Source of the DNA: an uncultured SAR86 cluster bacterium
GTDB lineage: Bacteria; Pseudomonadota; Gammaproteobacteria; Magnimaribacterales; D2472
DNA: 64,000 nt
Assembly: GCA_902591925.1 (NCBI GenBank)
Contig: CACJCN010000003.1
Coordinates: 145,825-209,824 of the forward strand
Direction: 5' to 3'
Shown here: positions 1 to 64,000 of the stretch, piece by piece
How the letters are laid out: each line of letters opens with the position of its first letter
Numbering within the stretch: the stretch's first letter is position 1
Notes under the pieces: generated by a model
The model's input: only the letters and a program-made list of their open reading frames with translations
Database searches by the model: none
What the model was told of the DNA's origin: nothing
Made by a program: the position numbers and the translations under genes

Positions 1-47
1 GATCCATCAAAATAGAAGTTTTTTTAATTTAATAAAATAACTAGATA

Positions 48-380
48 ATGAAATATAGCAGGCAAATATTTTATTTTTCACTTATTGTTGTATTTATATT
101 AAGCACCGTAAACGCTAATGACATTCCAAGATTTAATTCTTTATCTATGTTGTCTGATAAGTTAGTTCATTTATCAATTTATGCATACCTTTGCTTTGTT
201 GGTTTTATATGTAAATTCAAAATTTCTAATTTGACCTTAGCTATTTATATTTTTTTATTTGGGGCGTTTATCGAACTAATACATTATTTTCATCCAAATA
301 GGTATTTTGAGTATTTTGACTTACTTGCAAACCTTTTTGGAGTTACAATTGCGCTTCTAATTAATAAGTTAAAAAGTTAA
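48..380 (+). CDS. VanZ-like small membrane protein (tentative)
   Basis: 110-aa hydrophobic ORF. The DKxxH...ELxH...D..AN..G pattern resembles the VanZ family. Assigned by eye only. Confidence 0.45.
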   Translation: MKYSRQIFYFSLIVVFILSTVNANDIPRFNSLSMLSDKLVHLSIYAYLCFVGFICKFKISNLTLAIYIFLFGAFIELIHYFHPNRYFEYFDLLANLFGVTIALLINKLKS

Positions 381-387
381 ATTGCCT

Positions 388-414
388 ATTGATTTATATT
401 TTTTAGCCCTTAAT
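388..414 (+). promoter_or_regulatory. Putative sigma-32 (heat-shock) type promoter of groESL
   Basis: aTTGAt (388-393), a 13-nt spacer, then CCCTTAAT (407-414), compared with the E. coli groE pattern CTTGAA-N13-CCCCATNT. Lies 43 nt upstream of the groES ATG. The -10 match is only partial. Confidence 0.35.
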
Positions 415-456
415 TATTGGATAAGATAAATTTAAGTAATTTATATGGAGAGATAA

Positions 457-744
457 ATGAAATTAAGACCATTACACGACAATGTTCTTGTAAAAAGAAC
501 TGAAGAAGAGGAAACATCATCAGGTGGAATAATCCTTTCAGGTTCTGCAAAAGAAAAGCCTTCTCAAGGAGAAGTTGTAGCAGTTGGGCCTGGAAAGGTT
601 TCTGATTCAGGTGAGTCAGTATCTATGAATGTATCAGTTGGTGATACAGTCATTTTCGGCCAATATGGTGGTAATGAAATTAAGTTAGACGGCGAAGAAT
701 ATCTTATTTTAAGTGAGAGAGATATTTTCGGCGTTGTTGAATAA
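457..744 (+). CDS. groES: Co-chaperonin GroES
   Basis: 95 aa starting MKLRPLHDNVLVKR...GGIILSGSAKEKP, typical Cpn10. Lies directly upstream of groEL. Confidence 0.97.
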   Translation: MKLRPLHDNVLVKRTEEEETSSGGIILSGSAKEKPSQGEVVAVGPGKVSDSGESVSMNVSVGDTVIFGQYGGNEIKLDGEEYLILSERDIFGVVE

Positions 745-765
745 ATTATAAGAATAGGGAGATAA

Positions 766-2412
<1,647 letters not shown>

Positions 2413-2429
2413 TACGACCTTTACTCAAA

Positions 2430-2456
2430 AAAAACGGGGATTTATCCCCGTTTTTT
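2430..2456 (+). terminator. Rho-independent terminator after groEL
   Basis: Hairpin aaaacgggga / ttta / tccccgtttt followed by a T-run. Confidence 0.85.
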
Positions 2457-2514
2457 ATTAGATTTCAATTACTATTTCAATTAATATATAACTACACACT
2501 TTAGAGGAGTTATT

Positions 2515-3150
2515 ATGGATTTACTAACTGATCAAGCTTTTTTTAGATCATTCCATATTCTTTTTGGAATAGCATGGATTGGACTTTTGTATTATTTTAA
2601 TTTTGTTCAAACTGAATATGTGAAAGTTGCAGATCCTGATGCAAAAGCAGACGTAATGAAAAAATTAGCTCCAAATGCGCTATGGTGGTTTAGGTGGGCA
2701 GCATTTTTCACTTTTTTAACAGGCTTGATCCTTATTCATCAAATAACAGCAAGAATTGGTACAGAAATAATACTAGGTGTGACAATGGGAACAATAATGA
2801 TGCTCAATGTATGGGGAATTATATGGAGAAATCAAAAAATTGTCCTTGGTATGAAAGATGGTGATGTAGCAACTGCTGCTGCAAAAGCAGGCTTAGCATC
2901 AAGAACAAACACATTATTTTCTGTTCCTATGCTGATGTATATGGTTTACTCGGCTCATGCACCTGGTTCTTATTTAGTTTTAGAAGATTGGAGTAGTTTA
3001 AGTCTTATTATCGGTCTTGCTATAATCTTTGTAATTGAAGCTAATGCTATATGGGGCAAGATGCTTCCAGTAATCGCCAGCGTAAGAGCAGTCATAACAT
3101 CCTCTTTTGTTTTGGCAATAATCTTTAAATTAATTACTGATTTTTTATAA
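2515..3150 (+). CDS. Integral membrane protein (COG3748 / PuuD N-terminal-like, tentative)
   Basis: 211 aa with several TM segments. The N-terminal HILFGIAWIGLLYYFNFVQ motif is recalled from urate-hydroxylase-type membrane domains. There is no cytochrome c part. Confidence 0.45.
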   Translation: MDLLTDQAFFRSFHILFGIAWIGLLYYFNFVQTEYVKVADPDAKADVMKKLAPNALWWFRWAAFFTFLTGLILIHQITARIGTEIILGVTMGTIMMLNVWGIIWRNQKIVLGMKDGDVATAAAKAGLASRTNTLFSVPMLMYMVYSAHAPGSYLVLEDWSSLSLIIGLAIIFVIEANAIWGKMLPVIASVRAVITSSFVLAIIFKLITDFL

Positions 3151-3165
3151 GATTCATTGAGTTTT

Positions 3166-4431
3166 CTAGGGAGCATTAGCTCCCTTTTTTATTTTAATCT
3201 TTGAAATTAAATTTTCGTCTAACTCGAGAATTTCAAATCTATAATTATCTATCTCAATACATAAATTAGCCTGAGGAATTTGATCAAGATATTCAGTTAT
3301 TAACCCATTTATAGTTTTTGAGCTTGTTTCAGGAATTTCCCAATTAACATAATTATTCAAATCTCTTATTTTAGAATTACCATCAGTCAATATAGACCCA
3401 TCTTTCAATTTAATAAATTCTCTTTCAAGCTCCTCTTTATCACCACCAAATTTACCCGTAATTTCTTTAAAAATATCTTCAACTGATATTAGGCCTTCAA
3501 TCTCTCCATATTCATCAACAACAAGAGCAATGCTTTGATTACTAGCTAAGAACTCCCTCAATTGTTTCATTAGCAATGTTGACTGAGATACAAAATAAGT
3601 TTTTTGAAGCAATTCATTTATGTCTTTTTGCTCATTAAATTTTTTAAGAAATGCATGAGAATCTTTTAGATGAAGCACACCTATCATGCTATCAATAGAG
3701 TCTTTATAGACTGGTAGTCTTGTGTATTCAGTTGATTGAATAATTTTTGTTGCATTTTGGTAATCCATATTTATATCGATACCAATTATTTCTGAAGTAG
3801 GGATCATAATATCTTCAACAATCAATTCTTCCATACCAAGAACTGAAGAGAGCATTTTTCTATATTGTTTTGGAATTAGGTCTCCAGATTCCTCAAGAAG
3901 TGTTCTAAGTTCTTCGGTATTAAGATTCTCATTTAATGTCGCGTCTTTAGCGTCTAATTTAAATATTTTTAGAATTTGCTTACTTAGGAAGTTTGTAAGA
4001 AATATCAAAGGTTTAAAAATGTATACAAGAATATTTAATATAAAAGATGATCTAGTTGCAAAACTCTCAGGTTTAATAGCAGCCATTGTCTTTGGAGTAA
4101 TTTCTGAGAAAATTAAAATCACAATCGTTAAGATTATTGATCCAAGAACAACGTTTCCTCCGAAGTAATTAAGCATCATTATAGTTACAATTGCCGAAGC
4201 TAAAATATTGGCAAAATTATTTCCAACTAATATTGCAGAAAGCAGCTGATCAGGTCTTTTCAAAAGATCCAAAGCTCTTTTAGCACTAGTTTTAGATTTT
4301 TTTGATAAGTTTCTTAACTTAATTTTATTCGCAGCCATCATTCCAGTCTCCGAACCAGAAAAAAATCCACTAAGAATTAATAAAAATATTAGTGTTGAAA
4401 AAAGAACTATTAACGAAGGATCTTCTTGCAT
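3166..4431 (-). CDS. CNNM/HlyC/CorC-family transporter (YfjD-like: DUF21 membrane domain + CBS pair + CorC_HlyC)
   Basis: TM N-terminus, a CBS-like middle region and a CorC C-terminal region. Start chosen at MQEDPS (4431), which overlaps the upstream stop as TAATG. The ORF-track start at 4482 is probably too long. Confidence 0.85.
   Translation of the reverse strand: MQEDPSLIVLFSTLIFLLILSGFFSGSETGMMAANKIKLRNLSKKSKTSAKRALDLLKRPDQLLSAILVGNNFANILASAIVTIMMLNYFGGNVVLGSIILTIVILIFSEITPKTMAAIKPESFATRSSFILNILVYIFKPLIFLTNFLSKQILKIFKLDAKDATLNENLNTEELRTLLEESGDLIPKQYRKMLSSVLGMEELIVEDIMIPTSEIIGIDINMDYQNATKIIQSTEYTRLPVYKDSIDSMIGVLHLKDSHAFLKKFNEQKDINELLQKTYFVSQSTLLMKQLREFLASNQSIALVVDEYGEIEGLISVEDIFKEITGKFGGDKEELEREFIKLKDGSILTDGNSKIRDLNNYVNWEIPETSSKTINGLITEYLDQIPQANLCIEIDNYRFEILELDENLISKIKIKKGANAP
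3168..3191 (+). terminator. Rho-independent terminator after 2515..3150
   Basis: Hairpin agggagc / atta / gctccct followed by a T-run. It overlaps the last codons of the convergent minus-strand gene. Confidence 0.6.
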
Positions 4432-4997
4432 TACGAACCAACCAAATATGAATTCATGTAATACGCACCTAGGACAGCCCACATTGATACAAATAGGCTT
4501 CTAGTTGCATATTTAATTGGGAAATTTGCATATTGAACGCCAATAAATGTTATTAAGAATATAATCCAAGCAATGAATGTGAAAATTGCTTTAAATAATA
4601 GATTAGCAGTAAAAATAGTTTGCAAAGTAAATCCTGAAACTAAAGCTAATGATAGAAAAATTAATCCTATTCCAAGAAGCTTAAATACGATTTTGTAGTT
4701 TCTTTCGACAGAGAAAGGATCAATGTTTATTAACTCACCTTTTTTAACCTTTCTTACCTTCCTCTCAAGAATAATAATTTCATTGTAGGCAATAAATATG
4801 AAAAGTAGGCTTAATCCAGTTACCATAAAATGAATAGTAGGCATAATACTTATAATTTCATAAGTCGCCAAATAAATTAAAACATATGAAAATGCTGCTA
4901 TAAATCCAGCAAAATACAATGATTTTTCTTTTTGATAAAAGAATCTAATAATAAAGTATATAACTATACTTATAGTTACTTGGGCGATAAAACTCAT
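4431..4997 (-). CDS. Polytopic inner membrane protein, YpjD / cytochrome-c-assembly-family-like
   Basis: 188 aa, all TM helices. It is translationally coupled to the CorC-family gene and lies next to rpsP, as for ypjD-yfjD in E. coli. The call is based on synteny. Confidence 0.5.
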   Translation of the reverse strand: MSFIAQVTISIVIYFIIRFFYQKEKSLYFAGFIAAFSYVLIYLATYEIISIMPTIHFMVTGLSLLFIFIAYNEIIILERKVRKVKKGELINIDPFSVERNYKIVFKLLGIGLIFLSLALVSGFTLQTIFTANLLFKAIFTFIAWIIFLITFIGVQYANFPIKYATRSLFVSMWAVLGAYYMNSYLVGS

Positions 4998-5100
4998 TAA
5001 AAATTAAGATTAATTAAAACTTTGCATAATAATACTATCAATATTAGCAAGGTTACCCTAAAATACACATCTTTTTAAACAAATTTAAATATTTTTTAGT

Positions 5101-5757
5101 ATGGTAATAATAAGATTAGCAAGGAGTGGGGCAAAGAAAAATCCCTATTACTTTATAACTGTTGCTGATGAAAGACGTCCTAGAGACGGAGCATTTATTG
5201 AAAGATTAGGTTTTTTTAATCCAACAGCAAATGGGCAAGAGGAAAGACTTAGAATTGATCTTGAAAAAATTGATGAGTGGGTATCAAAGGGTGCACAACT
5301 TAGTGAAAGAGTTAGTGCGCTAATTAAAGAAGCTAAATTAACACCAGAGGAATTCGCAGCAAAAGTTGAAGCAAAAAAGGCTAAAGCTGCTGCCAAAAAA
5401 GCTGCATTAGCAGAAAAATTAGCAAAAGAAGCTGAGGAAGCTGCTGCTGAAGAGGCTCCTGCAGAGGAAGCACCTGCAGAAGAAGTACCTGCAGAAGAAG
5501 CACTTACAGAAGAAGAAGCTCCAGCCGAGGAAGCACCTGCAGAGGAAGAAGCTCCAGCCGAAGAAGCTCCAGCAGAAGAAGAAGCTCCAGCTGAAGAAGA
5601 ACCTGCAGAGGAAGAAGCTCCAGCTGAAGAAGAAGCTCCATCCGAAGAAGCTCCAGCCGAAGAAGCACCTGCAGAGGAAGAAGCTCCAGCTGAAGAAACA
5701 CCTGCAGAGGAAGAAGCTCCAGCTGAAGATGATTCTTCAGAAGATGAAAAAAAATAA
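5101..5757 (+). CDS. rpsP: 30S ribosomal protein bS16 with a ~138-aa C-terminal Ala/Lys then (E)EAPAEE repeat extension
   Basis: The first ~80 aa ([41 protein letters not shown]...) match canonical S16. The ORF continues in frame to 218 aa. Confidence 0.9.
5446..5730 (+). repeat. Imperfect 15/18-nt coding tandem repeats (EEAPA / EEEAPA units)
   Basis: Three perfect copies of the 29-mer cctgcagaggaagaagctccagctgaaga at 5602-5630, 5668-5696 and 5701-5729. Confidence 0.9.
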
Positions 5758-6265
5758 ACAAGTTTGTATTGCCAACATAGGAAAACCTAGAGGTCTTAAG
5801 GGAGAATTTTTCCTAAACTCATTCTGCTCTCCAAAGGAAAATATTCTCAACTATATTGATAATATTTTTATAGATAATGAAAATAAATTATCAATCGAAT
5901 ACATTAAAAAAATTAATTCAAAATTTTTAGCTAAACTAAAAAACATAGATAGTGTTGATGAAATTAAAAAATACACCAACATAAAGCTTTATATTTCTTC
6001 TGAAAATCTTCCTGAGCTTAAATCTGAAGAGGTATATTGGCATGATTTAAAAGGAATGATCGTAATTGGACTCAATAAAAATGAAATTTTAGGAGAAGTA
6101 AAAGAACTTAATAATTTTGGCGCTAATGATTATTTAATAGTTAAACCTACGCCTGATTCAGTTGATGAAAAAGAAAGACTAATACCATTTATAAAAGAAA
6201 AATTTATAGACTCTATTGATAAGAAAGAAAGAGTTCTTAAAGTTTATTGGCAAAGCGATTATTAG
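5744..6265 (+). CDS. rimM: Ribosome maturation factor RimM
   Basis: [10 protein letters not shown] motif and position between rpsP and trmD. ATG 5744 or ATG 5729 are both possible starts, and both overlap the rpsP 3' end. Confidence 0.88.
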
Positions 6266-6266
6266 A

Positions 6267-6998
6267 ATGAATATAAATGTTTTAACAATTTTTCCAGAAA
6301 TATTTGAAATTTTAAATTCTGGTGTGATTTCAAAAGCTATGAAAAAAGACATATTGTCAATCAAACCTTTGGATATAAGAAAAAACGCTACCAATAAACA
6401 TAAAAATGTTGATTCAAAGCCATACGGAGGTGGGGAAGGCATGGTTATTATGGCAGAGCCATTGATTAAGACTATTAAAAGTATTGATAAAAGAAAACTT
6501 GGACCAGTTATTTATATGTCACCACAGGGACAATTACTAACTCATAAAAAAGTGATTTCATTATCTAAACTCAAAAATATGACAGTAATATGCGGCAGAT
6601 ATGAGGGAATTGATCAACGAGTCATTGATAACTATGTAGATGAGGAAGTATCAATAGGAGATTTTATTTTGAGTGGTGGAGAGTACGCAGCAATATGTTT
6701 AATTGATGCAATTTCAAGACATTTACCTGGAACTCTTGGAAATAAGGATTCATATCTGAAAGATACTTTTTCTAATGGATTACTTAAAGAAGATGTTTAT
6801 GCAAAACCTGAAATTTTTGATTCTAACAAGGTTCCTGAAATATTATTATCCGGAAACCACGAAAAGATAAATGCATGGAAATCTGAGATGTCATTACTTA
6901 AAACATTTAAAAAAAGACCAGATTTACTTAAAAAAATAAAACTAACAAAAAAACAAAAAAAACTCTTGGAAGAATGGTCATCTAAGGCTATCCTATAG
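6267..6998 (+). CDS. trmD: tRNA (guanine37-N1)-methyltransferase TrmD
   Basis: MNINVLTIFPEIF...CGRYEGIDQRV...SIGDFILSGGE. The ATG at 6267 is 1 nt after the rimM stop. Confidence 0.95.
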   Translation: MNINVLTIFPEIFEILNSGVISKAMKKDILSIKPLDIRKNATNKHKNVDSKPYGGGEGMVIMAEPLIKTIKSIDKRKLGPVIYMSPQGQLLTHKKVISLSKLKNMTVICGRYEGIDQRVIDNYVDEEVSIGDFILSGGEYAAICLIDAISRHLPGTLGNKDSYLKDTFSNGLLKEDVYAKPEIFDSNKVPEILLSGNHEKINAWKSEMSLLKTFKKRPDLLKKIKLTKKQKKLLEEWSSKAIL

Positions 6999-7017
6999 CC
7001 CTTTTTAGGCGAATATT

Positions 7018-7923
7018 ATGAGTGATAGTAAAGAAAACAAGAAAAAAGGTTTTTTTTCCCGATTATTTGGCGGCTCATCCGCGCCTGAAGAACCAAAAAA
7101 AGAAGAAACTAGGATAGAAGATACTAGAGAAATTCCTACAAAATCAGCTCTTAACAAAATGAAAAAAGCTGACATAGTTGCGGTAGCAAAAGAAAATGGA
7201 CTTGAACTAGATATCAATCTAACAAAAGCAAAATTACTAGATGCTTGGGATATTCATTTTAATGAATCACCATCACCAAGCGCAGTTGATGATGCAGCAA
7301 CAGTAATGGCTGAATCTGCTGCTAGTCAAAAAGAATCTATTGCCGAAGATACTTCAGCCGAAGAAGTAGCTCCTGAAGAAGAAGCAGCTACTGTAGAAGA
7401 AGAAGCACCTCCTGTTGAAGAAGAAACACCTGCTGAAGAAGCACCTCCTGTTGAAGAAGAAACACCTGCTGAAGAAGCTGCTCCTGTAGAAGAAGAAGCA
7501 CCTGCTGAAGAGGCAGCTCCTGAAGAAGAAGCACCTGCTGAAGAGGCGCTTTCAGTTTCTTTAGAAGAGAAAACACCTTCTCAGATAATCAATGAATTTG
7601 AATCAAAACAAATGAAAACTGATCTTCCTGAATTCAGACCAGGAGATACTGTTGTTGTATCTGTGAAAGTTAGGGAAGGAGAAAGAACAAGATTACAAGC
7701 TTTTGAAGGGGTCGTGATGGGTGTGAAAAAAGCTGGACTAAACTCCTCTTTTATAGTGAGAAAGATTTCAAGTGGAATCGGTGTTGAAAGAACATTTCAA
7801 ACTCATAGCCCAATGATAGATTCTATCCAAGTAAAAAGAAAAGGTGATGTTCGTCAGGCTAAGTTATTTTATCTTAGAGAAAGATCTGGTAAATCTGCAA
7901 GAATTAAAGAACGTCTAGATTAA
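7018..7923 (+). CDS. rplS: 50S ribosomal protein bL19 with a ~186-aa N-terminal extension
   Basis: The C-terminal 115 aa ([24 protein letters not shown]...RLQAFEGVV...ARIKERLD) are canonical L19. The ORF is open and in frame from the ATG at 7018. Confidence 0.9.
7352..7545 (+). repeat. Coding tandem repeats (acidic P/A/E/V units) in the rplS extension
   Basis: Perfect 36-bp tandem duplication gcacctcctgttgaagaagaaacacctgctgaagaa at 7405-7440 and 7441-7476, with degenerate copies flanking it. Confidence 0.9.
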
Positions 7924-7927
7924 TAAA

Positions 7928-8815
7928 ATGCAAACGTCTAACAGGGAAGATTCTAATCTTAGGTCTTTTTTGAATTATCTTTTAGTAGATAAGGGACTTT
8001 CCAATAATACAGCAAAAGCTTACGAAGCCGACATCTCATCTTTTTTTCAATGGCTGGATAATGAAGATCTTAAATATAAAAATCTTCAAGAGGATCATAT
8101 TAATCAATATATATCATTCTTATTTCAAAGGAAGATGAGAAGTTCCTCAGTTAATAGAAAAATATCATCAATCAAATCTTTTTATATATTTTTAGTTAAA
8201 AGAAATTTTGTAAAAAATTCTCCACTAAACGACTTAGTTACTCCAAAGCAAGAGAAATATTTACCAGAGTCTATGTCAGAAGCTGAAGTTGATAAATTAC
8301 TTAACAGTCCCGATGTCTCAAATAAAATTGAAAATAGGGATAAGGCAATGATTGAAATGTTATACGCTACAGGTATGAGAATATCTGAGTTAGTAAATCT
8401 AAAGATGACTGATGTTGATATGAAAAGATGTGTAGTAAAAGTTTTTGGGAAAGGATCTAAAGAGAGATTAGTTCCTTTTGGAGAAACAGCTCTAGATTCT
8501 TTGAGATCATATTTAAATGAAAGAGAGCAATCTTCATCAAAGGAAATTTTTCTTTCGAATAGAGGAAAAAAAATGACTAGAGTTGCATTTTGGCAAAGAG
8601 TGAAGGTTTATCTTATAAGAGAGAATTTAAAGAATTCCATATCTCCACATACTTTAAGACATGCGTTTGCAACACACTTACTAAACAGAGGGGCTGATCT
8701 TAGATCTGTTCAACTTCTTTTGGGTCATAGTGACTTATCAACCACTCAAATATATACTCATATAGCAAAACAAAGGTTAAGTGATGTTCTTAAAAAACAT
8801 CATCCAAGAGGTTAA
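7928..8815 (+). CDS. xerD: Tyrosine recombinase XerD
   Basis: 295 aa with HTLRHAFATHLL and LLGHSDLSTTQIYTH catalytic motifs. The xerD-dsbC-hom-thrC order matches Pseudomonas. Confidence 0.88.
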   Translation: MQTSNREDSNLRSFLNYLLVDKGLSNNTAKAYEADISSFFQWLDNEDLKYKNLQEDHINQYISFLFQRKMRSSSVNRKISSIKSFYIFLVKRNFVKNSPLNDLVTPKQEKYLPESMSEAEVDKLLNSPDVSNKIENRDKAMIEMLYATGMRISELVNLKMTDVDMKRCVVKVFGKGSKERLVPFGETALDSLRSYLNEREQSSSKEIFLSNRGKKMTRVAFWQRVKVYLIRENLKNSISPHTLRHAFATHLLNRGADLRSVQLLLGHSDLSTTQIYTHIAKQRLSDVLKKHHPRG

Positions 8816-8816
8816 T

Positions 8817-9635
8817 ATGCTTAAAAATTATTTCGCATTTTCACTTTTATTATTAATTTCACTAAATACTTTGTCGCAAGGTACTATAAGTGAAAATAAT
8901 ATTGATAGATGTAAACATGAGAATTGTTACAAAGATCAAATTGAAAAAATTATTTCTCTAATTCTTCCAGAAGGCTCACAAATTGAGTCTATTGAAAAAT
9001 CAGAATTTCCAGGCATTTATAAAGTTTATTTTGGTGATTTGCAGCCAATTTATGTATCTGAAGATGGAAGATATTTTTTATATGGTCAAATGTTTAAGAT
9101 TGATTTGCAGACAGCAAACGTAGGTGCAGATTTATATGGATCATACAAAAGTCTTGAACCTACTGTAAAAAATTTAACTGATTTGGACATGTTTGAAAAA
9201 AGACGATCATTGATGAAAGAAATTCAGGAAAGTGAATTAATAACCTTTAAAGCAGTTAACGAAAAGCATAGTTTAACTATTTTTACTGATGTAGATTGTG
9301 GATATTGTCGAAAATTACATAAGCAAATCAAAGAATATAATGATTTAGGCATTAGCATTAAATATGCTGCATTTCCAAGGTCAGGTTTGGGAACTGATAC
9401 ATTTACAAAAATGGTAGGTGCATGGTGCTCAGAGGATACAAAAAAAGTTCTTACTAGTCTAAAAGATGGAAAGGAGCCAAGGTTAGATTTTTGTGAATCT
9501 CAACCTGTAGCAAAACATTATGCTATTGGAAAAAAAATAGGTATTACAGGTACTCCAGCAATTATTACAAATGAAGGTGAACTTTTACCTGGATATTATT
9601 CACCACAAGATTTACTTAAAAAACTAAAGAGTTAA
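8817..9635 (+). CDS. dsbC: Thiol:disulfide interchange protein DsbC
   Basis: Signal peptide MLKNYFAFSLLLLISLNTLSQG and a CGYC active site (DVDCGYCRKLH). The ATG at 8817 follows the xerD stop. Confidence 0.85.
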   Translation: MLKNYFAFSLLLLISLNTLSQGTISENNIDRCKHENCYKDQIEKIISLILPEGSQIESIEKSEFPGIYKVYFGDLQPIYVSEDGRYFLYGQMFKIDLQTANVGADLYGSYKSLEPTVKNLTDLDMFEKRRSLMKEIQESELITFKAVNEKHSLTIFTDVDCGYCRKLHKQIKEYNDLGISIKYAAFPRSGLGTDTFTKMVGAWCSEDTKKVLTSLKDGKEPRLDFCESQPVAKHYAIGKKIGITGTPAIITNEGELLPGYYSPQDLLKKLKS

Positions 9636-9637
9636 AA

Positions 9638-10897
9638 ATGAATAAGTTAAGAGTAGGAATATGCGGGTGGGGAAATGTTGCTACGGGCCTTTTTAAAACC
9701 CTGCAAACTAATTCAGTTGAAATTAAAAAAAGAAGTAATCTGGAAATTGAAATTATTGCAATTGGAGCAAGACGAGATAATCCTAAATGTGATCCAGGTA
9801 ATGTAATTATAGAAAGAGATATTTTTAAAATTATTGATCATGATATCGATGTTATTGTTGAGCTTATTGGTGGCGTTGATGTTGCTCGCGATCTAATTCT
9901 CAAAGCACTCAATGCTAAAAAACATGTAGTTACTGCTAACAAGGCGGTTATATTTAATCACGGAGATGAGCTTTTTAGTGTAGCAAACAAAAACGGCGTA
10001 AAGCTACTTTATGAGTCTTCTGTTTGTGCAGGCACACCTATAATTAAACTTCTTAATCAGGAGCTTGCTGCGAGTAAAATCTCTAAAATCTCAGGCATGT
10101 TAAATGGCACCTCTAATTTTATTTTATCCAATATGGAAAAGGGCATGGAATTTGAACCAACTTTAAAACTTGCTCAAGAAAAGGGATACGCTGAACCTGA
10201 CCCTTCATTTGATATTGAAGGTACAGATGCTGCGCACAAAATAGGTATATTGTCTTCACTAGCATTTGGAAGTTCCCTACCTCCAAAAGATTTTTATATT
10301 GAGGGTATTAATGGAATTCATAAAGATGACTTTAAGTATGCCTATGAAATGGGTTATACAATTAAACATCTAGCAATTGCAAAATCAACGAATAACTCAA
10401 TCGATTTAAGAGCTCACCCATCTCTTGTGAAGCTTGATTCATACCTTGCTAACTTAAAAGGAGTTAGGAATGGTATTGAAGTAGAAACTGACTTATTGGG
10501 TACTCTCCATATTGCAGGATCAGGAGCTGGACAGGAAGCCACTGCTTCTGGTGTTATTTCTGATTTAATTTATTTATCAGGTTCAAAAATGAGAGAAGTT
10601 AATAATATTAATGAGAGCATTGAGCTGATTGATTTTATTGATTTAGACTTTCAATATTATTTTTATATTGAAGCAAGTGATGTATCTGGTGTGATGGCTT
10701 CTATTTCAACTATTTTTGCAGATAAAGATGTCAGCATTGAGTCAATCAGTCAAAAAGAAAATCTTAACGATGACTTAGTGCCAATTATAATTATTACAGA
10801 TCCTTTTAAAGAAAAAGACTATCAAGAATTAGTTGATAATCTACTGGATTTGGATTCAGTAAATAAAATAAGGTCTATTAGGATCGAACCACAATAA
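9638..10897 (+). CDS. hom: Homoserine dehydrogenase
   Basis: 419 aa with an N-terminal NAD fold (VGICGWGNVATG), a catalytic region (GTSNFILS...AEPDPSFDIEG.DAAHK) and a C-terminal ACT-like domain. Confidence 0.93.
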   Translation: MNKLRVGICGWGNVATGLFKTLQTNSVEIKKRSNLEIEIIAIGARRDNPKCDPGNVIIERDIFKIIDHDIDVIVELIGGVDVARDLILKALNAKKHVVTANKAVIFNHGDELFSVANKNGVKLLYESSVCAGTPIIKLLNQELAASKISKISGMLNGTSNFILSNMEKGMEFEPTLKLAQEKGYAEPDPSFDIEGTDAAHKIGILSSLAFGSSLPPKDFYIEGINGIHKDDFKYAYEMGYTIKHLAIAKSTNNSIDLRAHPSLVKLDSYLANLKGVRNGIEVETDLLGTLHIAGSGAGQEATASGVISDLIYLSGSKMREVNNINESIELIDFIDLDFQYYFYIEASDVSGVMASISTIFADKDVSIESISQKENLNDDLVPIIIITDPFKEKDYQELVDNLLDLDSVNKIRSIRIEPQ

Positions 10898-10898
10898 A

Positions 10899-12284
10899 AT
10901 GTTATTTCATAGCACAAGGGGTAATGATAATAACAAGACCTTTGAAGAGGTTTTGATGCAAGGTCTAGCAGATGATGGCGGTCTATTTATGCCTGATTCT
11001 TGGCCTCAAGTGGACTTAGACCACTTAAAAAGTCTTAAATCTTTTATTGATGTAGCAAAATATATTGTGCCAATGTACACAGATTCATCATTTTCAAAAG
11101 ATGAAGTGCATGAGGTATTAGAAAACACTTGGCATGACTTTGAAGAAAAAGATTATTTAAAAATTGTTGATATAAATAAATCTCTGTCTGTGCTTGAGTT
11201 GTTTCATGGTCCTACCGCAGCATTTAAAGACTTTGGATTACAACTTGCTGCCGCGTTCTTTAATAAAACATTGGTAGATCAAAATAAAACTGCCATTGTT
11301 TTTGGTGCCACCTCTGGTGATACCGGATCAGCAGCGATTGATGCTTGCAAAGAATTTAGGGCCATTAAAAGCTTTATTCTTATACCAGATGGCAATATGT
11401 CAGAGATTCAAAGAAAACAAATGACTACTGTAGATAAATCAAATGTTTTTCCCATTCTTGCAAGCGGAACTTTTGATGATTGTCAGGATGTTGTAAAAAA
11501 GGGGTTTAAAGATAGATCTTTCCTTAAAGATAGTCAGTATCTGTTGGCAGTAAATTCAATAAATTGGGTGAGAATTATAGGTCAAATATGTTATTACTTT
11601 TATGCTGCATTAAAAGCAAATGAATTTTCAAAACCATTAAATTTTTCAGTTCCAACAGGCAACTTTGGAAATGTGTTTGCATGCTACGCAGCTTCAAAAA
11701 TGGGAATGCCACTGTCAAAAATAATCGTTGCAGTTAATAGCAATGATATTTTACATAGGTTCTTTAAAGATAATGATTATTCTAAAAACAAGGTAAGTGA
11801 AACAATTTCACCAAGCATGGATATTAGCGTTGCAAGCAATTTTGAAAGATTAATTTATGATTTATACCTTGATAGGGATTCAGACAAGTGCTCAAATTTA
11901 TATTCTAAATTTCCTACAGAAAGCATCAGGTTAGATGAAGACATTTGGAAAAAGTCAGCAAGTCTTTTCTTGAGCTATAGCATTGATGATAACTCAACAT
12001 TCAAATGCATGAAAACATACTTCGAAAATTCAGGCTACATAATGGATCCTCATACAGCTGTAGCTGCTGATGCGGTAACTAAGCTTAATGATAGATTAGA
12101 AAATAATACAATTATCTTGGCAACAGCTCATCCAGCTAAATTTCCAAATGCTCTCGAAAAAGCTGGTATTAATTTAACAAATGTACCTAAAAATTTGCAA
12201 AAGGTTCTAAATAAGAAAGAAATTTCATTTAAATTAAGCCCATTTGATAATTCAATTTTTGAATTTATAAAAGATAATAATTAA
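10899..12284 (+). CDS. thrC: Threonine synthase
   Basis: 461 aa starting MLFHSTRG, with the PLP-lysine motif GPTAAFKDFG. Confidence 0.93.
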   Translation: MLFHSTRGNDNNKTFEEVLMQGLADDGGLFMPDSWPQVDLDHLKSLKSFIDVAKYIVPMYTDSSFSKDEVHEVLENTWHDFEEKDYLKIVDINKSLSVLELFHGPTAAFKDFGLQLAAAFFNKTLVDQNKTAIVFGATSGDTGSAAIDACKEFRAIKSFILIPDGNMSEIQRKQMTTVDKSNVFPILASGTFDDCQDVVKKGFKDRSFLKDSQYLLAVNSINWVRIIGQICYYFYAALKANEFSKPLNFSVPTGNFGNVFACYAASKMGMPLSKIIVAVNSNDILHRFFKDNDYSKNKVSETISPSMDISVASNFERLIYDLYLDRDSDKCSNLYSKFPTESIRLDEDIWKKSASLFLSYSIDDNSTFKCMKTYFENSGYIMDPHTAVAADAVTKLNDRLENNTIILATAHPAKFPNALEKAGINLTNVPKNLQKVLNKKEISFKLSPFDNSIFEFIKDNN

Positions 12285-12286
12285 TT

Positions 12287-13384
12287 ATGGACTTTCAAGA
12301 GTTAAAACTTTCTTTGTCCGAAATGGAAGCAAGATTGCAAGATATTAAAGACAATATTCTTCTTATCGACAATAAAAAAACAAGATTAAATGAAATCGAT
12401 AGCGAACTATCGAAAGAAGAGGTATGGTCTGATTTAGAACTTTCACAAAAACTCAGCAAAGAAAAAACAACATTAGAAAAAAGTATAAAATCATTTGATG
12501 ACGTATCTAGAAAACTCTCTGATTCAGTTGTTCTGCTCGAAGTATCTATTGAAGAAAATGATGATAGCTCAATAGAAGATATTTTAAATGAAAGAAATGA
12601 AATTATGTCCGCACTTGAAGAGCTTGAATTTAGCAAAATGTTTGGCAATAAAATGGATCCATCGTCTGCATTTGTGGAAATTCAATCAGGTTCAGGAGGA
12701 ACTGAAGCACAAGATTGGGCTGAAATGCTTTTAAGAATGTATACCAAGTGGGCGGAAAGTAGGGGTTTTGCTACTGATTTGGTTGAAATATCTCATGGTG
12801 ATGTTGCTGGCATAAAGTCAGCCTCACTCTATGTTGATGGTGACCATGCATATGGATGGCTGAGAACTGAAACTGGAATACATAGACTGGTAAGGAAATC
12901 TCCATTTGATTCAGGAAATAGAAGACATACTTCATTTGCCTCAGTATTTATATCACCTGAAATAGACGATTCCATTGAGATCAACATAAACAAAGCAGAT
13001 TTAAGAGTAGATACCTATAGAGCATCAGGAGCTGGTGGACAACATGTAAACAAAACAGACTCAGCTGTAAGATTAACCCATGTTCCAACTGGACTGGTTG
13101 CTCAATCACAAAGTGATAGATCTCAACATAAAAATAAAGAAAATGCATTAAAACAATTAAAATCTAAGCTTTACGAGTTAGAATTACAAAAGCAAAATGA
13201 AGAACAGCAAATTCTTGAAGACAGTAAGTCAGATATAGGATGGGGTAGTCAAATTAGATCATATGTACTGGATCAGTCAAGAATCAAGGATTTGAGAACA
13301 AATTATGAAACAGGAAATACAACAGCGGTTTTAAATGGTGATTTAGATGATTTTATGAAATCATCCCTAAAAGCAGGCATATAA
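12287..13384 (+). CDS. prfB: Peptide chain release factor 2, encoded as one uninterrupted ORF
   Basis: SPF tripeptide (RKSPFDS) and GGQ (GAGGQHVNKTDSAVR). 365 aa with no in-frame stop around codon 25. Confidence 0.95.
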   Translation: MDFQELKLSLSEMEARLQDIKDNILLIDNKKTRLNEIDSELSKEEVWSDLELSQKLSKEKTTLEKSIKSFDDVSRKLSDSVVLLEVSIEENDDSSIEDILNERNEIMSALEELEFSKMFGNKMDPSSAFVEIQSGSGGTEAQDWAEMLLRMYTKWAESRGFATDLVEISHGDVAGIKSASLYVDGDHAYGWLRTETGIHRLVRKSPFDSGNRRHTSFASVFISPEIDDSIEININKADLRVDTYRASGAGGQHVNKTDSAVRLTHVPTGLVAQSQSDRSQHKNKENALKQLKSKLYELELQKQNEEQQILEDSKSDIGWGSQIRSYVLDQSRIKDLRTNYETGNTTAVLNGDLDDFMKSSLKAGI

Positions 13385-14875
13385 ATGGATAAAGAAAATA
13401 TAAGTGGCGAAAAAGCCCTCATTGAAGAGAGACGTAAAAAGTTAGATCAACTTCGAGATAGAGGAGATGCATACGGCAATTCATTTAAACCAAAAAATAA
13501 TGCATTAAGTCTTCATGAAGAATATGGTGACGTCTCAAAAGACGATCTAGCAGAAAAGAATATCAAAGATATTTCTGTGGCTGGTCGAATTGTCTTAAAA
13601 AGAGTTATGGGTAATGCTAGTTTCGCAACTTTACGAGATGCATCTGGCGATATTCAAATCTATGTAACAAAAAATAATGTTGATGAGAGTGTTTATGAAG
13701 ATTTTAAAACATGGGATCTTGGAGATATTGTTGGCGTATCAGGCTCTCTGTTTCGTACTAAAACAAATGAGTTAACCATAGATGTATGGGATTTAGAGAT
13801 GATAACTAAATCATTAAGACCAATGCCCGAAAAATTTAAGGGTTTAACAGATATAGAAGCAAGGTATAGACAAAGATACCTAGACTTAATGACAAATAAT
13901 GATACAAAGAAAGTTTTCATTAAAAGAACAAAAATAATTGATTCTCTAAGAAAGAAAATGAACGAATCTGGCTATTTAGAAGTTGAGACACCAATGATGC
14001 ATCCTTTAGCTGGTGGTGCAGTAGCACGCCCATTTGTAACTCAACATAATGCCCTCGGACAAGATCTTTATTTAAGGATTGCGCCAGAACTATATTTAAA
14101 AAGATTATTAGTTGGAGGTTTTGAACGCGTTTTTGAAATTAATAGAAGTTTTAGAAATGAAGGCTTATCTACTAAACATAATCCAGAATTTACCATGATG
14201 GAGTGGTATCAAGCTTATGCAAGCATGCAAGATCAAATGGATCTAACAAAAGATATTATTTTAAATGCTTCTAAAGCAGCTGATTGTGAATCGAAAATTA
14301 AATGGGGAGATATTGAGGTTGATCTAAATAATTTTAAACAATCAACTCTTTCAGATTTAGTTTTAGAGTTTAATAAAGAATTAGGTAAAGATGATTTAAG
14401 TGATAAGAAAAAACTTCAAAATTTTCTAACCAGCAATAAAGTAAAAGTTGAGAAAAGTTGGGGTATTGGCAGAATTCTTCTAGAGGTATTTGAAGCAACT
14501 GTAGAAGGTAAACTAATCGATCCAACATTTGTTACAGAATATCCTGTTGAAGTTTCGCCATTATCAAGACGAAATGAAGAAAATCCAGATTATGCCGATC
14601 GATTTGAATTATTTATTGGTGGAAAAGAGTTTGCTAATGGTTTTTGTGAACTTAATGATCCTGATGATCAAGCTACTAGATTTGAAGAACAAGTGGCTGC
14701 AAAAGACTCTGGAGATAAAGAAGCTATGGACTATGATCAAGACTATATTACGGCACTTGAACACGGCATGCCGCCAGCAGTAGGAGTCGGAATGGGTGTA
14801 GATAGGCTAGTAATGTTATTGACTAATCAGTCTTCTATTAGAGATGTGTTGTTATTTCCCCAATTGAAATCTTAG
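13385..14875 (+). CDS. lysS: Lysine--tRNA ligase (class II)
   Basis: 496 aa with an OB-fold N-terminus and class II motifs (FRNEG..., GMGVDRLVMLL). prfB-lysS adjacency as in E. coli. Confidence 0.96.
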   Translation: MDKENISGEKALIEERRKKLDQLRDRGDAYGNSFKPKNNALSLHEEYGDVSKDDLAEKNIKDISVAGRIVLKRVMGNASFATLRDASGDIQIYVTKNNVDESVYEDFKTWDLGDIVGVSGSLFRTKTNELTIDVWDLEMITKSLRPMPEKFKGLTDIEARYRQRYLDLMTNNDTKKVFIKRTKIIDSLRKKMNESGYLEVETPMMHPLAGGAVARPFVTQHNALGQDLYLRIAPELYLKRLLVGGFERVFEINRSFRNEGLSTKHNPEFTMMEWYQAYASMQDQMDLTKDIILNASKAADCESKIKWGDIEVDLNNFKQSTLSDLVLEFNKELGKDDLSDKKKLQNFLTSNKVKVEKSWGIGRILLEVFEATVEGKLIDPTFVTEYPVEVSPLSRRNEENPDYADRFELFIGGKEFANGFCELNDPDDQATRFEEQVAAKDSGDKEAMDYDQDYITALEHGMPPAVGVGMGVDRLVMLLTNQSSIRDVLLFPQLKS

Positions 14876-14885
14876 TTTAAATTTA

Positions 14886-15347
14886 TCACCATCTAAACTT
14901 ATCAAAATTTTCAGGATTAGCCCAACCCTTTGGGTTGTTCCAGGTTCTTTTGTTGTTATAAGTTTTTAAATTATATGAGAAACATTTTAATTTATTATTT
15001 TTATCAATTAATTCTGTTTGAAAGCCAAGTTTAAGCATAACTTCATTTGTTTCTTGATCATTTTCAAAGCTGGTAAAAATTGCAACTTTATGACTTAAAA
15101 GATTTTTTATTGTTCCAATATTCGATTCAGACGCATGTATATCATCCAAGATAATAAACAAATCAAAGTTTTCATCTGATAATTTTTCAATATTGGGACC
15201 AATAGATAATCCATTAACACTTAATTTTTCTATTCTTTTAATAAGCTTAGACACATCTTGTGATGTCAGTATGAAAATATTTTTTGGATTTTCATCTTCA
15301 ATAATATTTGTAATATAACTATGAAGAATTTTTTCTTTTTTTGTCAT
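14886..15347 (-). CDS. Conserved hypothetical protein, translationally coupled to mdh
   Basis: 153-aa ORF whose ATG overlaps the mdh stop (ATGA). C-terminal Trp-rich tail NPKGWANPENFDKFRW. No family assigned. Confidence 0.6.
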   Translation of the reverse strand: MTKKEKILHSYITNIIEDENPKNIFILTSQDVSKLIKRIEKLSVNGLSIGPNIEKLSDENFDLFIILDDIHASESNIGTIKNLLSHKVAIFTSFENDQETNEVMLKLGFQTELIDKNNKLKCFSYNLKTYNNKRTWNNPKGWANPENFDKFRW

Positions 15348-16342
15348 TTTAAGAGATGTTTTACGGCTTCTCTTTCTGATAAAAGTTCATCTATAGATAT
15401 CTTAAATTTAGATTTTGCAAACTCAGATAATGAGATGTCTCTTTTAATTTCTATTGATCCATCATCCAAAGTAATTAAGGGATAACCACAGATAATGCCC
15501 TCAGGAACATCATATGCGCCATCACTTGCAATTGCTGCACTAAAACAATCACCTGAATCAGTTGGGTTTTCGCAAGCAATAACAGTATCTATTGCTGCTT
15601 TTGCTGCAGATGTCGCAGAAGATGCGCCTCTGGCATCTATAACCGCTTTTCCTCTTTGTTGCACTGTGGGAATGAATTCAGATTCTATCCAATTCATATC
15701 ATTTATTACTTCGCTACCTAGCTTTTCAGAGATTAGTGCATTTTCTGAGTCAGGATACATAGTTGGACTATGATTTCCCCAAATAATCATATTTTTAACA
15801 TTAGAAACATTATTGTTTGTTTTTTTCGCAAGAATAGACTTAGCTCTATTAGAATCTAGCATTGTCATTGCCATCCAAAGTTGATTATCATTGTTAGCAG
15901 CATCTTTTCCAATGAAAGCATTCGTATTTGCAGGATTACCAACAACTAAGATCTTAGCATCATCTTTTCCATATTTTCCAATTGCTTCACCTTGTTGAAC
16001 AAAAATACCGCCATTAATACTTAAAAGATCTGATCTTTCTTCAATCTTCTTTCCTTTATAGACAATACCTCTAGGTATACTTCCAACTAGCAAGAACCAG
16101 TCAGCATCTTTTGATGCTTCTTCAAAGTTATCGGTATATGTAACTTTACCCATTTTTGGAAAATAAGAATCTTCAAGCTCCATGACCAAACCCTTTAACT
16201 TATCAACAACTTGAGGAATTTCAACTAATGCAAGATCAACGATTTTATCTCCAAATGTATTTCCATCGACTAATCTTGGTATTAAAGAATAGGCAATTTG
16301 TCCTGCAGCTCCAGTAACAACAACTTTTATAGATTTACTCAT
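15344..16342 (-). CDS. mdh: Malate dehydrogenase (NAD, LDH-like type 2)
   Basis: 332 aa with KVVVTGAAGQIAYSL and NPANTNA motifs. Confidence 0.93.
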   Translation of the reverse strand: MSKSIKVVVTGAAGQIAYSLIPRLVDGNTFGDKIVDLALVEIPQVVDKLKGLVMELEDSYFPKMGKVTYTDNFEEASKDADWFLLVGSIPRGIVYKGKKIEERSDLLSINGGIFVQQGEAIGKYGKDDAKILVVGNPANTNAFIGKDAANNDNQLWMAMTMLDSNRAKSILAKKTNNNVSNVKNMIIWGNHSPTMYPDSENALISEKLGSEVINDMNWIESEFIPTVQQRGKAVIDARGASSATSAAKAAIDTVIACENPTDSGDCFSAAIASDGAYDVPEGIICGYPLITLDDGSIEIKRDISLSEFAKSKFKISIDELLSEREAVKHLLK

Positions 16343-16489
16343 TAAAAACCCTTTTAAAAAACTGATGATACATTATATTCTTAAATTGAATTGGAATCCT
16401 TAGTTTTATATCGTAGTAAATGAGATTTTTTTTGATTAAAATATCTCCAATTCGATTTCAAATTTACTTTATTATTTTGGAGAAAGAAC

Positions 16490-17389
16490 ATGTCAATTAG
16501 ATTTGATGATAGGGTAGCAATTGTTACAGGTGCTGGTGGCGGTATAGGTAAAGAACATGCACTTGAGTTAGCAAGACGAGGAGCAAAAGTTGTTGTAAAT
16601 GATCTTGGTGGAAGTGTTGATGGTAGTGGTGCCAGTGATGCGGCAAATGAGGTCGTAGATATTATTAAATCTGAAGGTGGCGAAGCTATTGCAAATGGTG
16701 CTAGTGTCACCGATCTGGATGCAGTAAAAGAAATGACTAATCAAACCATGGAAAAGTGGGGAAGAATAGATATTTTGATAAATAATGCTGGAATTCTTAG
16801 AGATAAAAGTTTTCATAAAGTAACTCTTGAAGATTTTAATTTGGTAATGGATGTTCATTTTCAAGGAAGCTTAAATTGCACACATACAATTTTTCCTATT
16901 ATGAGAGAACAAGAGTATGGCCGCATTGTTTTTACAAGCTCCTCGAGCGGTGTTTTTGGTAACTTTGGCCAAACTAACTACGGCTCTGCAAAGATGGCAA
17001 TGGTCGGCCTTATGAATACACTAAAAATTGAAGGTCAAAGTAAAAATGTTTTTACAAATTCTATTACACCTGTTGCTTATACAAGAATGACTGAAGGTTT
17101 AATTCCAGAAGACTTTGGCAAAAATCTTCAACCAGAATTTGTTACACCTGCAGTAATCTATTTATCAAGTGAAAATGCACCTAATGGAGTCATTATGGCT
17201 GCTGGTGCAGGAGTTTTCTCTAGAATATTTATTCATGAAACTATGGGAGTATCTTTGGGTATGGGTGAAGATATGACGCCTGAAAACATCGAAGCTAATT
17301 GGGATAAAATTTCTGATATGACAGATGCACGCGCTCTTCAAAATGGAGGAGAACAAACTCTTAAATTTTTTGAATTAATCAATAAATAG
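16490..17389 (+). CDS. Short-chain dehydrogenase/reductase, MFE-2 / 3-hydroxyacyl-CoA dehydrogenase-like
   Basis: VAIVTGAGGGIGK, NNAGI and YGSAK (YxxxK) motifs. Confidence 0.85.
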   Translation: MSIRFDDRVAIVTGAGGGIGKEHALELARRGAKVVVNDLGGSVDGSGASDAANEVVDIIKSEGGEAIANGASVTDLDAVKEMTNQTMEKWGRIDILINNAGILRDKSFHKVTLEDFNLVMDVHFQGSLNCTHTIFPIMREQEYGRIVFTSSSSGVFGNFGQTNYGSAKMAMVGLMNTLKIEGQSKNVFTNSITPVAYTRMTEGLIPEDFGKNLQPEFVTPAVIYLSSENAPNGVIMAAGAGVFSRIFIHETMGVSLGMGEDMTPENIEANWDKISDMTDARALQNGGEQTLKFFELINK

Positions 17390-17394
17390 CTTTA

Positions 17395-18003
17395 TCAAGC
17401 AAAGCTTGGTCTTTTTGCAATATTATTTATGTAATTAGACAAATTTTTATAATCATTTATATCTATCTTGTTAAGACGCACAAGAAACTGAAGTGATGTT
17501 ACAGCTTGGATGTCGGCATATGAAAACTTATTGCAGGCTATATATTCTTTATCCGCCATTACTTCATTGTAATATTTTAGTGATTTAATCGCTAATTCTC
17601 TTTGAGCCAATCCAAATTCATTATTTTGATTTTCAAGTGCACTCATATGTGGATGAGTATGTCTAAATCCATGCATCAAAGGCATCATTAATTCAAAAGA
17701 GATTCTAGAATACCACATTTCAATTTGTGCGATCTCATCTGCATTATCTCCAAACAAGTTTGGTTCAGGATGAAAACACTCTAAATATCTACAGATCGCA
17801 GTTGTTTCAAGTATTACTTCACCATTATCCAAAACGAGTGCAGGTATACGAGAATTCGGAGCAATTTTTTTATATTCTGGTGTTTTGTGCTCTAGCTTCC
17901 CTATATCAAGGTTCTTAACTTCTATATCTGTAATACTTTTTTCAGCAATGAAAATAAGAACCTTTCTTGGGCTAGGAGCAACTGGACTTGAATAAAGCTT
18001 CAA
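17395..18003 (-). CDS. Glutathione S-transferase family protein
   Basis: 202 aa with a thioredoxin-fold N-terminus (MKLYSSPVAPSPRKV...IPALVL) and a helical C-domain. TTG start 3 nt after the nrdB stop. Confidence 0.82.
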   Translation of the reverse strand: MKLYSSPVAPSPRKVLIFIAEKSITDIEVKNLDIGKLEHKTPEYKKIAPNSRIPALVLDNGEVILETTAICRYLECFHPEPNLFGDNADEIAQIEMWYSRISFELMMPLMHGFRHTHPHMSALENQNNEFGLAQRELAIKSLKYYNEVMADKEYIACNKFSYADIQAVTSLQFLVRLNKIDINDYKNLSNYINNIAKRPSFA

Positions 18004-18006
18004 GTT

Positions 18007-19278
18007 TTATTCCCAGTTTAACGCACCACCAACTTGATATTCAGTAACTCTTGTTTCAAAAAAATTTTTCTCTTTCCTTAAATCAATAATTTCTGACATC
18101 CATGGGAATGGATTTGATACTCCAGTAAACTCTTCATCTAAACCAAGCTGTGTGAGTCTTCTATTTGCAATAAATTTTAGATACTCTTCCATCATAGATG
18201 CATTCATTCCTAATACACCTCTTGGCATAGTATCTCTTGCGTATTGAATCTCTAACTCAGTTCCTTCAAGAATCATCTGCGCCGCATCTGCTTTCATCTG
18301 ATCGTCCCATAAATGAGGATTTTCTATTTTGATTTGATTAATTACATCGATACCAAAATTTACATGCATAGATTCGTCTCTTAAGATATATTGAAACTGT
18401 TCTGCTGTTCCTGTCATTTTATTTCTTCTTCCCATGGAGAGAATCTGTGTGAAACCACAATAAAAGAAAATGCCTTCTAAAACACAATAAAATGCTATGA
18501 GATTTTTTAGTAGTTGCTTATCTGTTTCGACAGTGCCTGTTTTAAAGTCTGGATCAGAAATTTCTTGAGTATACTTTAGGCCCCATGATGCTTTTCTTGC
18601 AACGCATGGAACTTCTCTGTACATGTTAAATATTTCTCCTTCATCCATTCCTAGAGATTCAATACAATACTGATATGCATGAGTATGAATTGCTTCTTCA
18701 AGGCTTTGTCTTAGAATATATTGTCTGCATTCAGGATTTGTAATTAACCTATATAATGCAAGCACAAGATTATTTGCAACCAGAGAATCTGCTGTCGAGA
18801 AGAAGCCTAAATTTCTTTTTACAATTACTCTTTCATCTTCTGTTAATCCGTCTTCAGACTTCCATAAGACAATATCATTTGTCATATTTATCTCTTGTGG
18901 CATCCAGTGGTTGGCACTTCCATCAAGATATTTCTGCCACGCCCAATCGTACTTAAAAGGCACCAATTGATTTAGGTCAGCTTTACAATTGATCATCATT
19001 TTTTGATCAACTTGCACTCGACCTGCGTTAGCCATCATTTCATCAAGTTCCTCGTTGCCAGCTGTTTCATCTAGATTATTTACAGCTTTACGCGCTGCTT
19101 CTGCTCTAGATCCTTCACCAATATTACTTGGTTCCGTAGATACTGCAGACACAGCTGGCTGAGGAGCTTCAGGCTTTTCAACTGAAGCAGTAGGTGTTAT
19201 TACTTCTGCTTCAGTTTTTGGCTCTGAAGTGACTGGTATTGTTGTTTCTTCTTTTCCGTATTCGTCCCAATTTAGCAT
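18007..19278 (-). CDS. nrdB: Ribonucleotide reductase class Ia beta subunit
   Basis: 423 aa, Pseudomonas-type long N-terminus, diiron motifs ([15 protein letters not shown]). Confidence 0.95.
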
Positions 19279-19295
19279 TTTTTTCTCCTAAGAAT

Positions 19296-22166
19296 TTATT
19301 GACATGCTTCACAATCAGGATCGTCCAGTGAGCATGCTGTTGGAACTGGTGCAGGTGCACCTAGTTCTTTTGCTGAAGTCTGATTTACATCAGAACTTAC
19401 CGCGTTTAATTTACCCTGTTGAACTGTAGATTTTTCTGTTGATGTTGCTGCAATTGACCTTAGATAATAGGTTGTTTTCAAACCCGAATACCATGCCATT
19501 CTGTATGTTATGTCTAGTTTCTTACCATCAGCATTTCCAATATATAAATTTAATGATTGAGCTTGATCTATCCACTTTTGTCTCCTGCTGGCAGATTCAA
19601 CAATATACCTCGGCTCAACTTCAAAAGCAGTAGAAAAAAGCTTCTTGATATCTTCTGGTATTCTTGAAATTTCTGAGAGGCTTCCTTCGAAATATTTAAG
19701 GTCGTTAATCATTACATCATCCCATAAATCCAACTCTTTTAATTTTCTTACAAGATGAGGATTTACGATAGTAAATTCACCTGACAAGTTAGATTTTACA
19801 TATAAGTTTTGATATGTTGGCTCAATTGATTGTGTTACACCTGTAATATTTGAAATGGTTGCTGTTGGCGCAATTGCCATGACATTTGAGTTTCTCATCC
19901 CATCTTTTTTAACTTTTTCTCTTAAAGATTCCCAATCAAGTGTCTCAGATCTATCTACATTTAAATAATCACTTCCTCTGTTTTCTTCAAGAATATTTAA
20001 TGAATCTTTTGGAAGTATTCCCTTGCTCCATAAGGAGCCGTCAAAGCTTTCGTATGCGCCTCTTTCTTTTGCAAGCTCTGTTGAGGCATATATTGCGTTA
20101 TAACTTATTAATTCCATACTTCTATCTGCAAACTCTACTGCTTCATCGCTGCAGTATGGTATATTTTGTAAATACAGTGCGTCCTGGAAACCCATGAGGC
20201 CAAGTCCTATTGGCCTATGTTTTAAGTTTGAATTTTTAGCGGTATTAACAGAGTAATAATTAATATTTATGACGTTATCTAACATTCTTATAGCTGTAGA
20301 TACAGTTTTTTTAACTTTTTCTTCATCAAGCTTTCCATTTTTCATATGATTTGCAAGATTAACGGAGCCTAAATTACAAACAGCAATTTCATTATCTGCG
20401 CTTGTATTTAGGGTAATCTCTGTACAAAGATTTGATGAATGAACAACTCCTGAGTGCTGTTGTGGTGATCTTAGGTTGCAAGAGTCTTTAAATGTAATCC
20501 AAGGATGACCTGTTTCGAACAACATTGTAAGCATTTTTCTCCATAGCTCTTTTGCCGGAACAGATTTGAATTGATCCATCTCACCGTTTTTTGCCTTTTC
20601 TTCATATTCTTCATACTTTTCTTCAAAGGCTTTACCAATTAGATCATGCAGTTCTGGTGTTTCTCCAGGTGAAAAAAGTGTCCAGTTTTCGTCTTTTTCC
20701 ATTCTTTTCATAAATAGATCAGGCACCCAGTTTGCAGTGTTCATATCATGCGTTCTTCTTCTTTCGTCGCCAGTATTTTTTCTAAGCTCTAAAAACTCTT
20801 CAATATCCAAATGCCAAGTCTCTAGATAACCACACATGGCTCCTTTTCTTTTACCGCCTTGATTTACTGCAACGGCAGTATCATTTGCAACTTTTAAGAA
20901 GGGAACAACACCCTGACTTTTTCCATTTGTTCCTTTGATATAAGAGTTCATTGCTCTTACTGGAGTCCAATCATTACCTAAGCCTCCAGCCCATTTTGAT
21001 AATAGTGCATTATCTTTCATTGCTGAGAAAATACCATCCAAGTCATCGGGTATTGTTGTTAAATAACATGAAGACAGCTGTGGTCTTTTTGTCCCAGAGT
21101 TGAATAAAGTTGGTGTAGAACTCATGTAATCAAAGCTAGATAGCAGCTTGTAAAACTCTATAGCTCTTTCTTCTCTGTTTTCTTCTTCTAAAGCAAGCCC
21201 CATTGAAACTCTCATGAAAAACACTTGAGGTAGCTCATATCTTATGTCATTACAATGAATAAAATATCTGTCATAGAGAGTTTGAAGGCCTAAATATGTA
21301 AATTGATTATCTCTAGTAAAATCTATTGCCTTTCCAAGCTTCTCAAGGTTAAAGGTTTTTAGTTCAGGATTTAATATATCAAGCTCTATTCCTTTGTCTA
21401 TGTACGCCTTAAATGCTTTGGGATAGTTTGATTCCATTTCTTGATATGTTGATTCTTCAGCAACACCAAGAAAATTTAATGCTTCACTTCTTATTTGATC
21501 CATAAGTATTCTTGCTGTTACAAAAGAATAATTAGGTTCTTTCTCAACCTTTGTTCTTGCTGACATAACAAGACTTGTTCGCATGTCTGAAATTGACACT
21601 CCATCATATAAATTTTTTAAAGCTTCATCTAAAACCTCATTGACTGACACTTCATCTAAGTTTTCACAAGCATCACTTATTAATCCTGCAACTTTTTCCA
21701 CATCAAGAGGTACCAAGCTTCCGTCACCTTTTGTTATATTTATGCTAGGAACATCAGGTAGATCTATTTCAACCTTTTCCTTTTTTCTTTCTTGTGTTCT
21801 TTCTGCTCTATATAGTATGTAACTTTTAGCAACATCAAGTTCTTCCGACCTCATAAGCTGAAGTTCTACTTGATCTTGTATTTCTTCTATATGAAGAGTT
21901 CCACCAGAGGGCATACGTCTTTTAAAAACCTCTACAACATCATCTGTAAGTTCACCAACCTTTTTATGTATCCTTTCGCTTGCTGCTGCATTTCCGGATT
22001 CAATAGCTAGAAATGCTTTGGTTATAGCCACCTTTATTTTGTCGTCCTCAAAAGGAACAACTTTCCCATTTCTTTTTATGACTCTAAGTTTTCCTGGTGC
22101 TGTTGTCTCTATATCGCTAATAGATTGGTTAATATTTTCTTTCTGATTTTGTTGTTGAACTTCCAT
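19296..22166 (-). CDS. nrdA: Ribonucleotide reductase class Ia alpha subunit
   Basis: 956 aa with ATP-cone N-terminus, catalytic NLCTEI and a C-terminal CxxC tail (DPDCEACQ). Confidence 0.97.
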   Translation of the reverse strand: MEVQQQNQKENINQSISDIETTAPGKLRVIKRNGKVVPFEDDKIKVAITKAFLAIESGNAAASERIHKKVGELTDDVVEVFKRRMPSGGTLHIEEIQDQVELQLMRSEELDVAKSYILYRAERTQERKKEKVEIDLPDVPSINITKGDGSLVPLDVEKVAGLISDACENLDEVSVNEVLDEALKNLYDGVSISDMRTSLVMSARTKVEKEPNYSFVTARILMDQIRSEALNFLGVAEESTYQEMESNYPKAFKAYIDKGIELDILNPELKTFNLEKLGKAIDFTRDNQFTYLGLQTLYDRYFIHCNDIRYELPQVFFMRVSMGLALEEENREERAIEFYKLLSSFDYMSSTPTLFNSGTKRPQLSSCYLTTIPDDLDGIFSAMKDNALLSKWAGGLGNDWTPVRAMNSYIKGTNGKSQGVVPFLKVANDTAVAVNQGGKRKGAMCGYLETWHLDIEEFLELRKNTGDERRRTHDMNTANWVPDLFMKRMEKDENWTLFSPGETPELHDLIGKAFEEKYEEYEEKAKNGEMDQFKSVPAKELWRKMLTMLFETGHPWITFKDSCNLRSPQQHSGVVHSSNLCTEITLNTSADNEIAVCNLGSVNLANHMKNGKLDEEKVKKTVSTAIRMLDNVININYYSVNTAKNSNLKHRPIGLGLMGFQDALYLQNIPYCSDEAVEFADRSMELISYNAIYASTELAKERGAYESFDGSLWSKGILPKDSLNILEENRGSDYLNVDRSETLDWESLREKVKKDGMRNSNVMAIAPTATISNITGVTQSIEPTYQNLYVKSNLSGEFTIVNPHLVRKLKELDLWDDVMINDLKYFEGSLSEISRIPEDIKKLFSTAFEVEPRYIVESASRRQKWIDQAQSLNLYIGNADGKKLDITYRMAWYSGLKTTYYLRSIAATSTEKSTVQQGKLNAVSSDVNQTSAKELGAPAPVPTACSLDDPDCEACQ

Positions 22167-22287
22167 TTCTTCTTTATCCGCTAACCATCTTCTTTTATTA
22201 AAAGTTTTATTGTTTCTTTTATTTTGGAAAAATTTAAGTAATTCTGCAGTAACGTAAATTTATCTCCTACCAACTAACTATACTTAT

Positions 22288-22296
22288 TGTGGACAA
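22288..22296. promoter_or_regulatory. DnaA box (8/9) in the nrdA upstream region
   Basis: tgtggacaa, which is TTGTCCACA on the other strand, versus consensus TTATCCACA. Confidence 0.45.
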
Positions 22297-22312
22297 AGAA
22301 TCAAGTAAAAAA

Positions 22313-22359
22313 ACACAATATATTGTGACAATTTCTTTTTTTTACACAATATAGTGTAT
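22313..22359. promoter_or_regulatory. Tandem NrdR boxes upstream of nrdA
   Basis: acacaatatattgtga (22313-22328) and acacaatatagtgtat (22344-22359), compared with the NrdR palindrome acaCwAtATaTwGtgt. Start-to-start spacing is 31 bp, as expected for tandem boxes. Confidence 0.8.
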
Positions 22360-22398
22360 AAAAGGTGTTTTTATACTGTTGGAAATAAGTGTATAAAT

Positions 22399-22407
22399 TG
22401 TGGATAA
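22399..22407. promoter_or_regulatory. Perfect DnaA box in the nrdA/glpK intergenic region
   Basis: tgtggataa, the reverse complement of TTATCCACA. Confidence 0.55.
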
Positions 22408-22426
22408 TTAGTATTGGAGTCAAAAT

Positions 22427-23881
22427 ATGAAAAACTTTTTATCAATAGATCAAGGAACCACAAGTTCAAGATCAATAATTTTTGATGCAAATTTAAATTT
22501 AGTGATAGATGCGCAAGAAGAATATGATCTTACTTATCCTGAAGATGGCTGGGTTGAGTTAGAGCCAAAGAAAATAATAGAAACAGTTACAAATACACTT
22601 AATAAAGTTGTAAACGCTGATTTAGGTATTGAAGCGTGTGGCATTACAAATCAAAGAGAAACGACAATAGTCTGGTCAAAATCAACTGGTGAAGCAATTT
22701 ATCCTGGAATTGTCTGGCAAGATAGAAGAACACATGAATACTGCTCATATCTTAAATCAAATGGTCATGAATCAGTCATAAAAGAAAAAACAGGATTACT
22801 TCTCGATCCATATTTTTCAGCAACAAAAATTAAGTGGGTTTTAGATAATGTTGACGGAGCAAGAGAAAAGGCGAGTAAAGGTGAGTTATTGTTTGGAACT
22901 GTTGATTCATATCTTATTTATATGCTTTCTAAAGAAAAGAATCATTTCACAGATGTTACCAACGCGTCGAGAACTTTACTTTTTAATATAAAAAATATGG
23001 AATGGGATGATGAGCTATTGGAACTATTTGAAATACCGAAAAACATGATGCCTGAAGTGTTAAGTTGTGATGGTGATTTTGGTAATTTAAAAATAAATGA
23101 TTGCGAGATTCCAATTAGAGGTGTTATTGGAGATCAACAAGCGGCTCTTGTTGGTCAAGGTTGCTTTAAAAATGGTGATATGAAATCTACATATGGTACG
23201 GGTTGCTTCTTAATGATAAATACAGAAGAAAACCCCTTAAATGTTGATGAAGGTCTGCTTACAACGGTGGCATATCAATTAGATGACAAAGTTCATTATG
23301 CTATTGAAGGTAGCATTTACTCATCAGGAACTATAATTAAATGGCTCCGAGACAAAATGAAATTTTTTGAAAGCGCTGAAGATAGCGAGAAATATCTCAA
23401 TAAGAGAGGTAATAGCAATAATGTTCTTTTTTTGCCAGCTTTTAATGGTTTGGGTGCCCCTTATTGGAATTCAGATATTAGAGGAGGTTTTTATGGACTT
23501 ACTCAGGATTCCTCAATAGAAGATATGGTAACCGCTGCATTTCATTCAATTTCTTTTCAAACTAAAGAAATTACTACCATTTTGCAAGACTATGATATTC
23601 AAATAACCAATCTGTCAGTAGATGGCGGTATGGTGAAAAATAACTCATTTTGTCAACTTCTTGCAGATACTCTTAATAAAAAAATTATTCAACCAAAAAA
23701 TGTTGAATCGACTGCTATTGGCGCGTGTAAAGTTTGCATGCTTGCATCTGGATTGAGTATTAATGATTCAAAAAATGATAACGTAAATGTTTTTACACCA
23801 AATATCGTATTAACAAAAACTTATGAAAAGGCCTTTAATGATTGGAAAACATACGTTGAAAAATCGCTAACGACTAGTTGA
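22427..23881 (+). CDS. glpK: Glycerol kinase
   Basis: 484 aa with IDQGTTSSR, ITNQRETT and VWQDRRT motifs. Confidence 0.95.
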   Translation: MKNFLSIDQGTTSSRSIIFDANLNLVIDAQEEYDLTYPEDGWVELEPKKIIETVTNTLNKVVNADLGIEACGITNQRETTIVWSKSTGEAIYPGIVWQDRRTHEYCSYLKSNGHESVIKEKTGLLLDPYFSATKIKWVLDNVDGAREKASKGELLFGTVDSYLIYMLSKEKNHFTDVTNASRTLLFNIKNMEWDDELLELFEIPKNMMPEVLSCDGDFGNLKINDCEIPIRGVIGDQQAALVGQGCFKNGDMKSTYGTGCFLMINTEENPLNVDEGLLTTVAYQLDDKVHYAIEGSIYSSGTIIKWLRDKMKFFESAEDSEKYLNKRGNSNNVLFLPAFNGLGAPYWNSDIRGGFYGLTQDSSIEDMVTAAFHSISFQTKEITTILQDYDIQITNLSVDGGMVKNNSFCQLLADTLNKKIIQPKNVESTAIGACKVCMLASGLSINDSKNDNVNVFTPNIVLTKTYEKAFNDWKTYVEKSLTTS

Positions 23882-24494
23882 TTATAATTTCTTTATCTAT
23901 TTGAAAATTTTCTGTTGATTGAATGTCATGAGATATGAGTAGGCATGGTATATCATATAAGCTAATGATTTGACGAATTATTTTTTGAGCAGCAATAATA
24001 TTATCTTTATCAAGATTCGAAAATGGCTCATCCAACAGAAGAATTTTTGGTTTCATTAAAATAGCTCTCAGTAGAGCCGCTCTTTGTTGTTGACCACCAG
24101 ATAATTCATGGGGCATTTTATCTAAAAGCTCTAATAGGCCCAGTTTTGATATTAATTCATCAAAGAGTTCACTAGCTTTGGATGACATTGCATATTGAAT
24201 ATTTCTTTTAACATTTATGTGAGGGAATAATGCAAAATCTTGAAAAACATAACCAATTTCCCTTTTTTCAGTCTCTAGCGAGAAATTTTTATCATTTAGA
24301 AGAATATCATCAAGCATTATTTTGCCATTTTCAGGCAGAATAAGCCCTGCAATTATATTAAAGAGGGTGCTTTTACCAATACCACTTCTTCCTGACACGA
24401 AGCCTATTTGATTTTTTTCAACTGAGAAAGATAAATCGTGCAATAGCGAAGAATCATCATGAGAAAAAGTTAAATTATTAATGTGAATACTCAT
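23874..24494 (-). CDS. ABC transporter ATP-binding protein (orphan, no adjacent permease)
   Basis: Walker A GRSGIGKST, signature LSGGQQQR and Walker B LLLDEP. 206 aa. Confidence 0.85.
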   Translation of the reverse strand: MSIHINNLTFSHDDSSLLHDLSFSVEKNQIGFVSGRSGIGKSTLFNIIAGLILPENGKIMLDDILLNDKNFSLETEKREIGYVFQDFALFPHINVKRNIQYAMSSKASELFDELISKLGLLELLDKMPHELSGGQQQRAALLRAILMKPKILLLDEPFSNLDKDNIIAAQKIIRQIISLYDIPCLLISHDIQSTENFQIDKEIIIN

Positions 24495-24570
24495 ATGTAC
24501 AGTTAATATATGTCAATTTTGTATATAATGCTGCTATTTTTCTACTAATGTTTTAATTAATCTTATCAAA

Positions 24571-25743
24571 ATGTATACATATAAAATCTTTAATAATATT
24601 GCTCTACAAGGAATTAATTGTCTAAAAGACAATGGGTTTTTAGAAAATGAGAATGATCCAGATGCACTACTTATTAGAAGTCATAATCTTATTGATAAAG
24701 ACTTCAATCCATCACTAAAATGTATATGTCGCGCAGGGGCAGGTGTTAACCATATTCCTTTAAGTATGGCTACCGAAAAGGGTGTTGTAGTATTCAATAC
24801 TCCAGGAGGAAATGCTAATGCAGTCAAAGAACTTGTTATCTGTGGGATGTTGTTATCTTCAAGAGGCATTATTCAAGGCCACAAATTTTTACAAAATTTA
24901 GAAGAAAAAAACATTAATGATGTAAATAATCTGGTTGAATCAAATAAAAAAACTTTTAAAGGGAGTGAGTTAAAAGGTAAAACAATTGGAATAATTGGAT
25001 TAGGATCAATTGGATCTCTTTTAGCCCAATCAGTTGAGAGCATGGGAATGAAAATTATTGGATATGATCCAAATATTTCTATCGATTCTGCTTGGCAATT
25101 ACCAAAAGAAGTTGAGAAAGCAGACGATTTAAAATATCTTTTATCTAATTCTGATTACATCTCAATTCATGTTCCTTTGGTGAATGAAACAAAAAACTTA
25201 ATTGCAAAAGATAACCTTCAGCATATAAAAAAAGGAGCAAAGTTAATAAATCTATCAAGGGGAGCTATCGTAAATAACGAAGATGTTTTAGAAGCTCTAA
25301 CAAATAAAAATATCAGTTGTTTTGTAACTGATTTCCCAACACCAGAAATGATAAAAAGATCAAATGAATATGAAGATGTTATTTTAATGCCTCATCTTGG
25401 TGCGAGCACTCAAGAGGCAGAAGTTAATTGTGCAATCATGGCAGCAGAACAAGCAAATAGATTTTTAAAAGATGGAGAAATAATAAATTCTGTTAATTTT
25501 CCTAGAGTTAAACTTGGAAGGACAACAGAAAATAGGCTAGTTATAGTTCATAAAGATGAACCAGGAGTAATAGGTCGTATAACTGGAGAAATTGCTTTAG
25601 AAAATCTTAATATTGTTGATATGATTAACAAAAGTAGAAATGAAATTGCTATAACTTTAATTGATTTACAGCTAAAGCCATCAAAGAAACTAATAGATAT
25701 TATAAAAAAAATGAAAAGAGTTTTTAGTGTAAGAATTTGCTAA
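24571..25743 (+). CDS. serA: D-3-phosphoglycerate dehydrogenase / D-2-hydroxyacid dehydrogenase with C-terminal ACT-like domain
   Basis: 390 aa with NAD motif GIIGLGSIGS, catalytic R/E/H region (LSRG..., PHLGAST) and an ACT-like tail. Confidence 0.82.
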   Translation: MYTYKIFNNIALQGINCLKDNGFLENENDPDALLIRSHNLIDKDFNPSLKCICRAGAGVNHIPLSMATEKGVVVFNTPGGNANAVKELVICGMLLSSRGIIQGHKFLQNLEEKNINDVNNLVESNKKTFKGSELKGKTIGIIGLGSIGSLLAQSVESMGMKIIGYDPNISIDSAWQLPKEVEKADDLKYLLSNSDYISIHVPLVNETKNLIAKDNLQHIKKGAKLINLSRGAIVNNEDVLEALTNKNISCFVTDFPTPEMIKRSNEYEDVILMPHLGASTQEAEVNCAIMAAEQANRFLKDGEIINSVNFPRVKLGRTTENRLVIVHKDEPGVIGRITGEIALENLNIVDMINKSRNEIAITLIDLQLKPSKKLIDIIKKMKRVFSVRIC

Positions 25744-25989
25744 AAAACCTCATTTTTTATAAAAACATTTGTCTTAATATTTTTTTTTATAACTTTATTG
25801 AAAATATACTTGTCAACAGAATAAAAGAGTGTTATTAGGGACATTATATTTTAATATAAATTTTATACATATAATTTATTAAAAATGCATAAACTATTGA
25901 TATAAGGTAATTTTTATGTTTTTTGTACAAAATTTATACAACTTAGAAAAAACCCTTATTTTAAGCCACTTAATATGGTATAAGTAAAG

Positions 25990-26025
25990 TTATCCATAAC
26001 TTTATCCACAGTTTCTGTGGATAAA
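25990..26025. promoter_or_regulatory. Cluster of three DnaA boxes upstream of ung
   Basis: ttatccata (25990-25998, 8/9), ttatccaca (26002-26010, perfect) and the inverted tgtggataa (26017-26025, perfect). Spacers are 3 and 6 bp. The cluster ends 13 nt before the ung ATG. Confidence 0.7.
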
Positions 26026-26038
26026 ATTTATAGCAAAA

Positions 26039-26716
26039 ATGAACAAAAAAAACATCGATTTACATTTACAAGAACATTGGAAAAATTTATTTGAAGACAC
26101 TACATTCTCGTCACTTATTGATGCCCCAATGAAATTTGTAACTAAAGAAATTAAAAAAAATAAAACTATTTGTCCGCCTTACAATGAAATCTTTAATGCA
26201 TTCAGATACTGTTCTTTTTCAAAAACAAAAGTGGTGATATTTGGGCAAGATCCATACTTTCAAAGTGGTGTTGCAAATGGCTTAGCTTTTTCAGTTAGAC
26301 CAAATAAACCAATACCTCCGTCTTTGAAAAATATTTATAAAGAAATTGAAAACGATGTTGGTAAATCTAAAAATCGTGACGGTTGTTTAAAAAACTGGGC
26401 AAGACAGGGTGTGCTTTTACTGAACTCATCTTTGACTGTTGAAGAATCAAAACCTGGTTCACATTCTAATATTGGTTGGGAAAATTTTATTAGAGAAACT
26501 TTAAAAGTTTTGCAAAAAAAAAGTAATATAGTTTTTATTTTATGGGGGAATAATGCAAAAAAATATTTAAAATTTATTGATAGTAAACATAATTTAATTC
26601 TAATGTCTGCACATCCATCTCCATTATCTGCATATAGGGGTTTTTTTGGTTCAAAACATTTTTCAAAATGTAATAAATATTTAGAAAAACATAATTTAGA
26701 TAAAATCATTTGGTAA
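26039..26716 (+). CDS. ung: Uracil-DNA glycosylase (family 1)
   Basis: GQDPYF water-activating loop and HPSPLS motif. 225 aa. Confidence 0.95.
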   Translation: MNKKNIDLHLQEHWKNLFEDTTFSSLIDAPMKFVTKEIKKNKTICPPYNEIFNAFRYCSFSKTKVVIFGQDPYFQSGVANGLAFSVRPNKPIPPSLKNIYKEIENDVGKSKNRDGCLKNWARQGVLLLNSSLTVEESKPGSHSNIGWENFIRETLKVLQKKSNIVFILWGNNAKKYLKFIDSKHNLILMSAHPSPLSAYRGFFGSKHFSKCNKYLEKHNLDKIIW

Positions 26717-26718
26717 TT

Positions 26719-27510
26719 TTATAAAATTGAAATAATTCCAGAACTTTTCTTCACTTCCTCAAAATCATCTTTTTTTACAATTCCATTAAAAACTTTTTTA
26801 TCATCTAAATTAATAATTTTTCCAATAGATTTAATAAGATTATTTTCAACAAAATCATTATTAACTATAAAAGTACAAAATTTTCTTCTATCAATACCTA
26901 AATATTTCATCCTAGCAACAATCTCCTGCCCTCTGAAGCATCCTTTTTCAAAAGAGACCCTTTGCTTATCAAAATTTATTTCTAGCGGTCTAAACTTACC
27001 AGAATCAAATTTATCAAGATGTAAAATACCTAATATTTTGTTGGCAGCATTCCACATATCTAAATTAATAGAATTTTTGTTCTTATAATTTGACTTTTTA
27101 AGGTACAAGCTCAATTCAAACTTATCATTGGAGTAGTAATAATTATTTGAATCGCCTTTATTATTAATTTCACCAATAATCTTATGATCACAAACATAAA
27201 AGCTAACAGATCCAAATTTCGCAAAGATCTCTAACTCACTTGTAAAAATACTAATTAAATCTTTTTGAATTATTATAAAAAAGTCATTATCTTGCTTTAT
27301 GACAATAAAATCAGCCATTACCTGACCCTTGTGATCGCATATGCAAGACAATTGGGACGCGCCATTATTTAGTAGACTTATGTCAGATGTTAGCTGACCT
27401 TGAAGGAAATCTTCAACTTTATTGAGTTCCCCAATAACTTTGATAGCTTTTAAGTCGCTTATTTCAAGTGATCCAGGGGTTATAAGGTTATTATCAGCGT
27501 CTATTTTCAA
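26719..27510 (-). CDS. ygfZ: Folate-binding Fe-S cluster repair / tRNA-modifying protein YgfZ
   Basis: KGCFRGQEIVARMKYLG signature. Divergent from sdhE as in E. coli. Confidence 0.8.
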   Translation of the reverse strand: MKIDADNNLITPGSLEISDLKAIKVIGELNKVEDFLQGQLTSDISLLNNGASQLSCICDHKGQVMADFIVIKQDNDFFIIIQKDLISIFTSELEIFAKFGSVSFYVCDHKIIGEINNKGDSNNYYYSNDKFELSLYLKKSNYKNKNSINLDMWNAANKILGILHLDKFDSGKFRPLEINFDKQRVSFEKGCFRGQEIVARMKYLGIDRRKFCTFIVNNDFVENNLIKSIGKIINLDDKKVFNGIVKKDDFEEVKKSSGIISIL

Positions 27511-27543
27511 GTAAAATTATGAAATAAAATTTTATTTTAACCA

Positions 27544-27801
27544 ATGAGTAACGAAATAAACAGAATTAAATGGAAATGCAGACGAGGAATGAGAGAAATC
27601 GACTTGCTTTTAAGAGAGTTTTCAAAAAATTCTATAAAAAATCTAAGTAATAACGATATATCTCTATTTGATGAAATATTAGATTATGATGATCAAAAAC
27701 TATATGACTTTATTTTTAAGAACCAACCTATTGGCAATAAAGATCATGAAAGTTTTATTATTAAAAATTTAAAAACTTTCACGGAACAAGGAAACTTTTA
27801 G
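27544..27801 (+). CDS. sdhE: FAD assembly factor SdhE (YgfY)
   Basis: 85 aa with WKCRRGMREIDLLL (RGxxE motif). Confidence 0.82.
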   Translation: MSNEINRIKWKCRRGMREIDLLLREFSKNSIKNLSNNDISLFDEILDYDDQKLYDFIFKNQPIGNKDHESFIIKNLKTFTEQGNF

Positions 27802-27818
27802 GCAATTTACTTGTCAGA
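27791..27818 (+). promoter_or_regulatory. Putative sigma-E/AlgU-type autoregulated promoter of rpoE
   Basis: GAAACTT (27791-27797), a 16-nt spacer, then TCAGA (27814-27818), compared with GGAACTT-N16-TCAAA (E. coli) and GAACTT-N16/17-TCTGA (AlgU). Lies 20 nt upstream of the rpoE ATG, so the implied leader is very short. Confidence 0.4.
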
Positions 27819-27838
27819 AAAACAGGAAACATATTTAT

Positions 27839-28414
27839 ATGAAAGTAAATTCACGTGATATTGATTCCGAATTAATAAAAAAGGCTAAAAAAGGCAATCA
27901 TGGAGCATTTAATATTCTGATGAACAAGTATTATCCAAGAGTTTATGCTTCTATTTTTTCTTTTATTAAATCAAAAGAGGACTCTGAAGATTTGTCACAA
28001 CAAACTTTCATCAAAGTTTGGCAACAACTCGATACATTTAGAGGAGATAGTGCTTTTTTTACATGGGTTTACAGAATTGCTATCAATCTAGCCAAAAATT
28101 ATGTTACTAGCTCAGGATTTAAAAAACAAAAAATAAATACTTCAATTCAAGAGGCAGAAATAGACATTAGTTCTTTTAATGATATTGAATCCGCCGTAAT
28201 TCATAATGAGTCACTTGAGGAAATAAGTTATTTTATAGATTCATTGCCTGAATCACTAAAAACTGCATTTGTATTAAGAGAATCAGAGGGAAAGAGCTAT
28301 GAAGAAATTGCTACAATTACCGAAACACCTATTGGAACAGTTCGTTCCAGAATTTTTAGAGCTAGAGAATCAATAGTTGATTTTATAGAAAAGGAAATAA
28401 CCAATAATGGATAA
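27839..28414 (+). CDS. rpoE: ECF sigma factor RpoE/AlgU (sigma-24)
   Basis: 191 aa with region 2 (FRGDSAFFTWVYRIAIN) and region 4 (SYEEIATITETPIGTVRSRIFRAR). Confidence 0.9.
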   Translation: MKVNSRDIDSELIKKAKKGNHGAFNILMNKYYPRVYASIFSFIKSKEDSEDLSQQTFIKVWQQLDTFRGDSAFFTWVYRIAINLAKNYVTSSGFKKQKINTSIQEAEIDISSFNDIESAVIHNESLEEISYFIDSLPESLKTAFVLRESEGKSYEEIATITETPIGTVRSRIFRARESIVDFIEKEITNNG

Positions 28415-29093
28415 CATCAAAGAAAAAATTTCTGCAATGTACGATGGAGAGCTTAATAGCTCAGAAATTGATGAATTGATTGAAATTGTAAACAACAATA
28501 AAGATATGCAAAAGCAGTTATCTTTATACAGTCTAATAAATGTTGCTGTTAATCAAGGCTCTAGTAAATTGAAACAAAAAATTGTTAATAAAGATTCATT
28601 TAAGAAATTTTTATCTAACGTTTGGCTTTCTAATGGTCTTACTGCTGCAGCAACAGTCCTACTAACTCTTACATTTATAAATTATTCAAATTTCTCCAGA
28701 TTGAATGAAAATATCGATTCAACAAATCAAATATCTTCTGCGATAAATAGTAAAGAAGCACAATTAATTGCTCAAAGATCTGAGGAATATATAACCGACC
28801 ATGTTATGAAGGTTTTAAATGATCCAAATTATATGAATTCATCAAGCCGAATTGATCTAAGAAATGTTGGATTTAATCATAATAAGAGTAATGACTTCTC
28901 ATATACAAAAGGAAAAGAAAAATTTCAGTTACGTATTGAAAATAAAGATTTTGGTCTTAAAAAAGTTAGATATTGGAAACATGGAAATAAAATGATTTAT
29001 CTCATCCCAATCGAAAATGGAAAAGTAGTAACACTATATGGCAATATATCTTTAACATCAGCTGTAGAAATTGCTAAATCATTAGATAGATAA
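28407..29093 (+). CDS. Anti-sigma-E factor, RseA/MucA family (divergent periplasmic domain)
   Basis: N-terminal ISAMYDGELN motif, a single TM (LTAAATVLLTLTFI), and an 8-nt overlap with rpoE. Confidence 0.7.
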   Translation: MDNIKEKISAMYDGELNSSEIDELIEIVNNNKDMQKQLSLYSLINVAVNQGSSKLKQKIVNKDSFKKFLSNVWLSNGLTAAATVLLTLTFINYSNFSRLNENIDSTNQISSAINSKEAQLIAQRSEEYITDHVMKVLNDPNYMNSSSRIDLRNVGFNHNKSNDFSYTKGKEKFQLRIENKDFGLKKVRYWKHGNKMIYLIPIENGKVVTLYGNISLTSAVEIAKSLDR

Positions 29094-29106
29094 CACCTGC
29101 AAACTT

Positions 29107-30501
29107 ATGAAAACATTAATCAAAAGCTTTTTAATCATTATTCTTACATCCTCTGCAAGTCTTTATGCCCAACTTCCAGACAATATTTCAGAATTAGTTG
29201 ATCAATCTGCACCTGCAGTTGTTAATATCACAGCAAAGAAAGAGATTTCGCAAAGATCTTCTTTTGGTTACGGTGGTATACCTGATGAAATGCTTGAAAG
29301 GTTCGGAATTCCAAGAGATTTTCGGGAAATGCCTCAACAAAGAAGAGAATCAGTTTCATTTGGCTCGGGATTTATTCTTAAAAATAACTATATTCTTACC
29401 AACTTTCATGTTGTTGAAGATGCAACCGATGTTGTTGTTTCTCTGTCAGACAGGCGTGAATTCAAAGCGGAGGTTGTTGGCGTTGATCCATTGTCAGACC
29501 TTGCTGTATTAGAGGTAGATGGAAAAGATTTACCTGCTGTAAATGTAGGCAATAGTGATAAGTTAAATGTTGGCGATTGGGTAATAGCTATTGGATCACC
29601 CTTTAGCTTTGATTTCTCGGTTACGGCTGGAATCGTAAGCGCTAAGGGAAGAAGCATTCAAAATAACAATATTGGAAATTATGTTCCATTTTTGCAAACT
29701 GATGTTGCCATAAATCCAGGAAATTCTGGTGGGCCGCTTTTTAACCTCGATGGGGATGTTGTGGGTATCAACTCTCAAATATACTCAAGGAGCGGTGGAT
29801 ATCAAGGTTTGGCATTTGCAATTCCTATAAACGTTGCCATGGATGTAGCAGATCAGATCATTAATAATGGTGAAGTATCAAGGGGTTACTTGGGAGTAAG
29901 AATGAGCGAAGTTGATAGTGATTTAGCAGATGCTTTAGGTATGAATAAGCCTTATGGCGCGCTTATTAACGATGTGGAAGAGGGTGAGTCAGCTGACAAT
30001 GCAGGATTGGTTCCTGGAGATGTAATAATTGAATTTGATAGTAAAGAAATTAAGTTCAGTTCTGATCTTCCGCATGTTGTTGGTCAGATTAAGCCTAATT
30101 CTTCAGCAAAAGCAAAAGTTATTAGAGATGGAAAAGAAATAACTTTAGATTTTGTATTAGGCGAACTCCCTGTAAATAGTGAGCAATTTATTCCAGCTAA
30201 AACACAACAATCATCTGACCCTCTTGGATTAAAAGTTGCTGATATTGATAGAGACAACCCATCAATGACAAATATGCCAGAAGGCGTAATTGTGACTAGA
30301 GTAAACCCTAACTCAGCAGCATCAGGAAAAGTTAATCGTGGAGATGTAATCACAATGATCCAATATAAAGGGCAAAAATATATGGTTTATGATGTAGATT
30401 CATTTAATCAAGCACTGAGTAATTTTTCTTCTAATAATAAGATAGCCATTCATTTAATAAGAAATGGCAATAGGCTAATTCGCTCAGTAACACTTAATTA
30501 A
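29107..30501 (+). CDS. Periplasmic serine endoprotease DegP/MucD (HtrA family, two PDZ domains)
   Basis: Signal peptide, catalytic H (TNFHVV), D and GNSGGPL, and two PDZ-like regions. Confidence 0.92.
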   Translation: MKTLIKSFLIIILTSSASLYAQLPDNISELVDQSAPAVVNITAKKEISQRSSFGYGGIPDEMLERFGIPRDFREMPQQRRESVSFGSGFILKNNYILTNFHVVEDATDVVVSLSDRREFKAEVVGVDPLSDLAVLEVDGKDLPAVNVGNSDKLNVGDWVIAIGSPFSFDFSVTAGIVSAKGRSIQNNNIGNYVPFLQTDVAINPGNSGGPLFNLDGDVVGINSQIYSRSGGYQGLAFAIPINVAMDVADQIINNGEVSRGYLGVRMSEVDSDLADALGMNKPYGALINDVEEGESADNAGLVPGDVIIEFDSKEIKFSSDLPHVVGQIKPNSSAKAKVIRDGKEITLDFVLGELPVNSEQFIPAKTQQSSDPLGLKVADIDRDNPSMTNMPEGVIVTRVNPNSAASGKVNRGDVITMIQYKGQKYMVYDVDSFNQALSNFSSNNKIAIHLIRNGNRLIRSVTLN

Positions 30502-30555
30502 TAAATACTATTCTTTACTTATTTTTGCAGTTTGCTTGTAAAATAGCTGCAAATT

Positions 30556-32343
30556 ATGAAGAACATTAGAAATTTTTCAGTCATAGCACATATCGATCAT
30601 GGCAAATCGACACTATCTGATAGATTAATTGAGGTTTGTGGAGGACTTTCATCAAGAGAAATGGCTGACCAAATCCTTGATTCTATGGACATTGAAAGAG
30701 AGCGTGGAATAACGATCAAAGCTCAAGCAGTGTCTCTAACATATAAAAAAGATGGAGAGGAATATCTTTTAAATTTTATTGATACTCCAGGACATGTTGA
30801 CTTTTCTTATGAAGTTTCAAGATCACTATCTGCTTGTGAAGGCGCTCTTTTGGTTGTCGATGGATCCCAAGGTGTTGAGGCTCAGACACTAGCTAATTGT
30901 TATACGGCTGTTGAAGAAGGACTAGAAGTTGTTCCTGTTATAAATAAAATTGATTTACCACAGGCTGAGCCAGAAAGAGTGAAATTAGAGATTGAAGAAA
31001 TGGTTGGTATTAATGCTTCTGAGGCGCCTTTGGTGAGTGCAAAAACCGGTGCTGGAATAGATGATTTATTAGAAAAATTGGTTGAGGAGATTCCATGTCC
31101 TGAAGGCAATCCTAATGCAAAATTACAAGCGCTGATAGTCGATTCTTGGTTCGACTCATATTTAGGAGTGGTTTCATTGATAAGAATTAAGAACGGAACT
31201 ATTAAAAAAGGCCAAAAGTTCCAAATTCACTCAAATGGTCAATCACACATTGTTGATGATATTGGAATTTTTTCTCCTAAAAAGGTATCAAAAAAAGAAC
31301 TTTCTGCAGGTGAAGTAGGATATTTAGTTGCGGGAATCAAAGATATTAAGGGAGCTCCTGTTGGCGATACCTTAATTGATTCCAATGATGAGTCTACCAA
31401 AGCTTTACCAGGCTTTAAGAAAGTAAATCCAAAAGTTTTTGCATCTTTATTCACACTTAACTCAGATGATTATGAAAAATTTAGAGATGCTTTATCAAAA
31501 TTAGTATTAAATGACAGTTCTTTAATATATGAGCCCGAAGTTTCAGATGCATTGGGTTTTGGTTTTAGATGCGGTTTTCTAGGCACTCTTCATATGGAGG
31601 TTGTTCGAGAGAGACTTGAGAGAGAATATGATCTTGATTTAATATCAACAGCTCCTTCAGTGGAGTATGAGGTATTAAAAACTGATGGAGAGATTTTAAA
31701 GTGCGATAACCCTTCCCAACTGCCAACTCCTAACGAAATAGATGAGATTAGGGAGCCTGTAGTTAATATCACGATTATTTCTCCAAATGAATACGTTGGA
31801 AATATTATTACATTGTGTACTTCAAAGAGAGGTACTCAAAAAGATATGAAATATTTTGGTAATCAGGTTTCAATTATCTTTGAAATGCCATTATCATCAG
31901 TAATTATTGACTTTTTTGATCAAATTAAATCTTCGACCAAAGGTTTTGCTTCAATAGAATACTCTCTAATAGGCTTTCAAAAGTCAGATTTAACCAAGAT
32001 CGATGTTCTAATAAATAATAATAAGATCGATGCGCTTTCAATGATTGTACACAAATCATTTTCTACATCAAAAGCCAGAGAAATAGCAAAAAATCTTCAA
32101 AAATTAATTCCAAGACAAATGTTTGATGTTCCTATACAGGTAGCGCTTGGTGCTAAAATTATATCTAGAGAGACAGTGAAAGCTTATAGAAAAAACGTAA
32201 CTGCTAAGCTTTATGGTGGTGATGTAACCAGAAAAATGAAATTGTTAGAAAAACAAAAACAAGGTAAAAAGAAAATGAAACAACTTGGAAAAGTATCAAT
32301 ACCTCAAGACGCTTTTTTAAATTATTTTAACTCGGAGCAATAA
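30556..32343 (+). CDS. lepA: Elongation factor 4 (LepA)
   Basis: 595 aa starting [17 protein letters not shown], with DTPGHVDF. Confidence 0.97.
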
Positions 32344-33291
32344 ATGTTAACTGATCCACTATTTATTTTAGGATTTATAGGCATGGCCATTTGCCTTTTT
32401 AGTTGGATAAAATTTTCTATTGAAAAAAATGAAGTTGAGCCTTTTGTTATAAGGTATATTTCATCTATTTCTTTTATATCTGGTTTAGCTTTATTAATGA
32501 GTATTTTTTATAACTCAGGTGATTTGGGTATTGTTTTACTTTTTGGATCATTAATATCCTTAATAATAATAATAATCGGTTATTTTTTAAAAAATAAAGA
32601 AATAGTTTCAACCTCAAGAGGCTACTTCATACCAATATTTTTGATTTTTATTTTAAGAACTTTCTTATATGAGCCATATCAAATTCCATCCGGATCAATG
32701 GAGCCTCAGTTAAAGAAAGGAGATTTTTTATTAGTAAATAAATTTGCATATGGTCTTAAAGTGCAAAGAATAGGTATGCCAAAATTTTTTGTTAAAGAGC
32801 CACAGTATGGAGACGCAGTTGTAATTATTCCAAAACACAATCCTGTTCCATATATTAAAAGACTAATTGGAATGCCTGGAGATGTGGTAAGAATTATTAA
32901 CAAGCAAATATACATAAATGGAGAGATTTTAGATAGAAAATTTATTGAATCTGAAGAAATTATCTTAAAAAAAAGATATAGACTTAGTGATGGAACTATT
33001 GAAACCAGAGAATCAGAAGCTATCGGGGACTTGTATTTAGAAAATATTGGAAAAGCAAGCTATGTTATTAGGAATACAAGAGGACAAAATAATCAGTTCC
33101 CTCAAGAATGGACTGTACCTGAAGGTCATTACTTTGTAATGGGCGATAATCGAGATAATTCTAATGACAGCACTAAAGATGTTGGATTTGTTCCAAGAGA
33201 AAATTTCTTTGGCAGGGCAGATTACCTATGGATGACTTGGGAGTGTTGGCTTTGCCTACCATCATTTGATAAAGCTGGGAAAATTAATTAA
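32344..33291 (+). CDS. lepB: Signal peptidase I
   Basis: SGSMEP catalytic Ser box, KRLIGMPGD Lys box and GDNRDNSNDS box. Confidence 0.9.
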   Translation: MLTDPLFILGFIGMAICLFSWIKFSIEKNEVEPFVIRYISSISFISGLALLMSIFYNSGDLGIVLLFGSLISLIIIIIGYFLKNKEIVSTSRGYFIPIFLIFILRTFLYEPYQIPSGSMEPQLKKGDFLLVNKFAYGLKVQRIGMPKFFVKEPQYGDAVVIIPKHNPVPYIKRLIGMPGDVVRIINKQIYINGEILDRKFIESEEIILKKRYRLSDGTIETRESEAIGDLYLENIGKASYVIRNTRGQNNQFPQEWTVPEGHYFVMGDNRDNSNDSTKDVGFVPRENFFGRADYLWMTWECWLCLPSFDKAGKIN

Positions 33292-33950
33292 TGTCATTAA
33301 AAGAACTTCAGAAAAGCATCGATTACGAATTTAAAGACATTAATCTATTAAAATTAGCTATAACTCATAAAAGCTTCAATAATAAAAGTAATAATGAAAG
33401 ATTAGAATATCTAGGTGATTCAATTCTAAATTCATCTATATCGAAATATCTTTTTTTAAAATTTCCTAATGAAAGAGAGGGATTATTGACAAGAATGAGA
33501 TCATTTATTGTCAAAGGAGAAACTCTTTCAAAAAAAGCATCTGAATTAAATTTAGTTCAATATATTGAAATATCTAAAGGCACTGCAAATTTATCAGACA
33601 GCAGAAAATTCTCAATTTTAGAAGGATCAATTGAATCTATTATTGGAGCAGTATTTCTTGATAGCAATTGGGATAATGTAGATAACTTTATCCTAAAATT
33701 ATTTTCTAAAGAGCTATCAATTATTGAAGCAGATCAAGAGTTTAGAGATTCTAAAACAGAACTGCAGGAACTACTTCAATCAAAAAAGTTAAAACTCCCT
33801 ATATACATAACAAGCGAATCTAATAGCGGCTTTGATTGCAGACTCGAATTACCTGAAGGTCTATTTGAGGCTTCTGGCAATTCTAAAAGGCAGGCTGAGA
33901 TCGCAGCTGCTAAAGAAGCTTTATCACATCTTAAAAAGAATAATGCCTAA
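33291..33950 (+). CDS. rnc: Ribonuclease III
   Basis: NERLEYLGDSIL signature and a C-terminal dsRBD (GNSKRQAEIAAAKEAL). Confidence 0.93.
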   Translation: MSLKELQKSIDYEFKDINLLKLAITHKSFNNKSNNERLEYLGDSILNSSISKYLFLKFPNEREGLLTRMRSFIVKGETLSKKASELNLVQYIEISKGTANLSDSRKFSILEGSIESIIGAVFLDSNWDNVDNFILKLFSKELSIIEADQEFRDSKTELQELLQSKKLKLPIYITSESNSGFDCRLELPEGLFEASGNSKRQAEIAAAKEALSHLKKNNA

Positions 33951-34851
33951 AGAATATTGTGGTTACATTTCAATTATAGGTAAGCCTAATGTTGGTAAAT
34001 CTACAATTCTTAATGCAATTTTAGAAAAAAAAGTGTCTATCACTTCGAGAAAATCTCAAACTACAAGAAATAATATTCTTGGAGTTAAAACCCATAAAAA
34101 TAAACAGATGATCTTTATTGATACTCCTGGAATGCATATCAAGTCAGAAAAGACTATGAATAAAATTCTAAATAGATCAGCGCAAAGTATCATTGAGGAT
34201 TCAGATTTAGTTCTTTTTGTCCTTCAAAGACTAAGTTTTGATAAAAATGATGAATTAATTATTCAAAAGTTGAAAGATACAAATCAAAAAGTCTTTTGCG
34301 TGATAAATAAAATCGATCAAGTTGAAAATAAAAATAAATTGCTTCCATTTCTAGAGATGATTGCTTCAATTTATACGTTTCAAGAAATTATGTTAGTCTC
34401 TGCAAAGACAAAAGATGGCATAGATCAGCTTATATCCATCATTAAAGAAAATATTCCACAAAATCCTCATATTTATTTAGATGACTTAATTTTTCATAAA
34501 AATGATCAAAAATTTGTTTTTTCTGAGCTAATAAGAGAAAAAATTATCAGAAAGCTTGGAGATGAGCTTCCGCACGATACTTTCGTTGAAATAGAAAAAA
34601 TTGATGACAAGAATGATCTAACTGAAATTTATGCAACTATATATGTAAATAGAAACTCACAAAAACAAATTGTAATTGGTTCTGGTGGAGAAGTGCTCAA
34701 ACAAATTGGTAAACAGGCTAGGTCTGATATAGAAAAACTTATTAATAAAAAAGTTTTTCTTAAAACTTGGGTAAAGGTTAAAAAGAACTGGAACACAAAC
34801 TCCGGTTTTATTCAAAGCCTCGGAGTTGGAGGCAATTATGAGTCAAAGTAA
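33943..34851 (+). CDS. era: GTPase Era
   Basis: GKPNVGKST G1 motif, DTPG and a KH domain. The ATG at 33943 overlaps the rnc end by 8 nt. The ORF-track start at 33832 lies inside rnc and is rejected. Confidence 0.95.
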   Translation: MPKEYCGYISIIGKPNVGKSTILNAILEKKVSITSRKSQTTRNNILGVKTHKNKQMIFIDTPGMHIKSEKTMNKILNRSAQSIIEDSDLVLFVLQRLSFDKNDELIIQKLKDTNQKVFCVINKIDQVENKNKLLPFLEMIASIYTFQEIMLVSAKTKDGIDQLISIIKENIPQNPHIYLDDLIFHKNDQKFVFSELIREKIIRKLGDELPHDTFVEIEKIDDKNDLTEIYATIYVNRNSQKQIVIGSGGEVLKQIGKQARSDIEKLINKKVFLKTWVKVKKNWNTNSGFIQSLGVGGNYESK

Positions 34852-35533
34852 CAATGATAATTGTTTTATTTTACACCAAAGATCTTACGGTGAAACAAGT
34901 ATTATCGCAGATGTTTTTACCCAAAAAAGTGGCAAGATATCTTTTATAGCTAAAGGTGCAAAAAAACCAAAATCTAAATTTTTTGGTTATTTAGTACCAT
35001 TTCAAAAATTAAAAATAACTTTCTCAGGAAGATCTGAATTAAAAACACTTACAAGTATTGACAGAGATTTAGCAAGTAACTCTAATACTTTTTCAAAGGT
35101 GAGCTATAGTCTGCTTTATATAAATGAACTTCTTATGAAACTTCTTCCAAAAGATGCTAAACATGAGGAATTGTTTGTTTTATATGACGAATTTCTAAAA
35201 AAAATTAATAAAAATAATAATCTTGAGATTTCTCTTAGACATTTTGAGCTAGATTTACTGGATATGCTTGGATATGGATTTGATTATGATTCAGAAATTG
35301 ATTCAAATGATCCAATAGAAGCAGAATTATCATATGTATTTGTATCGGAAAGAGGATTTAGGAAATCAAATAGCTCAAGTTTCAAGGGCAAAGATATTTT
35401 GAGTATTAAAAAACGAAAGCTTGAAGCTGTTCCTTTAAAATATCTTAAAGAAATCACAACCAAAGCAATAGGTATTTGCCTTGAAGGAAAAGACCTGACT
35501 AGTCGAAAAATCTTTAAATCAATAAAAAAATGA
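34838..35533 (+). CDS. recO: DNA repair protein RecO
   Basis: Position after era. N-terminal OB-like FILHQRSYGETS. ATG 34838 is preferred over TTG 34826. Confidence 0.82.
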   Translation: MSQSNNDNCFILHQRSYGETSIIADVFTQKSGKISFIAKGAKKPKSKFFGYLVPFQKLKITFSGRSELKTLTSIDRDLASNSNTFSKVSYSLLYINELLMKLLPKDAKHEELFVLYDEFLKKINKNNNLEISLRHFELDLLDMLGYGFDYDSEIDSNDPIEAELSYVFVSERGFRKSNSSSFKGKDILSIKKRKLEAVPLKYLKEITTKAIGICLEGKDLTSRKIFKSIKK

Positions 35534-35907
35534 TATTTGGAATTGGAACAGACATAGTAGAAATTAAGAGAATTGAGACCATGACGTCACTAGACAAGTT
35601 TGCATCTAAAATACTAAGTCATAATGAAAAAGAATTTTATGATTCTTTAACAAATCAAAAACAAATTGTTTATATTTCAAAGCAATTTGCAGCTAAAGAA
35701 GCAATTGCAAAAGCAATTGGAACAGGTATTCGAAATGATACTCATTTTAAAAATATTGAAATACTTAGAGATAAAAATGGAGCTCCAATTTTTAATGCAC
35801 TTAACAAACTTGAGAAAATTATTAGTGACTTGGGTATAACTAGAACACATGTTAGTCTTGCAGATGAAAGAGATTATGCAATTGCTATTGCGGTATTAGA
35901 AAAATGA
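35530..35907 (+). CDS. acpS: Holo-[acyl-carrier-protein] synthase
   Basis: 125 aa starting MIFGIGTDIVEIKRI, with FAAKEAIAKA. Confidence 0.9.
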   Translation: MIFGIGTDIVEIKRIETMTSLDKFASKILSHNEKEFYDSLTNQKQIVYISKQFAAKEAIAKAIGTGIRNDTHFKNIEILRDKNGAPIFNALNKLEKIISDLGITRTHVSLADERDYAIAIAVLEK

Positions 35908-36548
35908 ATAATATTATTTTATTAGGGCCTCCTGGAGCAGGTAAAGGTACTCAAGCAGATTTGATATGTGATTTATGTGATATACCAAAAATCAGTACTG
36001 GCGATATGCTTAGAGAGGCTGTTGCATCAGGTAGTAACTTAGGTGCAAAGGTTTCAGAGATTCTTGATTCTGGTGGCTTAGTCTCCGATGATATTATTGG
36101 CTCTTTAATTCAAGAAAGGCTTCTAAAACCAGATTGTGAAAATGGATCTCTGTTTGATGGCGTTCCAAGAACAATAGGACAGGCTGAGCAGCTTGCTGAC
36201 ATGAAAATTAACTTTACACATGTAATTGAAATTTTTGTAGAGGATGAAATCATTGTTAAAAGAATGTCTGGTAGAAGAGTCCATCCCGCATCTGGAAGAA
36301 ATTATCATATTGATCATAATCCACCAAAAAATAGCGGATTAGATGATGAAACAGGTGAGCCACTAGTTCAACGAGAGGATGATAAGCCTGATACAGTCTT
36401 AAAGAGATTGGATGTATATCATGAACAAACAAAACCCCTTACAACTTTTTATAAAGGTCAAAGCGACTCTGGACTTTTAAAATTCATAAAGGTGGATGGT
36501 TCTTATTCTGTAGATGAAGTTTTTACAACAATATCATCTCAAATATAG
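35904..36548 (+). CDS. adk: Adenylate kinase
   Basis: GPPGAGKGTQ P-loop and a long LID. 214 aa. Confidence 0.96.
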   Translation: MNNIILLGPPGAGKGTQADLICDLCDIPKISTGDMLREAVASGSNLGAKVSEILDSGGLVSDDIIGSLIQERLLKPDCENGSLFDGVPRTIGQAEQLADMKINFTHVIEIFVEDEIIVKRMSGRRVHPASGRNYHIDHNPPKNSGLDDETGEPLVQREDDKPDTVLKRLDVYHEQTKPLTTFYKGQSDSGLLKFIKVDGSYSVDEVFTTISSQI

Positions 36549-36550
36549 AT

Positions 36551-36979
36551 ATGAAAATTTTAGCCATAAAAAGTTCTGGTGATAGAACAGGTATCGGTTT
36601 AATGCTGAATGACGAAATTAATTCGTTCACAATGGATCATGACCGAAAGGATAGACCAAATTGGGACATGTTTTTAGATAACATAGGCCATAAAAAAATA
36701 TTTAATTTAAGTGAAATAGATCTATTTGCATTTGAGAATAACCAAAATTCATTTACCGCCACAAGAATCACTGCTAGTTTTTTAAAAGGTATTGCAACCG
36801 CTCTAAAAAAACCGCTAATTTCAATTGAAGATAATTCTGAAAATAATCTTGATATAGAGGAGCTAGTAATAATCGCTAAAGAGAAATTTTTATCTGCTGA
36901 AGATGCCGATAAAAGATTTGATCCTAAAAATGTTAATCCAACTTATGAAGAAGATATTAAATTTAGAAAATTAAATTAA
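36551..36979 (+). CDS. tsaB: Shortened TsaB (YeaZ)-like protein
   Basis: 142 aa. The N-terminus resembles TsaB (MKILAIKSS....GIGL...FTATRITASFLKGIA...PLISI) and the C-terminus resembles the TsaB tail. The central ~90 aa of typical TsaB are absent. Confidence 0.5.
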   Translation: MKILAIKSSGDRTGIGLMLNDEINSFTMDHDRKDRPNWDMFLDNIGHKKIFNLSEIDLFAFENNQNSFTATRITASFLKGIATALKKPLISIEDNSENNLDIEELVIIAKEKFLSAEDADKRFDPKNVNPTYEEDIKFRKLN

Positions 36980-37760
36980 TGATATATTACTGAGTTTTAT
37001 TTTAGGCTTAGTTCAAGGCTTAACTGAATTTTTGCCAATCTCTAGTTCTGCTCATTTGTTGTTCCCAACACTAATATTTGGTTCAAATGATTTAGGATTA
37101 TATTTTGATATTTCTGTTCATGCCGGAACATTGATAGCAGTAATTTATTATTTTAGAAATGAAATCTTTCTGATGAGTAAATCACTTCTTGTGAGTAACA
37201 ATTTTAATGAAGATAAAAACATAGCAATACAATTAATAATCGCCACTATACCAATCGTTATCTTAGGATTTATTTTTAGAGATTTAATTAGCCAAAGGAT
37301 ATTTAGCATTAATGATATTGCTATTTCAAACTTAATCTTTGCATCAATATTGCTTTTTGCTTTTCTAAACAATAAAGGTAAAAAAACTCTCATTAATATA
37401 ACTATCTTAGGCGCATGTTTTATTGGATTATTTCAATGTTTTGCTTTGATACCTGGAGCTTCAAGATCTGGAGCAGCAATTACGGCAGGTCTTTTGATTG
37501 GATTAAGTCTAAAAGATGCTTCAAAATTTGCATTTTTGCTTGCAATTCCAACTATTCTTGGCGCATTAACTTTTCTTATTTTTGATTTAAATAATGGCAA
37601 TGTTAGTTTTGACCTACTTAATATAAGCATCGGCTTTTTTACATCAATGATTTTTGCTTTCTTCACAATAAAGTTATTTCTTATGCTTGTTGAAAAAATA
37701 GGAATGATTCCTTTTGTTGCATACAGATTTTTGCTCGGCATACTTTTATTGATAATTTAG
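36975..37760 (+). CDS. uppP: Undecaprenyl-diphosphatase UppP (BacA); start codon unresolved
   Basis: The conserved N-terminal motif ILGLVQGLTEFLPISSSAHL is in frame from 36975, the first codon after an in-frame stop. There is no in-frame ATG/GTG before TTG 37032, which would cut that motif. ATG 36979 (TAATG with the tsaB stop) is in another frame. Confidence 0.8.
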   Translation: MNDILLSFILGLVQGLTEFLPISSSAHLLFPTLIFGSNDLGLYFDISVHAGTLIAVIYYFRNEIFLMSKSLLVSNNFNEDKNIAIQLIIATIPIVILGFIFRDLISQRIFSINDIAISNLIFASILLFAFLNNKGKKTLINITILGACFIGLFQCFALIPGASRSGAAITAGLLIGLSLKDASKFAFLLAIPTILGALTFLIFDLNNGNVSFDLLNISIGFFTSMIFAFFTIKLFLMLVEKIGMIPFVAYRFLLGILLLII

Positions 37761-38492
37761 ATGCAAATCTTTATTAAGGATGATATCACCAAAGAAACAT
37801 ATGAAAGTTTTGCAAACTTTTCTAAATTAGAAAAAGTTACAGACAAACCATCTGCTAATAATTATTTTGTATACGACTCAAATGGACTATCTTTTGTAAA
37901 AGATTCTATAAATCCAAAAGAAGTTTTACACATAGATTTTTTGAGTGGGACGCTTGGATGGAGACTTAAAAGAGTCAATCATGAAAGAAACTTAAGAAAA
38001 GCTTTAGGTAAGACTGAAAAACAACTATCAATATTTGATTCAACTGCAGGCTTATTGACAGATACAATGATTTTTCTCTCATTGGGTCACAAAGTTGTTG
38101 CTGTAGAGCAAAGTAAAATTATTTATTCTTTGGTTAAGGATGCGATATTAAGGGCTAAAGATAAGATACCAGAATTAAAAAATTTAATATTTATAAATGA
38201 TAATTCATTGGAAGTTTATAAAAGCATTTCAAAAGAATTTGATGTTATTTATCTGGACCCAATGTATCCATCTTCACACAAAAAAAACAAAAAATTAGGG
38301 AGATTAGAAAATATTAAAAAGATATTAGAGATTGAAAATTTAACAGATAATAGTGAAAACTTAGTTAAGGACTTTTTTAATCTTGAGTACAAAAAAATTA
38401 TCCTAAAAAGGCCTTTAAAGTATAGAAAAAACTATAGTAATATTAACTATCAGGTATTAGGTAAAACAACTAGATTTGATATTTACTTATGA
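37761..38492 (+). CDS. rsmJ: 16S rRNA (guanine1516-N2)-methyltransferase RsmJ
   Basis: 243 aa with FDSTAGLLTD (SAM motif I-like) and YLDPMYP. Confidence 0.78.
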   Translation: MQIFIKDDITKETYESFANFSKLEKVTDKPSANNYFVYDSNGLSFVKDSINPKEVLHIDFLSGTLGWRLKRVNHERNLRKALGKTEKQLSIFDSTAGLLTDTMIFLSLGHKVVAVEQSKIIYSLVKDAILRAKDKIPELKNLIFINDNSLEVYKSISKEFDVIYLDPMYPSSHKKNKKLGRLENIKKILEIENLTDNSENLVKDFFNLEYKKIILKRPLKYRKNYSNINYQVLGKTTRFDIYL

Positions 38493-39589
38493 TAGAAATC
38501 AAAGAAGATTCAATAATTTTAACTGTTAAAAAAAATAAATTTGATCTACCTTTTTTGTGGCTTAGAGATAATTGCCAGTGTGATGAATGCAGAATTACTG
38601 AGACGCAGGAAAAGCAATTTTTATTGCATTCAGTTCCTGTAGATATAGTGCCAAATCATGTAGAAGAAATTGATAATAACATTAAGATCATTTGGCCTGA
38701 TGGTCATGAATCATTTATTCCGATAGATCTTATCAAAAACTCATATTTACCGCGCTATCCAGATCAATGCGAATGGCCAGAGGAATTTCAGCCAGAAAAG
38801 TATAGTTGGAAAGAATTTTTAGATAGCAATGAAATAGCAATAGAAGCTCTTAAAACGTTTGTAAGATTTGGTGTAATTATTCTTAAAGATGCGCCAAAGG
38901 AATCAAATTCTTTAGAATTTCTTGCTAAAAGGCTTGGACCAATTAATGAAGTTCTTTTTGAAAGAATTCATAATGTTTCTGTAACAGGTCACGTATACAA
39001 TGTCGCCCATACACCAAAGGGACTGCCGCCACATAATGACTTTGCAAGTTATAAATCACAACCAAGCGTTCAGGTCTTGCACATGTTAGAAAATGAGTGT
39101 GAGGGAGGGGAGTCTATAATTGTTGATGGTTGGCAAGTGGCAAAAGATTTAAAAGATGAGATGCCTGAACATTTCTCAATACTTCAAAATTTTAAAGTAC
39201 CATTCAGAGAATTTGATCAAGAAAATGAAACGTATGCTGAAGCTCCTCTAATAAAATGTGCAACAGATGGAACAATTGAAAGTTTTAGATATTCAAATCA
39301 ATTAATGCAAATGATAGATCCAAGAAAAGAGGGTATAAGAGAATTTTATAAGGCATATCATGAGATTTCATTGAGGGTTCATAACAAAAAATATCGTTCA
39401 ACTTTCAGACTTAATGGGGGAGAGGCCCTTGTCGTTGCAAGTTTGAGGGTACTTCATGCTCGTGAACCTTTTATTCCCAATGGAAGAAGGCATTTACAAG
39501 ATGCATATTTTACCTATGACAATGCGGCTAATAATATTGTTTTGTTATCTAATCAATTAAGTGAAGCTATCAGACGCAGACATATCTAG
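38489..39589 (+). CDS. Fe(II)/2-oxoglutarate dioxygenase, gamma-butyrobetaine hydroxylase-like (TauD family with GBBH-type N-domain)
   Basis: N-terminal LWLRDNCQCDEC zinc-type motif, HND facial-triad candidate (PPHNDFASY) and a distal His (RVLHAREPF). Confidence 0.75.
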   Translation: MIEIKEDSIILTVKKNKFDLPFLWLRDNCQCDECRITETQEKQFLLHSVPVDIVPNHVEEIDNNIKIIWPDGHESFIPIDLIKNSYLPRYPDQCEWPEEFQPEKYSWKEFLDSNEIAIEALKTFVRFGVIILKDAPKESNSLEFLAKRLGPINEVLFERIHNVSVTGHVYNVAHTPKGLPPHNDFASYKSQPSVQVLHMLENECEGGESIIVDGWQVAKDLKDEMPEHFSILQNFKVPFREFDQENETYAEAPLIKCATDGTIESFRYSNQLMQMIDPRKEGIREFYKAYHEISLRVHNKKYRSTFRLNGGEALVVASLRVLHAREPFIPNGRRHLQDAYFTYDNAANNIVLLSNQLSEAIRRRHI

Positions 39590-39812
39590 AATTATTGAGA
39601 TGGCATGGGAGGATAGGACTCCATTTGATGCAATTAAATCTCAATTTGGCCTTACTCAAGACAAAGTAGTTAAAGTAATGAGAGAAAACCTTAAAAAAAA
39701 TAGTTTCAACCTTTGGAGAAAAAGAGTAAGAGGTAGGAAAACAAAGCATTCTGAGTTAAGAACTTTCAGAGTTGGTAGACATCATTCCTATGACCAAAAT
39801 AAACATAAATAA
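39561..39812 (+). CDS. DUF2805 / TIGR03643-family small protein
   Basis: RIIEMAWEDRTPFDAIKSQFGL motif. A GTG start at 39561 overlaps the upstream gene. ATG 39600 is the alternative. Confidence 0.7.
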   Translation: MKLSDADISRIIEMAWEDRTPFDAIKSQFGLTQDKVVKVMRENLKKNSFNLWRKRVRGRKTKHSELRTFRVGRHHSYDQNKHK

Positions 39813-40092
39813 AGATAAGTTAAAGTTTACAAATTTACACAAATCATTTTTTAGTGATTTAAAAGATACTGAGTGTCAAATATCAGATACAAACGTACTA
39901 ATATTTGAATCATCTGGAAGAAATCCAGATCCAGCTGCGGTTGAATTAGTTTTTAAGAACAATCATTATGTTTTGTACTACTGGGATGGCTACTCATTGG
40001 CAGAAAAAAATCAAACAAGTTCATATGATGATGCACTCTACCAATTTAAAAAATATGCAAAGAAATTGGCTAAGAATTTAAGAAAATTCTAA
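39790..40092 (+). CDS. Hypothetical protein
   Basis: 100-aa ORF from ATG 39790, followed by a strong terminator. No recognisable motifs. Confidence 0.45.
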   Translation: MTKININKDKLKFTNLHKSFFSDLKDTECQISDTNVLIFESSGRNPDPAAVELVFKNNHYVLYYWDGYSLAEKNQTSSYDDALYQFKKYAKKLAKNLRKF

Positions 40093-40121
40093 AAAATGCG
40101 ATCAAAGTGATCGCATTTTTG
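40091..40121. terminator. Bidirectional Rho-independent terminator between convergent genes
   Basis: A-run, then hairpin atgcgatca / aag / tgatcgcat, then T-run. Confidence 0.8.
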
Positions 40122-40137
40122 TTGTATAGTTTAAATA

Positions 40138-42036
40138 TTAATAGCCACTTCCACCAGAACTAGAAGTTGAGAAGTGTGATTTTGGTTTGAATAGTTCATC
40201 AGAAGAAGAGGTTTCTGATCCATGATACCCACCTGTATCTGGCATATAAAAGGTTAATCCAGGATACTCATAAAATGTATGTGGATGGTCGTCGTCACCT
40301 TGTGATGACAAATAAACTTTATATGTGAAACCTGATGCTCCTTTAAAAGGTCCTGAAGCAATGGTACCTTTCACTTGCATTGCAGTACTTGAGCTAGTTA
40401 CGTCGATATTAGATTGTGTATATGAAGATACTTTTACAATCTTTCCTTCAGAATACATTCCAGAGTGAAAATCACAATATGGGTATATTGTGTCCGGAGT
40501 ATTTGCACCAACAGTAAGTGTTAATGTGCTCTCATCCCATCCTTCACTTGAACCAATGATACCAGAATCTGAGGCGGTAGCATTTTGGACAGTCGACATT
40601 TTAAACGGATGACTTGCAGTCACAGAGTTAGAAGCTTCAAACTTTATAACATCACCTTCTCTAACATAAATTACCATTTCAGTAGAAGATGTATTTACAC
40701 TATCGACTAGGTAATTGCTGCTACCATTGTTTGATAGTGAGTAGGTTGTTTCATTTAAGTAAGATTCATTATCTGTGATTGCTCCGCCATCCCAAGAAGT
40801 ATTTTCATTAATCCAATCAATCGTATTAAAAGTTAATTTATCTATTTCTTCTGTTGTTGAGGTTCCATCAATAACTGCTCTCATAAGGGTTGCTAATTCA
40901 GTTACTCCAGCCTTTGCAAAATGAGATAGTGAATTTGAGGAGTCCGCATATATTTTTTGCAAATAAGATGATATTCCTGCAGATAAATCAACAAGTTGTT
41001 GACTAGATGGAGAAAACCCACTATCTAGGTTTGTTAAAAAATCTTTTATGAAAGTTGTATCACCCAATGATGTTTCAGATCCAGTTCGATTAAAAACACT
41101 TTCGGTAAATTTATAGGTATTACTATTTGAAGTTGGAGTTGGATTCAAAGCCTCTAATATATCGTAAATAATAGCAGCCTGTGTATTAACAACAGCAGCT
41201 TTATTATATGAAGCCGAATCTAAGTTTGAAAAAGGATTATCAAATCTAATCATGAAATTAGCGTCTATACCGAGTTTAGATTTTAAAGTTTCGTAATCTG
41301 TGCTGTTATATTCATTAAGCATTGTGCTTAGTGGGGTAACAACAAAATTTTGATCAGTAACAGGTTGACTCAAAGCAAGACTTTCAGAATCCATAAATTG
41401 AAGATTTGTAACAGGGTCAAATCCACCTTCACTTCGGATTACTCCAGAAGTGCCTGAGTCAACTGTTATTGAAAATGTTCCATCTTGTGCAGAAGTTGCA
41501 GTAAATTGTGCTCCATCACATGTCCCAGAGTTTACTTCAATACATACTGATGCTCCTTGAATGGGCCCCATTACTAAGATGGTGCCATCATATCCTGTAG
41601 ACGTAACATCATCAGATGTATCATTAGTTATTGTAATTCTAAAGTCTTCAGAATCTGTAAGTGATCCATCGGACACAGTTACTGATATTTCATAGATTCG
41701 GTCGGTGTTTGCATCATTAGGTGCTTCATAATCTGGAGCTGAATTAAAAGTAACGACACCACTTGAAGTAATACTCAAAAGTGAGGCATCTGTGCCAGAT
41801 AATGAGAAAGTTATTGTGTCACCATCAGGGTCAGATGCAGTAACTGTAAAAGCAGTAGTTTGATTTTCTTGTACAGAAATATCAAATGATGAATTTGTAA
41901 TATTGGGGGCTCCATTCATGTTACCTGAGCTGCCTCCGTAGCCGTCGCCGCCGCCGCCGCCACCGCCTCCACCGCCACCGCAAGAGGCTATTACAAAAAG
42001 ACTAAATAAAAAAATTACCCTGTTTAAAGATATCAT
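40138..42036 (-). CDS. Surface/periplasmic lipoprotein with poly-Gly tether, cadherin-like domain and cupredoxin-like (type-1 copper) domain
   Basis: Lipobox VIASC at Cys19, then G11. Residues ~44-137 look like a cadherin/Big repeat (VQENQTTAFTVTASDPDGDTITFSL...YEISVTVSDG). Residues ~452-536 carry His476...Cys521-x2-His524-x2-Met527. Strong SD (aggag). Confidence 0.85.
   Translation of the reverse strand: MISLNRVIFLFSLFVIASCGGGGGGGGGGGDGYGGSSGNMNGAPNITNSSFDISVQENQTTAFTVTASDPDGDTITFSLSGTDASLLSITSSGVVTFNSAPDYEAPNDANTDRIYEISVTVSDGSLTDSEDFRITITNDTSDDVTSTGYDGTILVMGPIQGASVCIEVNSGTCDGAQFTATSAQDGTFSITVDSGTSGVIRSEGGFDPVTNLQFMDSESLALSQPVTDQNFVVTPLSTMLNEYNSTDYETLKSKLGIDANFMIRFDNPFSNLDSASYNKAAVVNTQAAIIYDILEALNPTPTSNSNTYKFTESVFNRTGSETSLGDTTFIKDFLTNLDSGFSPSSQQLVDLSAGISSYLQKIYADSSNSLSHFAKAGVTELATLMRAVIDGTSTTEEIDKLTFNTIDWINENTSWDGGAITDNESYLNETTYSLSNNGSSNYLVDSVNTSSTEMVIYVREGDVIKFEASNSVTASHPFKMSTVQNATASDSGIIGSSEGWDESTLTLTVGANTPDTIYPYCDFHSGMYSEGKIVKVSSYTQSNIDVTSSSTAMQVKGTIASGPFKGASGFTYKVYLSSQGDDDHPHTFYEYPGLTFYMPDTGGYHGSETSSSDELFKPKSHFSTSSSGGSGY
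41947..41979 (-). repeat. GGN triplet tract encoding 11 consecutive glycines
   Basis: Plus-strand gccgccgccgccgccaccgcctccaccgccacc, a GC-rich microsatellite-like tract in an otherwise AT-rich context. Confidence 0.9.
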
Positions 42037-42263
42037 ATGTTCTCCTGTTGTTAATTAATCGGGCGTCCATAAAGTGTAAGAAAAGTTTGTGCCCAAACTG
42101 ACCAAATTTATGGCAAAGCGACTTGATGTAGTGTATTAAACAAAAAAAATATAAATAAAGTCAAATTTATATTTTTTGTTGTTTTTTCGGTATTTTTTAT
42201 ATATATATTTTGTAGTTTTACTACTAATTGATATATTTTTGATTTAATTTGTAACTAATAGAT

Positions 42264-42348
42264 TGGTGCCCCATATCTGAGTCGAACAGATACTCCCGAA
42301 GGAACGCGATTTTGAATCGCGCGCGTCTACCAATTCCGCCAATGGGGC
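42264..42348 (-). tRNA. tRNA-Leu (anticodon CAA)
   Basis: The reverse complement GCCCCATTGGCGGAATTGGTAGACGCGCGCGATTCAAAATCGCGTTCCTTCGGGAGTATCTGTTCGACTCAGATATGGGGCACCA folds as a cloverleaf. It has a 7-bp acceptor stem, anticodon loop TTCAAAA, a long variable arm and an encoded CCA. Confidence 0.93.
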
Positions 42349-42395
42349 TCGAGAAGCATTGTAGCCAAGTATTATCTATTTTAAAATCAGCCAAC

Positions 42396-43409
42396 ATGAA
42401 AACATCTGATTTCGATTATGAGTTGCCAGATGAGCTAATTGCTCATTATCCAATTGATTCTAGAAGTTCAAGCCGTCTTTTAGTTAGACTAAATGAAATT
42501 GAACATAGAATATTTCAGGATATAACAAATTATTTTCATGAAGGAGATTTACTTATTAATAATAATACTTCAGTAATACCGGCAAGAATTTATGGAAATA
42601 AAGACTCTGGTGGTTCGGTTGAGCTCATGCTTGAAAGAGAGTTAGATGATAATAAAGCTTTAGTTCAAATTCGGTCTGGAAATCCTCCCATAACTGGAAC
42701 TATAATTTTTTTTGATCAGTATGAGGCAAAATGCATTGGTCGAAAAGATAATTTTTTTATTGTTGAGTTTGCTCAATCTCCATCCGATATTTTTAACGAT
42801 ATTGGACATGTTCCATTACCTCCCTACATCAAGAGAAATGATGAAGAAATAGATAAAGAAAGATACGCGACTGTTTATGAAAATAAAGATTTTCAAAATT
42901 CAGTTGCTGCTCCAACAGCTGGCTTACATTTTGATAATGAGTTACTGCAAAAAATAAATAATATTGGTGTTGAGACTATTTCAATTAATTTGAGTGTTGG
43001 AGCAGGCACATTTCAACCTGTAAAAACTGAAAATATCAAAGATCATAAGATTCATAAAGAGTTTGTCGAAGTGAGTGATGAGATTGTAAATAAAGTTAAA
43101 GAAGCTAAAAAGAAGGGGAATAAGATCTTTGCTGTTGGAACAACAACTCTTAGAGCCTTAGAAACTGCATTCATAGAAGAAAAAGGATATAAAGATTTTA
43201 CAGATTTGTTTATTTATCCAGGCTTTGAATTTAAGGCAGTAGATATGCTAATTACAAATTTTCATTTACCTAAATCATCTTTACTAATGTTAGTTTCTGC
43301 ATTTATAGGTTTTGAAAATACAAAAAAAATATACGATGTTGCAGTTCGAGAAAAATATAGGTTCTTATCTTATGGTGATGCTATGCTTTTAAAAAAAAAT
43401 GAAGCTTAA
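42396..43409 (+). CDS. queA: S-adenosylmethionine:tRNA ribosyltransferase-isomerase QueA
   Basis: [19 protein letters not shown] start and a [10 protein letters not shown] motif. The ORF-track start at 42312 runs through the tRNA-Leu and is rejected. Confidence 0.94.
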
Positions 43410-44514
43410 AACTAAAAATACATCTAATTTTGCAAGAGTATCTGAAATACAACTATCAAGAGGCAAAATTAATACACCAGCATTTATGCCAGTTGGAACA
43501 AATGCAACTGTAAAAGGTTTGACTGTAGAAGACTTAAATGAAACAGGTTCAGAGATAATTCTTGGAAACACTTTTCATCTTATGCTCAGGCCTGGCGACA
43601 ACTTAATCAAGAATTTAGGTGGACTTCATAAATTTATTAATTGGGAAAAACCAATTCTTACTGACTCAGGAGGATTTCAAGTATGGAGCCTTGGTGATTT
43701 AGCTGAAATTTCTGAAGATGGCGTTAAGTTTAGCTCACCATACGATGGTAAAAAAATTTTTATGAGACCCGAAGATTCAATCATGATTCAGGAGGATCTC
43801 GGCTCAGATATTATTATGGTATTTGACGAATGTACTGATTATCCAACTAGTTTTGAACAAGCAAAAAAATCAATGGAACTTTCTATGAGATGGGCAAAGA
43901 GATGTAAAGCAGCGCATAAATCTAAATCAGCATTATTTGGGATTGTTCAGGGAGGCATGTATAAAGATTTGAGGGAGGAGTCATTGAATCAACTAATGGA
44001 TATTGATTTTGATGGAATAGCATTGGGGGGTTTGAGTGTTGGAGAATCAAAACAAGAGAAAACTGAAATCTTAGAGTTTATGTCTGATAAATTACCAAAG
44101 GATAAACCAAGATACCTAATGGGCGTCGGTACGCCAGAAGATATAGTCGAAGCAGTGAGATATGGAATCGATATGTTTGATTGTGTCCTCCCAACAAGAA
44201 ATGCAAGAAATGGCCAACTTTTTACCTCAGAAGGAGTAATAAATATCAGAAATGCAGAATATAAAGATAGTGATGAACCAATAGATAAAAATTGTGATTC
44301 TAAAGTATCTCAAAATTACAGCAGGGCCTATCTAAATCATTTACATAGGACAAACGAGATGCTTGGATCTATGTTAGCAACATATCATAATATTTATTAT
44401 TACCAATCTTTGATGAGAGATATTAGATATGCAATAAAAAATAATTTATTCGCGAAGTTCTTAAAAGACTTCTATAATAAACGAAATTTAGATATGCCCA
44501 AGGGGCCAATATAG
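43399..44514 (+). CDS. tgt: Queuine tRNA-ribosyltransferase
   Basis: 371 aa with [18 protein letters not shown] and zinc-site region CxCxxC-like residues. Confidence 0.96.
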
Positions 44515-44522
44515 GATTAATT

Positions 44523-44819
44523 ATGGAAGGCGCTTCACCATCACTTTTATCACCATTACTATTTTTAGGATTTTTATTACTATTCATGTATATAGTAATA
44601 ATTAGACCTCAAAATAAAAGAAATAAAGAAATTAATGAAATGCTTTCAAAGCTAGAGGTCGGAACTGAAGTGATCGCTGCAAGTGGAATAATTGGCAAAG
44701 TTAAGGCCATCAAAGGAGAATACATATCTCTAGAAGTGAGCGAAAATGTGGTATTTAAGCTTCAAAGATCTGCTATTGCAAACATCTTACCTAAGGGAAC
44801 TATAGAATCTATTAAGTAG
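44523..44819 (+). CDS. yajC: Preprotein translocase subunit YajC
   Basis: 98 aa with one TM and the IIRPQNKR motif. Position tgt-yajC-secD. Confidence 0.9.
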   Translation: MEGASPSLLSPLLFLGFLLLFMYIVIIRPQNKRNKEINEMLSKLEVGTEVIAASGIIGKVKAIKGEYISLEVSENVVFKLQRSAIANILPKGTIESIK

Positions 44820-44823
44820 AAAA

Positions 44824-46680
44824 GTGAATAAATTTTCAATATACCAGTACTTACTTATATTATCTGTGTTGGTAATTGGATTCCTATACGCATTACCAAA
44901 TATATATCCTACACAACCTTCGATTCAAGTTGCGTATACTGACTCTGGATTATCCGCTGATCAGGCATTGCTTGATGATTTAGAAAATATACTTGAAGAC
45001 TCAAAGACAGTTTACGACGAAATTTTTCTTCGAGATAATAAAATTGTTATAAAGTTCAAAGATGTTGAAACTCAGTTAAGCTCAAAGACAATTTTACAAA
45101 ATGCTTTACTTGATAGAGTAATTATTGCTCTTTTTCTAGAGCCATCAACACCACAATGGTTAAAGGACATTGGTGCAAATCCAGTCAAATTAGGTTTAGA
45201 TTTATCTGGTGGAGTTCATTTTTTGTTAGAGGTTGATATCGATACAGCTCAAGAGGGAAGGCTTGAACTTTTGTTAGAAAATTATAGAAATGTTTTTAAA
45301 GATGAAAGAATTAAATTTGATAAGTCATCCATAAAAGACTTAAAACTATATTTTGAATTTTCAGATAATCAAAGCTATAACAAGGCTTTAAAAAGGTTTA
45401 GAGACGACAGTCCTGTCTTGAATGGAGTTCAATACATAATTAGTGAAAGGCCAAGTACTGATGTTCTTTTGCTTGAGTATTCAGATATCGCACTTAGGGA
45501 AATTAGAGACTATGCAGTTGGTCAAAACCTTATTACTCTTAGAAATAGAGTAAATGAACTGGGAGTATCTGAACCAATAGTTCAAAGACAAGGCGGAAAT
45601 AGAATTGTCGTTCAACTTCCGGGTGTTCAAGACCCTACAGCTGCAAAAAAAATTATCGGTAAAACAGCTAACCTTGAGTTTAGGATGGAAGCAAATGCCA
45701 GGACATCGCCACTTAGAAAAGAAGAATTTTCTTTTAAAGAAAATGAATTTCAATCAGCTTTTCTTGAAAAAGCTGTGATAGTAGCTGGTGAAAAAGTAAC
45801 AAATGCAAATACAGGATTTGATGAAAACGGATTTGCACAGGTAAACATAACTCTTGATATGGAAGGTGGCCGTGCAATGCAAAAGGCAACATCAGGAAAT
45901 ATAGGAAGACGTTTAGGTGTCCTGTTTGTGGAACAAAAAACTAAATCAGAATTAGTAACTAATGCCTTGGGTGAATCTGTTATCGAACAAACTTCTTATA
46001 TTGAAAAAAATATAATAAGTCTTGCAACTGTTCAGGCTGTTTTAGGAACAAGCTTTAGAATTACTGGTGTAGGTTCCCCAGCTGAAGCAAGTGAATTAGC
46101 TTTATTACTCAGAGCAGGCGCACTTGCAGCTCCAATGAAATTTGTTGAGGAAAGAACTGTTGGACCAAGTTTAGGTAAAGAAAATATTGAATTAGGAATG
46201 AAATCTATTGTTATTGGTTTTGCGTTAGTTGTTCTTTTTATGATTTTTTATTACAGAGTATTTGGCATTGCTGCAAATATTTCATTAATACTAAACTTGG
46301 TTTTAATAACTGGAGTAATGTCTCTTTTAGGCGCTTCATTAACTTTACCAGGTATGGCAGGTATTGTTTTAACTGTTGGTATGGCAGTGGATGCGAATGT
46401 TTTGATATTTTCGCGTATACGTGAGGAATTAAAAGAGAAAGATCCACAATCAGCAATTAGAGATGGTTTTTCAAGGGCTTTTGTAACCATCTTTGATGCG
46501 AATGTTACTACATTAATTACAGCGCTTATTTTATACATCATAGGGACTGGTCCTGTAAAAGGATTTGCAATTACCTTATCTATTGGGATTATTACTTCTA
46601 TGTTTACAGCAATTATGTGTACTAGAGCAATGGTTAATCTTGTATACGGTAATAAAAATATTCAGGAACTAAAAATATAA
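44824..46680 (+). CDS. secD: Protein translocase subunit SecD
   Basis: 618 aa, GTG start, N-terminal LYALPNIYP, a large periplasmic loop and a C-terminal 5-TM bundle. Confidence 0.96.
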   Translation: MNKFSIYQYLLILSVLVIGFLYALPNIYPTQPSIQVAYTDSGLSADQALLDDLENILEDSKTVYDEIFLRDNKIVIKFKDVETQLSSKTILQNALLDRVIIALFLEPSTPQWLKDIGANPVKLGLDLSGGVHFLLEVDIDTAQEGRLELLLENYRNVFKDERIKFDKSSIKDLKLYFEFSDNQSYNKALKRFRDDSPVLNGVQYIISERPSTDVLLLEYSDIALREIRDYAVGQNLITLRNRVNELGVSEPIVQRQGGNRIVVQLPGVQDPTAAKKIIGKTANLEFRMEANARTSPLRKEEFSFKENEFQSAFLEKAVIVAGEKVTNANTGFDENGFAQVNITLDMEGGRAMQKATSGNIGRRLGVLFVEQKTKSELVTNALGESVIEQTSYIEKNIISLATVQAVLGTSFRITGVGSPAEASELALLLRAGALAAPMKFVEERTVGPSLGKENIELGMKSIVIGFALVVLFMIFYYRVFGIAANISLILNLVLITGVMSLLGASLTLPGMAGIVLTVGMAVDANVLIFSRIREELKEKDPQSAIRDGFSRAFVTIFDANVTTLITALILYIIGTGPVKGFAITLSIGIITSMFTAIMCTRAMVNLVYGNKNIQELKI

Positions 46681-47594
46681 TGGATATTAGATTTAAATTT
46701 ATGAAGTTTAGAAAAATAGCTGGACTCATTTCAATAACTTTATTTCTTATATCATGCGTATCATTAGGTTTGAGAGGTTTAAGTTTAGGTCTAGATTTCA
46801 GCGGAGGAACCTTAATCGAGGTATCTTATGAAACTCCAGTTTCACTTGAATCAATAAGAAATGAACTTGATACAAATGGATATCCCGATTCACAAGTTGT
46901 AAATTTTGGAACCAATTTAGACGTATTAATTAAAGTTGCTGATCAGAGCGGTAATAGCTCTATTGGAGAGAGTATTTTCAATATCTTAAATAATCAAGAA
47001 ATTCCCATTGAACTCAAAAGAGTTGAATTTGTTGGTCCTCAAGTTGGTGACGAATTAAGAGATCAGGGTGGTCTTGGAATGATAGTGGCTTTATTCATGA
47101 TACTGATGTATGTTGCTTTTAGATTCCAATATAAGTTTGCACTTGGTGCTGTGACTGCTTTAGCACATGACGTAGTTATAATTCTAGGTATATTTTCAGT
47201 ATTTTCATGGGATTTTGATCTAACAGTTCTTGCAGCTCTGCTTGCAGTAATAGGTTATTCTCTTAACGACACCATTGTTGTATCCGACAGAATTAGAGAA
47301 AATTTTAGAACCGAGAGAGTTTTGGAGCCTATGGACTTGATTGATTTATCGCTTAACCAAATGCTTGGAAGAACCCTCGTAACATCTTTTACTACATTAC
47401 TTGTATTATTTGCATTGTTTATTTTTGGTGGAGAATTAATAAAAGGCTTTAGTTTGGCTCTTATAATTGGGGTTGTTATAGGTACATACTCTTCGATATA
47501 TGTTGTTGCAAATATGTTAATGTCTCTAACATTAACTCAAGATGATTTAGCAATTCCTGAACCCGAAGGTGCAGACTTTGATGAAATGCCTTAA
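46680..47594 (+). CDS. secF: Protein translocase subunit SecF
   Basis: 304 aa with GLDFSGGT and IGYSLNDTIVVSDRIRE motifs. The ATG overlaps the secD stop by 1 nt. Confidence 0.95.
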   Translation: MDIRFKFMKFRKIAGLISITLFLISCVSLGLRGLSLGLDFSGGTLIEVSYETPVSLESIRNELDTNGYPDSQVVNFGTNLDVLIKVADQSGNSSIGESIFNILNNQEIPIELKRVEFVGPQVGDELRDQGGLGMIVALFMILMYVAFRFQYKFALGAVTALAHDVVIILGIFSVFSWDFDLTVLAALLAVIGYSLNDTIVVSDRIRENFRTERVLEPMDLIDLSLNQMLGRTLVTSFTTLLVLFALFIFGGELIKGFSLALIIGVVIGTYSSIYVVANMLMSLTLTQDDLAIPEPEGADFDEMP

Positions 47595-48379
47595 TTTGTA
47601 AAATTTGATTTTATTGATTTAAGAACAGATTTATATATCTTTGATGTTGTAGAGATAATATTATTTTCCATTAAAAACTTTGGGTTTCCATTGAAATTGC
47701 TAGCCAAAGCACCTCCTTCTTGAGCAATTAAACCTCCTGCGGCAAAATCGATAAGACTGATGTCATAACCCCAGACTCCATCCAATCTTCCAGCGCCAAC
47801 GTATGAGAGATCAAGAGAAAGACATCCGCTTTCACGCATATTTAAATTTTGGTTAGCAAGTTCTTTGTAAGCATTTTCAAAATTGAATTCATCATTTTTA
47901 TTAGATTTCTTAAAAGACAGCATCGCATTGTCTAATGAATTTTGTTTGCTTGCTCGAATTTTATTATTGTTTAAATCTGCACCACCACCTAGAGATGCTG
48001 AAAATTCTTCTCTTCTAATAGGATCTATGACTACAGCTGTTGTTATTTCATTATCAGTCATTGAGCATAAAGAAATCGAAAAGTGTGGATAACCATTTAT
48101 AAAATTTTCAACTCCATCAATTGGCTTTAGCACCCAAGTAATATTTGAATTATTAATAATGTGTCCTTTGTGAATACTTAAAAAATTATCTTCTTTTTGA
48201 AATTTCATGACTTCCTCAAATACTAATTCTTCTACTCTTTTTTCTATTGCTTTTAAATATCCATCTGGAGTCCCTTTAGATGAATCTAAACTGTGTACTT
48301 TTTTTACAGCAAATTCTAACTCTGCTGCTCCTTTACGGGCAGCCAAAAGATTTATATTTAACAAAGCTTGTTTTGACAT
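47591..48379 (-). CDS. suhB: Inositol monophosphatase family protein (SuhB)
   Basis: WVLKPIDGVENF (DPIDGT-like) and GAGRLDGVW motifs. Start taken at MSKQALLNI (48379). Divergent from trmJ as in E. coli. Confidence 0.87.
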   Translation of the reverse strand: MSKQALLNINLLAARKGAAELEFAVKKVHSLDSSKGTPDGYLKAIEKRVEELVFEEVMKFQKEDNFLSIHKGHIINNSNITWVLKPIDGVENFINGYPHFSISLCSMTDNEITTAVVIDPIRREEFSASLGGGADLNNNKIRASKQNSLDNAMLSFKKSNKNDEFNFENAYKELANQNLNMRESGCLSLDLSYVGAGRLDGVWGYDISLIDFAAGGLIAQEGGALASNFNGNPKFLMENNIISTTSKIYKSVLKSIKSNFTN

Positions 48380-48414
48380 GTCGCTATTGTAATAGAAATG
48401 AGGATAATAGTTGT

Positions 48415-49140
48415 ATGACTTTGGAAACAAATTTAATAAACATAGTTTTAATTGATACTATCCATCCTGGAAATATTGGCTCTGTTGCTAGAGCAATGAA
48501 GACGATGGGATTACAAAGATTATCACTTGTAAACCCAAGGGTTTTTCCTTCTGGTGAGTCAACTGCTCTTGCTGGTAATGCCACTGATGTTCTTGAAAAT
48601 GCAACTATTTTTGATTCCATAAAAGATGCTATCAAAGATAGCACCTTTGTTTATGCAACATCTGCTAGAGATAGATCTATCCAATGGCCGATAATGAATG
48701 CAGAGCAAGCTGCAAATAATATTTGTGATGAAGTTAATTCAAAGAAAGAAGTTTCAATAATTTTTGGAAAAGAGGATAGGGGTCTTACTAATGAAGAATT
48801 GGAACTTGCTAACAAACTCATTGAGATTCCTGCAAATCCAGAATATCCAGTTCTTAATCTAGCAATGTCTGCACAAATTATTTGTTACGAAATTCTAAAA
48901 GCATCTTCTGACGACAAAAACAAAGAATGGAGAGATTATCCTGAAGTTAATTCTGATCAATTACAACGATTAATTGATCACTTCATTGAAACTGCTGTAG
49001 ATATTGACGTTATAGATCCAGACAATCCCAAGAAAATTATTTCTCGAATTAAAAGGATGTTTACAAGGCTTCAGCCTGATGAAATGGAAGCAAGTTTTAT
49101 GAGGGGTTTTTTGTCCGGAATTAAGAAAAAAATTAAATAA
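48415..49140 (+). CDS. trmJ: tRNA (cytidine/uridine-2'-O-)-methyltransferase TrmJ (SpoU family)
   Basis: IVLIDTIHPGNIGSVARAMKTMG and FGKEDRGLTNEEL...IPANPEYPVLNLAMS motifs. ATG at 48415. Confidence 0.87.
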   Translation: MTLETNLINIVLIDTIHPGNIGSVARAMKTMGLQRLSLVNPRVFPSGESTALAGNATDVLENATIFDSIKDAIKDSTFVYATSARDRSIQWPIMNAEQAANNICDEVNSKKEVSIIFGKEDRGLTNEELELANKLIEIPANPEYPVLNLAMSAQIICYEILKASSDDKNKEWRDYPEVNSDQLQRLIDHFIETAVDIDVIDPDNPKKIISRIKRMFTRLQPDEMEASFMRGFLSGIKKKIK

Positions 49141-49189
49141 TTTTGATTTGATAATCTTATTTGATTTCATATAATACACTTTTTATCCT

Positions 49190-49265
<76 letters not shown>

Positions 49266-49277
49266 ATTTACTATTAA

Positions 49278-49300
49278 GCCCACATTAGTGGGCTTTTTTT
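49278..49300 (+). terminator. Rho-independent terminator after tRNA-Glu
   Basis: Hairpin gcccac / atta / gtgggc followed by T7. Confidence 0.8.
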
Positions 49301-49432
49301 ATCTAGTGGTTAAGAATGTTGTGAGGTTTTGGAGTTTTAATTAGCTATAGACAATATACATAAAATATATAATTTATCTTTACAAGCTAGCCTGGCATTA
49401 TTTATCTAAATTATCTATTAATAAGAGATGTT

Positions 49433-49900
49433 ATGAAAAAGTTGATGATGATTTGTTGTGTCTTTTTTGCAGTAAGCTGTTCTGTAAATAATGAAGACGA
49501 TTTAAATAGATTTGAAATACAAAAATTATATCGACTCTATGTAGATGATTTTATTGCCAATGATTTTGAAAGTATTGCTAGTTATTTTGATACCCCAGTT
49601 GATTTAAAATCATTTAATGACATTGCGGAAACAAATGAAGATGTAATTCTTTTTTTTAAAGACCTCAAAGCCAATATACAAGAAGGTTACGCATACAGCG
49701 TGATAGATAATATTAGCGTAACTGATGTTAAAGATGATACTTATTTATTATGCGCTGATTACTCTAGATACGATAACAATGATAAATTGCTTTTCGAAGG
49801 CAGGACACATTATGTTTATATCAATACTTCTGAAGGATGGAAGATTAATTCATTAGAGCCGAAAGATAGAAGTACCGATGTTCTTTGTGATCATCAATAG
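49433..49900 (+). CDS. Lipoprotein with NTF2-like (DUF4440/SnoaL-like) fold, tentative
   Basis: Signal peptide with lipobox (FFAVSC). Size and secondary-structure pattern are typical of NTF2-like proteins. Confidence 0.55.
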   Translation: MKKLMMICCVFFAVSCSVNNEDDLNRFEIQKLYRLYVDDFIANDFESIASYFDTPVDLKSFNDIAETNEDVILFFKDLKANIQEGYAYSVIDNISVTDVKDDTYLLCADYSRYDNNDKLLFEGRTHYVYINTSEGWKINSLEPKDRSTDVLCDHQ

Positions 49901-50001
49901 CTAGCTGTATGCCAGTTTAACTACATATATAAAAATATATATTGCTAAGCAACCAAAGATAACCCAACTAACCCAATTATTCACAATACTTATCCTAAAC
50001 A

Positions 50002-50466
50002 ATGTATTTTATTTTGACAAACTGCTATGGCATTATTATTTATATGTTTTTTCTGAAGATTTTAGAGAAATTAGGACGAAAAAGAGTTGTAATGGACAGA
50101 GGTCCTTCACACCCAGAATATCATTTAGCAAAACCATGGACTGACAGGTATTATTTGCTGTTTAGAAAAAGACCAAAATGGTTTCCTTTCAATATATTTA
50201 TTAATCATATTATAGATAATGACCACGGAATTGGACTGCATAATCATCCTTGTCCATATATTACAATTATTCTTAGTGGCGGCTACTGGGAGACAAACAT
50301 TAAAAAAGAAAGAAAATGGCGTGGAAAATTTTATATAGGTTTTAGAAGTGCTGACAATTTACACCGAGTTGACTTAGAGCCTGGCATTAAGCCCATTACA
50401 ATTTTTATTGCTGGTCCTTTTGGACTGAGAAGAAAAGAAAGAAGTGAATACGGGACTTGGAAATAA
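50002..50466 (+). CDS. Hypothetical protein (possible cupin-like HxH motif)
   Basis: ORF with LHNHPCPYITIILSGGYWE...NLHRV. The start is ambiguous (ATGs at 50002, 50044 and 50092). Confidence 0.45.
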   Translation: MYFILTNCYGIIIYMFFLKILEKLGRKRVVMDRGPSHPEYHLAKPWTDRYYLLFRKRPKWFPFNIFINHIIDNDHGIGLHNHPCPYITIILSGGYWETNIKKERKWRGKFYIGFRSADNLHRVDLEPGIKPITIFIAGPFGLRRKERSEYGTWK

Positions 50467-50487
50467 TTTTTTTCTAAAATGAACTGA

Positions 50488-50775
50488 TCAAGTTATTAAT
50501 TTTGGTATTAAGCCTATTTGAGCAAGAACACCTAAAATAATCATTAATACAAAAGCTGCCAGAATTTGTAAATTCTTTTTTTCAATCAGATCAAAGAGAT
50601 CTTCTAAAACTTTTCTTATAAAATCATCAACACTGCCCATTAATTTAACAGCTTTTCTTGTCCATTTGTCAGTCTTATCAATTAGCGGAATAGCAAGTGC
50701 AACTATAATAAGCCACACAATTCCATTTAAAATCATGTCAATAATCCACCCAATTAATATCCAATCGATCTTCAT
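50488..50775 (-). CDS. Small membrane protein, hypothetical
   Basis: 95 aa with two hydrophobic segments flanking an amphipathic central region. Confidence 0.45.
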   Translation of the reverse strand: MKIDWILIGWIIDMILNGIVWLIIVALAIPLIDKTDKWTRKAVKLMGSVDDFIRKVLEDLFDLIEKKNLQILAAFVLMIILGVLAQIGLIPKLIT

Positions 50776-50809
50776 AGTTTCATAGTATAACTTTTGATAC
50801 TATAAGTGG

Positions 50810-50920
50810 ATGAACAAATTATTTACAAAAATATCCACTTTAATTATTGGATTATCAGTCGGTGCAATAATTTACTTTTCTCTATGGTCAATATTTGTTT
50901 ATTTCGGATACGTAAATTAA
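50810..50920 (+). CDS. Possible 36-aa hydrophobic micro-protein
   Basis: ATG...TAA ORF encoding MNKLFTKISTLIIGLSVGAIIYFSLWSIFVYFGYVN, in an otherwise unassigned 211-nt gap. No SD is evident. Below the ORF-track size cutoff. Confidence 0.2.
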   Translation: MNKLFTKISTLIIGLSVGAIIYFSLWSIFVYFGYVN

Positions 50921-50986
50921 GTTAAATTTTTTTACTATTATCTCTATATTTAATGTAAGATTTCTATTTCTCACTTAGGATTATAA

Positions 50987-51232
50987 ATGAATATATATGT
51001 CGGAAATATATCTTGGGGATTAACAGACCAAGATCTAGAAAATGTTTTTGCCGAATACGGTACAGTTGATTCTGCAAAAATTATTACAGACAGAGCAACT
51101 GGTCGTTCAAGAGGCTTTGGATTTGTTGAAATGAGCGATGGAGCAGAAGCTGCTATCGAAGCACTAAACGGAACTGAAGTTGACGGAAGAGAACTAGTTG
51201 TTAATGAATCAAGACCCAAAGATAAAAGCTAA
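50987..51232 (+). CDS. RRM-type RNA-binding protein
   Basis: 81 aa with RNP-2 IYVGNI and RNP-1 RGFGFVEM. Confidence 0.9.
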   Translation: MNIYVGNISWGLTDQDLENVFAEYGTVDSAKIITDRATGRSRGFGFVEMSDGAEAAIEALNGTEVDGRELVVNESRPKDKS

Positions 51233-51624
51233 TTAAGACTCTCTAAAGCCTCTATCATTTTTTCTTGAACCTTTTGAACTGCTTTGAATGGTCTAATCAT
51301 GACTTTGAAGTTGCTTATCTTGCCGTCTTCATTCCACTCAATCATATCAACACCATTTACTGAGATGTCATCTATATATGTTTCAAACTCTAATACAGAA
51401 TTCATATCATCATGAATTTCTTTTGTATATTTAAACTTTTCCATATTAAAAGATTGACCTGCTGCATGGAGATACATCATAGTGATTTCTTTGCCTTGCA
51501 TTGGCTTAAAGACAACAGGTGATGAAAATACAGCGTTATCAGCAATAATTTCATCTAGCATTTTAAGATCATCACTTTCAATAACTTCGTGCCATTTATG
51601 GATTAAATTTTTTGCTTTACTCAT
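51229..51624 (-). CDS. NTF2-family (SnoaL-like) protein
   Basis: 131 aa. The N-terminal helix pattern (IHKWHEVIESDDLKMLDEIIADNAVFSSP) is typical of SnoaL-like proteins. Confidence 0.7.
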   Translation of the reverse strand: MSKAKNLIHKWHEVIESDDLKMLDEIIADNAVFSSPVVFKPMQGKEITMMYLHAAGQSFNMEKFKYTKEIHDDMNSVLEFETYIDDISVNGVDMIEWNEDGKISNFKVMIRPFKAVQKVQEKMIEALESLN

Positions 51625-51720
51625 TATTTAAAAGTTATATAAAAATATTGCTATATTTTAAACATAAAAATATCGAAATTTATAAAATATAGTAGTATCT
51701 TATAATTAGAGGAGTTCGAT

Positions 51721-52152
51721 ATGAAAAATTTATTTTTGTCTGTTTTAATATTGCCAGGTTTACTATTTGGCATGCATCATGAAAAGAATCCAATAATTTT
51801 TTATTTGGATTTGGAAATCGCTGATGGAAAATCAGATGGTGTTGAACAATTTGTAGATTATTTAGTGACTGCTGTTAATGAAACAGAGCCTAAAACAATG
51901 TATTACAAATATTGGATTTCAGAGGATAAAAAAAATGTTTCTTTGATGGAGGTTTATCATTCAAATGAGGATGCTATTTTCCATATGAATGCTTTTGCAG
52001 AAGCGCCTCACAGAGATAAATTTCTTGAAACTTTTATTGTGAAAAGCTTCCAAGTTCTTGGTGATACAAATGATGACCTAAAAAATGCCATGGAAGCCTA
52101 CACAAATGACCATAGGACTTTAATGAATGGGTTTCAAAGGAAGAAGAAATAA
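51721..52152 (+). CDS. ABM-like (dimeric alpha+beta barrel) protein with N-terminal signal-like segment
   Basis: 143 aa with a strong SD (aggag), hydrophobic N-terminus, and YYKYWISEDKKNVSLMEVYHSNEDAIFHMN resembling antibiotic-biosynthesis-monooxygenase domains. Confidence 0.55.
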   Translation: MKNLFLSVLILPGLLFGMHHEKNPIIFYLDLEIADGKSDGVEQFVDYLVTAVNETEPKTMYYKYWISEDKKNVSLMEVYHSNEDAIFHMNAFAEAPHRDKFLETFIVKSFQVLGDTNDDLKNAMEAYTNDHRTLMNGFQRKKK

Positions 52153-52517
52153 TGACCAATAAAGAACAAATTGAAAAATGTATTAATGTTTATTATGCAG
52201 GATGCTGTGAATCTGATTCAGAAAAAATTAAAGAGGCTTTTGATAACAATGCAATGATTTCAGGATATTTACCTGATGGACTTCATGAAATGAATTTAGA
52301 CGAGTTTTCAGAATTTGTTTCAGCTCAACAACCTTCACCAAAAGAAAAGGGCGATGAAGAATTTCTTGAAATAATTTCTTGTGAGATTGTTGGTGATACA
52401 GCAATTGTTCAAATAAGAGAGGCATACTTGGGAATGATATTTATTGATTCATTCTCTTTTTTAAAAAAAGATGATACATGGAAAATATATACAAAATTGT
52501 TTCATGTGGAATCATAA
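52152..52517 (+). CDS. NTF2-like protein (lumazine-binding/SnoaL_3-like)
   Basis: 121 aa. TAATG overlap with the upstream ABM-like gene. The C-terminal KKDDTWKIYTKLFH is typical of the fold. Confidence 0.65.
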   Translation: MTNKEQIEKCINVYYAGCCESDSEKIKEAFDNNAMISGYLPDGLHEMNLDEFSEFVSAQQPSPKEKGDEEFLEIISCEIVGDTAIVQIREAYLGMIFIDSFSFLKKDDTWKIYTKLFHVES

Positions 52518-52541
52518 GAAACATATACAGAGGAGAAAAAT

Positions 52542-53396
52542 ATGTTAAATAAAAATAAACTAGTATTTGCTAGTGTGATTGGAGCTTTATTTATTGCAAG
52601 CTGTTCAAATGAAATGTCTATTGAGTCATCATCAGATAGTGCTGGCGGCGGTAAAGCATATGCTGAATTTATGGCATGTTCAGCTGGACCTGATTTTAAT
52701 GCAGAGAATGCAATGAAGATGATTGGTGATTGGCAAAAATTAATTACAGCAGAATCTTTATATGGTGCTTGGGGATATGTTCCTGCAGCGGATACAAACT
52801 CCACTGGAGATACTTTATGGTGGGAACTAAATTGGAGTTCTAAAGAAGAAGCTGATGCTGAATGGGAAGCATGGTCTCAAAATGAAGATGGTCAAGCTTG
52901 GGCAGAGGAATATTCAAATGTAATGGTTTGCGATGGACCTGGCAGAAATTCATTTGATGCTGATTATCCAATTGCACCTGGCACATATGGGAGCACTAAT
53001 GAAAGTGGTTATTTTTATAGTGAATATTACGGATGTAATTATATCGACGGCGCAGGAAGAAATGACGCAGAAGAATTTTTACCTGGGTTTGTAAATGCAG
53101 TTGGTAATTCTGATTATAGTGATACAAACTACTCTTTTGGAAATTATTTTGCTCATAAGAATCCCAATGGCTCTCATGTAGATGCTAACATTGACTTCAT
53201 GTGGGCAAATTTTACTGATAGCAAAGATTCAATGGATAAAGCAGCAAGTTCTTTTGAAAAAGATGTAAGAGATGAAATGTTTCCATTGTTTAGCGAATTT
53301 GCAAGCTGTGCAGAGGTTCCAGATGTCTATCATAGTTGGACTTTTTATAACAGCAGTGCAAAAGACTTTATGCCGGACTTTACAAAAAGAAATTAA
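52542..53396 (+). CDS. Lipoprotein of unknown function with internal two-domain duplication
   Basis: Lipobox LFIASC. Acidic and Trp-rich. Two ~115-aa halves share a Y.E...C...W.LNWSSKEE/W.ANFTDSKD...C pattern. Confidence 0.7.
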   Translation: MLNKNKLVFASVIGALFIASCSNEMSIESSSDSAGGGKAYAEFMACSAGPDFNAENAMKMIGDWQKLITAESLYGAWGYVPAADTNSTGDTLWWELNWSSKEEADAEWEAWSQNEDGQAWAEEYSNVMVCDGPGRNSFDADYPIAPGTYGSTNESGYFYSEYYGCNYIDGAGRNDAEEFLPGFVNAVGNSDYSDTNYSFGNYFAHKNPNGSHVDANIDFMWANFTDSKDSMDKAASSFEKDVRDEMFPLFSEFASCAEVPDVYHSWTFYNSSAKDFMPDFTKRN

Positions 53397-53407
53397 GTAA
53401 ATATTTT

Positions 53408-53441
53408 AAAAGAAGCTGCCTTAGGCAGCTTCTTTTTTTTG
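53408..53441 (+). terminator. Rho-independent terminator
   Basis: Hairpin agaagctgcc / tta / ggcagcttct followed by T8. Confidence 0.85.
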
Positions 53442-53459
53442 TGGTACATTTTACATACT

Positions 53460-54551
53460 ATGATTATTGGTGTTCCAAAAGAAGTTAAAAACAACGAATG
53501 TAGAGTCGGCTTGACTCCAAATTCAGTAAAATGTTTGGTAGATTCTGGACATAAGATTATCTTTCAAAAAAATGCTGGAGCTGGAATTGGATATTTTGAT
53601 GATCAGTATTTAAATGCTGGTGCAAAGTTAATTCAATCAGCAGAAGAGGTGTATCAGTCCTCAGAAATGATAGTGAAAGTTAAAGAACCGATTCCAGATG
53701 AATATGGATTTCTTAGAGATGATTTAACTCTATTTGCCTATCTACATCTTGCTGGTGATCCCGCAAATGCAAAAAAATTAATAGACACCGGTGTGACAGG
53801 TATTGCATATGAGACTGTAACTTCAGATGAAGGCTCTATGCCGCTCCTTGCTCCAATGAGCACTATTGCTGGCCAACTAGCTTTCATAGTTGGTTCGTAT
53901 CATTTGCTAAAACCATATAAAGGTAAGGGTATCTTGTTGGGTGAAATGGAAAATATGAATCCGAGAAATGTTACTGTTATTGGAGCTGGTGTAGCTGGAA
54001 CTCAATCCATTATTAAAGCAATAAATAACAGAGCATTTGTAAAAGTTCTAGATTCATCCCAGTCAAAATTAGACGACCTAATGTCAAGATTTGGAACAAA
54101 TAATATTCAATATATTTTATCAACTGAGGATTCTATTCAATCTTCAATAAATGAATCTGACCTTGTTATAGGAAGTGTTTATGTTGTTGGCAAAGAAGCC
54201 CCAAAAGTAGTTAAAAAAGATATGTTGATGAGTATGAAACCAGGCACAGTGATGGTAGATGTTTCTATTGATCAAGGAGGCTGTTTTGAAACAAGTAAAC
54301 CAACGACACATGATGATCCAATATTTGTTGAAGATGATATTGTTCATTATTGCGTAACAAATATGCCTGGAGCAGTTCCATTGACTGCTACGGAGGCACT
54401 CAATAGTGTAACTCTTCCATACATAAAAGAGCTTGCACAAAAAGGAGTTCAAAGTACTCTCGAGACTAACAAGCACATAAGAAATGGCTTAAATATTAAA
54501 GGTGGTGAAATAATTCACCCTAGCGTGAAAGAAGCTCTTGAAAAAGAGTAA
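53460..54551 (+). CDS. ald: Alanine dehydrogenase
   Basis: MIIGVPKEVKNNECRVGLTP start and NAD motif VIGAGVAGT. Confidence 0.94.
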   Translation: MIIGVPKEVKNNECRVGLTPNSVKCLVDSGHKIIFQKNAGAGIGYFDDQYLNAGAKLIQSAEEVYQSSEMIVKVKEPIPDEYGFLRDDLTLFAYLHLAGDPANAKKLIDTGVTGIAYETVTSDEGSMPLLAPMSTIAGQLAFIVGSYHLLKPYKGKGILLGEMENMNPRNVTVIGAGVAGTQSIIKAINNRAFVKVLDSSQSKLDDLMSRFGTNNIQYILSTEDSIQSSINESDLVIGSVYVVGKEAPKVVKKDMLMSMKPGTVMVDVSIDQGGCFETSKPTTHDDPIFVEDDIVHYCVTNMPGAVPLTATEALNSVTLPYIKELAQKGVQSTLETNKHIRNGLNIKGGEIIHPSVKEALEKE

Positions 54552-54555
54552 CTTA

Positions 54556-55899
54556 ATGCTAAGAAAGTATTTCTTATTTTCATTTTTGTTATTAATTTCA
54601 TTTTTTGCATTTACCAATGACCAAAAAAATTCACTCATCGAAACTTATAACAAAACATATGATCGAGAGTTGGTAGACATTGTCATTAAAGATAATATTG
54701 ATATTAAAGGTAAAGTAACCTCAGCTGGGTCTTTAGCTTTATCGGATAATATTGCTGAAAAAAATGCATTTGTTGTTAATAAATTAATTCAAGCAAATTA
54801 TTTTATATTTGGAAAGGCTAATCTATCAGAGTGGGCAAATTTTAGGTCTGAAAATTCCGTTAGTGGTTGGTCAAGTTTTGGTGGCCAAACCAAACATTTT
54901 TTAAGTGATGAATATAATCCTTGTGGGTCTAGTTCAGGTTCAGCAGTTGCTGTAGCTCAAGGATTGGTTGATATTGCAATTGGTACAGAAACAAATGGAT
55001 CTATTTCCTGTCCATCCTCAATAAATGGAATAGTTGGAATGAAGCCAACTACAGGTCTTGTAAGCAGATCAGGAATTATTCCTATTTCATCTTCTCAGGA
55101 TACTGCAGGACCAATGGGAAAAAATGTTGAAATTGTTGCAAAAACGCTTGAGGCAATATCTGGAAAAGACATTAATGATGAAGCAACGTTATTGATACCA
55201 GATGATTTTGAATTTAATTTTTCAAGTGTAGTAAAAAACAAAAGACTTGATGGAAAAAGGTTTGGATTACTTAATTCAGACAATAAAGATGCAAATGTAA
55301 TTAAATTACATAATGAAATTAGAATTCTTGTTTCTTCTTTGGGAGGCGAGGTTATTGATATTTATGATGATAGAACATACCCAGAATCAGCAGAGTATTA
55401 TATTCTTTTGTATGAATTTAGGATTGATCTTGAAAAATATCTTCAAGAATCAGACTCAGCTATGGAAAATTTAGAAGATATTGTTAATTTTAATAACAAC
55501 AATAAGGAAACTGTAATGCCATATTTTGGTCAAGATATTTTTTATCAATCTCTTAATAGCAAAAGCTATTTAAAGTACCTTTGGTCCAAATTCAAAATTA
55601 AAAAATCATATGAAGCAACTCTTAAATTACTTAAAAAATATAATTTAGATGCATTTATTGGATTAACTAGAGGGCCTGCCTGGAAAATAAATTATCAAGG
55701 AGGTGACTGGCCAGCTATGAGAGATTCTTTATTAATTAGTAGTGGTGGTTATGCTGCACATAATGGGATGCCACACATAACAATCCCATATTTCGAACTA
55801 AATGAATTTCCTGTTGGAATTTCACTGATTGGTCGAAAATGGGATGACATGTCAATCATTAGTTATGCTGCTGCAATAGAGAAAACTAAGTCAAATTAA
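54556..55899 (+). CDS. Secreted amidase (amidase-signature family)
   Basis: Signal peptide, catalytic K (DIKG), the GTETNGSISCPSS cis-Ser/Ser region and the Gly/Ser-rich CGSSSGSAVAVA. Confidence 0.87.
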   Translation: MLRKYFLFSFLLLISFFAFTNDQKNSLIETYNKTYDRELVDIVIKDNIDIKGKVTSAGSLALSDNIAEKNAFVVNKLIQANYFIFGKANLSEWANFRSENSVSGWSSFGGQTKHFLSDEYNPCGSSSGSAVAVAQGLVDIAIGTETNGSISCPSSINGIVGMKPTTGLVSRSGIIPISSSQDTAGPMGKNVEIVAKTLEAISGKDINDEATLLIPDDFEFNFSSVVKNKRLDGKRFGLLNSDNKDANVIKLHNEIRILVSSLGGEVIDIYDDRTYPESAEYYILLYEFRIDLEKYLQESDSAMENLEDIVNFNNNNKETVMPYFGQDIFYQSLNSKSYLKYLWSKFKIKKSYEATLKLLKKYNLDAFIGLTRGPAWKINYQGGDWPAMRDSLLISSGGYAAHNGMPHITIPYFELNEFPVGISLIGRKWDDMSIISYAAAIEKTKSN

Positions 55900-55931
55900 T
55901 TTACAATTAATAGAAATTAGGAGCATTGATT

Positions 55932-56939
55932 ATGGAAAAAGTTTTAGTTACCGGTGCAACTGGCTACATTGCCCTTCATTGTGTTCAACAATTGTTAGAT
56001 AAGGGATATGCAGTTAATGGATCAATAAGATCTCCAGAAAGAAAAAATGAAATAATAGACGCATTAAAAAACTCCAATACTTCAACAGAAAATCTGAACC
56101 TATTTACTTTTAATTTAACTAGCGATGACGGTTGGGATGCAGGCATGGAGGGATGTGATTACGTTCTTCATGTTGCTTCACCTCTCGCACTTGAAAATCA
56201 TACTGAAGATTATTTTGTAAAACCTGCAGTGGAAGGAGCAATGCGTGCATTAAAGTTTGCAAAAAAACATAATGTAAAAAAAGTAGTCTTAACATCATCA
56301 GTTGCTGCAATTTTTGAAACAGGTATTGAAAAAGTTGATTATGATGAGAATGATTGGTCCGATCCTGATAATCCCAAAATTAGTAATTATGCTAAAAGTA
56401 AAACTCTAGCTGAAAAAGCTGCCTGGGATTTTCTTGATCAGGAAGATAATCCATTTGAATTTGCTGTAATAAATCCAGCTCTTGTAATTGGTCCATCTTT
56501 ATCTGGCGACTTAGGAGTTTCGAATTTTGCAATTGAGATGGTTGTAACTGGAAAGATGCCAGTCGCCATTCCACTCCAATTTGGTTTTGTTGATGTGCGT
56601 GATGTTGCAACTGCGCATATATTGGCAATGGAAAATACTGAAAGCAACGGAGAAAGATTTGCTTTAGCAGAAAGTGATTTGTGGTATAGAGACATAGCAA
56701 ATCTTCTTCGAAAAAATGGGTTTGATAAAGCACCTACATTTTCAGTTCCAGTATGGCTAGCAAAGATCTTGGCAGTCTTTAATAAAGAGTTAAAAGTTAC
56801 AGTGCCGTATTTAGGGAGAGTAAGGAGTGTTGTAAAGGCAACAAAAGCCAAGGATATATTAGGATGGAACCCAAGACCTTCTGAGGACTCTATATTAGAA
56901 ATCGCAAATCAAATCAAAGATATGGGTTTGATTAAATAA
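55932..56939 (+). CDS. NAD(P)-dependent extended SDR (aldehyde / dihydroflavonol-4-reductase-like)
   Basis: VLVTGATGYIALH and YAKSK (YxxxK) motifs. Confidence 0.83.
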   Translation: MEKVLVTGATGYIALHCVQQLLDKGYAVNGSIRSPERKNEIIDALKNSNTSTENLNLFTFNLTSDDGWDAGMEGCDYVLHVASPLALENHTEDYFVKPAVEGAMRALKFAKKHNVKKVVLTSSVAAIFETGIEKVDYDENDWSDPDNPKISNYAKSKTLAEKAAWDFLDQEDNPFEFAVINPALVIGPSLSGDLGVSNFAIEMVVTGKMPVAIPLQFGFVDVRDVATAHILAMENTESNGERFALAESDLWYRDIANLLRKNGFDKAPTFSVPVWLAKILAVFNKELKVTVPYLGRVRSVVKATKAKDILGWNPRPSEDSILEIANQIKDMGLIK

Positions 56940-57681
56940 TTCCAGGAATTATTGCTTTTCTAGTTTTAGGGTAATCTTCAAATTTACTTTTATACCATCT
57001 ATGATGGGATATTGCTCTTGGAAAAAGATTTGCAATTACCCAAATCAAGAAAACAACACCAGAAATGCTCCAAGTTAAAATCGCCCAACCTATCCATTCA
57101 ATTATTTCACCAAAATAGTTAGGAGCAGATAGATATTTATATAAAAATTTATCTGGAATATGATAACCAGGACCTTTATTTTTTTTCATATCAACAATAA
57201 TATAATCAGACTTTATATTGATGTACATTCCAGTTATAAAAATTAACAAACCAATAAGAAAAATTGGACTATTAATCCAGTTTTCAGAGTACTCAGTAAA
57301 GTAAAAAATCCCAAAAGCCTGAATACTTACATTAACAATGTTAAAAAAGAATGCTGAACATGCAATTGAAATTGGCATTTTTGGATTTGTCATCGAAATT
57401 AAGAAAGGATAGATAAATGTTCTATGCACATAATGCGTCAGCCATATTAAAAGAAATATTGTATGAACAGTTTGAAGCTGATCTCTGACGATAAATCCAT
57501 AAATCAACATCAATATTACACATGGAGATTCCATTACTATCCATCCAAGTCTAGCTGAAATTTCAACTCCCCAACCTTCTTTTATGTGACGGCCATATGG
57601 AGCACTCTCAAAGAATAAATATACAAATGTAATTAGACCTATTAGAACCCATATTGAAATTAATATATAAAAAGTATTCAT
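56932..57681 (-). CDS. 3-oxo-5-alpha-steroid 4-dehydrogenase (SRD5A/DUF1295)-family membrane reductase
   Basis: 249 aa, polytopic. The C-terminal NYFGEIIEWIGWA...HHRWYKSKFEDYPKTRKAIIPGII is typical of the family. Confidence 0.78.
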   Translation of the reverse strand: MNTFYILISIWVLIGLITFVYLFFESAPYGRHIKEGWGVEISARLGWIVMESPCVILMLIYGFIVRDQLQTVHTIFLLIWLTHYVHRTFIYPFLISMTNPKMPISIACSAFFFNIVNVSIQAFGIFYFTEYSENWINSPIFLIGLLIFITGMYINIKSDYIIVDMKKNKGPGYHIPDKFLYKYLSAPNYFGEIIEWIGWAILTWSISGVVFLIWVIANLFPRAISHHRWYKSKFEDYPKTRKAIIPGII

Positions 57682-57757
57682 AAAAATTTAATAAACAAAG
57701 TTTACAGCTATGATTCTAAAACTTAAACTAATTAAATAATTTTTTGATTACAAATAA

Positions 57758-59434
57758 ATGAACAATTATGATTTTATTATTTTAGGCGCTGGATCTGCAG
57801 GATGTGTCCTAGCGAATAGATTAAGCGAAAATCCAAAAAATAATGTGTGCCTAATTGAGGCTGGCTCGAAAGACAATGACATTAGAATCCATGTGCCAAT
57901 TGGTTTTGCGTTTTTTGGTAAGAATAATCCCGTCAGTTGGAATTATGAAACTGTGCCACAAAAAGAATTTGAGAAAGAGTTAGTTGCTCAGCCAGTGCAA
58001 GAAGTTGTTGATTCTGCTGGCGGGACTCATAAAGTTGAAGCAGAATCACTGGAGCATAGAAAAGGTTTTCAACCAAGAGGTAAAACTTTAGGAGGCTCAA
58101 GCTCTATAAATGCAATGTTATATGTGAGAGGCCACAAGTGGGATTATGATCACTGGTCACAATTAGGAAATGAAGGCTGGTCATATGAAGAAATTCTTCC
58201 TTACTTCAAAAAAGCTGAACATAATGAAATGTTTGATAATAATTATCATGGTCAAGACGGTCCACTAAATGTATCAAAGATTCGTCATGAAAATAAACCT
58301 GTCAAGGATTTTGTTAAAAGTGGATCTGAGATTTTTGGATTTAATGAAGATTTTAATGGAGAAGAACAAGAAGGTATTGGGTTTTATCAATGTACACAAA
58401 AGGATGGAAAAAGATGCAGTGCTGCAAAAGCATACTTAGTTCCTTGTTTGGATAGAGATAACTTAACTATCTTAACTGATACAAATGTGAACAAAATTGT
58501 TATTGAGAATAAAAAAGCAGTGGGTGTCGAATGTATTGATAAAGATGGCAATTACTTTATTTTAAAAGCAAACAAAGAAGTTATTCTTTCATCTGGAGCA
58601 TTTGGATCTCCTCAAATCATGCTCAGATCAGGAGTTGGCCCAAGAGACGAGATTAATAAACATGGGATAAAACACTTACATGAACTTCCAGGTGTTGGTA
58701 AAAATTTACAAGATCATATTGACTATCTAACCGTGCACAGATATGACTCTATTGAATTAATTGGAATGTCGCTTAAATCAATTTTGTTCAAATTTCCAAT
58801 AGAAATTTTAAAATATATTTTCGCAAAAGTTGGTCTTTTCACTTCAACTGTTGCTGAAGCAGGCGGTTTTATTAAATCAAAAGATGGTATTCAAATACCT
58901 GATATACAACTCCATTTTCTTCCTGCGATGGTCGTTGATCATGGCAGAACTCAGTTATGGGGTCATGGATTAGGTTGCCATATGTGTTTATTAAGACCAA
59001 AATCAAGAGGTGAGGTTACTCTAAAGTCATCAGATCCATTTGATGATCCTAATATTGATCCAAAATTCTTATCCCATCCTGATGACATGAAAGACATGAT
59101 AAAGGGATATAAAAAAATGATGAAAATTATGAACTCAAATTCATTTTCAAAATATACAGGGGATACTTTAAGGCCAATTAACATAGACGATGATAGAGAA
59201 ATAGAGCAAGCAATTAGAGAGGAAGCAGATACAGTTTATCATCCTGTTGGCACTTGCAAGATGGGGTCTGATGATATGTCGGTTGTTGACAGTAATTTAA
59301 AAGTCCATGGTATAGAGAGTTTAAGAGTTGTTGATGCTTCAATAATGCCAACCCTGATTGGAGGAAATACTAATGCTCCAACGATCATGATTGGTGAAAA
59401 AGCATCAGATATGATCTTGAATGACTGGAAATAG
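57758..59434 (+). CDS. GMC-family FAD oxidoreductase (choline/alcohol dehydrogenase-like)
   Basis: YDFIILGAGSAGCVLANRLSE, GKTLGGSSSINAM and a C-terminal HPVGTCKMG...VVDASIMP. Confidence 0.92.
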   Translation: MNNYDFIILGAGSAGCVLANRLSENPKNNVCLIEAGSKDNDIRIHVPIGFAFFGKNNPVSWNYETVPQKEFEKELVAQPVQEVVDSAGGTHKVEAESLEHRKGFQPRGKTLGGSSSINAMLYVRGHKWDYDHWSQLGNEGWSYEEILPYFKKAEHNEMFDNNYHGQDGPLNVSKIRHENKPVKDFVKSGSEIFGFNEDFNGEEQEGIGFYQCTQKDGKRCSAAKAYLVPCLDRDNLTILTDTNVNKIVIENKKAVGVECIDKDGNYFILKANKEVILSSGAFGSPQIMLRSGVGPRDEINKHGIKHLHELPGVGKNLQDHIDYLTVHRYDSIELIGMSLKSILFKFPIEILKYIFAKVGLFTSTVAEAGGFIKSKDGIQIPDIQLHFLPAMVVDHGRTQLWGHGLGCHMCLLRPKSRGEVTLKSSDPFDDPNIDPKFLSHPDDMKDMIKGYKKMMKIMNSNSFSKYTGDTLRPINIDDDREIEQAIREEADTVYHPVGTCKMGSDDMSVVDSNLKVHGIESLRVVDASIMPTLIGGNTNAPTIMIGEKASDMILNDWK

Positions 59435-59440
59435 AAAAAA

Positions 59441-59758
59441 TTGAAAGCATTTTACATTTTTATAATATTTTTTAGTTTAGGCATCATTTCAGATGAATAT
59501 TTAATTATAGATGTTAGAACCAAGGAAGAGTTCCAATCTGGACATATTGAAAACGCATCAAATATACAATGGCAAAATATTTCAATAATTCAAGAAAAAA
59601 TAACAAAAGATAAAAAAATATATTTATATTGCAGGAGTGGTAATAGGTCACAAAAAGCAACCGATATCCTAATTAAGCTTGGTTATGAAGATGTCTTAAA
59701 TATAGGTGGACTAAAAGAAGCTGCAATTTTATTAGATAAAAAAATAGTAAATGATTAA
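59441..59758 (+). CDS. Rhodanese-domain protein with signal-like N-terminus
   Basis: 105 aa with active-site loop YCRSGNRS. TTG start; there is no in-frame ATG near the N-terminus. Confidence 0.78.
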   Translation: MKAFYIFIIFFSLGIISDEYLIIDVRTKEEFQSGHIENASNIQWQNISIIQEKITKDKKIYLYCRSGNRSQKATDILIKLGYEDVLNIGGLKEAAILLDKKIVND

Positions 59759-60674
59759 TTTTTTTAATTATTTGCCTAATTTTAATTCAAAAAAAATAAT
59801 TTGTTTTGATGGCGGCGGTGTTAGGACTATAGCCTCATTAGTGTTCTTAAAAAAGTTTGAAGCAGAAACTGGAAAAAAAATTTCAGATATTTTCGATATG
59901 TTTATTGGAACAAGTGCAGGGGCATTTAATGCAGCATGCTTCGCATATGGTGGATTTTCAGCAGATAAGATCAAGCGATATTGGGATAGAGGATACTTGG
60001 ATAAAATAATGAAAAGTTCTTTTTTTTGGGATAAAGCTTCATTAATACAAGCAAGACCAAGATATGAGAGTGAGGGAAGACTTCAACTTTTAGATGAAGT
60101 TTTTAAAAATAGTACAATTAAAGATTCAAACAAACCATTCCTATGTTATGCATATGATATTGAAAATCGCTCTCATAAAATTTTTGATTCTCATAATACT
60201 CCAGAGGTCACTTTCAAGGATGCTATTGCAGCATCAAGTGCTGCTCCAATGTATTTCCCTTCATATAAAATGAAGGATGATTCTTGGATGATTGATGGAA
60301 GTATTGTCACCAATAATCCTACTTTAATAGGTTATCAATATTCTAAAAAAATCCTTGATACAAAAAATATAAAAATATTAAGTATTGGCGCGGGACAAAA
60401 TAAAATAAAAATTGAAGGAGAAAACTCAACTAACTGGGGAGGTGTTGGTTGGTTGAGAAATGACATAATGGGAATGATGTTAGACTCAGAAATACATAAC
60501 CAGATTGCATTCAGTTTTTTTGAAAATAATTATTTAAGGATTAATTCTCCACTTGGTAAAGTTAATAAAATGCTTGATGACAGCTCAGATGAGAATCTTG
60601 AGAAAATTCATCTTATGGGCATGGAATGGTGGTCTGATTTTGGTGATGAAACAATCCAGTTTCTCGAGATATAA
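59751..60674 (+). CDS. Patatin-like phospholipase
   Basis: Oxyanion GGGVRT, nucleophile GTSAG and catalytic Asp IDGS. 8-nt overlap with the rhodanese gene. Confidence 0.9.
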   Translation: MINFFNYLPNFNSKKIICFDGGGVRTIASLVFLKKFEAETGKKISDIFDMFIGTSAGAFNAACFAYGGFSADKIKRYWDRGYLDKIMKSSFFWDKASLIQARPRYESEGRLQLLDEVFKNSTIKDSNKPFLCYAYDIENRSHKIFDSHNTPEVTFKDAIAASSAAPMYFPSYKMKDDSWMIDGSIVTNNPTLIGYQYSKKILDTKNIKILSIGAGQNKIKIEGENSTNWGGVGWLRNDIMGMMLDSEIHNQIAFSFFENNYLRINSPLGKVNKMLDDSSDENLEKIHLMGMEWWSDFGDETIQFLEI

Positions 60675-60730
60675 GTTTTTCATATATATATATACTGCTT
60701 CAAACATAAATATTAAATATATCTTTTATC

Positions 60731-60759
60731 TTGACATTAATATGATGAAAACGTCTAAT
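60731..60759 (+). promoter_or_regulatory. Sigma-70-type promoter of the TonB-dependent receptor gene
   Basis: TTGACA (60731-60736), a 17-nt spacer, then TCTAAT (60754-60759), 40 nt upstream of the GTG start. Confidence 0.45.
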
Positions 60760-60772
60760 GTTAATCATTGTA
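60754..60772 (+). promoter_or_regulatory. Fur-box-like sequence overlapping the -10 element
   Basis: tctaatgttaatcattgta versus GATAATGATAATCATTATC, about 14/19 matches, with a 12/13 core AATGtTAATCATT. Confidence 0.3.
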
Positions 60773-60799
60773 AAGTATCCAAATACCTAGGGGGTAAAT

Positions 60800-63700
60800 G
60801 TGAATAAGTATTTTTTATCATTATTATTAATGTTGCCATTATCTTTCGTTATTTTTGCTCAAGATAATGAATCTGAAGATGATATTGAAGAGGTTGTTGT
60901 AACTGGAATTAAATCAAGTCTTAAAGATGCCATTGAGATTAAAAGAAATAATGTTGGTGTCGTAGATGCATTAACGGCTGAGGATTTAGGTAAGTTTCCA
61001 GATGGAAACCTTGCTGAGGCTTTATCAAGATTAGTCGGTGTTACAACTGAGAGGTCAAATGATGAAGGTACTAAAGTATCTGTCAGAGGGTTAGGTCCTG
61101 AATTTAACATGGTAACTTTAAATGGAAGAACTATGCCAACAGTTCCCCCTCAATACGGTGGCGGAAGATCTTTCAATTTTGGAGACATATCTGGTCATGG
61201 TGTAGCTGCTGTTGAAGTCTATAAATCTGCAAATGCTGTACTGCCAACAGGCGGTCTTGGTTCTACTATTAATATGGTTACAGCCAAGCCAATTGGAGCA
61301 GATGATGGAGGCGCGGTAAGCTTTAGATTGAATCAACATTCAAAAAATGTGAATGGAGACGATTTTACTCCTGAGTTAGATTTTATTTATATTACAAATG
61401 GTGAATATGGAGGAAATAAATGGGGATTTTCAATTTCAGGATCTCATCAAGAACGACATAATAGAGAAGAAGGTACCAATGAGATTACTTGGTTGCCAAG
61501 TGATGTAAGAGGTGGAACTGTTCCATCTAGTGCTGTCATAACCTCATCAAATGAGAGAGCTGACGGAGTGTATTTTTATCCAGAATCACTTGCGTATAAA
61601 TTTAAAGATAATCAAAGTGAAAGAGACAATCTTCAAACAGCATTTCAATACGAGTGGTCAAATGGTTTAGTTATGACAATTGACTATACTGCGTCAAGTA
61701 CAAGTTTTGATTTTACAGGTATTACAACAGGTTCATATTTTGCTGGTTGGAACACAACCCAAATGACAATTAACGAAAAAGGCGCTGTCATTAGTGGTAC
61801 AGCTGAGGCACCAGGTGACGGAGATAGTTTTCAAAATGATTTTGAATACGGAAATTCTTCAAATAATAATAAATCAATTGGTATTAATTTTGATTATCAG
61901 ATTAATGATAATTTAAATCTTACACTTGATTATCATGATTCTGTAGCTGGATTTAAAGGAACTCCAGGAGGAACTCAAAATAATATTCTTCAGTTTTCTA
62001 ATGGTGCTTGGCAAGGCTGGGGATGGTGGCCTGTTCAGGAGGCTTCAGGTTATTTGAGAGCAAGATCTTTTGACTTCAGTAATCAGGTTGGTGCACTTAC
62101 ATGGGAGATGGACAAAAGTTTTCAAGGAACTCCAATTAATGTTACTCAATTTGATGGAAGTGATATGGGTCCAAGACAAGCATTCCTAAATTATCAAGAC
62201 AGAGATAGTGATCTTAATCAACTTCAATTAATTGGTACATGGGATAATAATGATGGAATTTTTATGGAATCGTTATCGTCCATTGAGTTTGGTGTATCAC
62301 AGATGGATACTACTTTCTCTAATCAAAAGTGGTTTAATCAACTTATCAACGGAAAAATAGCTGATGGTAATCCAGTGATGATGACATATGCTTTCATGCC
62401 AGATGATGTTTGGACAACCGTCAATGCTCCAGATTATCTTGGATCAGGAACTCAATTTTATTATTTAAACATATCAAAAGCTGATGCTTTATATTGGTTT
62501 GGTGCAGCTGGTTTTGTTGGAGATTTTTCTTCAGGTGATGGAACATGGTGGAATAACAGCAATACTCCATATACTTGGCCAGCAGAGTGTTTAGCAAATG
62601 ATGCTTTTGATGCTGATGGTAACCCCAATGGATTGGGTTCAAATGTTGGTTACGATGGAAACAGAACTTCAACACGAGGAGTTGTTGATGGTTGCTTTGG
62701 TGAAAGAGATTCTAATGGAATAATTACTGAAGAACTTAATTCGATATTTGTTAACTTTAATTTTGATGCAGAAATGAATGGAATGCCAGTTAGAGCACAA
62801 ATAGGATTAAGGTATGAGGATGAAGAAAGAGCCTCTACAGCAACAACTACTGTGCCAACTAATACTGCTTGGAGTCTCGGAGCATTCGTTTATGGAAATA
62901 AAGTTGGTGTCATAACTGAACCGACAGTTTATACAGGAATTGGTGATTCTGACTATTTATTACCTAATATAAATGTTTCAGTTGATGTAAATGAGGATAC
63001 TGTTGTAAGAACGTCATTAAGTAAAACTATTGCAAGACCGGACCTTGAGCAATTAGATTCAACCGTAAGTGTTGGAGCATTTGATCCAAGATATCCATTG
63101 ACTTTGGGTACAGGCAATCCAAATCTACAACCATACGAGTCAATAAATTTAGATTTGGCATATGAATTTTATTATGCTGAAGGCAGTTATTTTGCACTTA
63201 ATTATTTTAGAAAAGAAATTAAAGATTATCATGGTGCTGGTCTTAATAGTGGTCCTTTCAATGGTGTAAGAGATGTCACTAGAGGTCCAAGAGGTGAATT
63301 GATTGTGCCTGAAAATGATGATGCTCTTTGTCAATGGACTGCACCTCAAGGTTATTGGGCTTGTGGGTGGTCTAATGCATACGATTGGGCTTGGCTTGTA
63401 AATACTGGATTTTCATTTGGATGTAATGGATCTACAGATTGTATTCCTGATCCAAATACTGGAAATGCAATATTCATAGGTAATTCAGATGATCCTTTTT
63501 ATATTTTTAATTTAGCTCAACCAGTTAATAAATATGATGGAACCTTGGATGGTTTTGAGGTTGCAATACAACATCTTTTTGACAACAATTTTGGTGTACT
63601 AGCTAATGCAACATTTGTTGGTGGAGATACTGATGCAGATCCTGCGGCGCTTGGTGAGCAGTTTGCACTTCCAGGGTTTGGTGATGCAGCTAATTTATCA

Positions 63701-63979
63701 GTTTTCTATGAAGATGATAAATGGAGAACAAGGCTTTCAGTAAATTATAAAGGCGAAACATATGCTGGTTCTGATCAATATAATCCTTTATATGTTGTTG
63801 AGAGAGCTCAAGTTGACTTTAATACAACTTATATAGTTTCTGAAAACGCGCAACTTTTCTTTGAAGCAATTAACATTACAGATGAAGAAGTTGAACTTTA
63901 TTCTAGATATAAAGAAATGACATTTTTATATCAAGATCATGGGCCAATTGTTAAAGCTGGTTTTAGAGTAAGCTTTTAA
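60800..63979 (+). CDS. TonB-dependent outer-membrane receptor (large, 1059 aa)
   Basis: Signal peptide, TonB-box-like EEVVVTG, plug-domain motifs (DALTAEDLGKFPDGNLAEALSRLVGV) and a C-terminal aromatic residue (...GFRVSF). Confidence 0.93.
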   Translation: MNKYFLSLLLMLPLSFVIFAQDNESEDDIEEVVVTGIKSSLKDAIEIKRNNVGVVDALTAEDLGKFPDGNLAEALSRLVGVTTERSNDEGTKVSVRGLGPEFNMVTLNGRTMPTVPPQYGGGRSFNFGDISGHGVAAVEVYKSANAVLPTGGLGSTINMVTAKPIGADDGGAVSFRLNQHSKNVNGDDFTPELDFIYITNGEYGGNKWGFSISGSHQERHNREEGTNEITWLPSDVRGGTVPSSAVITSSNERADGVYFYPESLAYKFKDNQSERDNLQTAFQYEWSNGLVMTIDYTASSTSFDFTGITTGSYFAGWNTTQMTINEKGAVISGTAEAPGDGDSFQNDFEYGNSSNNNKSIGINFDYQINDNLNLTLDYHDSVAGFKGTPGGTQNNILQFSNGAWQGWGWWPVQEASGYLRARSFDFSNQVGALTWEMDKSFQGTPINVTQFDGSDMGPRQAFLNYQDRDSDLNQLQLIGTWDNNDGIFMESLSSIEFGVSQMDTTFSNQKWFNQLINGKIADGNPVMMTYAFMPDDVWTTVNAPDYLGSGTQFYYLNISKADALYWFGAAGFVGDFSSGDGTWWNNSNTPYTWPAECLANDAFDADGNPNGLGSNVGYDGNRTSTRGVVDGCFGERDSNGIITEELNSIFVNFNFDAEMNGMPVRAQIGLRYEDEERASTATTTVPTNTAWSLGAFVYGNKVGVITEPTVYTGIGDSDYLLPNINVSVDVNEDTVVRTSLSKTIARPDLEQLDSTVSVGAFDPRYPLTLGTGNPNLQPYESINLDLAYEFYYAEGSYFALNYFRKEIKDYHGAGLNSGPFNGVRDVTRGPRGELIVPENDDALCQWTAPQGYWACGWSNAYDWAWLVNTGFSFGCNGSTDCIPDPNTGNAIFIGNSDDPFYIFNLAQPVNKYDGTLDGFEVAIQHLFDNNFGVLANATFVGGDTDADPAALGEQFALPGFGDAANLSVFYEDDKWRTRLSVNYKGETYAGSDQYNPLYVVERAQVDFNTTYIVSENAQLFFEAINITDEEVELYSRYKEMTFLYQDHGPIVKAGFRVSF

Positions 63980-64000
63980 TTAGTAATATATTAAATTAAA

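Follow-up and report, generated by a model that had tools for sequence, protein, structure and literature searches.

In the 64-kb stretch of SAR86 DNA that was analysed (the window), rplS, the gene for the ribosomal protein bL19, belongs to an rpsP-rimM-trmD-rplS operon in which the genes for S16, RimM and TrmD are located directly upstream on the same strand and which shows an identical gene order at related loci; groEL, an unassigned ORF, a CNNM/CorB-like gene and a small membrane-protein gene are found 5' of rpsP. The ORF list and translation give rplS as a single 301-aa ORF with an ATG start and its stop codon within 7018..7923. This ATG and the 19-nt spacer after the trmD stop codon are kept in 22 orthologues, and the closest in-frame stop 5' of the ATG is at position 7006. 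Only residues 189-299 constitute bL19, with the Pfam profile PF01245 (158.4 bits at a cut-off of 22, E = 7e-47) covered end to end (positions 1-111 of 111) in a full-length match, and residues 1-186 are without any Pfam match. The features concerned are the following.

5101..5757, forward strand: rpsP for a bS16 of 218 aa, whose C-terminal part consists of a K/A-rich segment plus acidic repeats of EEAPAEE type over about 110 aa (array 5431-5729), from Pfam and repeat analysis.
6999..7017, forward strand: trmD-rplS spacer with a conserved TTTAGGC and a weak Shine-Dalgarno-like AGG 9 nt 5' of the ATG, kept in orthologues.
7018..7923, forward strand: rplS, the extended bL19, from the ORF list, translation, Pfam and orthologous fused ORFs.
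7039..7074, forward strand: residues 8-19, a cationic amphipathic motif resembling membrane-targeting sequences of the MinD/FtsY type, from conservation, MinD identity and FtsY likeness.
7075..7128, forward strand: residues 20-37, spacer 1, predicted to be disordered (pLDDT <50; variable in sequence and length).
7129..7266, forward strand: residues 38-83, a predicted three-helix module of SAP/HeH/Rho_N type, from AlphaFold, Foldseek, profile matches and dN/dS.
7276..7314, forward strand: residues 87-99, a short motif with a helix predicted at low confidence, from ortholog alignments.
7333..7557, forward strand: residues about 106-180, an acidic E/A/P/V repeat linker predicted to be disordered, from tandem repeat analysis (TRF), composition and pLDDT values of 31-37.
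7558..7581, forward strand: residues 181-188, the junction VSLEEKTP before the canonical L19 N-terminus, from conservation.
7582..7914, forward strand: residues 189-299, the canonical bL19 domain, from Pfam PF01245 and dN/dS.

Ahead of the L19 core, in-frame ATG, GTG or TTG codons occur only at M1, M48, M97 and M199. Met199 pairs with Met13 of E. coli L19 and thus lies inside the core, where it cannot start a protein of normal length; moreover, its position is taken by a non-start Leu codon in 14 out of 31 orthologues. No internal start is conserved among the orthologues, and five of them possess zero ATG, GTG or TTG codons from the HeH module to the FRPGD motif, so that an internal start is impossible. 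The preliminary description of this locus, which had placed L19 only at the C-terminal end of a 301-aa frame, read the codons between Met97 and Met199 as free of starts and the extension as in frame without a break, and divided the extension into three parts, is thus borne out, together with its suggestion of a SAR86-like source. Its remark on the missing ffh also holds, since a tblastn search with E. coli FtsY detected no SRP-type GTPase (ffh/ftsY) in the window.

Alignment of rplS from relatives, as proposed there, shows that the extension and the N-terminal motif are conserved. Among 42 SAR86 species-representative loci a fused single ORF of 242-366 aa is present in all 30 complete genes, the other 12 loci being cut by a contig end or unrelated, and more than 120 full-length protein clusters (252-336 aa) in a collection of 5.8 billion proteins equally carry the fusion; an exact-sequence look-up returned no contig with the identical 301-aa product. 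The extension measures roughly 130-250 residues across SAR86 bL19. In SAR86 (order Magnimaribacterales), the sole frame able to make bL19 opens 130-250 codons before the canonical start, and therefore every SAR86 bL19 is made with a modular extension; an essential protein is in this lineage always extended N-terminally. The order of modules is a cationic amphipathic motif, a drifting spacer, a three-helix module of SAP/HeH/Rho_N type, a disordered acidic E/A/P/V repeat and the bL19 fold. Selection on the N-terminal helix and the HeH module is purifying, with dN/dS values of 0.12 (residues 1-19) and 0.18, respectively, as compared to 0.06 in the L19 core; spacer 1, 15-50 aa long among orthologues, has a dN/dS of about 1 and a pN/pS of about 1.2. 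The short motif of residues 87-99 is kept in part of the clade and missing or relocated in more divergent lineages. A literature search yielded no earlier description of SAR86 ribosomal-protein extensions or of membrane-targeting sequences on ribosomal proteins, nor an account of a bL19 N-terminal extension of this design, although in the latter case the results were swamped by 'BL19' beamline names; the paper on the SAR86 isolate HIMB1674 (PMC11582366) does not mention L19.

The N-terminal motif follows the amphipathic pattern K-K-G-F-[FL]-x-R-L-F-G-G, which is near-invariant across 40 SAR86 sequences, with F12 in 40/40, F13 in 39/40, L16 in 37/40 and F17 in 34/40. Ten out of 12 residues are identical with E. 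coli MinD 259-270 (EKKGFLKRLFGG), including the hydrophobic register i, i+1, i+4, i+5. Hydrophobicity, hydrophobic moment and charge are close to those of the MinD membrane-targeting sequence (MTS), but these values are not distinctive: the hydrophobic moment reaches only the 76th percentile of 12-mers from the long open frames of the window, and hydrophobic-moment scans on two scales, which did not single out the motif, were left out of the evidence. AlphaFold confidence for the motif is low. While the MinD MTS (residues 256-270) is a C-terminal helix on a ParA/MinD ATPase whose binding is switched by ATP-driven dimerisation, the SAR86 motif is N-terminal on a ribosomal protein without an ATPase domain or known valency switch. 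Homology is judged unlikely, and convergence on a short functional motif the likelier reading.

The preliminary description had compared the motif with the N-terminus of FtsY, quoting a sequence that agrees with the E. coli K-12 protein, which starts with MAKEKKRGFFSWLGFGQKE (NC_000913.3) and displays MAKEKKRGFFSWLGFG at the N-terminus and KEGFFARLKRSL at the second lipid-binding helix. The likeness to FtsY 4-15 is real (common pattern KK.GFFS.L), yet the MinD MTS is closer. In FtsY as in bL19, both proteins of the translation and membrane-targeting sphere, a Lys-rich amphipathic motif at the extreme N-terminus precedes a long acidic low-complexity stretch (41% D/E in bL19), an order that is insufficient for FtsY membership. 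Unlike FtsY, bL19 possesses neither the NG GTPase domain nor a second MTS at a domain junction, and its acidic part is a regular tandem repeat common to bS16. Assignment to the FtsY family was rejected, as Pfam finds only L19 in the protein and no NG GTPase domain; the motif is of a generic short amphipathic type and no sign of FtsY ancestry. FtsY, MinD and Rho were also sought in the 64-kb window for comparison and none was found. The motif also occurs repeated 5-10 times in tandem in large proteins with signal-peptide-like starts (P0139, P0148), and therefore its target need not be the cytoplasmic membrane face, a point against the membrane tether discussed below.

The second conserved element had been proposed to be a helix-extended-helix, Rho_N or SAP-type motif, an assignment supported by a profile search, Pfam matches of relatives and the predicted structure. 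The AlphaFold model of the module (pLDDT 92-94) shows helices at 5-9, 13-22 and 33-44 of the module; the full-length model, built from a shallow alignment and poor outside the module including the L19 core, was kept out of docking and fold search. Foldseek neighbours are the T4 endonuclease VII C-terminus, the SAP domains of FAN1 and 3'hExo, the Rho N-terminus and phage Rho_N/SAP proteins, with TM-scores of 0.6-0.85 for the best neighbours; the E-values (E >= 0.02) fall short of significance because the domain is small. The SAR86 module profile matches the Ku70 SAP domain (PDB) and finds small proteins that match Pfam SAP (down to 5e-13), Rho_N (4.6e-5) and HeH; PHROG matches are weak (about 1e-3). 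The signature L..MKK.ELV..AK..GL....TK..LI agrees with that of the SAP/HeH-LEM/Rho_N group (Ku70 SAP, Rho N-terminus, T4 endonuclease VII C-terminus), whose fold the predicted one resembles, but the 46-aa segment of the window itself has no Pfam match at E <= 1 and remains below every SAP, HeH and Rho_N threshold. Small free-standing proteins (P0173, P0187, P0188, P0190, P0195) likewise consist of a membrane anchor, either a transmembrane helix or an amphipathic N-terminus, a spacer and a HeH module; such stand-alone proteins comprise 69-130 aa, and some reside in a phage-like context and match phrog_38661 and phrog_3281. This recurrence suggests that anchor and HeH module form an evolutionary unit.

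We infer that the bL19 N-terminal motif would bind membranes, and tentatively favour, at somewhat less than an even chance, that the extension is a flexible, weak and avidity-dependent membrane tether of 50S subunits or polysomes. With the bL19 core seated in the 50S subunit, repulsion by rRNA and the anionic membrane would turn the acidic linker into an extended flexible leash, and the motif at its end would fold into an amphipathic helix against the cytoplasmic side of the inner membrane, like the MinD MTS and the FtsY N-terminus. The amphipathic helices of MinD and FtsY have been shown experimentally to be transplantable membrane anchors (PMC6158289, PMC6803595). However, membrane binding by one E. 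coli MinD MTS alone is undetectable (PMC6158289), so that a tether with one helix per ribosome would hold only weakly unless multivalent. Stable attachment by such weak helices would require avidity, for example from several ribosomes on one mRNA, and would favour polysomes over free subunits at the membrane. Of all parts, the role of the HeH module is explained least; its ligand is probably a nucleic acid (rRNA, mRNA or DNA) or another partner, and the module counts against the tether in that a simple membrane tether would not need it.

Ribosomes can be attached to membranes by other means. In mitochondria, mL45/Mba1 are ribosome-resident anchors which hold the large subunit permanently at the membrane for membrane-protein insertion; mL45, a Tim44-like protein dedicated to this role at the mitoribosome tunnel exit, is unrelated to bL19 in sequence and position. 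The proteobacterial C-tail-anchored proteins YqjD, ElaB and YgaM also bind 50S subunits to the inner membrane (bioRxiv 10.1101/2024.08.16.608256). They act, however, as separate hibernation factors in stationary phase, blocking the exit tunnel and possessing a true transmembrane anchor, while the anchor-like element of SAR86 is peripheral and part of a core ribosomal protein. As no hydrophobic transmembrane segment is visible in the 301-aa bL19, which is moreover a ribosomal protein itself, it is not of the YqjD/ElaB/YgaM type. With respect to bL19 itself, chloroplast bL19c of spinach carries a lineage-specific N-terminal extension of about 40 residues, largely unmodelled, that leaves the ribosome on its solvent side close to uL3 and to H100/H101, the 3'-terminal helices of the 23S equivalent (the 4.5S/23S 3'-end helices) (PMC5071890, PMC5694952). 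This extension is far shorter, and neither an amphipathic anchor motif nor a HeH module or a long acidic repeat is described for it in these two papers. Spinach bL19c is a precedent for a surface-exposed, extension-bearing bL19 N-terminus.

The acidic linker bears on a rival reading. A true tandem array is detected by TRF at 7360-7544 with a period of 18/36 nt; residues 111-186 are 41% acidic with a net charge of -30, and the distance from the HeH module to the L19 core varies from 37 to 170 aa among orthologues. As a correction to the preliminary description, this region is no bL19-specific counterpart of the FtsY A domain, as the C-terminal tail of bS16 possesses the same repeat type and bL31 an acidic tail. 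In bS16, Pfam S16 covers aa 8-68 only, and repeat families are common to the rpsP and rplS arrays; SAR86 bL31 equally ends in an acidic C-tail (145 aa; cluster of 184 sequences). Both proteins are without the amphipathic motif, which counts against the tether as the linker may serve a general ribosome-surface function. Acidic disordered tails on bS16, bL31 and bL19 throughout SAR86 might accordingly decorate the ribosome surface to tune solubility, spacing, ion binding or hibernation, with helix and HeH module docked on the ribosome (e.g. on rRNA near H100/H101) or on a protein partner and not on the membrane. This reading agrees with the structural neighbours of the module, HeH, SAP and Rho_N modules being nucleic-acid binders, with the rRNA contacts of the chloroplast bL19c extension (PMC5071890, PMC5694952), and with a possible bL31 variant that carries the HeH cassette without the amphipathic motif. 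It leaves unexplained, however, a near-invariant motif at the extreme N-terminus that is near-identical to a proven lipid-binding helix, and the free-standing HeH relatives bear transmembrane or amphipathic anchors; we consider it unlikely, though credible.

Alternatively, the fusion might be a polyprotein or pro-peptide, in which bL19 and a small HeH protein with a membrane anchor are translated as one chain for stoichiometry before cleavage at [KQ][VI]SL.EK.P releases a mature bL19 of normal size, in analogy to the ubiquitin-ribosomal-protein fusions of eukaryotes and the cleaved N-terminal peptide of bL27 in Firmicutes. The extension may indeed be removed after translation: a junction motif, [KQ][VI]SL.E[KQ].P with E184 invariant and P187 near-invariant, is conserved in orthologues directly before the canonical L19 N-terminus, and anchor-HeH proteins exist on their own, some in phage-like contexts. 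But no protease or cleavage signature was identified, the acidic linker, with its varying length, has the look of a tether and would be needless in a cleaved precursor, and the junction may merely lengthen the first L19 helix, for which AlphaFold predicts a helix at 187-200. Such processing is thus regarded as quite unlikely.

Very unlikely, in our judgement, is a nucleic-acid tether, in which the HeH module would sit on chromosomal DNA or mRNA and the helix on the membrane, coupling the ribosome to a membrane-proximal nucleoid or mRNA and, in a very small cell, helping to link transcription with translation and membrane insertion. The SAP/HeH fold assignment and the recurrence of the anchor and HeH design in small proteins would fit, and eukaryotic SAP and HeH/LEM domains tether chromatin to membranes. 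On the other hand, the putative nucleic-acid binder in the window lies under all Pfam SAP/HeH/Rho_N thresholds, and the adjoining polyanionic linker would compete for basic surfaces.

An artefact, whereby a frameshift, a mis-assembly over the acidic repeats or a mis-called start joined a small ORF to a normal rplS, is effectively refuted, as the fusion is intact in all complete single-cell or MAG orthologues and in the protein clusters, the extension is under purifying selection and L19 has no alternative start, although rplS is broken inside the repeat on long-read MAG contigs (L001-L003), where the acidic repeat runs on both sides of the frame break and thus resembles indel errors in a fused gene, and although on many short metagenomic contigs the rplS extension is chimerically joined to the acidic tail of rpsP or rpmE. 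A genuine two-gene state, as the split genes on long contigs (L19 preceded by 'hypothetical proteins' of 121-155 aa) might suggest, was rejected for the same read-through of the repeat. Because of the repeats common to rplS, rpsP and rpmE, SAR86 metagenome assemblies often contain chimeric contigs and interrupted gene calls, which matters because these ribosomal proteins are common phylogenetic markers.

Returning to the membrane tether, bacterial ribosomes are not known to reach the membrane by routes other than the nascent chain, SRP/FtsY, SecYEG/YidC or distinct factors like YqjD. It is possible, though rather doubtful, that SAR86 ribosomes carry a peripheral anchor of their own, made up of the bL19 N-terminal helix on an acidic leash of 40-170 residues, that places translating polysomes at the inner membrane independently of or besides SRP/FtsY, with the SAP/HeH module linking the tether to mRNA, rRNA or DNA. 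The existence of a cultured strain, HIMB1674 (PMC11582366), opens the tether idea to direct testing. If true, bL19 would be the first case in bacteria of a device for membrane localisation built into a core ribosomal protein, in a lineage that ranks among the most abundant bacteria of the surface ocean, and an intrinsic anchor of MinD/FtsY type on a core ribosomal protein would be a new way to localise translation. SAR86 cells are very small, streamlined and rich in membrane and envelope proteins (proteorhodopsin and many TonB-dependent receptors, one of which is encoded within the window), and such a device could bear on the organisation of protein synthesis in very small streamlined cells that make much membrane and envelope protein.

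The gene for bL19 is a single open reading frame with an ATG start, which confirms the proposal of the preliminary description that the canonical protein is preceded by a continuous in-frame extension.

7018-7923, forward strand: rplS, 301 codons

The Pfam domain Ribosomal_L19 (158 bits, cut-off 22 bits) is limited to residues 189-299 of the 301-aa protein, and residues 1-186 have no significant Pfam match. The closest in-frame stop upstream is located at 7006, and 19 nt separate the trmD stop from the start of rplS in the gene array rpsP-rimM-trmD-rplS-xerD-dsbC-hom-thrC. The stated absence of ffh from this locus is borne out, as no SRP-type GTPase is encoded anywhere in the 64-kb window, which has a G+C content of 32.5% and SAR86 single-cell genomes as its nearest genome matches. 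The mechanically called trmD (6216-6998, forward strand) begins with a TTG that precedes the start of the TrmD profile (M18, around 6267) by 17 codons, an internal ATG probably being the true start.

The extension and its N-terminal motif are conserved in related SAR86 rplS genes. Scanning GTDB for the pattern, with one genome for each species, gave 42 confirmed loci, nearly all titled SAR86; where the gene is complete (30 loci), it is without exception one open reading frame of 242-366 aa with the parts in identical order, while at the incomplete loci the contig stops within the acidic repeat or ahead of it. With the full protein as query, over 120 different full-length clusters (252-336 aa) were retrieved, some of which carry the JGI name 'large subunit ribosomal protein L19'.

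The N-terminal motif (residues 8-19) is near-constant in 40 SAR86 sequences: of its four hydrophobic positions, the first is F in 40/40 and the second F in 39/40, the third is L or I and the fourth F, L or I in all 40, and KKK, G, S and R around them are present in 35-39. The motif is identical at 10 of 12 positions to the C-terminal end of E. coli MinD (…EEEKKGFLKRLFGG; NC_000913.3), with a shared i, i+1, i+4, i+5 register, and resembles, as initially suggested, the N-terminus of E. coli FtsY (MAKEKKRGFFSWLGFG), the second lipid-binding helix of which has KEGFFARLKRSL. Hydrophobicity, moment and charge are 0.25, 0.36 and +4 for the bL19 motif versus 0.20, 0.39 and +3 for the membrane-targeting sequence of MinD, neither being exceptional by this measure. 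The helices of MinD and FtsY can be transplanted as amphipathic membrane anchors, with membrane binding by the E. coli MinD helix requiring at least two copies acting together (PMC6158289, PMC6803595). The SAR86 protein is a bona fide bL19; as the NG domain of FtsY and the ATPase domain of MinD are absent, it belongs to neither family and has only the short anchor motif in common with them.

An unconserved spacer of 15-50 aa leads to residues 38-83, modelled by AlphaFold (pLDDT 92-94) as three helices, the first of them short, with an extended loop between the second and the third. Structural neighbours in the PDB are the C-terminal module of T4 endonuclease VII (TM 0.81), the SAP domains of FAN1 and 3'hExo, the N-terminal subdomain of Rho and the Tho1 SAP domain, with phage proteins annotated as Rho_N or SAP (TM up to 0.85) among viral proteins. 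Profile searches with this segment match the Ku70 SAP domain, and among relatives retrieved with the SAR86 profile there are matches to Pfam SAP, Rho_N and HeH; the proposed helix-extended-helix (HeH) type of this module is supported by profile and relatives and suggested by model and neighbours, but no Pfam model is matched by the window's own segment. An 11-residue motif comes next in only some members of the clade. The acidic repeat region noted at first is indeed present as an E/A/P/V tandem array (7360-7544; 41% D/E, net charge -30, predicted disordered); the whole acidic segment from the HeH module to L19, including the stretch just after the module, spans 37-170 aa in orthologues. The conserved junction [KQ][VI]SL.EK.P lies just ahead of the canonical L19 N-terminus.

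The only in-frame ATG, GTG or TTG codons ahead of the L19 core are M1, M48, M97 and M199, the latter corresponding to Met13 of E. coli L19, so that the codon listing agrees with the claimed lack of a start between Met97 and Met199. The start codon and its 19-20-nt spacer (…TTTAGGC…ATG) are kept in 22 orthologues. Five orthologues lack any ATG, GTG or TTG from the HeH module to the FRPGD motif of L19, and the Met199 position is TTA, CTT or CTA in 14 of 31; across the clade, a normal-length L19 is consequently not separately initiated. Judged from the sequences, every SAR86 bL19 is made with its extension, the two ordered or short modules of which are under selection.

Nei-Gojobori-type analysis of 31 orthologues (median dN/dS; pooled pN/pS); the spacer and acidic-repeat alignments are uncertain
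N-terminal motif, residues 1-19: 0.12; 0.21
Spacer 1, residues 20-38: not defined; ~1.2 (alignment uncertain)
HeH module, residues 39-82: 0.18; 0.28
Acidic repeat, residues 106-180: 0.26; 0.40 (alignment uncertain)
L19 core, residues 189-301: 0.06; 0.13

Elsewhere in the window, prfB for release factor 2 (12287-13384, forward strand) is an uninterrupted 365-aa open reading frame and thus does not possess the programmed +1 frameshift site of E. coli prfB.

A profile of residues 1-98 had only 82 matches (E <= 0.001) among 1.84 billion representative proteins, which form three groups.

Group 1: SAR86 bL19 extensions
Group 2: large proteins with a signal-peptide-like start and 5-10 tandem copies of an 11-residue motif of the bL19 N-terminal type separated by acidic linkers, some with Sel1 repeats (protein clusters P0139 and P0148; also contig L045)
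Group 3: small proteins with a transmembrane helix or amphipathic N-terminus, a spacer and an HeH module as in bL19 (clusters P0173, P0187, P0188, P0190 and P0195)

With clusters P0162 and P0182 included, the tandem-motif proteins (L045 from 2441) have 3-10 copies and represent an undescribed repeat architecture based on a motif of the bL19 N-terminal type; L045, among the scanned loci, was rejected as a bL19 orthologue, its protein being unrelated. The small proteins (69-130 aa; also contigs L047-L049, L047 gene 5001-5210) have weak PHROG matches (phrog_38661, phrog_3281), and P0195 has a phage-like context, adjoining phoH with DNA ligase and PRPP synthetase genes nearby. Membrane anchor plus HeH is therefore a recurring unit, and the SAR86 extension may well have originated as one of these, attached to bL19 through an acidic leash.

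Acidic extensions are also found on other SAR86 proteins.

5101-5757, forward strand: rpsP (bS16), 218 aa instead of ~82

In bS16, the S16 domain (aa 8-68) is followed by a Lys/Ala-rich segment and ~110 aa of EEAPAEE-type tandem repeats ending in DDSSEDEKK; the array (5431-5729, period 33 nt) resembles that of rplS at the DNA level. The last 29 nt of rpsP are overlapped by rimM (start 5729). Outside the window, SAR86 bL31 (P0329 and relatives, a cluster of 184 sequences) is typically 145 aa, with a ~70-aa core and an E/V/A/T-rich acidic C-terminal tail of ~75 aa. Acidic stretches thus occur throughout the lineage on at least three ribosomal proteins, that of bL19 being shared in repeat type with bS16 and as an acidic tail with bL31. 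The amphipathic motif is specific to bL19, as is the HeH module with one possible exception, a 264-aa bL31 variant (contig L046 1-1139, gene 285-1079; clusters P0318 and P0319; contig L052 5001-5588) with the spacer-HeH-acidic cassette of rplS, lacking the amphipathic motif, inside its acidic tail. Only ~4 nt are shared with rplS at the left junction (…GTAGCAGAA|AATGCTGATGC…), which nevertheless recurs in three assemblies. The variant may be a real cassette duplication into rpmE in one population, with L052 and P0319 as reciprocal assembler chimeras; alternatively, all of these are chimeras. The reverse-strand ORF 18007-19278, adjoining nrdA (19296-22166), begins with a ~90-aa low-complexity Pro/Glu/Ala/Ser/Thr-rich stretch ahead of a conserved-looking region and may carry another disordered acidic extension.

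The bL19 N-terminus is solvent-exposed, close to H100/H101 and uL3, and in chloroplast ribosomes it tolerates an extension (PMC5071890, PMC5694952). The chloroplast bL19c extension is like that of SAR86 in position, but unlike in content. A plausible, tentatively favoured reading is that the acidic leash would hold the N-terminal helix out from the ribosome, the helix would bind the inner membrane reversibly, multivalent polysomes would preferentially be kept there and the HeH module would add a nucleic-acid or partner contact. The initial interpretation is partly supported: the anatomy is borne out, and the motif is no sign of FtsY ancestry. As regards the proposed outcome, attachment of the large subunit to a membrane, the extension would be comparable to YqjD/ElaB/YgaM and mitochondrial mL45, which use different means. 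The acidic tails of bS16 and bL31 speak for a general ribosome-surface role of such tails with helix and HeH module docked on the ribosome, a rather unlikely alternative; a cleaved polyprotein is doubtful, and a device coupling DNA or mRNA to the membrane slightly more so.

That the fusion is an artefact can practically be dismissed, as the acidic repeat is continuous across frame breaks and all complete loci are intact. On three long contigs, rplS is called as two pieces; since the repeat continues across each break, the pieces look like one fused gene with indel errors, and a two-gene state was rejected. Many short metagenomic 'proteins' have an extension-like start but finish with the tail that bS16 (…DSSEDEKK) or bL31 has at its C-terminus, and on one 33.8-kb contig the rplS extension switches to the rpmE tail and the genes downstream of rpmE; such hybrids are assembly chimeras to which the acidic repeats common to these genes give rise. 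In public long-read and short-read SAR86 assemblies, rplS, rpsP and rpmE are often broken, frameshifted or chimerised inside the repeats (contigs L001 4001-5113, L002 4001-4991, L003 4001-5007 and L052). Such faults create spurious 'hypothetical proteins' of 100-200 aa and truncated L19 and S16 calls. Literature searches found no published description of the SAR86 bL19 extension, which gives a universal ribosomal protein a new domain architecture throughout the clade.

What the first reader, a model, noticed from the sequence alone, without database searches (positions are those of the whole stretch)
40138..42036. Lipoprotein combining a cadherin-like repeat with an apparent type-1 copper (cupredoxin) site
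The 632-aa protein has a lipobox (VIAS-C19) and an 11-Gly tether. A cadherin/Big-like domain follows (VQENQTTAFTVTASDPDGDTITFSL...YEISVTVSDGSLTDSEDFRITITND), then a Cys-containing beta-rich segment and a helical region. Near the C-terminus is a segment with the ligand pattern of blue-copper proteins. His476 (TASHPF) lies 45 residues before Cys521-D-F-His524-S-G-Met527 (YPYCDFHSGMYSEGKIVKV). The C-x2-H-x2-M spacing and the trailing GK.V.V strand match amicyanin/pseudoazurin-type sites (recalled: YHCTPHPFMRGKVVV). The His-to-Cys distance is similar to plastocyanin. A His-rich tail (DDDHPHTFYEYP...GGYHG) follows. A tethered cell-surface or periplasmic cupredoxin fused to an adhesion-type domain is not a standard architecture. 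It could act in extracytoplasmic electron transfer or copper handling. The gene looks more GC-rich than its neighbours by eye and is bracketed by a terminator and a tRNA.
Basis: partly seen in the sequence, partly recalled or inferred. Interest (0 to 1): 0.6.

Follow-up and report, generated by a model that had tools for sequence, protein, structure and literature searches.

The report
Stalked lipoprotein with blue-copper head
A lipid-anchored envelope protein of a small-genome ocean bacterium ends in a divergent blue-copper (cupredoxin) domain with all four copper ligands, followed by an undescribed histidine module; both modules also occur in marine phage tail and baseplate proteins, and the function is untested.

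Summary
The 632-aa ORF (40138-42036, minus strand) has a strong ribosome-binding site, a lipobox (I-A-S-C19) and an 11-Gly tether. A true cadherin-fold domain follows, then a beta-rich domain and a helical domain.

Residues ~429-536 are a cupredoxin. An AlphaFold model of residues 420-632 is confident (pLDDT 90, pTM 0.86). Its best solved-structure matches are rusticyanin and plastocyanin. H476 lies between strands 4 and 5, C521 ends strand 7, and H524 and M527 sit in the strand 7-8 loop, as in blue-copper proteins. All four residues are invariant in orthologues down to 25-30% identity.

There is no direct Pfam cupredoxin hit. The link to Copper-bind (PF00127) runs through intermediate relatives.

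The "His-rich tail" is a discrete ~70-aa module (H584-x-H586, FYM598P, H605). It also occurs alone in large phage structural proteins and matches nothing in Pfam or PDB.

The extra GC reflects amino-acid content, not foreign origin (GC3 equals the genome mean). Gene neighbourhood is not conserved across lineages.

Function is untested. I favour a tethered copper redox head. A metal-stabilised binding module is a serious rival, because some phage copies have lost the ligands.

This scan has already found orthologues on other DNA, with the same reading.

The parts
40138..42036 (-). CDS of the 632-aa lipoprotein
   Evidence: more than 1,700 homologues, all unnamed or 'hypothetical'
42042..42046 (-). 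Shine-Dalgarno AGGAG, 6 nt upstream of the ATG
   Evidence: read from the sequence
41980..42036 (-). Signal peptide with lipobox I-A-S-C19 (residues 1-19)
   Evidence: C19 is invariant in the 23 aligned homologues of A1 (>=67% identical), and the signal peptide and lipobox Cys recur in divergent orthologues
41947..41979 (-). 11-Gly tether (residues 20-30)
   Evidence: a Gly run is present in all full-length orthologues
41617..41916 (-). Cadherin-fold / Big_9 domain (residues ~41-140); optional in the family
   Evidence: replaced by Ser/Thr-rich linkers in P0123, P0124 and P0127
41335..41595 (-). Beta-rich domain with C165/C173 (residues ~148-234); weak CarboxypepD_reg/aBig_2 likeness
   Evidence: poorly modelled
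40834..41334 (-). Helical domain (residues ~235-401), no known family
   Evidence: secondary structure; no Pfam or PDB match
40429..40752 (-). Divergent cupredoxin domain (residues ~429-536)
40609..40611 (-). H476 codon, the N-terminal copper ligand (HPF motif)
40456..40476 (-). Ligand loop C521-D-F-H524-S-G-M527
40174..40380 (-). C-terminal HxH...FYMP...H module (residues ~553-621; H584, H586, M598, H605)
40092..40120 (.). Bidirectional intrinsic terminator hairpin between the convergent genes
42264..42348 (-). tRNA-Leu(CAA) upstream on the same strand

Best explanation
The gene encodes a Sec/SPase-II lipoprotein. Residue +2 is Gly, so by the E. coli Lol rule it would go to the outer membrane; this is an inference. 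The protein is a stalk carrying a two-domain head. The stalk is a Gly tether, a Ca-cadherin-type Ig domain, a beta domain and a helical domain. The first head domain is a divergent cupredoxin with a complete type-1 site (H476, C521, H524, M527) and the short amicyanin-type C-x2-H-x2-M loop. The second is a small beta module presenting H584 and H586 on one strand. M598 and H605 face each other across a hairpin. I take the head to bind copper and to act as a tethered one-electron redox centre in the cell envelope, with the His module as a second metal or partner site. My confidence differs by level: about 0.9 for fold and ligand set (shown), about 0.7 for copper binding (inferred), about 0.4 for a redox role (inferred). 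Partner and substrate are unknown.
For: The four ligands are invariant in 23 close homologues. They are also invariant in 11 divergent family members down to 31% identity and in the 20 orthologue C-terminal pieces (L007-L028) that cover the ligand region, down to 25% identity. In 126 domain instances from the library search, H, C and H are 126/126 and M is 125/126. Intermediates P0145, P0146 and P0138 pass the Pfam Copper-bind cut-off, and a cluster mate of P0145 is named plastocyanin. A family profile hits pseudoazurin and plastocyanins first in the PDB, with the N-terminal His, Cys and second His in register and the Met offset by the shorter loop. hhalign against the genome's own pseudoazurin aligns the N-terminal His, Cys and second His, with the Met offset because the pseudoazurin loop is two residues longer (E 0.004). 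The AlphaFold model has pLDDT 90 and pTM 0.86, with the ligands on the canonical elements. Foldseek gives rusticyanin at probability 0.96 and plastocyanin at TM 0.57. In the second module H584, H586, M598 and H605 are invariant, including in distant cupredoxin-free proteins. It is a single-copy gene kept in 1.2-Mb streamlined genomes. 22 of the 23 sampled genomes that have the head also have a pseudoazurin gene; this is weak, because related genomes are not independent.
Against: There is no direct Pfam, NCBIfam or PDB sequence hit to a cupredoxin; SoxE scores below threshold. No Foldseek PDB match reaches E < 1e-3. Ligand distances were not measured. No redox partner sits in a conserved neighbourhood. 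The genome already has two canonical pseudoazurins for periplasmic electron transfer. The closest relatives of both modules are phage tail-fibre and baseplate proteins, where a redox role is implausible. Some phage copies have lost the Cu ligands or the His residues, so the folds can work without metal. M598 is kept even where the His residues are lost, so it may be a core residue rather than a ligand.
Confidence: 0.45

Rival explanations
1. The head is a metal-stabilised binding or adhesion head. The cupredoxin-like and HxH modules would be sturdy extracellular beta-sandwich modules, as on phage fibres. The metal (Cu or Zn) would only stabilise the fold. The lipoprotein would bind a surface, particle, polymer or cell, in keeping with its cadherin domain.
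For: 45 BFVD matches at E < 1e-3 are cyanophage tail-fibre, baseplate-connector and virion proteins, with rmsd ~3 A over ~120 columns. P0146 is annotated as a T4-like proximal tail fibre. The HxH module sits in 700-3300-aa phage structural proteins, including a gp6-like baseplate wedge. Ligand-free derivatives exist. The protein also has a cadherin-fold domain and Ser/Thr-rich stalks.
Against: A Cys-His-His-Met set is specialised for copper and is invariant across the whole bacterial family. Purely structural sites usually drift, as they do in some phage copies. The cadherin domain is dispensable within the family, whereas the head is not.
Confidence: 0.3
2. The protein captures or handles copper. 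It would scavenge, buffer or hand over copper in the envelope of a bacterium living at picomolar free copper, using the type-1 site and the His3(Met) module as binding stations.
For: Two invariant sets of soft and borderline ligands lie in one compact head. The hosts are open-ocean bacteria with small genomes. Presence is nested within lineages that have copper proteins.
Against: No copper transporter, TonB receptor or chaperone is linked in any lineage. Type-1 sites are buried and release copper slowly, which is unlike CopC, CusF or PCuAC. Phage homologues have no need for copper traffic.
Confidence: 0.15
3. The motif is a coincidence on a non-metal beta-sandwich, and the protein binds no metal.
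For: No direct family HMM hit. Foldseek PDB E-values are only ~0.02.
Against: Only these residues, plus a few Gly, Pro and aromatic residues, are invariant over more than 100 divergent domains, and they sit exactly where cupredoxin ligands sit.
Confidence: 0.03

Closest known systems
Amicyanin, pseudoazurin and plastocyanin (small type-1 blue copper proteins, Pfam PF00127)
   Same: An eight-strand Greek-key sandwich. His sits after strand 4, Cys ends strand 7, and His and Met lie in the strand 7-8 loop. The loop spacing C-x2-H-x2-M is that of amicyanin.
   Different: It does not reach the PF00127 cut-off. The first His is followed by Pro-Phe (HPF), where I recall Asn in classical cupredoxins (not checked here). 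A 24-residue insert lies between strands 5 and 6. It is the C-terminal part of a 632-aa lipoprotein, not a ~100-aa soluble carrier. There is no mau or nir gene context.
Laz (lipid-modified azurin of Neisseria; PMC6277709), and the membrane-anchored sulfocyanin, halocyanin and auracyanin
   Same: A lipobox or anchor, a low-complexity linker and a cupredoxin held at a membrane.
   Different: Laz is an azurin (C-x4-H-x4-M) on a short Ala/Pro linker. Here there is a ~400-residue multidomain stalk, a different cupredoxin subfamily and an extra His module.
Cupredoxin-like modules of cyanophage tail-fibre, baseplate and virion proteins (e.g. P-SSM2 Q58M57, S-TIM5 H6WFV3, uvMED BAR32972.1)
   Same: These are the nearest relatives by sequence (E down to 1e-18) and by structure (rmsd ~3 A). 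They share the HPF...YYC..HSGM signature.
   Different: They are often tandem and embedded in 500-3000-aa virion proteins. Some copies have lost the ligands. No paper in the searchable library describes them.
Phytocyanins of plants (GPI-anchored stellacyanin/uclacyanin; ENODLs without ligands)
   Same: An analogy only: a lipid-anchored, stalked extracellular blue-copper domain with ligand-free derivatives and an unclear function.
   Different: Eukaryotic, with a Gln axial ligand in stellacyanin. No homology closer than the superfamily was shown here. This comparison rests on recalled knowledge.
Two-centre copper enzymes (Cu nitrite reductase, multicopper oxidases, PHM CuM HxH+Met site)
   Same: A type-1 site lies next to a His-rich site; HxH on a strand plus a Met recalls CuM.
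   Different: There is no H-C-H bridge (the sequence is Y520-C521-D522), no trimer or three-domain architecture, and the His module is a mobile unit that also occurs without a cupredoxin.

Membership tests
Cupredoxin superfamily / type-1 blue copper proteins | Greek-key beta-sandwich fold | tested here: met
   The AlphaFold model has pLDDT 90. Foldseek gives rusticyanin at probability 0.96 (E 0.02) and plastocyanin 2pcf at TM 0.57.
Cupredoxin superfamily / type-1 blue copper proteins | His...Cys-xn-His-xm-Met ligand set on the canonical elements, conserved in relatives | tested here: met
   H476 lies between strands 4 and 5, C521 ends strand 7, and H524 and M527 are in the strand 7-8 loop. All are invariant.
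Cupredoxin superfamily / type-1 blue copper proteins | Ligand atoms converge on one metal position | not testable with these tools
   Model coordinates are not released.
Cupredoxin superfamily / type-1 blue copper proteins | Binds Cu with ~600 nm absorbance and narrow-A-parallel EPR | not testable with these tools
   Needs an experiment.
Pfam PF00127 Copper-bind | Score at or above the gathering cut-off (21.2 bits) | tested here: not met
   No hit at E <= 10. The link is only transitive, through P0145 (49.7 bits), P0146 and P0138. The profile against PDB pseudoazurin gives E 0.026.
Bacterial lipoprotein (SPase II substrate) | n-region, h-region and lipobox [LVI][ASTVI][GAS]C | tested here: met
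   The sequence MISLNR-VIFLFSLFV-IAS-C19 was read directly. C19 is invariant in A1, and the signal peptide and Cys are kept in divergent orthologues.
Cadherin repeat | Cadherin EC fold | tested here: met
   Foldseek matches 5czr, 2wbx and others at E 3e-7, rmsd 2.0 A, 24-26% identity.
Cadherin repeat | Pfam Cadherin cut-off and Ca-binding motifs | tested here: inconclusive
   PF00028 scores 19.6, below its cut-off of 28.8, while Big_9 scores 26.5, above 23.6. E57, D102 and N138 are invariant and E104 and D139 nearly so in the close homologues, but Ca ligation was not tested.
Azurin / Laz | Azurin-type loop C-x4-H-x4-M and azurin sequence family | tested here: not met
   The loop is C-x2-H-x2-M, and no azurin appears among the PDB hits.
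Multicopper oxidase / Cu nitrite reductase | His flanking the type-1 Cys (H-C-H or H next to C), linking to a second Cu centre | tested here: not met
   Y520-C521-D522. Only cupredoxin-domain-level Foldseek matches to small laccases were found.

The most novel reading that the evidence does not exclude
The cupredoxin and the HxH...FYMP...H module together form a previously undescribed two-metal extracellular head: a type-1 Cu feeding, or fed by, a His3(Met) site. It would carry out redox chemistry at the cell surface, for example on iron, copper complexes or reactive oxygen. A corollary is that many marine phage tail and baseplate proteins carry real blue-copper sites.
Probability: 0.15. Interest if true: 0.8.

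Novelty: new variant of a known kind. Interest (0 to 1): 0.55.

Why it matters
The protein belongs to a large unnamed family: 1,736 homologues were scored, all 'hypothetical'. It occurs in abundant marine Gammaproteobacteria: SAR86-like MAGs, Halieaceae, Luminiphilus, Colwellia and the K189A clade. If the site binds copper, it would be a new architecture for blue-copper proteins. It would also extend the superfamily to a subfamily shared between ocean bacteria and cyanophage virions, which would matter for copper demand in the sea and for phage tail biology. The HxH...FYMP...H module has no Pfam model, no solved structure and no literature that I could find. It is a well-defined ~70-residue target for structure determination and metal analysis.

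Tried and rejected
- **Direct family searches.** Pfam, NCBIfam and PDB sequence searches of the whole protein found only the Big_9/cadherin domain.
- **First AlphaFold model.** It used a shallow alignment of homologues at least 67% identical and gave pLDDT 52. It was unusable for the C-terminus and served only for the cadherin domain.
- **Horizontal transfer.** Rejected: GC3 is 0.210 against a genome-typical 0.206, and the gene is syntenic in a relative of the same family.
- **Operon partners.** None found. Neighbours differ in every lineage: galactokinase, COQ7, a tyrosine phosphatase, IDO, H-NOX and GFA.
- **YHYH domain (PF14240).** It appears in the names of some phage hits, but is not related to the HxH module.
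- **TPR hits in the library search.** These are composition artefacts.
- **Slam (PF04575).** Not found in the 93%-complete genome, but the control genomes did not ring either, so nothing follows.
- **Helical domain.** No Pfam or PDB relative.
- **Viral scan with the cupredoxin alignment.** It failed because the alignment has no conserved 7-mer.
- **Literature.** Four searches found no description of the protein or of phage cupredoxin modules.
- **A caveat on my own count.** The 126/126 ligand count comes from hits seeded with a ligand-bearing query, so it overstates conservation outside the bacterial family. Ligand-free phage copies exist.
Full report
**The gene**

The ORF at 40138-42036 on the minus strand encodes 632 aa. 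Its ATG at 42036 has AGGAG 6 nt upstream, and a TTGACT-type promoter-like stretch lies further up, downstream of tRNA-Leu(CAA) at 42264-42348 on the same strand. Eighteen nucleotides past the stop, a hairpin at 40092-40120 folds at -14.8 kcal/mol (z -8.6, 0 of 200 shuffles as stable). It is flanked by A and T runs and serves the two convergent genes; the pattern scanner missed it.

Gene GC is 0.369 against 0.325 for the window. GC3 is 0.210 against a mean of 0.206 (sd 0.026) for the window's 48 long ORFs. The protein is 15% Ser, 11% Thr and 9.5% Gly. The GC excess is therefore compositional and not a sign of transfer. A relative of the same family has the gene in the same place, with 13 syntenic neighbours.

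The genome is 1.2 Mb and 93% complete, and the gene is single-copy. One public gene call for this exact protein starts at M40 (593 aa). The conserved signal peptide and the ribosome-binding site argue for the longer form.

**Architecture**

- **Signal peptide and tether.** Residues 1-19 are a signal peptide ending in the lipobox I-A-S-C19, followed by 11 Gly.
- **Cadherin-type domain.** Residues ~41-140 reach the Pfam Big_9 cut-off.
- **Beta-rich domain.** Residues ~148-234 contain C165 and C173 and give weak CarboxypepD_reg/aBig_2 matches.
- **Helical domain.** Residues ~235-401 are helical and have no detectable relatives.
- **What is core.** In divergent family members (31-47% identity) the cadherin domain is replaced by Ser/Thr-rich linkers. 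Nearly all invariant columns fall in residues 430-621. The C-terminal head is therefore the core of the family.

**The cupredoxin domain**

The protein itself hits no cupredoxin model. Sulfocyanin SoxE scores 16.9 bits, below its cut-off of 21.

An exhaustive HMMER search with residues 420-632 against 1.84 billion representative proteins gave 169 hits. Beyond the orthologues, these are single or tandem ~110-residue domains sharing HPF...(Y/F)YC..HSGM. Several of them pass the Pfam Copper-bind cut-off: P0145 at 49.7 bits, and also P0146 and P0138. P0139 passes the At5g54830-like domain cut-off. A cluster mate of P0145 is named 'plastocyanin', and P0146 is 'putative T4-like proximal tail fiber' of a Mediterranean phage.

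In 126 aligned domain instances, H476, C521 and H524 are 126/126 and M527 is 125/126. A profile of the family finds pseudoazurin 3tu6 first in the PDB (E 0.026), then plastocyanins, aligning the N-terminal His, Cys and second His, with the Met offset by the shorter loop. hhalign against one of this genome's own pseudoazurins aligns the N-terminal His, Cys and second His, with the Met offset by its longer loop (E 0.004, probability only 9%).

I built an alignment of 53 rows: orthologue C-termini from 17 genome loci, 24 viral HxH modules and 11 short cupredoxin homologues. With it, AlphaFold gave pLDDT 90.0 and pTM 0.86 for residues 420-632.

The model has eight strands between 429 and 535. H476 lies between strands 4 and 5, C521 is the last residue of strand 7, and H524 and M527 lie in the strand 7-8 loop. 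This is the canonical layout. Foldseek against the PDB puts rusticyanin first (probability 0.96, E 0.02) and plastocyanin at TM 0.57. Small-laccase domains follow. No match reaches E < 1e-3, and two-Ig Fab chains fill the rest of the list.

Coordinates are not released, so I could not measure ligand distances.

**The second module**

Residues ~553-621 form a small beta domain. In an alignment that includes distant, cupredoxin-free proteins, the invariant residues are G557, G562, G569, Y572, H584, H586, F596, M598 and H605.

H584 and H586 lie on one strand, at positions i and i+2, so they face the same side. M598 and H605 sit opposite each other in a tight hairpin. This is compatible with a His3(Met) site, but that is inference only.

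The module has no Pfam hit, no PDB sequence hit even at E 10, and is not the YHYH domain.

A scan of IMG/VR found it in 45 viral contigs. There it sits inside 200-3300-aa proteins that match baseplate-wedge (gp6-like, PHROG 219) and virion-structural families. Seven of 30 viral ORFs examined also carry a cupredoxin-like domain; in six of them the HxH module comes first, about 270 or more residues upstream, rather than after the cupredoxin as here.

**Phage relatives and loss of ligands**

Foldseek against BFVD gave 45 matches at E < 1e-3. Nearly all those that carry a name are cyanophage tail-fibre, baseplate-connector or virion proteins, at ~3 A rmsd over ~120 columns and 20-30% identity.

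Some phage copies have lost the metal residues. The cupredoxin-like domains of L033, L037, L040 and L044 read ...YYNPN...G instead of YYC..HSGM, while L045 keeps the full set. Conversely, the HxH modules of L045, L048 and L067 have lost all the His residues (L052 keeps only part of the motif), yet all four keep FYMP.

Both folds can therefore function without metal in virions, and M598 may be a core residue rather than a ligand. My 126/126 figure is also inflated by query bias. Within the bacterial lipoprotein family, however, every orthologue examined keeps both residue sets.

**Distribution and context**

Orthologues occur in SAR86-like Gammaproteobacteria MAGs, Halieaceae, Luminiphilus, Colwellia, an Alteromonadaceae MAG and the K189A clade.

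In a sample of 61 genomes of the window's own family, the head domain is found in 23. Among genomes that are at least 90% complete it is found in 12 of 26. It occurs in 6 of 10 genera, and in 6 of the 8 other sampled genomes of the window's own genus. The higher count came from cadherin-domain matches.

No neighbouring gene is shared between lineages.

The genome has two canonical pseudoazurin genes elsewhere. 22 of the 23 head-bearing genomes also have a PF00127 gene, against 16 of the 38 without the head. This nesting rests on few independent events and is only a hint.

**Reading**

What is shown:
- a lipoprotein signal;
- a cadherin-fold domain;
- a cupredoxin fold with a complete, correctly placed and conserved type-1 ligand set;
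- a second conserved His module;
- kinship of both modules with phage virion proteins.

What is inferred:
- copper binding (about 0.7);
- outer-membrane anchoring (from Gly at +2, the E. coli rule);
- a redox role (about 0.4).

The main rival is a metal-stabilised binding head (about 0.3). It is favoured by the phage relatives and by the ligand-free copies. Against it stands the strict retention of a copper-specialised ligand set in the bacterial family. Copper capture is third (about 0.15). A two-centre oxidoreductase is the most novel reading still open (about 0.15).

**Earlier notes of this scan**

After my own analysis I looked up earlier notes. Orthologues in four other genomes had been flagged, and three had been followed up, with the same conclusions as mine: a divergent cupredoxin, an undescribed His module and phage relatives. 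The scan has therefore found this before on other DNA.

New here, as far as those summaries show:
- ligand-free phage derivatives of both modules;
- the query-bias caveat on the conservation count;
- the patchy 23/61 distribution within the family;
- the GC3 argument against horizontal transfer.

**Tool availability**

Noticed in passing
G000:C1:188061-188321 and G000:C4:100345-100605 (outside the window; L075, L076): There are two canonical pseudoazurin-type genes (195 and 151 aa, motif YQC.PH.MMAM) in this 1.2-Mb genome. One lies next to a DsbA-like gene.
   Followed up: partly
L033:3771-7532, L037, L040, L044 (IMG/VR phage loci): Phage baseplate/structural proteins of ~1250 aa carry an intact HxH...FYMP module at ~residue 470. 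At ~residue 740-860 they carry a cupredoxin-like domain that has lost Cys, His and Met (YYNPN..G). L045 shows the reverse pattern.
   Followed up: partly
P0195, P0168 (library proteins): The HxH...FYMP module also occurs in Ala/Arg/Pro-rich proteins, one of them with an IPT/TIG domain. They look eukaryote-like, so the module may reach beyond bacteria and phages. The source organisms are unknown.
   Followed up: no
window 40092-40120: A perfect 13-bp hairpin with A and T runs on either side acts as a shared terminator for the convergent genes 39772-40092 (+) and 40138-42036 (-). The consensus terminator scan did not report it.
   Followed up: yes
window 41920-42036 / protein P0001: A public gene call of the identical protein starts at M40 (593 aa) and so drops the signal peptide and lipobox. 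The ribosome-binding site and orthologue conservation support the 632-aa form.
   Followed up: yes
L014:6001-8430 (Colwellia MAG): The tblastn match runs ~500 nt beyond the end of the orthologue's ORF (7911). There may be a second related piece or gene downstream.
   Followed up: no
window 38489-39812: A gamma-butyrobetaine-hydroxylase-like dioxygenase and a small overlapping ORF lie just downstream of the convergent neighbour. The dioxygenase, the small ORF and the neighbour are syntenic in L007, but the dioxygenase and small ORF are not among the conserved neighbours in L009/L010 of the same group.
   Followed up: no
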